NCBI GenBank assembly: GCA_964016885.1
Contig: OZ024746.1
Location: 48,856,001-48,920,000, forward strand
Reading direction: 5' to 3'
Source of the DNA: Eledone cirrhosa
Lineage: Eukaryota
Length of the DNA stretch: 64,000 nt
The notes beneath the pieces were generated by a model. The model searched no databases. It was not told the origin of the DNA and saw only the letters and a program-made list of their open reading frames with translations. The first letter of the stretch is position 1. Each line of letters starts with the position of its first letter. Of the stretch, positions 1-64,000 are shown one piece after another. A program made the position numbers and the translations under genes.

Positions 1-92
1 GTGTAAATTCCAATGAGAGAGTCTTGTGTCTATGTTAGAAACCGACTCTCTCTCTATTGGTAAAACTTTGTGAAATTATAAAACCAGAAGAA
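1..92 (+). mobile_element. 3' end (3'UTR hairpin) of an R4/Dong-like non-LTR element, ending in (CATA)n
   Basis: Near-identical to 3612-3702, the 3'UTR of the RLE-coding fragment; CCAATGAGAGAGTC...GACTCTCTCTCTATTGG stem. Confidence 0.75.
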
Positions 93-103
93 CATACATA
101 CAT

Positions 104-2913
104 GCTGGCTGCCAACTCATTTTCGAGTACGGCCACTACTTTATATCCATGTAGAAGAACCCCTACCGATGCGCTGACCGAGTGTGGTTTTTAGTCCAGC
201 CAGCGTCTTGAAAACTCTGTTACAAACACTACACTTGTGACAATTATTGACACCTAGTGCTGGGCCCATGGCACCATGTGACCCAAGGTGTCGTGTGAGA
301 TCACTACTCGACCTGCATACCCTTCCACAAACATCACATGTCGTCGTCTGATCAACACATATAGCTCCACAGGTGCCTGCTTCCCTGTTCTTGTGCACTC
401 TCAGGTGACTCTTTAGACCTGCCATGCTCAGACAAACCCTATTACAGGTCTCACATGTCAGGTCAGGCCGTTTGTCAGTGCCTTCGGGAAGGCCAACATG
501 GATTCCTTTCCGGACATCTCTTTTTAGTGTCGCGTGCCTTCTTCTTGTTTCCTCAAATAGACTCTTGCCACTAGCCACTGCTTTCCTCCAATGCGATCGG
601 TCGCTAACGCATGCTTCCCAGTGCTCACAAGGGATGTTACTTTTCTTGAGCGCCCCTTGATGCAGTCCTTAAAACGCATCTTGGGTTTGCTCGCGTTCCT
701 TTTTCCCATTTGGAGCTCGCCATAAAACAGATGCTTCGGCATTCGCTTGACATTCATCCTTACAATATGGCCTGTCCAGCTCAGCTGATGTTTCAAAATC
801 AAGGACGCAACACCATCACAGTCACTTCACACAAACATTTGCCAAGTTATGCCGAGGATCCGACGTAAGCAGTCGCTTCATCTGTCTACGGTAGACCACC
901 CACGTCTCGCAAGCATAAAGAAGTGCCGCGAGCACACACGCATGATACACTTTGAGCTTTGTCTTTACCGAAATTCCGTGTTGAGACCAGAGACGCTTGT
1001 TCAGTTTTCCAAAAGCATCACTGGCTTTCTGTATCCTGTTTGATATTTCCCCATCAAGATCGCAGGACATACTCAGAGTGCTTCCAAGATATACAAAACT
1101 GCCAACGACCCTTAGCCGTTCACCATAAACCAAGATGTTGGGCCCACAACATGGCTTTCCAGGGGCTGGTTGGTACATGGCTATTGTCTTTTTCAGGCTT
1201 ACGGTAAGTCCCAATGCAGTACACGCATTAGAAAATGCATCCATGAGATGCTGCATATCAATCTCAGTGTGCGCTACCAGGTCACAGTCATCTGCATAAA
1301 GCAAATCCCTGATTAGTGACAAGTGAACCTTTGATGTAGCATTGAACCTCCTGATATTAAACAGCTTTCCAGTTGATCGATAGCGAACATATATACCATG
1401 ATTGCAGTTCCCGAAGACCTGTTCGAAGACAATGGAGAAGTACAAAGCAAAGAGCGTTGGAGCTGGAATGTCACCCTGTTTGACTCCATTCTCGGCCGTC
1501 ACCGGCTCAGAGAGCTTTCCACCAACATTTACCCATGCCTTCATGTCATCATGGAACAAACGCAAAATTGAAACAAACTTCTCAGGGCACGCCAGCTTCC
1601 TCAAGATATCCCATAAAGCCTTTCTGTTGACCGTGTCAAACACCTTTGTCAGATAAAAAAACACCTGGTAGAGATCCACATTCTGCTCAACACACTTTTC
1701 CTGTAGTTCTCTGGCTGTAAAGATCATGTATACAGTGCCACGCCCAGCCCGAAAGCCCGATTGCAACTCTGGTAGAGCTTCATCAGCAATGTGGAGCAAT
1801 AGACGGTCCAACAGAATTCTACAGAGAACTTTGCTGACGACAGACAACAGTGATATCCCACGATAGTTTCCGTAGTCATCCATGTCTCCCTTCCCCTTGT
1901 ACAAAACAACCATCACAGCATCCCTCCAGTCATCGGGAACATGATTGTTGTTCCAGGCATCCAGAACCAAAGAATGAAGTCGGTGCAAGAGATTCTCTCC
2001 ACTGAGCTTCAAGATCTCACCATACAGCCCATCAATCCAGGCGACTTCCCACCATTGAGTTTCCAGACAGATTTTTAACCTCCTCGATCGTTGGAGGCTC
2101 AGCAAGGATTTACTTTACTGGCTTATCAGGTATCAACCTCTGAATCCCTATTGAGAAGCTCGTCAAAGTGTTCCCGCCATCTCAACAGGATATCATTGGG
2201 ATCTCTAAGGAGCTGATTGCCATCCTTTGTCCTAAGAGGCGCAACTGGTGATGTAGGTGGTCCATACACTTCACGAAGAAGATTATACATTGCCTTAACG
2301 TCCTTCACATCCGACGCAAGTTGTATTTCATGGGCTTTGTCGTTCCACCACTTATTCTTCATTTCACGCAATTTTCGTTGCACATCAGCTTTTACGAGCT
2401 TCAGCTTATCAGCGATTGCCTTCTGCCGATCCGTGCTTAAATCACTACCAAGCAATGCGGAGTGGAGCATATGTTTCTCCTCCAAAAGCTTGGTCAAACC
2501 AATCCTGGTGCTTCTTATATCTGAATCCAACAACATCAGCACATGCCCCATAAACTGCCTCCTTAAAGGAAGTCCAGTCATTTCCGCACTTTAACGCGTC
2601 CATCATTTTAACCAGATTTTCTCTGACTTCAGGATTCTTCAGACGGGCAACGTTCAGCCGTTTAGGGAGTGATAGCCCTCGCCGTTTCTCCCTTTTACGA
2701 ACTACACATCTTGCTCTTGCTCTCACCAGACGATGGTCGGTCCAACACTCTGCCACACGCATCACACGAACATTGCACAGATGCTGTACATCCCGCCGCC
2801 TCACAAGGACATAATCAATCAGGTGCCACTATTTCGATCCAGGATGCATCCATGTTGTCTTGTATTTGTCCTTCTGTTGGAACATAGGGCTGCCAATGAA
2901 CAAGTCCAGCTCA
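104..2913 (-). mobile_element. RTE-clade LINE, 5'-truncated and frameshifted (end of APE endonuclease, RT, C-terminal C2H2 fingers)
   Basis: ORFs 2819-3043/2445-2804 (KTTWMHP, CWTDHRLV), 2126-2581, 822-2105 (NYRGISLL, QSGFR, GVKQG, LYADD, FVYLGS), 524-802 (WTGHIVRM..PK..FYGEL), 141-578 (C2H2 motifs). Confidence 0.92.
822..2105 (-). pseudogene. RTE reverse transcriptase domain (fragment of disrupted ORF)
   Basis: Non-LTR RT motifs including YADD; neighbouring frames continue the same protein. Confidence 0.9.
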
Positions 2914-2916
2914 GTG

Positions 2917-3026
2917 CATACATACATACATACATACATACATACATACATACATACATACATACATACATACATACATACATACATACATACATACATA
3001 CATACACACATACATACATACATACA
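2917..3026. repeat. (CATA)n microsatellite
   Basis: Direct reading. Confidence 0.95.
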
Positions 3027-3702
3027 TCCGATAATAAACACATTAAAAGCTACAACAATGTGGAAGACATCCATGTACCTAATATGAAAGAGTACTGGTG
3101 GAATGTTCCAGTAAAAACCCCAATAAAATGCAGGCATAACAGACCAGATATTATGATATGGGACAGGGAGAAGAAAACATGCACAGTAGTGGAAATTAGC
3201 TGCCCAGCAGATGCCAATATAATATCAAAGATTAGTGAAAAGGAGAATATTTATGCAGAACTGATGAGAAATCTGCAGATACTCCACCCTGATTACACCT
3301 TCAGATTTATGCCTGTGATTATTGGGGCAGTGGGGTATGTTAGTAACTGCCTCAATACAAATCTTGAGAAGCTAGGCTTCACAGGAACAGAAAGAACACA
3401 ACTAGTTAGGAAACTACAAGTACAATCCATTAATGGAACAGTAAAAATATGTAAAACATTCCAAAACGTTTGCATCTAATAACTGCATATACACATGTAC
3501 AGATACAAAGCATATACACATGCACACATACAACTCAAAACATACACATCCACACATACAATAACATCCATATCTACACATGCATACATACATATCTACC
3601 TAGTTGATGTTGTGTAAATTCCAATGAGAGAGTCTTGTGTCTATGTTAGAAACCGACTCTCTCTCTATTGGTAAAACTTTGTGAATTATGAAACCAGAAG
3701 AA
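3027..3702 (+). mobile_element. R4/Dong-like non-LTR element 3' fragment: restriction-like (PD-(D/E)xK) endonuclease plus 3'UTR
   Basis: WWNVPVKT..HNRPDIMIWD..VVEISCP..K.EK..Y..L..PVIIGAVG, stop at 3479; flanked by (CATA)n on both sides. Confidence 0.85.
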
Positions 3703-3728
3703 CATACATACATACATACATACATACT

Positions 3729-4260
3729 GTCAAACTAGGAAAATCTACAAGCTAATCTAGCAACACTTTATTTTTATCAATAGCATGACTGTGTTAACCG
3801 GTATCTGAGGAGGACTAGTATAGATATTTAGGGATAGATGAAAATATATCCTATGGTGGAATTTATAACAAAGAATTTATAACAAAGTTCGCCGGGAATA
3901 TAACATCTGAATAAGAAAAGTAGGGTATTCTGAACTCACTGCGCACAATAAATCAGTAGCCCATCATGTGTTTGCTATAACTGTGCTGACATCAACATGT
4001 TTAATAATTGACTGGACGTTAGATGAGATCTGGGCCATTAATGTTAAAACTCGAAAGGTTCTAACTAGGACCGAGCATTTTCACAACAGTGACATACACC
4101 GCCTCTACCTGAAATGTAAACAAGCAGGCAGAGGATTAACATAGGTCCAAGCAGCATTAGAGTGTCGCATTATATATCCCTCCGACATCATATCTTCCTC
4201 CAATCGTAGACGCCCATCTATAGAACAGATCTGTGTATATAAGGCAGATAGCATTATGAG
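3729..4260 (+). pseudogene. Degenerate R4/Dong-like RT thumb-region fragment
   Basis: Manual translation gives YLGIDENISY, ELTAHNK, WTLDEI..INVKTRKVLT, SDIHRLYL....GRGL, with stops and frameshifts. Confidence 0.65.
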
Positions 4261-5294
4261 AGTTGGTGTTTGTAAAATTGGTATAATCGGCTGTGAGATA
4301 TATGTATGTTGATTATTGTATGGCGACTATTTCAAGATGGCTGGAGAAAGATTGCTGTTGCTATACCAACATTGCTTATTCTACATAGCTTAGTCTACAT
4401 TAAATCCATGTTTCATGGGGTACTCCACCACAATGGAGAACTATTTCTCAGACGCGTACTTATATGGGTGCAATTGAGTATCAAAAATAGAATATGTTGT
4501 GTATGGGTTTATACTGTTAACTGACTTTTCTCAGTAGTGTTCCACACTGTTTAATTGACTAATCAATTATCATAACATTTTTAACAGCAGGACTTCGTTT
4601 GTACTTGTCTGTGCATCAAGTGAAGGGTGTGTGTATGTATGTATGATTTATAGTGTGTGATTAAATAGCATATGAATATTTTATATCACATCTATATTGT
4701 ATGCGTGCACGTTTATTTGTTCGTACATGTGTTGGCTTTACTTTTACGATACATTTGTGCGATTATTGATTGTATTGTTTTTGTTTATTAGTGTTTTAAT
4801 ATTTCAATAGTGTGTGTACAAGTATGTACGTGTGCGCTTTCATTGTGAACGATTGTTTTGTGTGTTCTAATGAGAAATAGTCATACACGCGGTTTATGTC
4901 GTAGGTATGGTCTATATTTATGTGGTTTTCTCTCACGAATATGTATGAATAAGTATGAATATATATATATAAGAAAGACAATAATATTCCACAGAGTTAG
5001 AAATGTAAGGAAAAGAAGTTTAAAATGCACTTTAGAGCTTTAGGGAAGATTTAGTTACAAAATCTCTCCTTACCGGTGTCACGATTTCTGTCAATTTAAA
5101 AATAAATCCAAGGAAAGACGTTGAGCTTTGATGTAATTTCTGGCGCCTAACTGGAGTTTGAAAATTTTTTTCATTTGTGGAGAGAACGCGGATAAAATTG
5201 CTATTTGTTTGAGATACAGGTTGATTCGTTGAGGATGGACTGGCAACATTGGTAGACCGTTGGCTAAAATACTCTTGCGATGTGTTTTTTTTTC

Positions 5295-6495
5295 TATCTC
5301 ACTCTTTGTGTTCGAATTCGGCTGAAGTCAGCTTTGTTTTTCATACTTCCATGATCGATAAAATAAAATACCAGTCAAGTGCTGTGTTAATTTAGTCAAC
5401 AATTTGCTGACCTTGTGCCTAAAGTAGAAATTAGCAAATTACTAAGAATAAACAATTTCCACAAATGTGGTAAGGGAAATAATTTGCTCGAACTGTACGT
5501 AATATTTGACTAGCTTTATTTTATCGAATCACCCCAGAAGAATAAACGAGACAATTCGCCTCAACAAGTTTTGAACTAACAACGGAAAATACCGCTCTAA
5601 CGACTCTGACAATACTCAATCTTAATGCAAGTCAGAAATAGTAAGGATTTTCAACATAGGTACAATGCCAAATTTTTATATGGTGGTATAACAACTTATA
5701 GCGAGATCAGTAATTAGCTGCTCTTTATATGATTGATTAGGCGATGAATTAGAACGCAGTATTCGTTCCGGTCCTTTGTTCTCTGAGTTCAAATCCCGTC
5801 GAGGTCAACTTTGCCATTCATTCATTTAAGGTCGATAAAATAAGTACTAGTCATTATGGGATCGATGCTACCTCTATATCCCTTTCTCAATTCATTTGTC
5901 TCACACTCTACTCTTCTTTGAAAGAATCTGCTGGATAGGAGATGCGCTCCACCAAGTTTAAAACTCTCCTAGAAACGCCGTACATTTATATGGCACCTCC
6001 GTAGTTACGGGTACATTCATATTTATATACTATTGATTCCAGAAACATAAAAATTCAAAAACACACCTTCTGGAATTTGAAACTCAGATCGTGAATTAGA
6101 ATAGCGAAATTCCTCAAAGAATTTTGACCAAGGCTCCAGTTCGACCGCCAGTCTGACTCACTAAATGATGTTTAATTTAATCAAAATTCTACAAATGTTT
6201 GGTTTGGGAGAATGACACAGTCTATGATATCACCTGCAGTAAATAACTAAAATATATTATCGTTAAGATTGACCGATGTTACATTTGAATTCATTGCATG
6301 TAAGAAAATAATTGTTTCTACTTTTAGCACAAGACCAGTGATTATCCCCGTGTATTACTGGTACTTTATTTTATCGACCCCGTAAAGACGAAAGGCAAAG
6401 TTAACCGCGGCGGGATTTGAACTCAGACCATAAATGGCCGTAACTCTTTGCTACAAAGCATGGCGTCAGACCCTCTACCGATACTACCAAGTACG
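5295..6495. mobile_element. Cluster of about 5 degenerate tRNA-derived SINE copies in both orientations
   Basis: Core GAGTTCAAATCCCG..GAGGTCAACTTTGCC..TCAT..GGTCGATAAAATAAGTAC at ~5785-5850 (+); reverse copy 6310-6490; weaker copies at ~5315-5430, ~5510-5610, ~6030-6150. Confidence 0.75.
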
Positions 6496-7183
6496 ACACT
6501 TTTACCTATTTTTCTAAATTAATCTGGATAACTTCACTTATGCGTATGTCATACGGTCCAGCGGTTCCAGTTCACCCTACCTAAAATAGATTAAAAAAAC
6601 ATCAACATCTGCTTTGAATCAGAAGCCATATGCCAATTATGGCACCTAAAATACAGTTTTGTTGGTTTATTTCTCTGTGGTGCACCATCTAACGTGGTTC
6701 TTAGAAAACGTAAGTAACTACCAACAGCACAGCTTCCTTATTTTAAGTTACATTCAACCATAATTATGTGAACACGATAGATTTAAAAAATGAAAATTTA
6801 GAATAAAATATGCTAAAATGGTGATGCGTAAAAATAGAAAAAAATCATTGTATCGCCAGTAGTCAAGAATATTTCAAACAAACACTAGATAGATCTGAAA
6901 ATATTATAACTATAGTTACCAAGCACCTTATGAATATTTAAGAAGTTCTTCCAACAGCTGCATGAAGGTCTGAAAGACAAGAATTATTTAGAAAATATAG
7001 TTTAGCATATAAAAGTAGAGATGATTCTAGACTATGTGGAAACATCCGAGGGAGCAATCAATAATCACACACTATGTTGTCTTTTCTTACTCTTCTCCCC
7101 AAATATATGTAAAACAGTGGGATGTCTATGTATGAAGTAAACTGTGCCAACACCGCAAAATGTAATATGCTAAACGGATAATC

Positions 7184-8055
<872 letters not shown>

Positions 8056-8989
8056 ATTGTTATACTTTGGGAGGGTCATGTTGCCAATAAGAAACATACG
8101 CACCAGTTGCCTTCACTTCAATTTATTATATATTTATAAATTTATAAATTTACAAATCTAAAAACTTATAAATTTCTGGTTGGTTGGTTGGTTCCACAAC
8201 CAGATAGTTGTTTATATATAGTCATAGACCTTTCGTCACACACTCTGTCACCTCTTCTGTGACTGGGGATTCCTTTCTTTGTTTCTGTGCCTTTCCTTTC
8301 TTCTGTCCTACGCCATTTTGTTTCTGTGTGTGTGTTGTGTGCTCAGTTTGCGCATGCGCCACATCCGGGTGTCTGTGTGTGTTTGTGTTCATTTATCTAT
8401 TTGTTTATTTATTTATTTATTTATTGTTGGTTGGTTGTTTGTTCTATGTGTGTGTGTGTTTTCATTTTGTCCTTAATTGTAAGTTGTGATGTTGCTGTTC
8501 CACTCATATTTTCTATTTAATTTTGGTTGTAATTCTTTTATGCTTACTGCCTCTGTAATTTGCCTAAACATTGCATCTTGTCTGTGTGTGGATTCTATTT
8601 TTATTTCTATGTTCTCTAATTTACCCCTGTGTTCTATCTTAGCATGTTGGTAGTGCACAGATGATTCTTTATTATCTTGAAGGTCTCGCCAGTGTTCACA
8701 ACAGACACACAGACACAAACAACAATAACAACAACACACACATCAACAACAACAACAATAGCAACATACCCAGAAACAACAACAACAGACACTCAGACAC
8801 AAACAACAATAACAACACACACAACAACGATAACACACACGGAGACAACAACAACACACGTCAACAACAGCACACATCAACAACAACAACACACACGCAT
8901 TCAATGCCTCTCACCACCAACACAATCTTAACAAACACACAGACACAGAAAACAAGTAATGACAGTAGCACAGAAATCAGAGAAATAAG

Positions 8990-11596
8990 GGAAAGTAATA
9001 AGATTAAAAGGAAAAGGAGATGGGAGACTAAGGACAAAGAGAATAACCAAGACGAACACACAGACACACAAAATAGGGTAGATAACAACATTGAGCCAGT
9101 GGAAAGAGACAGGAGTAATTATGAGAGACATAGAAACAACCATGAGGCTGTCGGTGGAAATAGAAATAGAAACAACACAACTAACAATAACAATAGCACT
9201 AGTACACATAAAGCAGCAGCCTGGAACTCTCCGTTTTATAATCCCTCCGATAAATCATTCGACCTGCGACGAGTCCACGCCACGAATTTACCATTTAACA
9301 AACGCACGCAGTTGCCGTAGCAGGTCGATGAACAAACAGAAGCACAATTTAGTATAGCTAAATCCGAACTTAGAAATATTATAGAACAGTATAGCAAGAA
9401 ACATAATAGAATAGAGGCCCAGCAACTGGGAGAAAAATCTGCAAATGGCTTGCGTAAGCTCATGCAGCGCTCACGTAATGGAGAGATAGCATGCTTTCCA
9501 ACAGACAAGTCTGGCAGAATGTCGGTTGACAGCCTGCCGAACTACATCCAGGCAATGCAACCCCACATCACTAACACAAGAGAGGTAACACCAGAGGAGC
9601 ATGAGGATAGAGAAAAAGCCCTCAATGCCCATATGGTGATGTAGACGAATATAATGCAGCCCAACCAAAGGACTGCCAACAACTTCCAGGCCTGGAACAA
9701 TGACGTGCCGGCGTTGTATGAGCTTCGAAAAGACCATAAAACGGGCTGTGACCCTGTCGCGGGACCACCAACACGGCCAGTCTGTGGAGCTAACATTGCT
9801 AGTAACTACAGACTGTCCTACTTCCTCTCCCTGATCATACGCCCCATCATTGAGATGTCCCCAGATGTATGTGACAGCACGGAGGACCTCCTCAGCAGAA
9901 TCGGCACGAGTAACCGATCTGGGGACCTAACAAACTGCATAATAGGCAGTATGGATGTTGTGTCCCTATTGACGTGGATTTTGCTGTGGAGAAATGCGTA
10001 GAAATGATCAGCGAGAGCAAGGTTGAGTTCCGTGGGATTGATACCAGTGAGCTGGGACTTTTACTTAAGCTTACCCATAGTAATAGTCACCTAGACACTT
10101 ATGACCTTAACAACCTGTGCCCTACAAGACCAGCAAGAGGCAGACCACCTACCATTACCTCAATGGCCAAGAAAACCCACACAGATAGATGGAACGGGTG
10201 GACCGGAGCCATACGGACACCCGAAAACCACGATGAACTGAAGAAAATAATTGCACATGCGGTAGGGGCCAGCATAAAATTAACCCTTAAGGAACATATG
10301 TTCAAATTTAATGGTAAAACATATGCCCAAGAGGAAGGAGCAGCCATTGGTGTTAGCATTGCAGGCGACATAGCTAACTTATTCATGGTATGGTGGGTCA
10401 GTAGACTTAAACAAAAACTTAAAGAACAATTAGAAGACAGCTTAACCCTGATAATGTACTCCCGCTACGTAGATGATATAAACATCGTAGTTAAGACACC
10501 CCCACTAAAGAACAGTCAGGAACTAGAGAAAAACACAATGGAAAGCATCCAGCAAATAGCAAACTCCATCCACCAGAGCATTAGAGTTACTATAGACTAC
10601 CCAAGTAGACACCCCAATCATCGATTACCTGTACTAGACACAGATCTCTGGTTAGATACCATTAACAACCAAAAACAAATCCTCCATTCCCATTATGCCA
10701 AACCCATGACTTCCAAACATCTGATCCACCGAAACTCGGCCATTTCGGACCATACCAAAATCAACATACTGATTGCGGATTTGGTACGGGTGTTGAGAAA
10801 TGTGTCCCGCATGTGCAACCCCGAAGAACTAGAGAGACACATACAACACTTCATCCACCGTATGCAGTTCTCTGGCTACAATCAGAGAGATAGAATCAGA
10901 GTGTATAGAGGAGCCAGAACCAAATGGGAAAAAATGGTAAATAATGACATAAATGGGACCTGCCCCTTGTATAGGAGCAAATTTTGGAATAGAATAGAAA
11001 GAACTAGGAACAAGGCCAATAGAATAAACTCATGGTATGATAGCAATAAATACCAGAGTGTAATGTTCATCAATACAACCCCTAGAGGCGAACTAGCCTA
11101 CAAATTTAGAAGGACCCTAAATAAACATAAACTCAATATTAAGATAGTAGAAAGACCAGGTACCTCCGTAAAAACACTTATTAGCAAGACATACCCGTTC
11201 CAAAGACCCTCATGTATAGATAAGAAATGTATAACCTGTAAAATAAGCCCCCATATTAACTGTAAAACTAGAAATGTAGTGTATAGCATAAGATGTACTG
11301 AAGGACAATGTAGAAACAAAAATATAGTGTACATAGGTGAGACAGCTCGTAGTATAGGGGAACGAATAAATGAACACTGGCGAGACCTTCAAGATAATAA
11401 AGAATCATCTGTGCTCTACCAACATGCTAAGATAGAACACAGGGGTAAATTAGAGAACATAGAAATAAAAATAGAATCCACACACAGAAAAGATGCAATG
11501 TTTAGGCAAATTACAGAGGCAGTAAGCACAAAAGAATTACAACCAAAATTAAATAGAAAATATGAGTGGAACAGCAACATCACAACTTACAATTAA
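8990..11596 (+). pseudogene. PLE RT-GIY-YIG polyprotein, disrupted (TAG at ~9320 and ~9644, frameshift at ~9968)
   Basis: Consecutive ORFs 8661-9320, 9450-9644, 9654-10001, 9974-11596; colinear with the 34005-36416 copy. Confidence 0.88.
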
Positions 11597-11804
11597 GGAC
11601 AAAATGAAAACACACACACACATAGAACAAACAACCAACCAACAATAAATAAATAAATAAATAAACAAATAGATAAATGAACACAAACACACACAGACAC
11701 CCGGATGTGGCGCATGCGCAAACTGAGCACACAGCACACACACAGAAACAAAATGGCGTAGGACAGAAGAAAGGAAAGGCACAGAAACAAAGAAAGGAAT
11801 CCCC

Positions 11805-11849
11805 AGTCACTGAAGAGGTCACAGAGTGTGTGACGAAAGGACTATGACT
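11805..11849 (+). ncRNA. Minimal type-I hammerhead ribozyme in PLE pLTR
   Basis: AGTCA-CTGAAGA-G-GTCACA/TGTGAC-GAAA-GGAC-TA-TGACT: stems I and II pair, core intact. Confidence 0.75.
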
Positions 11850-12069
11850 ATATATAAACAACTATCTGGTTGTGGAACCAACCAACCAACCAGAAATGTA
11901 TAAGTTTGTAGATTTGTAAATTTATAAATTTATAAATATATAATAAATTGAAGTGAAAGCAACTGGTGCGTGTGTTTCTTATTGGAAACATGACCCTCCC
12001 AAAGTATAACAATATCGGTTTCAACACACGATTTCAGATAAAGAATTGCTAAACAAATTCAGAAACGAA

Positions 12070-12667
<598 letters not shown>

Positions 12668-12738
12668 GTGTTCAGATATACTGATTTTGGTAGGAACAAA
12701 ACACAGACATAAAGGAATTCAATATTTATAATACAATA

Positions 12739-12922
12739 GGGCGGTGGATTGGCAGTATCGGTAGAGGGTCGGACGCCATGCTTTCCATCATAGTTACGTC
12801 CCTTTATGATCTGAGTTCAAATCCCGCCGAGGTTGACTTTGCCTTTCATCCTTACGGGGTCGATAAAATAAAGTACCAGTAATGCACTGCATAATTGTTG
12901 GCCTTGTACCTAAAGTAGAAAC
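12739..12922 (+). mobile_element. Full-length tRNA-derived SINE with 18-bp TSD
   Basis: A box TGGCAGTATCGG, B box GAGTTCAAATCC, central GCCTTTCATCC..GGGGTCGATAAAAT domain (resembles Meta/MESC-type SINE domains); TSD AATATTTATAATACAATA at 12721-12738 and 12923-12940. Confidence 0.88.
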
Positions 12923-13249
12923 AATATTTATAATACAATAAATATTACAATTTTATTTATTCAATTTTTTACAACACAGCTATGGTGTTTCACCAATGCA
13001 AATTTTGCTAAACTACTACACCTAGGTATTATCAAAGTTTTTAATATATATAGTTTTCTGGTGGGTGAATGGGTGAGAATTGTTACGAACTGAAAATGGG
13101 GCGTCGAATATATTGAAGTATCACAGAAGCCCTGGGTAGAATATGATATGGTCAATGGATTTGTCAGCAACAGCTATAGATTTTGTTGATTTGGTGCTAG
13201 CCAGATTAAGTGATATATAAAGTTATATGTATATGAACGCTTTATTGAA

Positions 13250-13468
13250 ATAATTGTTTCTACTTTTGGCACTGAAATAATGTCATCCCGACATAAATAA
13301 TAATTGTTTCTACTTTTGGCAAAAGGCCAGCAATTATTTTATCGACCCCGTAAGGATGAAAGGCAAAGTTAACCTCGGCGGGATTTGAACTCAGATCATA
13401 AAGGGAGGTAACTCTATGCTTCAAAGCATGGCGTCCGACCCTCTACCGATACTGCCAATCCGCCGCCA
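13250..13468 (-). mobile_element. tRNA-derived SINE (same family)
   Basis: Reverse complement of the 12739-12922 sequence, with duplicated tail. Confidence 0.85.
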
Positions 13469-13599
13469 AATGTATATCACTATACATAATTTAACAGTTG
13501 TAGAATAAACTGTCGGGCTGAACTGGTTCCACATCGTTTAAGCATCCTCAGTTTGCTCAGGGAGTTTTCTGAATTTAGATGAAACACTATTTGCATACT

Positions 13600-14110
13600 T
13601 AGTCTTGACCTCCTTACAGGTCAGCGCTTCGCACTTTATACTTTAGGTCGAGCTGGACCTGACAGTTCTGGGGATCTTGGCTTTAGGTAGTTTTAGGTTG
13701 CAGCCTAGTTAGTGATCAGTTGAGAGCTCAGCTCTTTTCTTAACTCGAATATCCAGAATCGAGAGAATCGACAGAATCGAAGACATTAGAGACTATAACA
13801 AATTCAATTACTTTTCTCTTTCCCTTAAACTATGTGTATTATGGATGTCTGTGCTAGAAGAAGGTGTTCGTAATAGAGAGCCCATTACAAGAACAGAAGT
13901 CTAATAAGGCATCTCCATTCGTATTTAGATCTGGAACGTAATACCTTCCAGTAACTCCTTTCTATGTCAGGTGGTCAGTGCTAACATGTGCATTGAAGTC
14001 TCCCATTAGGATATATGACTCATTCAAATATACATATAACGTTACAGTAATCTCATAATTGAAGGGTCTGCATTCGTTCTCTCCGTTTGGTGCATAAACG
14101 TACACTGTTC
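13600..14110 (-). pseudogene. Old LINE APE-endonuclease fragment (RTE-like)
   Basis: Manual minus-strand translation: VYAPNGENEC, YILMGDFNAHV, LLDFCSCNGLSITNTFF. Confidence 0.7.
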
Positions 14111-17100
14111 ACAGAGACCTTTGGTGCATAAACTTGTATCTTTCAACATGAATATCAAAACTCACCTAGAACAAGAAAAACAAATAAAAGAAATAACAAA
14201 TCATTCCCAACCAGGCATACCTGTAATCTATCAAAAGTGAAACAAGAATCACAACAATGAAAGCTCATGTGCACGAATAGATATTAAAAGGATCTAAGCC
14301 TAAAGATCGAAAGATAAAAATGTGTGAAGAATTAGACTCGATAGATCTTCCTAAAGACTAAAGAAAGACTCAATGGTTGATAAAGCAATGGTAAGATAAC
14401 AACAATAAGAGGATACCTGCAAACGTAGTGATAATATACATAGATTTAAATTTCAATATCAACAGGAGAATTCAATTAATCTATGCAGACGCTTCAGTTG
14501 TTACAAAGAAAAGCGAGTGCCGTTTGTAAACGTCTCAGTCAAACTATCCGATAAAATGACAAACAAAAGGAAATATCACTCAATTCTTTATCAAATTAAC
14601 GATGAAATGTCAAAAATGAAGTTAAGAAAAAGTGACAATCATACTCAATAGATACAAAATAACAGTCTAAATCAAATACCACTTAGAACAAGAGATTCTT
14701 GCTAAATCGAAAAGAATCAATTGTTATGAAAAACAACAATATTTCCATGGGGCAAAACAAAACTTTGTCTCCAATTCGCAAGGGGAAAAGAAAATATTTT
14801 AAGAGAAGATATGGACAGTAGATGGATCGATGCGTGTGGCGATGGTAAAACAAGAGGCGGAGTAGCAGAATATTTCTAAGAATGAATAACAAACCCAATC
14901 GTGATTTGTTGTTAAGGCGATTATAATGCTTAGTATTATCAACTTTCACTTTAGAGATAAATGATTTTTCATCATATAATTTTACATTACCTTTCTACAG
15001 TTATTAGCTGATTATTCGTGGAGAAATACGTTTTACCAGAGTCATTTCTAAACTTCATTTCTAAACTTTGAGTAATAACATCCTTAGATATTAGTCCACC
15101 GATGTTTGTGACATGTGATTAATTGACTATATTGTAATGAATTACATCGAAATCAATTTTCCATCGGCATTTTATCATTCTTGGATGAATAGGATATAAA
15201 CTGGACACCATCTGGATTTTAACTCAGAATCCAGGAAGCTGAAACAAAGAAGGTTTCTGTTATATTACCAAAAATTACACTTTATAACTTGACATATAAC
15301 ATACATTTGAAAGACGAATAGATATAATTGATTCCATTACGCGTATGATTTATCTGTCCGGTGAGGTAGAATATGGAGTAGGGGTCCATCGAATTTGTAG
15401 TGAAAACTGTAATGTATTCCTCTCCATACTACTAAGTTGTCATTGTAGACAGACGAAGGATGAGATTATAATGTTTAATCTAAAAACAAAAACAACGACG
15501 CAAAAATAAGAATCTAGAACATATGAAGCGCTCTGCGCAAAATCCAATTTCTTCCAAGCATATATAAAATTACATTATCTGGGAAGCAGATGCTAAGTCG
15601 TTTATATAGCAACTATATATTAGTTTCGGAATATATAAAAACGAACATTTAAGGCAAATAAATGGCCTCCTCAGTATATGAGGAAAAATATTGTCATGGA
15701 AATGATATCAGGTCAATATAAAAGGTGGAGCTGTGTAATATGGGAATAATATCTGAGAAATTTGCAGTCGGTGATAGCGACGAAAGCAGATTTTATCATA
15801 TGGAAATATAAATTTTATCATAGAACATTAAATGACAAAAGCTGAGGAAAAAACACAGAAACACAGAAATTGCTAGCTTAGCTGTTATATATTCGCGCCG
15901 CAGAGAGTTCACATTTTCTTGTCTATAACCAGGTCCACCTTGATCGAGTAAGCCTATTACCGTAGCTTTTGCAGTCATGACTACTCCGTATTTTTACATA
16001 TGAGAAGGTACATTCTGTTTCTTATAGATTGGAATGTGTAATTTGAAAATTTGGTTGCTATATATAACAGGTCAAACATTGGTTCGGCATCCCGGTGGGT
16101 GTAGTGTTCATTGATTTGCAAGAAAGATCAGTTTAAGCTTCATAAAATTGCATACTGTCATTAAGAAAGGAATAGCATCTTAGATAATACACTGCCAGGT
16201 AATAAGCTTGCTGTCATAAAAAGTGACATTATTTACTGTTAAGTCAGGAAGAAAAGGGACAGGCCCATGAAACTTTCAGGACCATTTAAATTGGTGGGGA
16301 ATGAGGTGAAAGATATGCTCCACTGGATATCTTATCTGAATACTTATAACAAGTACAAGATGGTGATGTTAGAGTGGGTGACAGTTTAAATCTACCTCGA
16401 TTGTAGACAGCGTTACTTGAACCCAGAATGCAAAGAGAAGAAACAGATACAAGGGATCTCGTTGTTTTTTCAAGTACAATGTGCCTATAGCCATACTCTA
16501 CAATTTCCATACCTCTAGGGTGATATGAAGGTAATTTCGTTTCTATTTCTAGTTAGTCAAGTGACCGTGTAGAGGATTCGAAATTGTATGTGGTGGCCAA
16601 TATACCTGTCAATAAATTCCATTGTAATGCACTTTGTACTATATTGACTACATTTTGTAATATTGGATTCTTACCAAATCACAAGGCGAAAAGATTTCAC
16701 GAGAAAGATGAGATTGTGTAACACTCTTTTATCTTTGTGATATAATTAAAAGGAATTGGTTTTAGTTAAAAATTGAAATAGCCTGAAGTAATTCTGTCCT
16801 TAAAAGTGTATTCTTTGAACTAAGTTACTCACCATACAATTTTGAAATATTCACATGGCTTTCTCTAGGTTTTGAATAAAAGGCAATTATTCTACATAAA
16901 AGAAACTAACTACAACGTAACCGCCTTATTCTGAATTATGCTGCCTTGTACACTTTATATTATATAATATTTCAAGAAGGAATGAAAATATTTCAGATGT
17001 GAAATGGAATCAAAATACTTTTTAACTGTTTTAATACCAAACTACTCGAAACCGCCTCTGGATGTACGATACAAATCTGTTTATTTTCGTTCTTGCTCTG

Positions 17101-17224
17101 ATCGATCGACAAGATCCCAGACCTTATTCGCTTGCCAAGTGGGGTCGACCTCGTCAAATCGGACCAAGATAGCAATGTTTCCATTGGTCTTTCCATTGCT
17201 GATACTATCTACCGCTCCTACGTC

Positions 17225-17350
17225 ATGGCAGAAGGAGCAACGTGAAATAAAGTGTCTTGCTCAAGGACACCTGCATCACCCGGTCTGAGAATTGATCTCA
17301 CAACCTCACGATTGTGAATCCAACTCTCTAACCACTAAGCCACGAACCTT
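17225..17350 (-). mobile_element. Second tRNA-derived SINE family, fragment
   Basis: Minus strand GTGGCTTAGTGGTTAGAG (A box), B-box-like GAGATCAATTC, then GTGTCCTTGAGCAAGACACTTTATTTCAC. Confidence 0.65.
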
Positions 17351-17982
17351 CACTGTTTATTTTCGATTATTTAAATTTATCTAAAAACATTCCACCGTAA
17401 AATTTATACAAGAACGTTGTCAAGTTATCCTTCATATACCTGCTTAACAAATCTTTTTAGCATTGGCACAAGACCAGCACGTTTTGGGGTGTGGGTGTTT
17501 ATGGAAAATTTGGTTATAACAATCCCATAACTTAAAGGCGTGTCTGCTCAATATGCTTAATATTATTATTGTGATGATATTTCGATAATTATTTTCTAAT
17601 TAGCTCTGGTCTTGTTTTACGATGAAGTGAAAAGAGATTATTGCAAGAAAAAAAATATATATGCCAATGAATTTCTTTTTCATTTTTCGTTTCGCCTCTC
17701 ATAAACCAAATAACATATGTTAAAATATAACATAAACGTAACACATGAAAGTACTCTAGAAGCAGGTGACATTTTCAAATAAACTTCAAAAGACTAAACC
17801 TGGTTGTTATTTCTTCGATAGCTCCATATGATGTGATATGCGAAGCTTAACACTGATTTCCTTTCAAAATCTTGTTTAAACTTGTTTTTCTTCAAATTTC
17901 TTTTTTTTTTCTATTTGAACTTTTGATTATGGGAATTGTTCATAGACATAATTCTCATCTATCTAACTACCCCCAGCCACCC

Positions 17983-18115
<133 letters not shown>

Positions 18116-18391
18116 GTAAAGGGTAAACAGAAATAACAACACAATCGGTACAGTATATGGAAGGAATATATTAAGTTAACGCTTGAAATAGCAGGAAGAG
18201 AGTTTTAAAGTTTCTGAGACTAGTCCTTCATCAGAAGAAAGAATGAGAAATAAGAGAGATTGAAGGGACGGGTGAGGTGGAATTTGAAAAACTATTTTTA
18301 GATAAACATAACAGGTCCAATCATGTTGACATCTCTTGGTAAACTTGATGCTGGCGTTTTGTGTATGATTCATTTTTTTTTAGAAAAGTGG

Positions 18392-18470
<79 letters not shown>

Positions 18471-21291
18471 GCGTGTATGGGAGTTAACATACAATCATAC
18501 ATGCATATGAGCATAGACATTTCTCATTTATTCTCAGTTATTTAGAAACTGCCAAAGCCCCTCTCATTCAGGTCGCAGTATCTGAACAGTCAAGAATGTA
18601 TTTCTTTACTGATGTAAAATAAAATGAACAGTTGTTCCACAATTTATTGTGTAGTCTTCTTAATAAAAATGATTCTAGTACTTAATTCATAGACGATTGG
18701 GGTGTATTTCGTAGTATTTAACTGGGAGTAAATATAGAAAAATGCCCACAGTTCCATGCTAATTATAAGAGACATTAAATAGTCTAAAACTCCTCAACTG
18801 CTCGTACCTCAAGCGATACTGATTGGATGTGGTCAATACTGATTAGATGTGGTCAAAATAATTTGAAAGCAAAGCTATCGTCTAAATTTAATCTATAATT
18901 ACTTGGAAAAGAAATATCTGTAAATGTTATTGTTCAATAAGTAAGTGAAAGTGCTTAATGAAACCATTAATTATGTGAGGCATAATATCCTAAAGTAAAT
19001 AAGATATTTGGTAGCTACATAATTCTTCATAATCATAAATGGAAATCAAAATGACAAATACAGCATTCAAAAGTTTGTAAAATGTCTCAGACTTTCATTT
19101 GACATAATTCATCTTATAAAATTATTTGCACAGACGTGCTGACTTGTACAATACAGATTTGATTTTGTTTTTCACTTTTCATCTATTCATTTCTGAATCT
19201 TGAAAAGCATTAATATGAAAAGAAAACACATAATATATTTCTGTTTGGGCGTATCAAATACATTAGAAAAACCGCTCTGATTCTTTCTATGCTTAGCTGC
19301 AGGGCCAGTACGACAACATTTTGAATAATATCAAATGTTTTTATATTCTTTTATATTTATTTGTAATTTATGTCTATGTAGGAAATCAATTATTCCTAGT
19401 CCAAGAATATCATATAGCTGCCGTTATAATGAAAACGGGTGTTTCAGAAGCATTAACAGAGAAGCAAAATTAATCAAACTTTTTATCAAATGCAATTTAT
19501 ATGTGTTTTAATACCTATTGCGACAATTATTTAAACGCATGTGTGCTTTTCGTTAACAATTGTATTAAAGCTTTAAAAGTGTAAAAGTGATTTAACTTTG
19601 AAAGAAGATTTAAGTAAATCAATTTTGTTTTAAATGCATTGATTTTTCTCATCATCATATGTTCCTCTTTATCTTTCCATTGGAGTTGAATATTTGATTT
19701 AAGGCGACATTTGTGATAATTATCAAATCCATTAAGTTTCTTGTATAATTGCGGATTAACATCGTGTTTCGTCGTTAGTGTTTCCATTATTCATCTAAGA
19801 AACAAATAATTAGAAAATCTTGAAACGTATTTATTTAGTTCATAGACATCAAAATGGGAAAGAAACTTCTTTGCGAACTACTTAACATTTTCTGTATAAT
19901 TTGCTATAGATTTATAAAATCTGAAACATGTTTATAGAATCATTTCCCTTGCTTCTAGTAACATATTCTTAGTACTATAATGTAGTCTGGTCTTTAATTG
20001 TATGTGTTACTTATTTTGAATTAAAGATAATTTTTTTTTTTTTTTCAGGAAGGTCTTGCAACGATATTTTAAAAAATGTGTTATCCTCACATAAATCAAT
20101 AAAATCCTATTCATAGCTATTCACACCTTTCCACCCCCGAAAACATTTATTTAATTGAAAAGAATATTATTTTGTGCAGCATATATCATTTACAGTTAAC
20201 GTTATTGTTTTGGTCTAGTTAAGTTTTTTTGCGTAGTATTTTCAACAATTCTTCTCTAATGGCAAAACACATCCACTAGAACACCAAGAAAAATGGATTG
20301 TGGTATTTAGTTACAACTCTTTATATTCTTAGTGTAAAACCCACTGTGGTAGCCTTTGCTTTCTAGTCCTCCTATGTGATAAAATAATACGAATAGAGTA
20401 CAGCAGTTGATATAATCTATGGTTTTCTCCCCAAACAAGTTTGTTTTATGAGTCGTTGATGAATAAATAAAAATTTGAAATAACCCAGCTATAGAGATCA
20501 TTTATTCGCACTTGGGTGTGGAATAGATTTATAGTAAAATATTAAAGAAAGTGATTTAAAAATGATTTATGCTGAAAGTATCAAACAGGTGCGAAGCTTT
20601 TTAGGTATCTAAATACGAATATTTCATCGCATCCTCCTATATTACTATGGCATCTAGTATATCTGTATAGTAGGATCTGCTTCTTGATGAAAGGTATTCT
20701 GATTTGTTAAAAAATATGATGTGATTTGGGCGGAGTTTAACTAGTATTTATTGCAGCTAGGGCGACCGCATAGAGACATACTCATTGGCTTGAAATAATT
20801 AAAAGTGATATATTGTGGTGGATTTCATAAACTATGCCGTATCGCAACAGAAATTGGACTTATTCCTTGTCGCGATTTCAGTTTTACATTTCGTTTCAAC
20901 AAACTGTTAAAATACTTCTACACATCTTATGAATAAGTCTTTTAATTTTCATCTATATGGAAACATTTCTATTTGAACCGTTTACTTCATAATTAAATTT
21001 ATAATTAATGTTTTAAATACGATAGAACAAAGGATGGAAATGGCTGACAAATGATATAATTAATGGATTCGATATCATTGAATTAGTGAACTGAGTAAAA
21101 CCTGGAAGGACATGCTAATGGGGTTAAGTAACGTCTATTTATTTGTTGTTTAGTCCCAGATCAGCTCTGAGCCAACAGAACTAGGATTACAAACTTTCCA
21201 GTTTCCATCGTATTAGTTGTCAGCTTTATTCTTGGTATATTTCAGTCTTGATATAAGTGTGTATTTAATGAACCTGTGTATATGCGTATGC

Positions 21292-21292
<1 letters not shown>

Positions 21293-21382
<90 letters not shown>
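21293..21382. repeat. (CT)n microsatellite
   Basis: Direct reading. Confidence 0.95.
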
Positions 21383-21386
<4 letters not shown>

Positions 21387-21852
21387 TATCTCTCTCTCTG
21401 TGTACACGTGACTGTGATGTTGTTGTGCAACTCCAGGTCAGCTCTGATCGAAAAGACTACGAAGGTAGATGACCCAATGATCTAGCGTAATCTGCATATC
21501 TATATTACATGTTACACCATGCACCTGTTTAACTGACATTCAGTGATTAATCGTATGCGGGGATATGTGACAGGTCATGTTTCGAATTTTCCTCTCTCTC
21601 CAGTATATGTTTGTACATTACCAGATACATGTAGCGACCACAGAAGAAGTGAGAAATGTGGACTCAGTCACATCATAAGTTTTGCGCTTCCTCCGCTTTC
21701 ATCGTTTGTGTTGTACATTCAAGCACAATAGTTAGAACTAGTGAGAAAATTGGTGTTGTAAGTATTTCTGTGAATGTATGTTTTTTTACATATCTTGACA
21801 GAATGAATGTTACACTGTTTTTCAATTGCTGTCGTAGCAGTATTCTGGATAG

Positions 21853-21900
<48 letters not shown>

Positions 21901-21984
21901 GGTGAGTAATATTGTGGAACAATAAAACTATGCATATATCAGATAAGTAGCACTCAACAGTGGTAGAACTGGAGTATATATTAT

Positions 21985-22302
21985 AGAAGACATTAAAAGA
22001 TGGTTAAAAAAGTTCCATATATTTTATTATGCGCATTTCGAAAACAACATCATCCTGGGACAAAAATTGTGTTCTCATCAGATAAAATAAGGTAACATGA
22101 TATGAGGCCTAAAAACACTTGTCAACAAGAAAGTGTCATATGTAGACTTGACACTTTCCTGTTGACAAGTGTTCTTAGGCCTCATATCATGTTACCTTAT
22201 TTTATCTGATAAGTAGACGATTTTTGTTCCAGGATGATGTTGTTTTCGAAATGCGCAGAATAAAATATATGGAACATTTTTAACCTTCTTTTAATGTCTT
22301 CT
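21985..22302. repeat. Fold-back palindrome of two inverted PLE pLTR ends
   Basis: Arms ~21985-22139 and ~22149-22302 are reverse complements; a hammerhead motif lies in each arm. Confidence 0.85.
22021..22088 (-). ncRNA. Type-I hammerhead ribozyme
   Basis: ATTTTAT-CTGATGA-GAACA...TGTTTTC-GAAA-TGCGCA-TA-ATAAAAT; 7-bp stem I, palindromic stem III ATGCGCAT. Confidence 0.8.
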
Positions 22303-22367
22303 TTTATATATATATATATATAGTGACGAAACATAAGTCAATTGCATGAACTCATAATCCTTTATTT

Positions 22368-22423
22368 ACTGCTATATATATTTCGATGATAGCCATTGAA
22401 TGGCTATGACCTCATCAGGCAGT
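22368..22423 (-). ncRNA. Type-I hammerhead ribozyme in solo PLE tail (~22322-22612)
   Basis: ACTGC-CTGATGA-GGTC-ATAGCCATT/AATGGCTAT-CATC-GAAA-TATATA-TA-GCAGT. Confidence 0.8.
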
Positions 22424-23123
22424 TAGTAAGTTCTTAGATATGCCAGCTCTGTGTTTATAGTGTTGATGGTATCAGAGCCTTGGGACATATGAGCTTGTTA
22501 GGAATAAATTAATGTTGTCAGCAGGAATAGACTTGATTCTCATTGGTCAGTTTGTAGATGGTAGTTGGGTTGGTATTTGACCTCAAAGAGGCAGGTGGTT
22601 TTGTAAAGTATAAATATATATATATATATTTAATACAATAACAAAGATAGCTTAAAGCTAAACTCTGACTGGTAACCATCTCACTCAACAAACATTAGGT
22701 TATATGTTAGTATAACCCAATTTAAGTGTTTGGGGTGCTAACTATATGTATTTGTGGAAAGCCAGTTGTATTATTTTATGAGATATAATTAAAGTTAAAA
22801 TATATCTCTCTTTCCAAACAATTGTTTCATTATAAGTTTTCTATAAATTGGGAGAATGTTTCCAGTTTATGTAGAAGCCTAACATATATTCATATAAGAA
22901 TATATTTAGGTGGGCACTTATAAATCTTCAGTGGAAGCCCATTAAACTTTGATATAAGAAAACATTCTTACCGCAGTTAAAAATCGTGTCTGCTAAGCTG
23001 TTCCCTCGCGCATCGAATGACCGCCAAATTTGAAATTCCAGCAGTTTTTGACTGAGGAAGTATTATAGCGTCACGAAGCGGGAAAGGGAGACAACCATGA
23101 TTCACAAGAAAAGAAAAAATAAT

Positions 23124-23557
23124 ATACACGCGGGTTAATTATTTTTTTCAAAAACGTTATCAATCCAACGTGTTAAGAACTCAATTGAAATTTAAAAAAT
23201 AAATGTATGCGTGTATTAATTACACACGCATATGGATATTTTCTTAGGCTAAAAACAGAAGTCGTACCTGAATAACAAACCACATCTCATAACCGTAGTA
23301 AATACGGAAAGTTACGCTTTAAAGGGCAATTGGGAATGTAAATCTCTGGCCGAATTAAGAGTAAAATATTAAATACACGCGGGTTAATTAGTTATTTCAA
23401 AACTAATATCAATTCCACGTGTTAAGAACTCAATTAATTTAAAATAATAAATGTATGCATGTAATTATTTACACAGGCATATATATATTTTCTTAGGCTA
23501 AAAACAGAGAAGTGACAACCAAAAAACCACCATATCACACAACAGTAATAAATACGG
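23124..23557. repeat. Imperfect tandem duplication, period ~249 bp
   Basis: ATACACGCGGGTTAATTA at 23124 and 23373; shared GTGTTAAGAACTCAATT and TTTCTTAGGCTAAAAACAGA. Confidence 0.75.
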
Positions 23558-23724
23558 ACACACACACACATACATACTGAGACACACTCACACTACCTAC
23601 ATGACTAAAGAAAGAAATATGAAAAACGAAAGACCAACTGAACCTACGAAGAGCACAGCATTGGTTACTACAGCAAACATCGATTCTCCACAGTTACTGC
23701 GATTAAATACAATATCATCATAAA

Positions 23725-23805
<81 letters not shown>

Positions 23806-23810
<5 letters not shown>

Positions 23811-24103
23811 CACATGCGCAAACTAAGCACACAACACACACAAAAACAAGATGGCGTAGGACAGAACAAAGGAGAGGCACAAAACAAAGAAAAGAATCCC
23901 CAGTCACTGAAGAGGTCACAGAATGTGTGACGAAAGAACTTTGACAATATATGAACAACCGTCCGGTTATGGAACCAACCAACCGGAAATTTATAAATTT
24001 ATAAATTCTTAAATTTATAAATTTAATTTATAATAAATTGGAGTGAAAGCAACTGGTGCGTGTGTTTCTTATTGGCAACATGACCCTCCCAAAGCATAAC
24101 AAT
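23806..24103 (+). mobile_element. Solo pLTR of the 8056-12013 PLE family, with hammerhead at 23902-23945, in (TA)n
   Basis: Colinear with 11710-12013; ends ATGACCCTCCCAAAGCATAACAAT. Confidence 0.88.
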
Positions 24104-24155
24104 ATATATATATATATATACGTATATATGCATATATATGTGTGTGTGTGTGTTT

Positions 24156-24217
24156 GAACCACCATCAATCTCTTAAAGATGTTTTTGTAAACATCTTTAA
24201 GAGATTGATGGTGGTTC
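24156..24217. repeat. Near-perfect 62-bp palindrome
   Basis: GAACCACCATCAATCTCTTAAAGATGTTT...AAACATCTTTAAGAGATTGATGGTGGTTC. Confidence 0.9.
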
Positions 24218-25647
24218 TGTTTCCAGGAATATCAATGACAGCGTCTATTTAGAAAGAAACAAGACCCACACCATAATATATAAAGAAACTGTGTAATTTT
24301 GCGTGTGAATTCATTCTTTTCATGTCAGGCCTGTGCATTAATCTTTTTTGTTATATTTTGTTTACTTTAATGGCATTGTGTAGACAAGCTCCATAATAGT
24401 TACACCTCGATCTAATGTGTTTTCCGTTCTTCCCCTATATTATATTATTTTATTTAACATTTGCTGGTTTTATATTATTACGTGTCTAGAAATACAAAAT
24501 TGGAATCTGATAGCATTGTTAGTTTTGATGGGGTTTACTCTTTTTTCTGCAGCGTCCTGCGTAGTATATTGTGAAATAAATAAAAGGAAATAAAATGAAT
24601 GAAAAGCAAGAACACACTAAGTTGTTGATGACTGAGAAACATATTATTCAGTGTGTCTTTCTTTTAAAGGTGAAAGTGTGTGATTTCAATAAGATTCAGT
24701 AGGCATTTTTAGGGGTTCGAGTAACCTTTGGAAGATTCCTTCCTTGCGCGGAATGCTGGTTGCAATGTGATGTAGTATGAAAGCCAAAGTCACCTACCAT
24801 GAAAAGGGGAAGGACACATTGAATAATATGGCTTCACGTACATTCAGAAACCAAAAGCACCACATGTGGTCTGCGAGCCGCAGTTTGCCCATGATTGCTA
24901 TAAACGCTATATCTGTCTTCATTTAAAAACGAATGACCATATTATATAATGTAGTACTCGATACACTAAACAATAAAGAGGTTAATAGCGATAGTAACAC
25001 ATTTAATACTCGATATGCTGAATCAAGAAACAACCTGGAGCTAATCATCAATAGCAGCATCCTAGAAATATCTCCCAAATTTCCCTCAAATTACACCAAG
25101 CTCATTAAAATAAAGGACATGTTTAATATGTAATATATTCTATTCTGTCTTGAAATACACGAGAAGAGACTTGAAGTTCGAAGATCATTAATTATGTGGT
25201 ATCTGGAACAGGACTGCCTTACGTCCAAACAATTAAACGACAATGACAGCAACGACAACTAAAACAACAACAACAACAACAACTACAACAACACCAAACA
25301 CAACAATTACCACTAGTGTTATAGCTTAATAAGGAAGCCCCTGCGTGGCTGTTAGATCTGCAACATAGTAATTCGAGTCACACAGTAGCATCCAAGTAAT
25401 GGACATTGAATAATATAGTCCTATGGTTTAAAGTAACCATGGATGGTTAAAACTAGCACCATTTTGATCATTTGACTGTTTAATAAAGTTTCTTTTTTCT
25501 CCCGAAGCCAAACAACCACAAGGAACAACGCCAACAATAACTGAATTTACATGATGTGTCTGTATTTAAAATCAAATTTTCTTATACTATGAGTAGTGGA
25601 TCATACTGTGATGACGCCATCTACAACAAGAAAAGACATATACAATC

Positions 25648-25903
25648 ATTGTTTCTACTTTTGGCACAAGTCCAGCAATTATCCCAATGTATTACTGGTA
25701 CTTTATTGTATCGAGCCCGTAAGGATGAAAGGCAAAGTTAACCTCGGTGGGATTTGAACTTAGACCAAAAAGGGCCGTAACTCTTTGCTGAGTTCAAATC
25801 CCGCCGAGGTTGACTTTGCCTTTCATCCTTACGGGGTCGATAAAATAAAGTACCAGTAATGCACTGGGTTATTGCTGGCCTTGTGCCTAAAGTTGAAACA
25901 ATT
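25648..25903. mobile_element. Head-to-head (tail-out) inverted SINE pair
   Basis: Minus copy 25648-25788 joined directly to a plus copy starting at the B box (25788-25903). Confidence 0.8.
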
Positions 25904-25982
25904 ATTTATAACAGAGTGTTTCCTTGGTTATCGTCCATTTTTTATTTCATTTTATTTAATACAGCAGCCTTTAGAAAAAAGA

Positions 25983-26436
25983 GATGATGACAAGGATGAT
26001 GACGACAATGACAACAATCACAAAGATGATGACAATGATGACAATGACAACAACAGTCACGGCAACGTCGACGATAACAGCGCTTATGATGATGATGATG
26101 ATGATGATGATGATAGCGGTCGCGGCGATAGTAGTAGTGGTGGTGGTAGTGGTGGTGGTTTGTGTTGTGGGGTGGTAGTGGGTTGGGTGGGGTGGGGTGG
26201 TAGTGGGGGTGGTGGTGGTGGTTTTGGTGGGGGTGGCGTGGGTTTGGTAGTGGTGGGGGTAGGGGGTAGTGGTGGTGGCAGTGGTGGTGGTAGTGGTGGT
26301 AGTGGTGGTAGTGGTGGTGGTAGTAGTGGCAGTGGTGGTAGTGGTGGTAGTGGTGGTGGTAGTGGTGGTGGTGGTATGGTGGTGGTTGTGGTAGTGGTGG
26401 TGGTGGTAGTGGTGATAGTGGTGGGGGTGGGGGTGA
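25983..26436. repeat. (GAT/GAC/AAC)n and (GGT/AGT)n triplet low-complexity tract
   Basis: Direct reading. Confidence 0.9.
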
Positions 26437-26845
26437 ATAAGTTTTAACTACAAAATAATTCATCGTTGATTTATTATTTTCATTAAGATTTGTTATGTTG
26501 TTACAATTATTATTTTTTTATTAATTGGGATATATGGGCAGTGACCATGAATCTTTTCAGGACCTCCAAGATATATGGCAAGGAAAGGGTGGCACCACCC
26601 ATATCATTTGCTATCATGCCACAGTCCCACTCCACACACAAAAAAGAAAACTGACGAGTCATGTCCAGCCAAATAGAAAGCATGGACGGTGTTACAAACT
26701 ACAGTACCTCTGTTTAAGAACATTGAGGAGGGGTTTGATTTGCCTTTGAGGGGTAGTCTGGAAGGTCATAAGTCATATCATGGCAAATGGATATATGGGT
26801 AGTGCCATTTTCTAACTAAACAACGTGAAGATCTAGTCAATAATA

Positions 26846-27725
26846 ATAATTGTTTCTACTTTTGGCACAAGGCCAGCAATTACCCAGTGCATTACTGGTA
26901 CTTTATTTTATCGACCCCGCAAGGATGAAAGGCAAAGTTAACCTCGGCGGGATTTGAACTCAGAATGACAAGGGCCGTTACTCTATGCGTCAAAGCATGG
27001 CGTCCGTCCCTTTACTGATATTGCTAATCCACCGCTAGTCAATAATAATAATAATTGTTTCTACTTTTGGCACAAGGCCAGCAATTAACCAGTGTATTAC
27101 TGGTAAATAATGATCTCTACTAGAGGCACAAGGCCAGCAATTTTGGGGAAGGGGAAAGTGGAGTAAATCGACAACAGTGTATTATTGGTACTTTATTTTA
27201 TCGACCCCGTAAGGATGAAAGGCAAAGCCTAACCTTGGCGGGATTTGAACGCAGAACGCAAGGAGACGTAACTATATGTCTCAAATCATGTCCGACGCTC
27301 TACCGATACTGCAACACTACCGCGCTAATAATAATGATAATTGTTTCTACTTTTGGCACAAGGCCAGCAATTACCCAGTGCATTACTGGTACTTTATTTT
27401 ATCGACTCCGTAAGGATGAAAGGCAAAGTTATCCTCGGCGGGAATTGAATTCAGAATGGCAAGGGCCGTAACTCTATGCGTCAAAGCATTGCGTCCGACC
27501 CTCTACCGATACTGCCAAAATGCTTTCTTATATAGGCACAAGGCCAGCAATTTGGAGGGAGGGGAAGTGGATTAAATCGACCCCAATGCGTAGACTGGTA
27601 CTTTATGTTATCGACCGCGTAAGGATGAAAGGCAAAGTTAACCTCGACGGGATTTGAAATCAAATCATAAAGGGCTGTAACTCTATGCTGCAAAGCATGG
27701 CGTCCGACCCTCTATCTATACTGTG
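26846..27725 (-). mobile_element. Tandem array of four near-complete SINEs plus a tail fragment
   Basis: Repeated TTGTTTCTACTTTTGGCACAAGGCCAGCAATT...AGGATGAAAGGCAAAG...GGATTTGAAC; CTAGTCAATAATAATAAT duplicated around the first copy. Confidence 0.88.
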
Positions 27726-28490
27726 ACTACTGCTGATTATGATGATCTACTACTACTACTTTCAATGTACATACTTAAATAGCTTTTGTTTGTTTGTTTT
27801 TCTGACAGCAGCATTGATTTAGCGAACCTATCAGGGTTTAGATTCACATGAGGATGAACGAAACGTATCATTTTACAATATTTCTGCATTCTGATATTTA
27901 GAGGATGACCCTCAAATGTAATTCCTGCTGATCAACCGTTAGTATGGAGAATAGAACGTGAACAACCGACCTTTTGTCGTATATTCCAATATATAACAAG
28001 CTGTGATTCACGGTTTATTGTTTGTTGTTGACTGTAAGGTCTTCTTGTGATTGATAAATATCTTTTGAATAATTTTTTTTCTTTCAGAATGATTTGTGGT
28101 TTAAAAAAACAAATAATGTGACGTTCTAGTAAAAAAAAATAGTTTTTATTAACAGTAATATGAACTATTTTTTTAAAAACAAAACAAGACCCACAAAACT
28201 CATTTGCTTACCGAGTGGGATGGAACTTGTCAGATAGAACTAAGGAATCAATGTTTCCATTGTTCTTTCCAATTACAAATACTATCTACCGGTCACAATT
28301 CATGATAGAGATGAACTATTACAATTACAGTAAAATGGAATTACCAACTTTTTCTTGATACCATCAAAAATAAATTGTAATGAGATCTTCCATAAACACA
28401 CACACACCTATTTGTAAAATATGGTACACTTTTGATAATGTCGTCTTAAATGGGATAGTCATAGCTGGATTATTTTTCGTTATAGATCTG

Positions 28491-28639
28491 AATATATGAA
28501 AGGCAAAGTTAACCTCGGCGGGAGTCTGAGTTCAAATCCCGCCGAGGTTAACTTTGCCTTTCATCCTTACGGGGTCGATAAAATAAAGTACCAGTAATGT
28601 ACTGGGTAATTGCTGACCTTGTGCCTAAAGTAGAAACAA
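28491..28639 (+). mobile_element. 5'-truncated SINE with fold-back inversion and 11-bp TSD
   Basis: 28497-28523 is the reverse complement of 28537-28563; TTATAGATCTG at 28480-28490 and 28640-28650. Confidence 0.82.
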
Positions 28640-29579
28640 TTATAGATCTGCTCAATGACACTTAGCTATTATTACTTGAAATTAAAATCACATGTAATAA
28701 TTATAAGATAAAATAAAACAAAAACAGACGCGGTAAGTGAAAGAATCATAAACGGTAAGTGAAACATGACATGGTTAGGCCTGGAATAACTTTCATCTTA
28801 AAAGCGCTTGGTGTTGATTTACCTGGAGTTAAACAACAATAACAACAATTAGACTAATGGCAGGAAGAAGGAAGTGGGGTCAGGTCTTGACTTGTGAAAC
28901 AATTGAATACAAAAGCATTTACTCTAAAACAAATAATCTGTTAGCACGTTTTCGACTTCTCAAGAAAATGACCGAAATCTATTTGTTCTGTCCAAGAAGG
29001 CTTCTCAGTATATTTAGTGAAATATTGATGTATGTACAAATAGCAGTAAAACGTGCCTGAAGGTTGTCGCTAAGGCTTAATCAGCAATCATAAAAGTTTC
29101 CTTGCTAACGCAGCTAGATTTAGTCGGCATTAAAAACATATAAAATTCATCCATTCGTATAATATATAATGATAATGGTGTGAACAATTGGTAGTTGCGG
29201 ATAAGCAACAGCGCCGTGGATTACAGATTAGATTTACCAGTATGCTACGTGCATAAACTCATGTTTTGTATTTATGCAAATGTTCTCCAATTTATTTTAA
29301 TGTCTTCTTATATTACGATACATATATAACATTCAAACAGACACACAAACAAACATATATCCATTCAGGTACATAAAGACACATAGTTGCATGTATGCAA
29401 CTATGTGTCTATACATATCTACATTCACATATGCATTGTTAAAACATGCTGGCTCACACACAAACAAGCCGCATCAATGCATGCAAAATCATCAGTCGAG
29501 TACGCACAAACATATGTATGTAGATACATAGTGAGAGAGAGAAAGAAAGATAGATACATACATACGTATATAAGTTCAT

Positions 29580-29773
29580 GGTGACTGCCAACTCGTTTTC
29601 GAGTACGGCCACTACTTTATATCCATGTAGGAGAACCCCTACCAATGCGCTGAACGAGTGTGACTTTTTAGTCCAGTCAGCGATTGAAAACTCTGGTACA
29701 AACACTACACTTGTGACAATTAGTGATACATAGTGCTGGGCCCATGGTACCATGTGACGACAAGTACCATGTG
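29580..29773 (-). mobile_element. Short RTE 3'-end retrocopy with 12-bp TSD
   Basis: Matches 104-285 and 55092-55275; TSD ATATAAGTTCAT at 29568-29579 and 29774-29785. Confidence 0.88.
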
Positions 29774-30318
29774 ATATAAGTTCATACATACATGCATACA
29801 CATACATACATACATACATACATACATACATACATACATACATACATACATACATACATACATACATACATACATACATACATACATACTCATTTAATGA
29901 ACAGTGATCCTTACATATAACCTTTCGGATTTTAGGCGTTATGCATATTTTCAGAATTATATATGTATATGTGTGTGTGTGTGTGTATGTGTGTGTTTGT
30001 ATTAGCGTGTGTGTGTATTAGCGTGTGTGTGTATTAGCGTGTGTGTGTATTAGTGTGTGCCATTTTATGTCTAAAAATGTCATATTGTTTAGGATGTGGC
30101 TTTTCGAGAGATAGGGATTGGTAAAATACGTAACATACCTAAATAAATGATGAGGTGCATGTAATCTACCAACTAACAGAAGGTGGTGACCCCGCATGGC
30201 CGCAGTACTATGATAAAATAAAAAAAAACTCTGAAAGGACAAAAGATATAAAAATTCATACACACTAGATTGTTCCTTCTTCTTAAGATATAACAATACA
30301 ATTGTGTTCATATATAAT

Positions 30319-30504
30319 TGTTTCTACTTTATGCACAAGGCCAGCAATCAACCAGTACATTACTGGTACTTTATTTTATCGACCCCGTAAGGATGAAAGG
30401 CAAAGTTAACCTCAGCGGGATTTGAACTCAGACTGTAAAGGCACGTAACTATGTTAGAAAGCATGGCGTCCAAACCCTCTACGGATACTGCCAATTCACC
30501 GCTC
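30319..30504 (-). mobile_element. tRNA-derived SINE with 17-bp TSD
   Basis: TTGTGTTCATATATAAT at 30302-30318 and 30505-30521. Confidence 0.88.
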
Positions 30505-31808
30505 TTGTGTTCATATATAATGCTGTACAGAATATCAATAAAAAACGTTATTCATTTTGCACGCGCTACCTATCTCCCCCTCGATCTATCTCTCATATTC
30601 CTTCTTTATCCTCTCAAACAATTCTTCCTATATTTCTATTTTTATGTCTCCTATGTAGCTGGTAAATAATAGATGGAGGGTTATCAAGTGAATGCAGACA
30701 CCTCGATATTTATTCATGTTTATATGAGAATCTCGTGTCAATATAATAAAATGTTTATGTCGCATTGGGTGGTAACCCCTTAAGACTAACTTGAGACACT
30801 GCTTTGATTAATATAAACTAAGATCAATCGATTTAAGTATGCACATTCGAATATAAATATATATATATATGTATATATATATACATATATATATATATAC
30901 ATATATATGTATGTATGCATATATATAGATATATATATACATATATAGATATATATATGCATATATATAGATATATATATACATATATATATAGATATAT
31001 ATATGCATATATATAGATATATATATACATAATATATATATATACACATATATATATATTTTATGTATATATGTATATATATATATTTATATATATATAT
31101 ATGTATATGTATATATCTATATGTGTGTGTGTATGTGTGTGTGTGTGTGCTTATGTCTGTGTGTTTGTCTGTGTTTTGGTGTATGTATGCGTAAATAGAA
31201 CTTGCCTACATAAAAGGCTATCTAACAGTCAAAACGTTTATTATGTATGGCTAAGACAGGGACAGTATAAATGTATGTGCATATACATATGTGAAAGTGG
31301 GTCATGTAAAATACGTAGCGTTATGTATATGTGTGAAAACCATTGTACGGACTCACTTAATCATGCCATAGGCACATATCTCCGTGAAAACAGTTATATA
31401 GAAACTTTTATATACTAGATATGAAACTTACACAAACACACACACACACACTTGAGTGTGAGTGTGTGTTTGTGTGTGTGTGTGTATGTGTGTGTGTGTG
31501 TACGTGTAACTTTTATATACTACATATGAAACACACACACATAAGCACACACATACATGCGTACACACACATACACACACATACATACATAGACATACAC
31601 ACACACATACATACACATACACACACACATACATACATACATACATACACATATATATATATATATATATATTATCCCGGTTCAATCGGGGGTAACCACA
31701 GTAAGTAAGGTACTCAATACTTCCTGATGATTTCTACCGAATGAAACAGTTCTAGTCCTGTAGAAGCCATTTCTATATTCTATATATATATAAATATAAG
31801 TAAATATA

Positions 31809-31897
<89 letters not shown>

Positions 31898-32190
31898 GTA
31901 CATATATGTATGCGTATGTGTGTATGAACGGAAAAAATCAAACGAAATTTCATTTCCCACTCTTAGTACAGCTGTTACTGAAATATAAGTATGTACACGT
32001 ACATACATATATGTATACAGACGTACAGTAGTATGTATATATATATACATACATGCACACATATATATATGTACGCATGGATTCAGCGAACATTTATTAT
32101 AATGATCGGTGTGTTTGTAAACAAACATCCCGAATTAAGCCGTAGTGTCTAGCAACCATCGTTGCTCATTTATTCAACACTGACAAAGGA

Positions 32191-32233
32191 ACGCTGTACT
32201 AGTTTCAAGCTTATTAGCTATCGTCAGCAACGT
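32191..32233 (-). ncRNA. Minimal type-I hammerhead ribozyme
   Basis: ACGTTG-CTGACGA-T-AGCT-AATA-AGCT-T-GAAA-CTAG-TA-CAGCGT; palindromic stem III ACTAGT, GUA cleavage triplet. Confidence 0.85.
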
Positions 32234-32610
32234 ATACCTTCCTGCCAGATTGTTGAACGTATATACTTACCTTATGCATATTAACGGCTGAGTAGCCCAA
32301 TTTGCATATCGAGTGGGTTAATCGGCCGGGTGCACCGAAAACGATGAACGGAAAAAATGAAACGAAATTTCATTTCCCACTCTTAGTACGGCTGTTACTT
32401 AAATATAAGTATGTACACGTACATACATATATGTATACAGACGTACAGTAGTATGTATATATATATACATGCACACATATATATATATATGTACGTATGG
32501 ATTCACCGAACATTTATTATAATGCTCGGTGTGTTTGTAAACAAACATCCCGTATTAAGCCGTAGTGTCTAGCAACCATCGTTGCTCGTTTGTTCAACAC
32601 TGACAAAGGA

Positions 32611-32653
32611 ACGCTGTACTAGTTTCAAGCTTATTAGCTATCGTCAGCAACGT
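32611..32653 (-). ncRNA. Minimal type-I hammerhead ribozyme (second monomer)
   Basis: Same sequence as 32191-32233. Confidence 0.85.
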
Positions 32654-32963
32654 ATAGGTTCCTGCCAGATTGTTGAACGTATATACTTTCCTTATGCATA
32701 TTAACGGCTGAGTAGCCCAATTTGCATATCGAGTGGGTTAATCGGCCGGGTGCACCGAAAACAGTTAATATGCATGAGGTTAATATGCATAAGGTAAGTA
32801 TATACGTTCAAAATGCCAGAAGTTTGGAACACTGGAATACTTTGTTGCGATTCGTCTCGATAAGCTGTTAAATAAAGGAACAGCTGCAAATAAACTAGAA
32901 TAAGCGTTTTCCTTTTCTTCAGAAAGCGCAACACAGCATGACTTTACCAGAATTACATACACA

Positions 32964-33020
<57 letters not shown>

Positions 33021-33043
33021 ACACACACAGACACACATATATA

Positions 33044-33086
<43 letters not shown>

Positions 33087-33087
33087 A

Positions 33088-33177
<90 letters not shown>

Positions 33178-33184
33178 AACTAGA

Positions 33185-34004
33185 AATTGATTAACATATA
33201 TATAAACATGAATAATCACAGGAGATAATTTTTACAAGTGTGTAACCACACATAGCTAGGTTACCTAACTAGTTACCTAACTAAATAAATAAAGTTGACT
33301 AGAACTTCAAAAATAGATACCTTATAATATGATTAATCTTCCCTGTATATATTCCATTAAAGAAATATATTTCACCAATTAATCAGATGGTAAATCACGG
33401 AAGTGGATAATTTTGGATTTTCAACAAGGAAGGAAAATTTCCAGCAATCCATGTTTACACTACGAGTTCAAATCTGCAACTGGCTATTACCACGTGTTGA
33501 ATTTACACATCATAGCAGCTTCGTCTCAGTGGCGTCAACAGGGTTATCGACAACTAGAAACAGCAGCCGATTCCTTTCAACAGAGTTAGCTCTACAATTA
33601 AGGAGCCGTATTTATATATATATCCAAAATTAAGATAAATTAAATGAATTTAATCTAAATCAAAATTATGGGTGTCATGCCAGAACGGCATGCGCCATAT
33701 CACCCGGAAAAATAAGCTCAAAGATTCTATCGAGTAGGTCCGAGCATTTTATAATAACTAGAAATTTTTCTTCCTTGTTGAAAATCCAAAAATATCCACT
33801 TCCGTGATTTACGATCTGATTAATTGGTGAAATATATTTCTTTAATGGAATATATACAGGGAAGATTAATCATATTATAAGGTATCTATTTTTGAAGTTG
33901 TAGTCAACTTTATTTATTTAGTTACCTACCTAGCTATGTGTGGTTACACACTTGTAAAAATTATCTCCTGTGATTATTCATGTTTATATATATGTTAATC
34001 AATT
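33185..34004. repeat. ~250-bp inverted repeats around a ~320-bp spacer (probable inverted PLE pLTR pair)
   Basis: 33185-33441 is the reverse complement of ~33760-34004; AAATATCCACTTC also occurs in the PLE tail at ~51398. Confidence 0.75.
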
Positions 34005-36898
34005 ATGGAGTGCAAAACGGAGCTGGAAAAGTGTTTCACAAAAATACGTTGGAATGCAAAGGTAAACAACAACAACAATAATAACGGTAGTAGTAATATA
34101 AACAATAATTCTGAGTATAGAAATAACAGCCGTAACTATAACAATAGCAGGAAAGTGAGAAATAGTGATAATGGTAATAATACTAGCTATAGACAGAACA
34201 ACAACAACCACAATAATAATAATAATAATAGAAACATTAACCACAGACACAGCAGCAGCGACCACAGTAGTAATAACGGTAACAATACGAACAACAACAA
34301 CAATAACCACAGTGGTAATAATGGAAATAGTACATGTAGCAACATCAATGATAGACACAACAAAAACAAGAAACATAATAAAAGTAACAACCACAATGGT
34401 AGAAATAACAGTAACAATAACAACAATAACGGTGAAGTAAACAACAATACATCTAGCAATCATAACAATAATAATAATGCTAATGATAGAAACAACAACA
34501 ACCACCATGATAACAATAATAGCAACACACACAACTATGACGATAGATATAATGACAACCCCTTAGAGAAACTATTTTTCAACCCAGCTGACAAAACATA
34601 TAAGATGGGTAATATCTATCCTACGAGGTTACCCTTTAATAAAAGAGTTTGCATACTACAACAAATAGATGACGAGACAGAGGCACAGTTCATCATAGCT
34701 AGAAATAAGATTAGACAAATAGTAGACAGGTATACTAAGAGACAGAGCAGACCAGAAGCATATAAGGCAGCATGGATGTGGTGTCACTGTACTCATCCAT
34801 TAACATTGATTTTGCTGTGAAAAGATGTGTGGAGATGATCATTGAGAGTGAGGTGGAGTTCTGCGCCGTCAACACAGACCAACTGGGCCTCCTACTTAGA
34901 CTTACCTACGACACTGACTACCTAGACAGCCATGACCTTAGATGTTTCTGCCCTAGTAGACCTATAAGAGGTAGACCCCCCACCATAACCTCAATGGCAA
35001 AAAAGACTCCCATGGGAAAGTGGATTGGGTGGACCAAAGCTATACGGACCCCCAAAATAATGATCAGGTAAGAAAAATGGTCGCACATGCAATAGGGGCT
35101 AGTATCAAAACTACCCTAAAGGGCCACATATTTAAGTTCAACGAGAAGATCTACACCCAAAATGAGGGAGCAGCCATCGGCGTCAGCATAGCTGGTGATG
35201 TTGCCAAACTTTTCATGGTATGCTGGGAAAGGAGACTTAAAGATCTCCTTAATGAGAGCTCCATAGACCTCATCATGTACTCTCGTTATGTAGACGATAT
35301 CAATATAGTTATAAGAACATCCCCACTAGAGAGCACTAACAAGTTTGATTTAGAACGTAGCACGATGGAAAGCATCCAGCAGATAGCTAATTCCATACAC
35401 CAGAGTATAACTGTAACTATCGATTTCCCTTCCAAACACCCTAACAATAGACTACCTGTATTAGACACAGAACTCTGGATTAACACTATAGACGAGAGAG
35501 CCCAAATTCTCCACTCACACTATGCTAAACCCATGGCCTCCAAATACCTGATACTCAAAAACTCAGCAATGTCCAGTAGTGCTAAGTTTAATATTCTGAT
35601 CGCAGATTTGGTACGAGTGATGAAGAATGTGTCCCGCATGTTCGACCCAACAGAAATGGAAAGACACATCCAACACTTCATCAACCGCATGGAATTCTCT
35701 GGCTACAACCAAAGAGACAGAGTCAGAGTATACGAAGGAGCCATGGAAAAGTATAAGACCCTCATAGAACTGGACATGAAAGGAATTTGCCCATTATACA
35801 GAAGCAAATCATGGAATAGCTTAGATAGGGCTAGACATAAGATAGGGAAAGCCACATCATGGTACGACAACCAGAGATACCAGAGTGTCATGTTTGTGGA
35901 CGCCACCCCTGGAGGGAAATTAGCTAACCAGTGTAGAAAGGCCCTGAGAAAGACCCACTTAAAAATAAAGGTGGTAGAAAAGCCAGTAACCACCATAAAA
36001 TCCCTAATTAGCAAAACCTACCCTTTTAAGAAAACCCACTGTACCAATAGGAAATGTATCATATGTAAGGTGAACCCCCGGATAAACTGTAAAACTAGAA
36101 ACGTAGTCTATAGCATAAGATGTACAGAGACATAGGTGAGACAGCTCGTAGCATAGGTGAAAGGATAGACCAACACTGGGGGGAACTAAAAGGACGAAAA
36201 AACGGGTCAGTACTATACGAACATGCTAGACAACAACATGACGGTAACATAGACAACATAGAAATTAGAATAATATCTAAACATAGAAATGACCCAGCAG
36301 ATAGGCAAATCAGAGAGGCCAGTGAAATAGAAATAAGAAGACCAAGGCTAAACAGAAAGAATGAATGGAATAACAACAACACCCAAACAAACAACACTGA
36401 CCTAAGAGAAGTATAAATAAGTAAATAAAATAAAATAAATAAATAAATACATACACAAGCACAATAACAACAAGCACATAAACACACACTAGTCACCCAT
36501 CACACAGCAAACAAAACACTATACACACACGCAAACGCATGCGCAAAGAAGACAAAATAAAATAAACAAACAAGCAAATAAATAAATAAATATATAGACA
36601 GACTGAATAAAAATGGCGTAGACATAAAATACAACAGGAGGAAAATATAACACCACTGACGATGTTGCAGATGTGCAACGAAAACTTTATGATAAACTAT
36701 ATATATGTGTTTGTGTCTATATTGTATCTGTATTATTTTTGACCGTCGGTCAGTCAATGGCAACATTGAGGACCGAGTAAGTTAGATTACCGATATAAAA
36801 GACACAGAAGCGAGAAGCGAAAACCAACCAAACCGTGAGTGTTCTGTTATTAATTCTGGCAATATTACACAAATATGACCCTCCCCAAGTATAACAAT
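34005..36898 (+). mobile_element. Penelope-like element related to 8056-12013; internal deletion and Asn-rich N-terminus
   Basis: ORFs 34005-34820, 34772-35071, 35020-36135, 36120-36416 colinear with 9974-11596; same terminal ATGACCCTCCC.AAGTATAACAAT. Confidence 0.92.
36653..36692 (+). ncRNA. Hammerhead motif in pLTR (stems I and III imperfect)
   Basis: CA-CTGACGA-T-GTTGCA/TGCAAC-GAAA-ACTT-TA-TG. Confidence 0.6.
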
Positions 36899-36909
36899 AT
36901 ATATATATT

Positions 36910-39900
36910 TCACTGCCTCCGCCTCCACCTTATCCCCCTCGGCTTCCGTCTACACTTCCACCCCTCCCCCGCCGCTTCCCCCTCCACGCAACGTATCCTC
37001 ACGCCTCCTGATGCGCAACTCCATCCGCGCCTCCCGTTCCACCCTCCGCCTACTTGACCACCAACTGACCCCCACCCTCCTCCGCCTTTACTCCACCTGC
37101 CACCCCCTCCTCGCCCAAGCCATCCTCTCCTTCATCCACAACCTCAACCACAACCTCTTCTCGTTCCTCAGCTCCACCAAAGCCCGCAAGTTACACTCAC
37201 TCCTCCCCCCCATCCACCACCACCCGCCCGTCCCCATACGCCCACCACTCTCCACCTCTCCCTCGACCCCCCCAATCTCCACCCTCCACATCACCCCTCA
37301 CCCCCCAAACACCCAAACCCCACCCCTTGTTGTCACCATACCCCCTGACCCCCACCTCTCCGCACCTGAGCGCTCACTCCTTAGTAGAGGCCTTCGCTTC
37401 ATACCCCTCGCCCCCTTGTCACCACCCTCCCCTCCCACATCTCCGACACCAACCACGCCCTGCGCCTTTTCGACTCCTTCACCTACCTACCCGGCCCACA
37501 GCCCTTCCTCTTCACCCTAGACATCAAGTCCCTCTATACAGTCATCCCCCACGCCGACGGCCTTCGCGCCATCAAACACTACCTCGACCTTCGCCCCTCC
37601 CCCATTCCCTCCACCCCCACCCTCCTTCGCCTCGCCGAGCTGGTCCTCACCCTAAATTGTTTCTCCTTCTCGGGTGAGTTTTACCAACAGGTCACGGGGG
37701 TAGCCATGGGCACAAGAATGGGCCCGAACTATGCCAACCTTTTTGTTGGCCATGTTGAGGCCCAAATCTTTGCCCAGTACACCGGCCCCACGCCCGAACT
37801 GTACGGTCGTTACATTGACGACTGTATCGGAGCTACGACCCTCACCCGAGAACAGCTCGACTCCTTTCTCTCCTTCTTCTGCCTTCCACCCCTCCCTCCA
37901 CTTCACCACCTCTATCTCCACCACCCACGTCCACTTCTTAGACATCTCCGTTGCCTTCGACCCCTCCCACCACTCCCTCGTCACCTCCGCCTTCTTCAAA
38001 CCCACCGACTCCCACTCTTACCTCGACTTCACCTCTTCCCACCCCACCCACACTAAACACTCCATTCCCTACTCCCAACTTCTCAGGATCCACCGCCTCT
38101 GTAGCCGTGATGCTGACTTCGAGTCCCAGGCCCCTTCCCTAGTCAGCCATTTCATCCGCAGAGGTTACCCCCCCCCCCCCCCCCTCTCGTCTACACCGCT
38201 CTCACCCGCGCCCGTGCTATCCCCCGCTACACCACCCTCACCCCACGCCACCGCACACCCACCCACCGTCTCCCCTTCCCCATCACCTACCACCCCTCCA
38301 CCTTACCCCTCCACCGCACCATCCGCCGCCTCTTCCGACGCATCCAGTCCGACCCCTCCACCTCCCACATCTTCCCAACCCCACCACTCCCCTCCTTCAA
38401 ACGCGCACGCAATCTCCGCACCCTCCTCATCCACAGCTCCCTACCCCCCAACCCACGCTCTGTTCCCCCCCCGGTTCCTTTCTCTGTTCTAGGCCCCGCT
38501 GCAACACCTGTCCCCACATCACCAACACCACCACCCTCCAGGGTCCCAACGGCCACTCTCTCTCGGTCCGGCATGCCTTCCGCTGCACCTCCTCCAACCT
38601 AGTCTACAGACTTATGTCGGACAGACGGGACGTCGCCTGGCGGACCGAGTCACGGAGCACCTCCCGGATATTCGTCTCGGGGGCAGTTCCCCCATCGCCC
38701 GCCACTCTGGTGGCCCTGGCCACTCCGCACGCCATCTCACAGTCTGTGGCCTACTCCAGTGCCACGGAACACCCGCCCATCGCCTTACGGTCGAACAACG
38801 AACTATCTTCATCTTACAGACCCACACTCCCCCCGGCCCGAACTCCCCACCCTTATTCCTTTAGCGTTCGACCCCCCCCCCCCCCTCTACACTTATTCCC
38901 CACTAACACCACTAACACACCCCTCCTTTTCACCGCCCACCCCACACTAACAATACTAACACCTCCACTACACCCCTCATCTGACCACCCTGCCCCAACT
39001 AACATACTAACATCCCTTCCCTCCCCTCTTCTCCTCCTCCCCCTCCTTATCACACGCACACACTTACACCACCCACCCCACACGCAACTAACATCACTAA
39101 CACCCCCAACCCCACGCACACGTACCCACACACCCTCGTACACCACCAACTCTACACACCCTACCACCACTAACCCCCACTCACACCTGCATTCAACCCC
39201 TCCCCACCTCCCGTATACTAACACCCACTAACACATCTTCCCCAAACTACACACACACCAGTACACCACACTCCCTCCATAGAACCACACACACCCTTCT
39301 CTCCCTGCTCCACCCACACCCCCGCTCCACACTCACTCATCCCACTAACACCCCTACTAACACACACACACACACACCCTCCTCACTCCAACTTTCACAC
39401 CTACCCATCCTGGCCCCCTTACCATTCCACCGACTGCTGCTATGCCCTTCTGACCACCTCCCAGCACCAACAGACCACAGCACTCCCACTGCTGACCACT
39501 TCCTGTTGCGCGCGCACCCCACATCTCTCCTCTTCCGACCACCGCTTCATGGATTACCCACACGCAGAAATTGACTTATAACCAATCCTCCTAACATCCT
39601 TGGAACTTACCAACTTTTCAACCATCCTCTTACGTCATCACCTATATAACTCACCCACACACACACCCCCCAAAATTTTTTTTATCCACACGCCACCCAC
39701 ACCCACAACACGCTTAAATCCCACACACACGTGCTTCCCACCACATATTTACACCCTCAGCCTCCTGATTCCTCTCCCCCCACCCCCTATCCACACACGC
39801 ACAGACACTCCGACCCACAAAAACACCCCCCACACACACCTCTTCCTGAACATGTAACCCCGTTCTTCCCCCAACCCTTACTTTCACATACACACACACA

Positions 39901-40332
39901 CACGCACACCTACACACAAACACCACTTTCAGCCCTCCCCGCTCGGACACCCCGTCTCCCTCTCCCCACTCCACCCGCCACCACCCCTACTCACCCCACA
40001 CCCTTCCACGACCTGTTTACCCCCCTTTTAATTTCAGTTTATTTTGATCATACGTTTATTTTTAAATTTTCTCATTCCTTGTATTTTTATCATGCTTTAT
40101 TTTTATTTTTTATCTTTATTTGTTAATTTTTCATTCGCACCGTTTCCTTTCGCTATATGTCTCTCCACCACTCCCCTACACACCTTTTGAACTCTGTTCC
40201 CACACACTTCTCACCTGAGGAAGGGCTTATGCCCGAAACGTCGTTCCCCACCTACCCCCCACTCTCCTGAGCGTGAAATTAATAAACATTTATTGTACTG
40301 CCTCTCTGTTTTGTCCCTGTTCAAATTTTTCC

Positions 40333-40335
<3 letters not shown>
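36910..40335 (+). mobile_element. Extremely C-rich Penelope-like element (Neptune-like), frameshifted, with internal deletion
   Basis: LSRGLRFIP, LDIKSLY..IPH, GVAMGTRMGPNYANLF, RYIDD, HFLD, FFKPTD..YL; GIY-YIG NLVY..VGQTGR.L.DR..EH; hammerhead core near the 3' end. Confidence 0.88.
40212..40245 (+). ncRNA. Minimal hammerhead motif
   Basis: AC-CTGAGGA-A-GGGC-TTAT-GCCC-GAAA-CG-TC-GT; stem I is short. Confidence 0.65.
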
Positions 40336-40394
<59 letters not shown>

Positions 40395-40400
<6 letters not shown>

Positions 40401-40644
40401 ATATTAACAAATGGAAACTATATTTATAAAACCATATTTATTTCATTATACATATTTCAAGGGCCACCAGAGTAAACTATGGTGCGCTTTCATCAGATAA
40501 AATATAATATAGGTTAGTTTTATAAATAAATATTGACATATCCTTAAAAAATGCAACCATAGTTTACTCTGGTGGCCCTTGAAATATGTATAATGAAATA
40601 AATATGGTTTTATAAATATAGTTTCCATTTGTTAATATATTGTA
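40395..40644. repeat. Fold-back palindrome of a PLE tail (family of 51700-54590), hammerhead at 40438-40504 (-)
   Basis: Arms 40395-40487 and 40556-40644; CTGATGA...GAAATATGTATA; homologous to 54486-54590. Confidence 0.82.
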
Positions 40645-40861
40645 TATTTACTCCAATAATTTGTTGAGTGCTTTATATCAGTTATAAAAATATTTTGCTT
40701 GTTCTATCTCAACAAATTAAATATAACCTCTACATATATATATATATGCATTACAACCATAATTGTAGCGTGCATAACATTTCTGTGTATAATGTACTTT
40801 AGATACTATTTCATACTTGACTTGGCATACTTATCTCTACACAAGAATACGCATACGTAAC

Positions 40862-40969
<108 letters not shown>

Positions 40970-40971
40970 TG

Positions 40972-41043
<72 letters not shown>

Positions 41044-41092
41044 TATAGATAGGTAAATATACACGGGTGTGTATGATTGTGTATAGAAGATT

Positions 41093-41475
41093 ATATTAAT
41101 AAGAGGAATTCCAACTTTGTCTGATTTACTCGTTTTATTTACAATCCTTTAAAATATATAATGGTATTATAATGAAATAGTATGATAGAATATAAAATTC
41201 TAAGTGTTAAATGAACAGGTACTTTCATGCTTTCGCAATCTTCAGGTTCATAAAATGTGGTGACAGTCGAGTTTGCAATTTTCAACGCGACTGCAATTTT
41301 CAACTCGACTGTCACCACATATTATGAACCTGAAGATTGCGAGAGCATGAAAGTACTTGTTCAATTAACACTTAGAATTTAATATTCTACCATACTATTT
41401 CATTATAATACCATTATATATTTTAAAGGATTGTAAATAAAACGAGTAAATCAGACAAAGTTGGAATTCCTCTTA

Positions 41476-41480
<5 letters not shown>
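41093..41480. repeat. ~390-bp fold-back palindrome of PLE tails, hammerhead at 41325-41363 (+)
   Basis: Arms are reverse complements; TGAAC-CTGAAGA-TTGC-GAGA-GCAT-GAAA-GTAC-TT-GTTCA. Confidence 0.85.
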
Positions 41481-41571
<91 letters not shown>

Positions 41572-41577
41572 CATATA

Positions 41578-43364
41578 TATAATAGAATTCGTTCTATTAA
41601 GGATTCTAATGCCGTGCACGTGCATTCCGACAAAACTGGCAACCTATATCAAGTGGAGCGCAGTACTTACCATCAACTACTATATAATGCTGTAACTAAG
41701 GATTACCGTAAAACTAATCGGTGCGTCATCAATGAAATCAACGATGCTGGTTTTAAAATCACATCTGATCTCAACATCCTGGACCGGACCGAACCTCTGG
41801 ACCCTATTTCTCCCCACTTTACCCTGAAGGATCACAAATCCAATTTTCCGAACAACCCCTCTATTCGGCTTATTAACCCTACGAAGTCCGATTTAGGTAG
41901 ACTTAGTAAAACTATTCTTGATAGAATTATACCTGATATTAGAAATTTGGCCCCTCTTGCACTGTGGTACAATTCTTTCGCGGTGATTGATTGGTTCAAC
42001 GGCATATGTAACAAGGAACATTGCCGTTTTATCCAATTCGACATCAACAATTACTACTCCTCCATCACTTTACCACTTCTCCTTAGAGCTATCAATTTCG
42101 CTAAAACACTCACAGTGGTTAAGGATTTGGAAGTTGATGTCATCCTCAATGCCCGAAAGTCGGTGATTAATTTCGACGACTCTATTTGGATTAAAAAATC
42201 CAATAGCACCCCATTCGACGTGAGCATGGGTGCTAGTGATTCTGCGGAGGTTACTGATCTTATCGGCCTTTTCCTTCTTTTCTCTATCAAGGACGAATTC
42301 CCCAACGCGGGCGGTGGTTTGTACCGTGACGATGGTCATTTGACCATGACTAAGTGCGGACCTCGTGCTTGCGGCAGGTTCAGAAAAAGAACTCACAGCC
42401 TTCTTTAAAAGCTTCAACCTCTCTATACAGGTTGAGGCCAATCTCTCGGTCGTTAATTACCTTGACGTTACCCTCAATTTATTGAATGGCTTGTATTACC
42501 CGTATAGAAAGCCGAATGATACGCTTAATTACATAAGTAAGCATTCCAACCATCCTGCCACCATAACCAAGAACCTGGCTTTCCCGTCTTTCCACCAACG
42601 AGCGTATTTACAACGACCATTCCACTTATTACAATGAAGCTCTTGCTCGAAGTGGATTTGTCGATAAGGTAGCATATACAGAGTACGAAAATAGACCTAG
42701 AAGAAATAGGTCCCGTCGCATTTGTTGGTACAACCCACCATATAATATGGAGGTGGCCACACCATTAGCTAAGATCTTTATTTCCCTTATTACGAAGCAT
42801 TTTCCCCCTACACATAAATATAGTAAAATTTTTAATAGAAATACTATTAAAATTTCTTACTCTACGACTCTTAACCTTGCACATAACATCACAGCTTCAA
42901 ATTTAGCTAAACTACCTAGCCGTAGGAACACGTGCAACCCTGTAGTTAGTACTAACTGTAATTGTAGGAATCGGGTTGATTGCCCCCTATCCGGGAAATG
43001 CCTAAGGTTGTAACACCCACGTCCCGTAGGGCCTACATAGGGTTAACCGCCAATAGATTCAAGCAGCGTCTTTACACGCATACCCATTCTTTTCGTTACC
43101 CTCTAAGAAGGAATATGACGTCACTTTCAGCTTATATCTGGAGTCTAAAAGACAACAACACCCAATATAAGTTACACTGGGAGATCCTAGCTATGGGCTA
43201 GATCGTATAACGGAAATAAAAGACCTTGTGACCTCTGCACCGCTGAGGCCCTGGAAATACTCTACGCCACAGGCCACATCTTAAACAAAAAATCTGAGGC
43301 AATTTCAGCTTGTAAACATAAATTGCACAAAACCTTCCTGTATTACAGCCCCACGTTATACCCT
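41578..43364 (+). mobile_element. Penelope-like element (tentatively Hydra-clade-like), coding part, frameshifted; interrupted by the Gypsy element
   Basis: TLKDHK..F, RLINPTKS, FDINNYY, FDVSMG, GLYRDD, WYNPPY, AYIGLT..FKQR, CDLC, LNKKSE..CKH; the frame resumes after the TSD (YP|HG-stop). Confidence 0.88.
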
Positions 43365-43820
43365 TTTAGCGGAGAGTTATATTTAGAGAGTTGTAATGTT
43401 GGCACGAGGAACCAGGTTTGGTAGAAAGATATGATAGGAATATCGACAACGACTTTAGCTTGTTTTTACATTATTTATTAACAAAGGTTAAGAAGTGAAT
43501 TAAGCTGGCATGCCAAGAATAATGAAATAATTCAATTAAGATTACAAGAGAAAATACGGTCGACTGGCTGAGGCGTTTGGCCAGGTCCGTAGTAAAATTG
43601 TTGTGTCGTTACATATTGTTTGTGCTTACGGAGCAAAAGAACAAGTGGTGTTTACCTTAGCATGGTCAAGCTGCAAGTCTTATATTTCTCAAATCTTCGC
43701 GGTCTATTTCTCCCTCAGAACGCGTAGGGATACATTCTCTTCCCCTGGCGCTGATTGGCTGAGCTGAGCCAAATCACGCACAGAGAATGTTTGTGAGCCC
43801 GCGGAATGTAGGTCACTACA
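43365..43820 (-). repeat. 3' LTR
   Basis: Direct repeat of 50011-50466. Confidence 0.95.
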
Positions 43821-44942
43821 TGACCTCCGAGCAGATTTTTAGCCGAAAATCGTTAACGATGAAGCCAAGGACCCACAAGGTACAGTTTACACCCCCCTTC
43901 TAGACGGAAGTCAATACAGATTATTGAATCAGCAAGAACAAATGCTGAAAGAGCACATCAGTGAAAAAATAATTGAGCAGAAAGATGCATGCAAGAAAAA
44001 AAATGAGGCGCTACGGGCCATGTTGAGCCGCTGTCAAATGACTAGCTGTTTTGTAGTTTATACGCGACCACCAACAGATAAAGTCTGATATGGGCGAAGT
44101 TGCTGTTCTTGCATTAAATGTTAATGGTAAGTGTTGTACCAGTAGCTGTGGACGAAGCTATTATGGCAGTTTACCAGTGCTGGCAAGAAGATGACGGGTA
44201 GGCGAGAAAATGTTGGTCTCCCAGATGTATTGCCGAATGTGCTAGGGAGCCATGAAAAAAATGGCTGGTTGCTTTGAAAAGAAAAAAAGCAAGTTGAATC
44301 TGTAGGTGGGTTGCAGTTCCATAATTCGGGCGAATCCACAGAAGTGGTGGAAATGCTGACAAGTCCAGTTCTATTTGTTGTTTTCCCGGTGAGTTGGGTA
44401 AGATAACAAGATAGAGGTTGTTATGGACGATGAATGTGCAACGAGATGCGAAACTGTTTGAGTTCAGCTGCAATTAGCATTCTCGTGTTGCGGTGCAGGT
44501 GAATTAAGCTGCAAGTGTCGATAGCTTGTTTTGGTACCTCCAGAAGGTGAAAAGGGATCTCGCAGAATATTACGACGCTTGAAGATCACATACCATAGAC
44601 AACAACCTGTTGGTGTGTGTATAGATGCAGGCATGTAATACAACAAAGAAAATGTGTGCGTGCGGTCACATATACAATGATAGAGAGAAATGAATGTTCA
44701 TATAATACAGTTCAAAAAAAATAAATGTCCAAAATAAATGCCTGAAAAAAAGGAAGAAAGAAAGAATTGTTTCTTTTCTTTTAACAAAAAGTTCGCTTCT
44801 TTTTTCTTTGGGAACGCTCTTACTAGAGAGCTAGTAGAGTTGTTGTTGTTGTTAAAGCAAAGTCACAATGAATCTTCTGTAGAGTCGAAGTCTAGCGTTG
44901 AAGAATTTAAACATACCTTGTGGGTTAATAAAAAAAAAAGGG

Positions 44943-45205
44943 TGTAATAATATTCTCCGGTACAGAAATAACGAAGACATAAGCAAATGCCTATTCGTCG
45001 AGACATCGTAGCATCCTTGATCCGAAGGAGGGCATTTTCACATCATCTTTTACGAAGACAGCATAGTCAATATTTTATCAGGAGCGAATCCTTTCACATC
45101 TGTTCAAACCAGCATCTGTGACCGGATGTGTATTGCCTCCGCTCTCTGAAGAGTTGTTAAGGGGAGGCAACTGCTCGTTGCTAAGTGACCATCTCAGTCA
45201 CTACA
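44943..45205 (-). repeat. Internal LTR-like unit (TGTAGTGAC...TATTACA)
   Basis: Starts with the same TGTAGTGAC as the flanking LTRs and is preceded by a copy of the ~70-bp pre-LTR segment (45206-45276 resembles 43821-43891). Confidence 0.55.
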
Positions 45206-45645
45206 TTCACCTCGGAGCAGATTTTTTGTTGAAAAATCGTTAACGATGAAGCAAAGGACCCACAGGGTAGTTTACAAAATGTAGAAGCATGTATCAACAA
45301 ATTATGAAAAAAAAAAAAAAAATAGGTTCATGTCTGCAAGCTTTAACACAAAAAAGAAATGTACAGCAAAAGATGCAAAATGCATGTAAAGATAACACTC
45401 TTCGCAATAAAGGGGCCCCAAATGCGATAAACAAAAAAAAAATTTTTTGCTAGGCAATGAAAATGCCATATGTAGCATAGCTATAAAAATGCACTAAAAA
45501 AATGGATTGTGTCAGAATTGACCACAGTCGTAATGTTACGAAAAATATAATATATTGACACTGCCGTAGGCAGTCAAGAATCAAAAAGCAACAAAATGCA
45601 ATATACAGCAAAAACAATTGGAAGAAAAAAAGAATACAATTCAGT

Positions 45646-48600
45646 TTATATTACTGCATAGCTTACGGGGCCAATGCACCCTTCGCCCAGAACGGGTCGT
45701 AGTTCTGTGTGTTGATGATGGGGGGGGGGGGGAGAAATAGGCGTATCTGGCAAAGAAAAAGAAGGGGGCATTTGAGTTTCAAGTGTCATTGTGTCATTGT
45801 CCAGGTTTGCTCGTTTGAGACGATCAACGGAAACCGTTTCCCTGGAACCCCGAATGTCCAGTGTGAAATGTTTGTCTGTGCGAGCAAGCACACGATAGGG
45901 TCCAGAGTACGGCCGTTGAAGAGGGGGTCTCACGTCGTCGTCTCTAACGAACACATGTGTCCACAAGGCAATATCCCTTGGGACGGCAGTTTTTACAGTC
46001 TGCTTCCTAGTGCCCATCGGTGGTAGATCCTTGAAATAAGAGTGAAGCCGAGACACGTAGGAAGCGGGGTCCTGCGAAGTCAGGTCAAAAGGGGCCAGCA
46101 TTTGCCCCGATAACGCCAGAGGAGTACCATAAACTAATTCGGCAGAGGAGAACCCAAGATCCACCTTTACCGTCGACCGAATACCCAACAACACAATAGG
46201 TAGGTACTCGCTCCAACGTGAAGAGTCCATGGAAGCCCTTAAGAAGGCTTTGAGTTGCCTGTGGAAACTTTCCACCATTCCGTTTGAGGCTGGGTGGTAA
46301 GTCGTGGTTCTTATTCGAGTAGCCCCGAGGATTTGGGTTAATTCTCGGAAGAGGTTAGACTCAAATTGACGACCACGATCCGTTGTTATGGTGGTTGGTA
46401 CACCGAAATGAGCAATCCATGAAGATACGAGAGTACGGGCTGTGGTTTCAGCGGTGATATCTGTTATAAGAACGGCTTCAGGCCAACGCGAAAAACGGTC
46501 AACAATCGTCAAAAGATACGAAAAACCACGACTAACCGGCCACGGGCCGACGATGTCCACATGAATGTGACGAAATCTTGCATCCGGGCAGGTGAAGGTT
46601 CCGAGAGGAGCCTTAACATGTTTATGAACTTTCGCTTGTTGGCAAGCGACACAGGAACGACACCAAGCAGCAATGTCATGTCTCACATCAGGCCAGAAAA
46701 ATCTGGCTGTTATGAGTTTTACTGAGGCTGATACTCCTGGGTGAGAAATGCCATGTAAAGCGAGAAACACAGTTCGTCGATGTTCCACTGGGACTAGAGG
46801 TCGTGGTGAGTCCAACGAAACATCACACAGTATTTGTCCGTCAGCAGTTGACATCGGAATGTATTTCAGTTTGCAATGTACAAACTCTGGCGATGTAACA
46901 TCCAACGATTCGAGAGTGGGTTGGGCAGCTGCCATTCGATGTAAATCTATCTCCTCGGGAGACGAAATCGATGCGATCGGCAGGCGAGACAGCGCATCGG
47001 CGCTGTATTCAAAGAACCCGGAATATGTTGAATGTCGTTCGTGAACTGTGAGATGAAGTCCAGATGTCTCGTTTCTCTGGGCGAGTATTTGTCTGCTTTA
47101 GTTCGAAGAGCAAACGTCAAAGGTTTATGATCAGTGAAAATGGTGAATGTTCTACCTTCAAGTACATGAGCAAAATGTTTCACTGATAAATAAATTGCTA
47201 ATAGCTCCCTTCCAAAGGTGTTATAGCGAGTTTCGGCAGGCTTTAACTTCCTCGAAAAGAACTCGAGTGGTTGTTGTAACCCATCACACTTCTGCTGTAA
47301 GACTGCGCCCACGGCGCTATCCGAAGCATCAACACAGAGCGATAGCTCGGCGTTGGGTACTGGGTGGGCGAGCAAAGACGCGCTCGCTAACGCCTTTTTC
47401 ACTTTTTTAAAATCCTCAAGCTGCGTTTTATTTAAGGAAATGTCCATATTCTTACGCCGGCAACCCTTAACAATTTCTGTCAACGAGAACAGCAAGTTGG
47501 AACAACCAGGTACGAATCGCCTATAAAAATTTACAAGGCCCAAGAATTGACGCAATTGTCGCAGTGAACTTGGCGGAGGCAAATCCGATACTGCCTTAAC
47601 CTTCTCAGGAAGAGGTCGAATACCATCGGCGTCAATCAGATGGCCTAAAAATGTTAGTGAAGTCGAGCCGAAAACACACTTGGAAGCATTGATACGAACA
47701 TTATATCTCTGTTAACGACGAAATACGAGATCCAGATGCTTTGAATGCTGCTGAGGGGAAGAACTAGCAATCAACACGTCATCGATATACGTGTACACAA
47801 AATCCAGGCCCCGAGTAACATCATCCATAAATCGTTGGAAGGTACTTGCAGCATTTCTAAGGCCGAAAGGCATAGTGAGGAACTCGAATGATCCGAAAGG
47901 AGTGGCAATAGCAGTCTTTGGGATATCCTCCTTATTAACCGGAATTTGATTATAAGCGCGGATCAAATCAAGCTTAGAAAAGATTCTGCAATCCTGCAAT
48001 GACGATGCAAAATCCTGCAAATGCGAGATTGGATAACGGTCAGGCACAGTAATCGCGTTTAAGCGTCGGTAGTCACCCGTCGGTCTCCAATCACCAAAAG
48101 ATTTAAGTACCATATGTACAGGCGATGCCCAAGGACTTGTGGAACGCCGAATTATTCCTAATTCCAGCATGTGGTCGAATTCAAGACGTGCAGCTTTCAA
48201 CTTCTCTGCAGATAATCTTCGAGGACGTGAGAAAACAGTGGACCTGTAGTGGATTTGAAGTGTTCAATCGCATGATCCGGGCTAGTAATTCGTAACTTTC
48301 CCTGCGTCAACTGAGGGAATGAATGTAACAGGCTTTGATACTGGTTGCCCACTTCAGCCAAGAAAAAGGAAGGGCTGACAGTGGTGACGTCCGGCTCTGA
48401 ACCCTCGAAAGAAAGGCCTGTTTCAGCATCAAAAAGGGGTTGTCTGCGGATGTTCACCAACAAGGAAAAATGGTGGAGAAAATCCGCTCCCAAAATGGCG
48501 TATGGCAAGTCGGCGATAGTAAACTTCCACTTCAAATCACGACGCAAATCTTTTAACCGAAGAGGAAGCGAAATTTGCCCGTACGTTCGAATGGCCGTGT

Positions 48601-48760
48601 GGTTGACTGCTCGTAGATTTATATTTGATTCAGATGGTTTTTTTTTTTTGAGATAACTGACTGGCCAAATACTCAGCGACGCGCCAGTATCGACAAGGAA
48701 AAATTTTTTCGACCACAGGTCGTATACGATAAGATGGCGGTTCGGTCGATTTTCCCAGAG
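45646..48760 (-). pseudogene. pol: Gypsy pol (protease, RT, RNase H, integrase), frameshifted
   Basis: FLVDTGA (~48690), ILGADFL, SPWASP, DYRRLN, YIDD, DASD..RELLA..TDHKPL, H..SHPG..C..C, TDRGRQF, NGMVE, PYSGPY. Confidence 0.93.
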
Positions 48761-48774
48761 TTCAGTAGCCGCCC

Positions 48775-49643
48775 CTAGTGGCTCTGCTTTGCGTTTTCCG
48801 ATCTCTTGTAATTACAGGGCGTGCGACAACGTTGTGCCCTACTGCTGAAGTTAGCATGATACCAACAAAACGAAGAATTATTGTTGTCTGCGTTGTAGTG
48901 CTGGCGATGAATAGAAGACGGCGGCGAACGGTACTCGTAGCGGTTTCGAGCAATAGCAGACGGAGGCGAACGGTACTCGTAGCGGTTTCGAGGAATAGCA
49001 GACGGAGGCGAACGGTACCTCAAACGTTGTGAAGGCTCCCTGTGTTGTACGGTCAAATCCTCCACTTTTTTGGTAAGCGCTTCGATCATCTCCAACAGTT
49101 TGCTGTCGGCCACAGAAGAATTGCGTGGGGAACAGAAGAAGAAGCCACACAAGGATTATGCCGATTGCTGTTAGAGTCCACCTCAAGTATTGTATCCGTG
49201 GATGCGGCAAGCTGCTCTAACGACTTCCTCTCCAAACTATTAACCAAAGCCCTTTGCGCACTTGGCGGTAAACGTGAGAAAAAGAGCTGTTTTATGAATG
49301 GGGTGTCCATCCCCTTGGAGTCGCTCAACTCTCGCAAATGTCGCAAATAGGAGCTCGGCGTTCTGTCACCCATTTGCGCATCCTCCAACAACTCCCGAAA
49401 ACGACTTTCCACCGACTTGGTATTTCTCCGAAGAATTTCGGTTTTTAACGAGCCGTAGGTAACGTCGGTGTCCAAATCCGTCACCACGTCCTTCACTGAG
49501 AATGCCAAGGAAACAGGCAGGCCATTGATCAGGACCTTTAACCTGTTTGTTTCCTTAGTATGGGTCAAGTCGAAGTAGCATTCGAGCTGCGAAAACCACA
49601 ATCCGACGTCGCCTGCGAAGGTCGGCAAATGATGTGGATTCAT
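48775..49643 (-). pseudogene. gag: Gypsy gag with CHCC knuckle and a 39-bp (13-aa) tandem repeat; one frameshift
   Basis: LWFSQLE, MGDRTPS..LR, FFSRLP; (YRSPPSAI.RNRYE)x~3; CWYHANFSSRAQRCRTPC. Confidence 0.9.
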
Positions 49644-50001
49644 GATTGCCGAAGATTTTAAAAATTTTTAAGGACGAATTATGTCCCTGAAGCAGCTATA
49701 TGATCAAAAGGATATACTGGAAGTCCGAAATCAGTTGAAGACTCCAAGATGGCCGGTCTCTTTTGTGTTGTATTTTTGTGTTAGTCTGTATGCGTGAGTT
49801 ACTAGTGTTACCATGAAAGTTATGACAGAAATATTGTGCAGGCCGCGTGCTTCAACAAATGGAATATTATGAATTTTATGGACTTACGCTAAGTGAGTCT
49901 AGCTACCCGATTCGAACATTCCAAATGTTAAGCCACTCCACATTGCCGTTAAAACGAATGGCGAATTCAAATAGGCTGCGTTTTCATACTTAATCATTGA
50001 A

Positions 50002-50009
50002 GGTCACCA
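50002..50009 (-). other. Primer-binding site complementary to the tRNA-Trp 3' end
   Basis: TGGTGACC just inside the 5' LTR on the minus strand. Confidence 0.75.
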
Positions 50010-50010
50010 A

Positions 50011-50466
50011 TTTAGCGGAGAGTTATATTTAGAGAGTTGTAATGTTGCCACGAGGAACCAGGTTTGGTAGAAAGATATGATAGGAATATCGACAACGACT
50101 TTAGCTTGTTTTTACATTATTTATTAACAAAGGTTAAGAAGTGAATTAAGCTGGCATGCCAAGAATAATGAAATAATTCAATTAAGATTACAAGAGAAAA
50201 TACGGTCGACTAGCTGAGGCGTTTGGCCAGGTCCGTAGTAAAATTGTTGTGTCGTTACATATTGTTTGTGCTTACGGAGCAAAAGAGCAAGTGGTGTTTA
50301 CCTTAGCATGGTCAAGCTGCAAGTCTTATATTTCTCAAATCTTCGCGGTCTATTTCTCCCTCAGAACGCGTAGGGATACATTCTCTTCCCCTGGCGCTGA
50401 TTGGCTGAGCTGAGCCAAATCACGCACAGAGAATGTATGTGAGCCCGCGGAATGTAGGTCACTACA
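50011..50466 (-). repeat. 5' LTR
   Basis: Direct repeat of 43365-43820, followed by the PBS. Confidence 0.95.
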
Positions 50467-50470
50467 CCCT

Positions 50471-51505
50471 CATGGATAGTACGATCTATACGTGGATATT
50501 TTACGTCTTGATGTGGGAGCTAAATATATGTTTTGTTTACACCATTACTTATTTGCATAGGTAAGTATATATTACCCGTATGTTTCGTGAAGGTACGTAT
50601 ATCTTCTCGTACGTTTATTTGATTGTTTATATTATGGCGTATAAACTTTTTTTATATTTTTTTTATTCTGGTACATATGGTTTGGCTATGTGTATACTGG
50701 AGTTTTGCGTCTGTGTGAGTATGCAGGTTCGTACGTATGTAGGGTGTGTGTATATGTGTACTTCATGTTTTGGTTGACTTACGTCTCCGAACATTCGTGT
50801 ATTTACATGTAGGTATGTGTGTGCGCTTGTTATTTACGTATTTATTTATTTATATACGTTTATATAATTATTTATTTATTTATCTGTATACACGCATACA
50901 CACACACGCACATATTTATATGTGCGTGGTTTTGTATACCTATGGTAAGTGTTTTGCGTATGCTTGTGTATGTACCTATTTGTTTGCGTGTATGTATTTA
51001 TTTATTTCTATTACTTCTGTATTGTATTTATTTACTTTGTTCTTAACTCTGTAGCGGAGATTCAATCGGTCTCCTAGTTAAAATTTTAGTCTACGGATTC
51101 TGCTATACCATTTACGTGATTTTGTCTTTGCGTGCTATTGTTCTCCACGCTCCACATATGACGTATTATCTTCGTTTTTTCGTTCATTGCCAGAGAACAT
51201 CTCTATGAACCACCTAAGAGAACATTAGTCTACGACCTCTTTTATACCATAAACGTGGTTCTGTCTTTGCGCGTAATTGTTTTTCACCGCTCCTATTAAT
51301 GACGTATCTTATTCGTTTTTTCCCGTTCTTTGCCAGCGAACGTTTCCACGAACCAAAATATCGTCTTCCTGTCTTCCTCCAGTTGCAACGTTTTTTGAAA
51401 TATCCACTTCTGCGTTTACAGATTGACTTTGTTAGTTTCAGAAGATCCCGTTAAGGGTGAAAGCAGCGATTCTTTGCTTAAACTTTAATCTGTTATTTTA
51501 ATAAA
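50471..51505 (+). mobile_element. 3'UTR/pLTR of the 41578 PLE, with degenerate hammerhead (~51439-51465)
   Basis: CAGAAGA-TCCC..GGG-TGAAAGC; tail reappears as the palindrome at 54941-55040; ends in (TA)n. Confidence 0.7.
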
Positions 51506-51593
51506 TATATATATATATATATATACACATATATATATACACATATATATGTATGTATATATATGTATATATATATATATATTTGTATATATT

Positions 51594-51688
<95 letters not shown>

Positions 51689-51699
51689 ATATATATATA

Positions 51700-54584
51700 T
51701 AACGACCTTATATTGAAGGAACTAAGGAAGAAATATAAAGTAGCAAATAAGGACGAACTTGAAAAACTGAATAAAGATGCCTCTTGTATAATGCATGAAC
51801 TAGACATTGAAAATAAAACACAACCCTTCATGCCAAGGAAACCTAAGATCAATATGAAGGATCATAAACGAAACTTTGAAAATGATTTACCAGTCAGATT
51901 AATTGCACAATCTAAATCTGGCCTGGGCAGACTTAGCATAAATATTCTAGATAGAATAATACAACAAATTAAGAATTTACCTAATTTATCTTACTTAAAA
52001 TTATGGAAAGGGACTAGTGAGGTTATCGATTGGTTTAAAGAAATTAAATATAACTATAATAATAAGTTTATTCAGTTGGATATTGCTAACTACTACTCAT
52101 CTATCACTCCTAATCTACTGAATAAGGCACTAACTTACGCATTTAAACATACAGACCTAACTAGCAATGAAATGCACATTATATTATCGGCACGGAAAAC
52201 ATTAATAGAATTTAATAACCAACTCTGGACTAGGGCAGATAGAAATAATAATTTCGACATAACTATGGGATCTTCAGACTCAGCTCAGGTAACGGACCTT
52301 GTGGGCCTTTTTATAATTAATTCTCTACATAGAAAAATACCAGGGGTAACCGGAGGCTTATATCGTGACGACATGCTTTTAATTATAGAAAATAATAGCT
52401 TCGAACTAAATAGAAAAAGAAAACAAATTATACAATTTTTTAATTACCTTAATCTAAAAGTAGAAATAGAGAATAACCATAAAATAGTCAACTTTCTAGA
52501 TGTAACACTAAATCTAAACACATGTCTTCATTATCCATTTCACAAACTAAATGAGAACTTAAATTATGTCAATTTTAACTCTAATCACCCCAGATCCGCT
52601 ACTCCTTTTAATTCCTCTTCTGAAAATTTTGATTTTTGTATAGAGGAAATATTTTTGATATTAAAGACCAAAAATTCACTTAATTTAAGGAATAATTTAT
52701 TCAGTTGCTGCAGACATAGATTGAATCAACGCTTAAATGTAAATATAAATTTAAAATGTAGTTTAATTAATTAAATAATTTAGTTAATATACGAAACCTG
52801 TCGCTAAATCATTAGATTCCTTCACCTTTTTCATTTTCTTTGGTTAAGTACCCAAGTATAAATTTTCTTCATAAATATAATTATAAATATAATAAACTAT
52901 TCTAGAAAGTTTATCCTTTCAATATCTTGAATAAAATATGCGTAAGATAAATTTCTATACTAAACATATTATTTTAGCTTAAAATATTCTATAATATTTT
53001 AAAATTTTTTAAGATTTTTTAAAATTGAAAAAAAAATTTCTTTTAAAGATTTTTGAAATTTAAAAAAAATTTTTAAAATCATTTATTTTTTATTTTTTAT
53101 TTTTTTAAATTTTTTAATATTTTTAAATATTTTTAAATATTTTTTAATATATTGATATCTGTAGAATCCTTGTTTTTTAAGTTATAATATAATATTTTTT
53201 TAAATTTTTTTATTAGATTCATTTTATTTTTTATTTTTTATTTTTTATTAGATTTGTTTTTATTCTGATAGCTTCTCATAATTTTCAAAAGTTTTTCCTT
53301 TCAATGTCTTGATTAAAATATACGTAAGATAAATTTCTATGCTAAATATATTAAACATATTATTTTAACTTGAAATATTCTATAATATTTTGGGATATTT
53401 TAGTATTTTGATGTTTGTAGAATTCGTTTGCCTTTTAAGTTATATTGATATAATTATATTTCCAAAATATAATCCTTTTGTATTTTATATACTCAATTGT
53501 ACTATGTTATATATTGATGTATATTTATGTCTATGTACGGCTTATGTATCTATATGTGTGTGTTGACATACATATACATGTGTTATATGTTTTTTTTGTG
53601 ATTATATGTCTGTATATATGCATGAGTGACGCGTGTATACCAATTGAAGATGCACACACATATCTATTCATGTATAGCTAAGAATTGTGGGTGTGAATGT
53701 ACGGGCTTACACATGCAGCTTTTGATTGCAGATATACATAATTTAACAGCCATAAATGCAGAAAAGTTAATCCTATATATTTATATATATGTACTAAATT
53801 TTTTTAATTAATAACACAAGGAGTGTATAGCAATAAATAAAAAATCACTTATGCTTTGTATGTATACATTATATGGGTGAGTAGATATAGTGTATATTTT
53901 CTGAGTGAGTGAGTATATATATATATTTATGTACCTTTGCCTATGTATATGTGATATACGATAGATAACCTCTCTAGCAATATATATATTTTATAATGTT
54001 TAAATTCCAATTTTTAATATATTGATCTCAATTTTTAAACTAAATATATAATTATAATTAAACAATGTGTAATTTCTCATATTATATATCTATATTCCAT
54101 TCACGAATATTAATATTTCTAATTTTATTTATTCATTTCATCTCAATTGTTAACTCAACTTAATATGACATAACTTAAGGTTTTTATTCTCTCCCCCCTC
54201 TATCTCTACATATCTCTCTCTTGAGTTCTTTCTCTGTCTGATGTTTTGATATCTCCCCGTTATTTTTCCTCTGTTCTCTTTTCTTTTTGCTTTCTTCTTT
54301 TTCTTTACCTATCTTTCCCTTTCTTTTCTCCACGTTTCTCTCTCTCTCTCGCCATCTTTTGACTTACTCTTAACACTATGACTTACTAAAGTAAACAAAC
54401 CACTATCCGGATGGCCTCCAAAAGCAACGGTCACCTTTTTGAAAGGGTACATCAATATCTATTTGTAAAACTGTTATATATTGTATTTTGTCTGATGAAG
54501 GCATACCATGATATGACTTGGTATCCTTGAAATATATATAATGAAATAAATATGGTTTTATAAATATAGTTTCCATTTATTAAT

Positions 54585-54590
<6 letters not shown>
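51700..54590 (+). mobile_element. Second Hydra-like PLE with in-frame internal deletion and long AT-rich 3'UTR
   Basis: ORF to 52774: MKDHK, LDIANYY, FDITMG, GLYRDD, NFLDVTL, then directly the EN C-terminus (C.EE..I...LN.RN.L..CCRH). Confidence 0.85.
54484..54548 (+). ncRNA. Type-I hammerhead ribozyme
   Basis: TATTTTGT-CTGATGA-AGGCATACCA/TGGTATCCTT-GAAA-TATATA-TA-ATGAAATA. Confidence 0.78.
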
Positions 54591-54647
<57 letters not shown>

Positions 54648-54650
54648 TTT

Positions 54651-54699
54651 CTGGTGCGTGTGTTTCTTATTGGCAACATGACCCTCCCAAAGTATAACA

Positions 54700-54701
<2 letters not shown>
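54651..54701 (+). mobile_element. ~50-bp 3' tail of the 8056-12013 PLE family in (TA)n
   Basis: CTGGTGCGTGTGTTTCTTATTGGCAACATGACCCTCCCAAAGTATAACAAT. Confidence 0.85.
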
Positions 54702-54730
<29 letters not shown>

Positions 54731-54940
54731 TACATATATATATATGTAAATATGAGCGGAATAAGTAAACATTAAACAATCTTTTAAATAAATTAAAATA
54801 CGATTTAAATATTTACCTCTTATATATATACAAGTATATATATACATATATATAGTAATAATAATAAAATTGAAGACTAAAATCCAAAGAGGGCTCGATA
54901 AGGAAAATATATATCAAATATATAAGAACCGAAGAGCAAA

Positions 54941-55037
54941 TATTTATTAATATAACAGATTAAAGTTTAAGCAAAGAATCGCTGCTTTCACGAAAGCACC
55001 GATTCTTTGCTTAAACTTTAATCTGTTATATTAATAA

Positions 55038-55040
<3 letters not shown>
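54941..55040. repeat. 100-bp palindrome built from the 51457-51505 PLE tail
   Basis: TATTTATTAATATAACAGATTAAAGTTTAAGCAAAGAATCG and its reverse complement. Confidence 0.88.
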
Positions 55041-55072
<32 letters not shown>

Positions 55073-55091
55073 GATATATACATATATATAT

Positions 55092-55697
55092 GGTGGCTGC
55101 CAACTCGTTTTCGAGTATGGCCACTACTTTATATCCATGTAGGAGAACCCTACTGATGCGCTGAACGAGTGTGACTTTCTAGTCCAGCCAGCGACTAGAA
55201 AACTCTGGTACAAACACTACCCTTGTGACAATTATTGACACATAGTGCTGGTCCCATGGTACCATATGATCACAAGTGCAGAGAGATCTCCAGATATAAA
55301 GCAATACCTTTGTCGTGAAGCTTTTATAGTGAGCAAAGGCACTGCACAAAGCCAGTCCCACTCTCTTAACCAAGATGATATTTACCAAAAGGGAGAACAA
55401 GTCAACATCATTGGATACCATCAGTGTTGCAGGTGTTATATCAGAGTTTTCCTTCTCCTAGAATTCTGCCTTGACAAAGGTTAAGGGGTTATCTGTCCCG
55501 GTGATTTTGGATGGCCATTGACTCTTAAGAGCTCCTTTGTCTTTGACAGGTTTTGTGTTTAGTCCTGCAGGATGTCCAAAGTCACCCCCCTCACCAAGAA
55601 ACCTTGGTGGGGTTGTCAGTTTAGTCGCCAACGACCCGACCATGAGACAGGTTGTACTGGGATACATGTTACCAGTAGCACCAACCAGTGACCTGAC
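55092..55697 (-). mobile_element. Non-autonomous RTE derivative (putative RTE 5' region joined to the RTE 3' end)
   Basis: 55092-55275 matches RTE 3' end 104-285; the remainder is non-coding and not seen in the truncated autonomous copy. Confidence 0.72.
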
Positions 55698-55746
55698 ATA
55701 ATATATATGCATATATATATACATATATATATATATAACTATTTTC

Positions 55747-55806
<60 letters not shown>

Positions 55807-55834
55807 CCCATTTGCAACTCCGCAGCGCCCTTAT

Positions 55835-55898
<64 letters not shown>

Positions 55899-55914
55899 GT
55901 GTGTGTGTGTGTGT

Positions 55915-55934
55915 GTGTTACACCTCTATTCTTT

Positions 55935-55990
<56 letters not shown>

Positions 55991-56886
55991 ATATATATAT
56001 TTAAAAGAATAGAGGTGTAACACACAAGTTATTATATATTGGTAAACGGAATAGAAAATGCTGACAAATTGTTGACAGTGAAAAATAGTTTCATTAGGAA
56101 TAAATGAGAACTAGTAATTGTATTGGTTAGTATTCAGTTTTGGTTTTCAGTTTTACCGGTTGTGCATTTCTAATGCTTTTCAAAAATAATTTTGAGATAG
56201 AGCGTCAGTCATGTTTGCTCTGATCTGATTAGTTTTGGGATTTCTACCTGTTTTTATGTTAAAAAAAGTGGCTCCCAGCGATATTAAAATAAGTTTTGCG
56301 CCAATTCGTGTTTCAAAAATTTTTTGTGGTCAAAACAATTTGTGATTGGTCGGTAGAGGTCATGTGAATGTAAAAAATTGATTTTTGCGAAACAATACTG
56401 TATATCATTTCACACCTTTTATTATTAAGGTTTTTGATGTTCTATTGAGATAATCGATTTTAACTGAAAATTTTCGAATAATGTACACCATTTTACCATG
56501 AAAAAAATACTGGTCCACCCACACACACACACACACACATTCTCACACACACATACACACATATATACACACACACATACACACGCGTACATTAACATAC
56601 AAAGAGACTTATACACACACATACACAAACACTTCTCCGTATAGAGCTGAAAAATATCTTTTAACATGTTAAAATATCCCCCACTCACTTACAGACACAT
56701 TCCTACTGATCATCTCTCTACCACGAATTACTCTGCTACACACACCCACCCACACCCACACACACACTTCTCCGTATAAGACAAGAGCTGAAAAATATCT
56801 TTTAACATGTTAAAATAATCCCTCACTCACTTACAGACACATCCTACTGACCATCCCTCTACACGAATTACTCTGCTATACACACA

Positions 56887-56932
<46 letters not shown>

Positions 56933-57435
56933 TCTTAATAGGCATTTGAACTGTCAACAGGCTGGGGTTCGCACACACATCCCTGCTGACCATTATCACA
57001 AGAACGAACACTTTACTACTACTACTACACACATATTTGTTGTGAGAGAGTGATTTCTCAGTCAGCCGACACAAACCTACATTTGGCGCAAAATCAATTT
57101 TTTACATTCCCATGACCCTCTACGACCAATCAAAATTGTTTTGACCACAAGAATTTTTTGCAACACGAATTTGGCGCTAAACTTATTTTAATACCGCTGG
57201 AGCCACTTTTTTAACATAAAAACAGGTAGAATTCCAAAACTAATCAGATCAGAGCAAACATGACGGACGCTCTATCTCAAAATTATTTTTGAAAAGCATT
57301 AGAAATGCGCAATCGGTAAACTTAAAACCAAAACTGAATAATAACAAATACAATTACTAATTCTCACTCATTCCTAATTAAACTATTTTTCTACTGTGAA
57401 CAATTTGTCAACATTTTCTATTCCGTTTACCAATT
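55915..57435. mobile_element. Inverted pLTR complex of the 58790-62760 PLE family
   Basis: 56036-56390 is the reverse complement of ~57085-57435; both match 58795-59720 and 62310-62760; tail TGTGTTACACCTCTATTCTTTTAA in both orientations. Confidence 0.82.
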
Positions 57436-57486
57436 ATATATATATAGATCAAATAAGTATGTTTTGAAACAGTGAGCAGGTTTGAA

Positions 57487-57650
57487 ATTAGAAAATAGAA
57501 TAGCTTTCACCGTATTTTTTACTAAAGGAATTTTTAGCCTGATAATGGTGTTTAGAACCCTCAGATAAATGGAATGAAGGTTCTAAAACCCCATTATCAG
57601 GCTGAAATTCCTTTAGTCAAAAATACGGTGAAAGCTATTCTATTTCTAAT
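57487..57650. repeat. ~160-bp fold-back palindrome
   Basis: AATAGAATAGCTTTCACCGTATTTTT...AAAAATACGGTGAAAGCTATTCTATT. Confidence 0.85.
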
Positions 57651-57756
57651 ATATTATATATATATATAATTGTTTCTATAATATATATATATAAAATATA
57701 TATAATTGTTTCTACTTTAGGTACAAGGCCAGCAATTATCCAGTGCATTACTGGTA

Positions 57757-57956
57757 NNNNNNNNNNNNNNNNNNNNNNNNNNNNNNNNNNNNNNNNNNNN
57801 NNNNNNNNNNNNNNNNNNNNNNNNNNNNNNNNNNNNNNNNNNNNNNNNNNNNNNNNNNNNNNNNNNNNNNNNNNNNNNNNNNNNNNNNNNNNNNNNNNNN
57901 NNNNNNNNNNNNNNNNNNNNNNNNNNNNNNNNNNNNNNNNNNNNNNNNNNNNNNNN
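57757..57956. other. Assembly gap (200 N)
   Basis: Run of n. Confidence 1.
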
Positions 57957-57990
57957 CGTACAGTAGTATGCATATATATATATATATATG

Positions 57991-58489
57991 CATACTACTG
58001 TACGTCTGTATACATATATGTATATACGTATACATACATACTTTCATTTAAGTAAGTGCTGTACTAAGAGGGAGAAATGAAATTTCGTTTCATTCCATTT
58101 CAACTTATCGTTTTCGGTGCGCCTGGCCGACTGAACTCACACGATATGAAAATTAGGCTGTTCAGCCGTTAATTTTCATAAGGAAAGTATATACTTTCGA
58201 ACGTTCAACCATCTGGCAGAAGGGTATACGGTACTGATGATAGCTAAGAAGCTTGAATCTAGTACATCGTTCCTGTGTCAGTGTTGAACAAAAAGGTGAC
58301 GTGGTTGCCTTAACACCGTAAGGCATAAATCAGGCTGTCCGTTTGTTTACAAACGGACAAAGCGGACGTTATAATAAACGTCCGCTAAACTGATACGTAC
58401 ATATATATATGTGTACCTGTATGTATATAATATGCATACTACTGTACGTGTGTATACATATATGTATGTACGTATACATACATACTTAC
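57991..58489 (+). mobile_element. Diverged, circularly permuted copy of the 420-bp hammerhead unit, with terminal redundancy
   Basis: Homologous to the reverse complement of 31925-32760 across the monomer junction; CATACTACTGTACG at 57991 and 58435; hammerhead 58228-58270 with GAAA>GAAT. Confidence 0.8.
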
Positions 58490-58789
58490 ATATATATATA
58501 TATATATATATACATACATTCACACACATGTATGTGGTATGTGGCTGCAAGTGTGTATTGAATTGGCACGTGTTCCTATTTGTGTATAAACATATACAAA
58601 GATGAATATATTGGTTGGCAAAAAGATAGGATGCAAGAGACGCTGATTCAACGATGATAAATATCTATATTCCAATTGATGATGATATTTTGACTTGCAT
58701 CTATGTCTACACACACACACACATATACATTTTCTATTCCGTTTACCAATATATAATAACTTGTGTGTTACACCTCTATTCTTTTAACT

Positions 58790-59297
58790 ATATATATTGG
58801 TAAACGGAATAGAAAATGCTGACAAATTGTTCACAGTGAAAAATAGTTTAATTGGGAATAAGTGAGAATTAGTAATTGTATTGGTTAGTAATCAGTTTGG
58901 TTTTAAGTTTTACCGGTTGCCCATTTCTAAATGCTTTTCAAAATAATTTTGAGATAGAGCGTCCGTCATGTTTGCTCTGATCTGATTAGTTTTGGGAATT
59001 CTACCTGTTTTTATGTTAAAAAAGTGACTCCAGCGCTATTAAAATTGTTTTTTTGCGCCAATTCGTGTTGCAAAAATTCTTGTGGTCAAAAGAATTTTGA
59101 TTGTCGGTAGAGGTCATGTGAATGTAAAAAATTGATTTTGCGCCAAATGTAGGTTTGTGTCGGCTGACTGAGAAATCACTCTCTCACAACAAATATGTGT
59201 GTAGTAGTAGTAGTAAAGTGTTCGTTGTTGTGATAATGGTTAGCAGGGATGTGTGTGCGAACAGCAGCCTGTTGACAGTTCAAATGCCTATTAAGAA

Positions 59298-59372
<75 letters not shown>

Positions 59373-62300
59373 TGTGTGTGTGTATATAAGAGTAATTGGT
59401 GGTAGAGGGATGGTCAGTAGGAATGTGTCTGTAAGTGAGTGAGGGATATTTTAACATGTTAAAAGATATTTTTCAGCTCTTGTCTTATACGGAGAAGTGT
59501 GTGTGTATGTGTGTGTATAAGTCTCTTTGTATGTTAATGTACGCGTGTGTATGTGTGTGTGTATATATGTGTGTATGTGTGTGTGAGAATGTGTGTGTGT
59601 GTGTGTGTGGGTGGACCAGTATTTTTTTCCTGGTAAAATGGTGTACATTATTCGATATTTTCAGTAAAATCGATTCTCTCAATAGAACATCAAAAACCTT
59701 AACAATAAAAGGTGTGAAATGAATATTCACTATATATATATATATACATATATTCACTATACATATATATATATATTTTTTTTGTGTTGCACCATAGAAC
59801 ATGTGTGTTTACGTATGTCATTGTATTTATATGTGGGTATCTATGTTGACGTGTGTATGTTGTGGGTTCGTCTTAGGGAGAAGTGTTTAGACGGGGGTGC
59901 GTATTTGTTAATAAAGTAATATTCCTTGCTGATGCGCTGGGTGTGGTGGCATTATCTTTAAATTTGTAGAGGGGAAAGATTCTGAAGTTGGGATGATTTG
60001 GGCGGCACAGGTATCAATGTGTTCACTCAGTGGTATTTTCCTGTATTCCCGTATTTTAATTGGGATCTATGGACAGTCATGCGTTGGCGGAGGCTGTTTT
60101 TGGTCTGGCCTATGTATTGTTCTCGACAACCTGAGCAAGTTAATACATATATTAGATTTTCCGATGCACATGTGAAATTGTGTTTTACTATAAAATGTTG
60201 TCCTTCTTTGAAATAGAATTCCGAACCCTCTATTAGGTTGATGCAAATGCCACAGTTGGGTCTATCGCATTTTTTTTACTGTGGGTTTCGTTGTTGTGGT
60301 TGGTGGTACTTTGGCATGTGTTAAGATGTTTTTCTTTGATTTAGATTGTCTTTTGCTCTTTATGATATCGTGCGTACGTAGGATTTGGTTCATTCTATGG
60401 TCCTTTTTCAACACAGGGATGTTCTGGAGGATGGTGTCAAAGGCCTCATTGTTGAGGGGGTTGTGTGTGGAGATGTATGGAAGTGCTTTTAGTTTCGGTT
60501 GATTTACTTTAGGGTGTCTAAGGTCCTGGGTACTGAGTTTTAGGGCACGTTGGATTCCATTGTCAATTAGTGATGCAGGGTAGTCCCTGCCTATGAGTGT
60601 GTCCTTTAGTTCTTGTAGCCGTAAGTAGCAGGTGTTTTTATTGGAGACTATAGTACAGATTCTCTTGGCTAAGTTGTAGGGAATATTAATTTTAACGTGT
60701 CTTGGTGGCAAGATTTGAAAGGAAGATATTGCTTGGAGTCTGTGGGCTTGTGGTATCTGTCTGTTTCTATTTTTTTTGTTATGGATCTTAATGAGGATGT
60801 CGAGGAAGGGGAGTTGTTGATGGCTGTATTCCATCGTGAAGTTAATATTCGTGTTGAGCCCATTTATAAGGGTGTGAAATTCTTTAAGTTTCTCGATGAT
60901 TTTGTGCCAAAGGATGAAGCAGTCATCTAGATATCGCTTCCAGTTCCTTTCTATGTGTAAGTGGAGAGTGTTTCCAAATTTGTTTAGGACTTTAGTGTAG
61001 AGGGTGATTTCCAGGTATCCCATGACTAGGTTGGCATAAGTGGGGCTGTTTTCGTTCCCATAGCGGTCCCAGATTTTTGCCTGTAGGGTTTGTTATTGAA
61101 AACGAAGTAATTGTTCTCCAAGATAAATGTGAGACCCTCTATCAATGAAGTTGCTAAGGCGGTGGGTTCGCAAGCGGGGCCTGCTATTTTAGGTCTTAAT
61201 TTGAGATCATTGGGTGAGGGGATATTGATGACTATGTCTGTGGCTTCCTTGCATGCCTTACTTATTAATTCGCTTTTATGTACTTTAGGGATACCGTAGA
61301 AAGGCTGGATTTACTTGTGAAGTCTGTGATGAAGCTGAATTCCTTGTTAGTGAGTCCTTCTTTGTATTGGTTGATCAGAGTTTTTAGGTTTCTCATAATT
61401 TTCTGTTGATTGTAGTGTTCAGCCTTTTCGTAGTATGTTTCGTTTTCCAAAGTGGAGAGCGCTAAGTTGATATAGAATTCTGTCTCCATTAGCACTACTG
61501 TACTCCCTTTATCAGCCTCTTTAATTGTAATGGTTCTGTCGGTTTTTAATCTATTTAATTCTTCCCATTCTTTCTTGTTGAGATTTGGCTTGTGTTTTTG
61601 TCTGTGCAAGTGTTGGTAAGGGAAGTTTGTGATGTGTTCACAGAATTCATCCAGGATTTTATTTTTACCTTTTGATGGGGTGTAATTTGCTTTTATTTCT
61701 GTCTAATGATTCATCCTCATTGTACTGGTCGAATAGTTGTTCACTGAGTCGTAACTTTCTACAGAAGTCTGTGATGTCTTCATTCATTTCATAGTAGTTA
61801 GGACGTAGTGGGGTCGGTGTGAATTTAAGACCTTTGGAGAGTAAGTTGATAAGGTTGGGTGTTGGTTCTGCACTAGTAAGATTGATAATTTTTATTACTA
61901 TCGGTTTCTCCTCCCTGTCTTGTGTTATTTTGTTTGCCTGTATCTGTGTGCTGTGTCTAAAAAATGGTTGGGGTAGAGGGGTTGTCTGCTGATGTTAATT
62001 GGTCTCCTGTGTTTGTTATATTCCTTGTTGTTGTAAAATGTGGTTCGGGTTGGTGGTTGTAGATTGAATGGGGTGTTCCTGTACTGCGAGTATGGGTGTG
62101 TGTTTCTATGTGCCATGTTGTATTGTGGTGTTATAGGTGACCTACTTTGTTGGTTGTATCGTGTGGTGTGGGTTTGTTGTGTATTGTGGAAGCGAGAGTT
62201 GAGAAAATGGAAATTACCTTGCTGTCCCCTTGAAGCGGGGAAGTTGTTACATCTATCATGGTGGTGGTATGTTTTCCCTATGTTTGACGATGAGGCATCC

Positions 62301-62760
62301 GCGTAGTAGCTGTTCGCACACACATGCCTGCTAACCATTATCACAACAACGAATACTTTACTACTCCTACACACACACACACATATTTGTTGTGAAAGAG
62401 TCATTTCTCAGTCTTGAATCAATTTTTTACATTCACATGACCTCTACCGACCAATCAAAATTGTTTTGACCACAAGAATTTTTGCAACACGAATTGGCGC
62501 AAAAAGCCAATTTTAATAGCGCTGGAGCCACTTTTTTAACATAAAAACAGGTAGAATTCCCACAACTAATCAGATCAGAGCAAACATCACGGACGCTCTA
62601 TCTCAAAATTATTTTGAAAAGCATTTAGAAATGCGCAACCGGTAAAACTTAAAACCAAAACTGATTACTAACCAATACAATTACTAATTCTCATTTATTC
62701 CTAATTAAACTATTTTTCACTGTGAACAATTTCTCAGCATTTTCTATTCCGTTTACCAAT
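58790..62760 (-). mobile_element. Penelope-like element (Neptune-like) with inverted 5' pLTR, frameshifted and internally deleted
   Basis: LSKGLKFTPTP, IKEADKGS.VV, GTAMGT, YANLVMG, WKRYLDD, LPFLD, YHKPTD, YIGQT; 62310-62760 inverts 58795-59270. Confidence 0.9.
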
Positions 62761-63214
62761 ATATATATATATATATATATACATAACAACTAGTTATATA
62801 TATGGGTGATTATAGTGAAGTATTCCACTATTACTCTTGGTAAGAAGAGAGAAGCTCAACGCACTGAAATTCTCAGCTCTAAAGGAATTTAAAGATTCTT
62901 AATATATAATATGAAGAGAAACTAGGGTTAACAACTTAAATCCATTCTTTAATTCATATATACGTGATAATAGTACATGCATATATAAAAATGATCCGAC
63001 CGGAAATTAAATTGCAATTGCAATTATTTACACTTGACATAATACATATAACAATTGTATTTCTTCAGAAAATATAAGAAAGAATACAGTTTCCCAAATT
63101 CAGATACGAAGAATAGATCCCATATCAAATTTAAGCATTTAAACAAGACTGTTTATGAAATGCTAGTAAGTTGTAAGAGATTGTGATTATAAGTTGTGGT
63201 AAAAGGTATTACCT

Positions 63215-63362
63215 CGTTAGAGGGTCGGATGACATGCTTTCCACATAGAGTTCAATTCCCACCGAGGTTAACTTTGCCTTTCATCCTTACGGGATCGATA
63301 AAATAAAGTACCAGTAATGCACTGGTATAATTGCTGGCCTTGTGCCAAAAGTAGAAACAATT
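63215..63362 (+). mobile_element. tRNA-derived SINE
   Basis: GAGTTCAATTCCC..GAGGTTAACTTTGCCTTTCATCC..GATAAAATAAAGTACCAGT..GTAGAAACAATT. Confidence 0.85.
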
Positions 63363-64000
63363 ATCAATCAAGTTATTATATATTTTATCTAGCCAGCAAC
63401 AAATATTCTTCTAGCTCTATAGGGAATAATAACAATAATATTATATATATATATATATATACACACAAGGCAAAATGTTCATCATCAGTTGGAATAAATA
63501 TAAATATTAACAATCGGAGAATCATTGTTTCTAACTCTCTCTTATTGCCATCCTATGTATTCATCTTATAGGGCATCTTGAATCATTTTGTCAAAAATTC
63601 CTTTCTCAATTCATACAATTGTTTCATGTGCTCTGTAGGAGATTTCGATGCTATTTCTAAAAGATTATCTCTGCATCGTTGTAATGTAAAACTACAAAAA
63701 AAATAGGAAATACTCTCTTCTGTTTACACCATCAATATTTCATTCAATCTAATGCACTTACAACATTCAATCTAATGCACTAAAACGCCACCTCAGAGTA
63801 TGTAGTAATATTTCGTTTTATATATATAGGTTTTGAAGATTTACTGGTAAGATTCGAAATCAATCTGGCAGAAAATGGCATATGTCATCTACGTTACATA
63901 ACATTCCTTAACACATGAATTAAATTGTAGCTTTCTCTATTTCCTAGTTTTCTTTCCCCCTTGTTATTGGTTCTTTACAGCCGCCAGGCACTAATAATAA

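Follow-up and report, generated by a model that had tools for sequence, protein, structure and literature searches.

The window, a stretch of 64,000 nucleotides from Eledone cirrhosa, carries on its minus strand a tandem pair of a 420-bp repeat, which Tandem Repeats Finder, run on the whole 64-kb window, reports at 31924-32762 with 2.0 copies. Repeat finding and comparison of copies place the upstream (5′) unit at 32344-32763 and the downstream (3′) unit at 31924-32343, the end at 31924 being the fixed distal 3′ end of the repeat family at unit position 420. The second site at which members of the family end, unit position ~359-364, is internal in this copy (31981-31993, and also ~32400-32413). 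A TA-rich target tract (31781-31923), seen in the sequence and by repeat finding, adjoins the 3′ end of the dimer, and at its 5′ end there is a short inverted piece on the plus strand (32764-32811), in which a partial duplicate of 15 nt comes before unit positions 59-91. The dimer shows no evident target-site duplication. An earlier reading of this DNA, made from the sequence only, had described an exact 420-bp tandem unit without a meaningful ORF, set in a TA/CA microsatellite and bearing an inverted piece at its 5′ end. The period is indeed exact, but the units are mismatched at 18 of 420 positions; likewise, the 3′ TA tract and the inverted piece are there, but the flank on the 5′ side (32812-32955) consists of unique sequence. 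As to coding capacity, that reading was right, since the two longest ORFs that begin with ATG in the circularised monomer encode just 49 and 53 amino acids and both derive from microsatellite sequence. An older relative of the family lies elsewhere in the window (57966-58484, plus strand); it is ~80% identical, has its core changed to GAAT and reaches an assembly gap. The window dimer is an aged and decayed two-unit copy of an abundant ORF-less repeat.

A motif scan detected the same 43-nt type I hammerhead core on the minus strand of both units (32611-32653 upstream, 32191-32233 downstream), in agreement with the identical hammerheads previously noted in each repeat. The core is composed of helix I (ACGUUG/CAGCGU), CUGACGA, helix II (AGCU/AGCU), GAAA, ACUAGU and a GUA cleavage site. 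Its A17 is found at 32617 and 32197, a spacing of exactly 420, and cuts predicted between 32617 and 32616 and between 32197 and 32196 would delimit a monomer of 420 nt (32197-32616, minus strand) with 37.6% G+C. The computed circular fold of this monomer has 70% of its bases paired, with a z-score of −6.0 against 60 shuffles that is inflated by the TA/CA hairpins it contains. Helices I and II of the downstream hammerhead are predicted to form, and folding together with compensatory changes in relatives supports an extended helix I (32172-32258) of ~25 pairs. A conserved internal loop, which lies in this helix at a distance of six pairs from the core, is a candidate for loop 1 in a contact between loop 1 and loop 2.

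Helix III amounts to a single A-U pair with a palindromic CUAG loop (the 6-nt palindrome ACUAGU), and helix II starts with a U.U mismatch. With a one-pair helix III and a palindromic tetraloop, cleavage is likely to require two hammerheads. The upstream unit carries a private two-base change at 32657-32658, because of which its helix I is predicted to misfold (predicted pairing 0.05-0.11, versus 0.45-0.94 in the downstream copy). Double cleavage is therefore doubtful for the window copy, even if it holds true for the family, and by these folding predictions the copy has probably lost efficient double cleavage. The sequence-only reading had assumed one intact hammerhead per monomer, which does not hold in view of the one-pair helix III, the U.U mismatch at helix II and the predicted upstream misfold; its picture of a non-coding hammerhead tandem unit is supported for the family, and for the window copy, given the upstream misfold, its prediction of double cleavage is weak. 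Both weak features have counterparts in axolotl: HHR_Amex1 has a one-pair helix III with a palindromic tetraloop, and in HHR_Amex2 a U.U mismatch forms the base of helix II; both motifs cleave well when dimeric but poorly when monomeric (PMC7229834, in its accessible part). Unlike in the axolotl motifs as given there, the two features are combined in a single motif here, and the likeness is one of features. Most invertebrate type I hammerheads, according to the available text of PMC7761336, have a stable helix III and are cut as monomers.

Rfam gave no hammerhead match, neither for the whole window nor for 32150-32300, and the assignment as a ribozyme is based on motif, folding and covariation. 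For the latter, eight sequences were aligned, namely the two window copies, two relatives of ~80% identity and four copies of a sister family of ~65% identity. Among these eight, which form a small set of only three or four related groups, 94% of alignment cells pair in the proposed structure versus 24-44% in slid controls, and both partners have changed in 9 of 28 pairs; because the eight rows amount to so few groups, the shuffle control overstates the covariation. The sister family, 65% identical, retains the fold through compensatory changes, and its helix III is still palindromic, reading ACAUGU in 16 of the 25 loci in which the motif could be located (30 examined) versus ACUAGU here. That the sister helix III is a different palindrome supports pairing between two hammerheads. 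Variation within the family is lower at the hammerhead, but this was left unused as evidence, because the loci had been selected on the hammerhead.

A further conserved element is the octamer ATGCAAAT, situated ~75 nt upstream of the core on the minus strand (32300-32307, and also 32720-32727). It is found at this distance in the young and the intermediate family as well as in the sister family (19 of 25 loci), and it is present in two more distant relatives too. Newt satellite 2, which has an octamer-driven promoter of the snRNA type, offers a parallel to ATGCAAAT. The octamer also falls within a predicted hairpin of the monomer fold, so that structure could account for its retention.

In the 3.0-Gb assembly, a 32-nt core pattern of the family has 24,623 exact matches, whereas a control pattern has none. 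The best 40 scored matches to the window copy are 97-100% identical and are spread over many contigs. Family copies are ORF-less and 5′-truncated. Among 96 insertions in 85 loci, 47 have head-to-head arms, and 139 scored 3′ ends fall near unit position 420 (70), near 364 (53) or elsewhere (16), with 109 of the 123 fixed ends continuing into (TA)n. Exact patterns counted genome-wide give 4,596 junctions of an end into TA and 5,592 junctions from unit to unit. The sister family has two matching kinds of 3′ end, as judged by eye. Contigs from four sequencing runs of three organisms also cover the unit; the type of run is unrecorded, and these contigs are uninformative as to ends, strand and level.

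How did such a family spread? Two fixed internal 3′ ends delimiting a ‘tail’, truncated 5′ ends, inverted 5′ arms and microsatellite targets are all signs of integration by Penelope-like elements (PLEs), and on this sequence pattern it is likely, and we consider it a well-supported inference, that the 420-bp family has been mobilised in the manner of PLEs. The PLE protein of Anolis, PAc, was shown in vitro to use two internal start sites and AT-rich targets and to extend both strands (PMC11167929), and partial tandems, inverted 5′ copies and a bias for microsatellites are described for PLEs generally in the available portion of PMC8557442. Our family thus has in common with PAc and with the nonautonomous Chlamys elements the two internal starts with a ‘tail’ between them, the targeting of AT-rich or microsatellite sequence, the partial tandems and the inverted 5′ copies (PMC11167929; PMC8557442, as far as accessible). 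In contrast to these, as they are presented there, the 420-bp unit is without an ORF, its ‘tail’ is ~56-61 nt long as compared to 30-40 nt, and there is TA microhomology between its ends and the target, whereas PAc starts at non-homologous sites.

An earlier proposal had been to check whether the unit is ever attached to a reverse transcriptase ORF. In 101 loci (568,729 bases), drawn from a family of thousands and many of them with flanks of only 1.5 kb, no direct join to a PLE ORF was found, nor did any sampled locus have an ORF with reverse transcriptase and GIY-YIG domains between the repeats, as in the pseudo-LTR (pLTR) arrangement of autonomous PLEs. A match of some kind to a PLE protein is present in 29 of the 101 loci; in six there is a same-strand PLE piece within 900 nt of the unit, and a TA tract intervenes in all six. 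The genome harbors several PLE families that are young and whose open frames measure 780-900 codons. Three PLE families, two of which we take to be Poseidon-like and one Neptune-like, were sampled at 30 loci each: each family has a 3′ region of its own, with two ends that continue into (TA)n, and none shares sequence with or is homologous to the unit. Pfam named no PLE protein above its cut-off. One young, presumably Poseidon-like family (L064 2-2512, L101-L130) has open frames of ~905 codons; its copies occur in tandem, its two 3′ ends, ~44 nt apart, run into (TA)n, and it is a candidate helper.

Some PLE 3′ pieces do join the unit without intervening TA (L127 897-1036, L188 and L072 4096-4290), the junction of the Poseidon-like piece with the unit at L127 being a single event genome-wide. 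As proof of a helper, we discounted these junctions and that at L027, which might equally be insertions into TA tails with loss of target or template switches; unrelated LINE pieces also adjoin 5′ ends of the unit. A resemblance of ~15 of 17 nt between the distal end of the unit and the end of the Neptune-like elements is absent from older subfamilies and was set aside.

The ends also bear on the nature of the template. The predicted cleavage site coincides with the 3′ end in none of 137 arms and with the 5′ end in two, so a linear monomer, cut and then primed at the end, was not the template, and priming was internal. Most sampled loci were picked for hammerhead content or for likeness to the window copy, which biases how often arms span the hammerhead. 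The units within one insertion belong to a common subfamily in 18 of 20 loci, where 10.0 would be expected, and subfamilies are mixed in the other two. A private variant is common to the units of one insertion in six of 20 loci, the window locus included (null mean 0.16); in two loci it spans both inverted arms, and at L223 nine almost identical units extend across two inverted arms. This pattern fits a single source sequence per insertion, which could have been a circle and could just as well have been a homogeneous multimeric transcript. Length of an array is a poorer guide. At L224-L225, more than 40 units of an older subfamily make up an array that is satellite-like and has four-unit higher-order repeats. 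The arrays at L222 and L087 show ABAB alternation, which we rejected as evidence for dimer circles: the end units of L222 have mutations of their own while its inner dimers are identical, pointing to local duplication after insertion. The long arrays examined grew in this way, and their length is therefore no proof of rolling-circle copying.

The 420-bp repeat is most likely, as far as can be told from its sequence, a metazoan non-LTR retrozyme, that is, a kind of element already described rather than a new one. Like these elements in the accessible part of PMC7229834, it is a short tandem unit without an ORF and with less than 50% G+C, present in thousands of copies in a genome that contains PLEs, with a strongly self-paired predicted circle and a type I hammerhead with extended helix I. 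The type I motif is supported for each unit by motif, fold and covariation, with the upstream window copy predicted to misfold, and units were free of an attached reverse transcriptase ORF in the 101-locus sample. The unit, known here from sequence alone, stands at the top of the 150-450 bp range reported there, and that text, in the part available, gives no account of the fixed internal 3′ ends, the TA targeting and the head-to-head arms seen here. The working definition applied to Xenopus non-LTR retrozymes, a run of two or more units that have type I motifs, also describes our repeat (bioRxiv 10.64898/2026.07.22.740005, accessible part). In contrast to Xenopus retrozymes as that part presents them, no homologous pLTR was found in the three PLE families sampled here.

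The sequence itself shows the unit and how often it occurs, its fixed 3′ ends and truncated 5′ ends, the arms placed head-to-head, the targeting of TA and the lack of an attached ORF. From these we consider it fairly probable that the RNA of this ORF-less family, which is predicted to cleave itself via paired type I hammerheads, is reverse-transcribed in trans into (TA)n by a PLE protein. Two hammerheads in a multimeric transcript would have the palindromic helix III of 6 bp in common and release monomers of 420 nt, which would likely be ligated to circles, as shown for the retrozymes of coral, mussel and axolotl. A PLE protein would nick (TA)n and prime cDNA inside the RNA at either of two sites, which lie ~215 and 273 nt beyond the point of cleavage, and cDNA starts on both strands would often give head-to-head arms. 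Copying would pass the hammerhead site, such that the template would be a circle or an uncut multimer and not a cut linear monomer; between these two we lean slightly towards the circle. Some insertions would afterwards have expanded by local tandem duplication. A bolder version, in which circular-RNA parasites with an octamer-type promoter of their own make up a lineage that is long-lived and stands by itself, and in which the insertions are a direct record of a PLE protein carrying out rolling-circle target-primed reverse transcription, is possible but rather doubtful as a whole; the footprints behind it are the two internal starts far from the cleavage site, the priming on both strands and, in young insertions, the units that are identical between the two arms.

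The same PLE-dependent, non-autonomous element could instead spread by way of uncut multimeric read-through RNA, with circles absent or incidental and the source arrays renewed by local duplication. The fixed internal 3′ ends and the read-through of the hammerhead site would fit equally well, local amplification is evident in the arrays, and uncut RNA is the main substrate of PAc in vitro (PMC11167929). We nevertheless hold this to be unlikely, because families that are no more than ~65% alike have retained both the fold and the palindrome, which implies selection for cleavage, and because related animal elements yield abundant circles. Lower still do we rate the chance that the unit is the pLTR of a rare autonomous PLE outside our sample and that the copies are its truncated products. 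Xenopus retrozymes are indeed tied to pLTRs of PLEs (bioRxiv 10.64898/2026.07.22.740005, accessible part), and 101 loci (0.57 Mb), many with 1.5-kb flanks, represent a family of thousands; yet the 5,592 head-to-tail junctions close the unit and leave no room for an ORF, none of the 101 loci has a direct ORF join, and the sister family is ORF-less in 30 loci, with the exception of one copy inside the TA tail of a PLE. Finally, the satellite-like expansion of some arrays and the lack of an Rfam match might suggest an ordinary minisatellite with a hammerhead-like motif by chance. The dispersal over many contigs, the fixed positions of the 3′ ends, the insertion into TA, the inversion of 5′ arms and the compensatory changes make this highly improbable.

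With retrozyme-like mobilisation by a PLE protein as the preferred explanation, the value of the family lies in the size and clarity of its insertion record, by which both the PLE-helper and the rolling-circle steps become testable. PLEs were proposed as helpers of retrozymes from co-occurrence and from the kinship of pLTRs (PMC7229834; bioRxiv 10.64898/2026.07.22.740005), and retrozyme repeats are described as having neither a motif that points to a helper nor a promoter (PMC7761336; all three in their available parts). Thousands of PLE-specific insertion ends, young intact copies and young PLE families coexist here in one genome, which together makes for a good system in which to test the copying of a retrozyme circle by a PLE. 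If true, the rolling-circle reading would provide a record of a step that is proposed but undemonstrated in the retrozyme papers cited here. As for cleavage, one of nine predicted dimers from Xenopus was active in a survey whose accessible part is without molluscs (bioRxiv 10.64898/2026.07.22.740005). The family had been thought to be undescribed. This agrees with the literature on octopus and cephalopod retrozymes, hammerheads and Penelope that we searched, which holds no account of a 420-bp family, and the repeat catalogues Repbase or Dfam may list it; the kind of element, in contrast, has been described already (PMC7229834; bioRxiv 10.64898/2026.07.22.740005).

Several other elements were seen along the way. 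Next to the TA tract of the dimer, the window contains a separate small hammerhead element (31672-31780, core at 31724, plus strand) with a full four-pair helix III; more than ten loci contain relatives of this element, which are often short pairs set head-to-head within TA tracts. Hammerhead-like motifs belonging to other families lie at five further positions (22081, 22418, 40496, 41330 and 54492), and in most of them helix III is palindromic. Outside the window, L093 (1100-3350) has another hammerhead family in tandem, likewise ORF-less, with a period of 310 bp, the helix III palindrome ACGCGU and head-to-head arrangement. Rfam matches to miRNAs in the window proved to be microsatellite hairpins below threshold. 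Six PLE-like reverse transcriptase frames of at least three types are present in the window (9914-11596, 34975-36400, 37388-38864, 41437-43400, 51482-52774 and 59900-61900), which by their motifs we take to be Hydra-, Nematis- and Neptune-like; the presumed Neptune-like frame has many near-identical genomic copies with open frames of 784 codons. On the minus strand there are also broken frames of an LTR retrotransposon (45646-49667), presumably Ty3/Gypsy-like by their motifs, and a broken LINE (141-2828) that we assume to be RTE-like.
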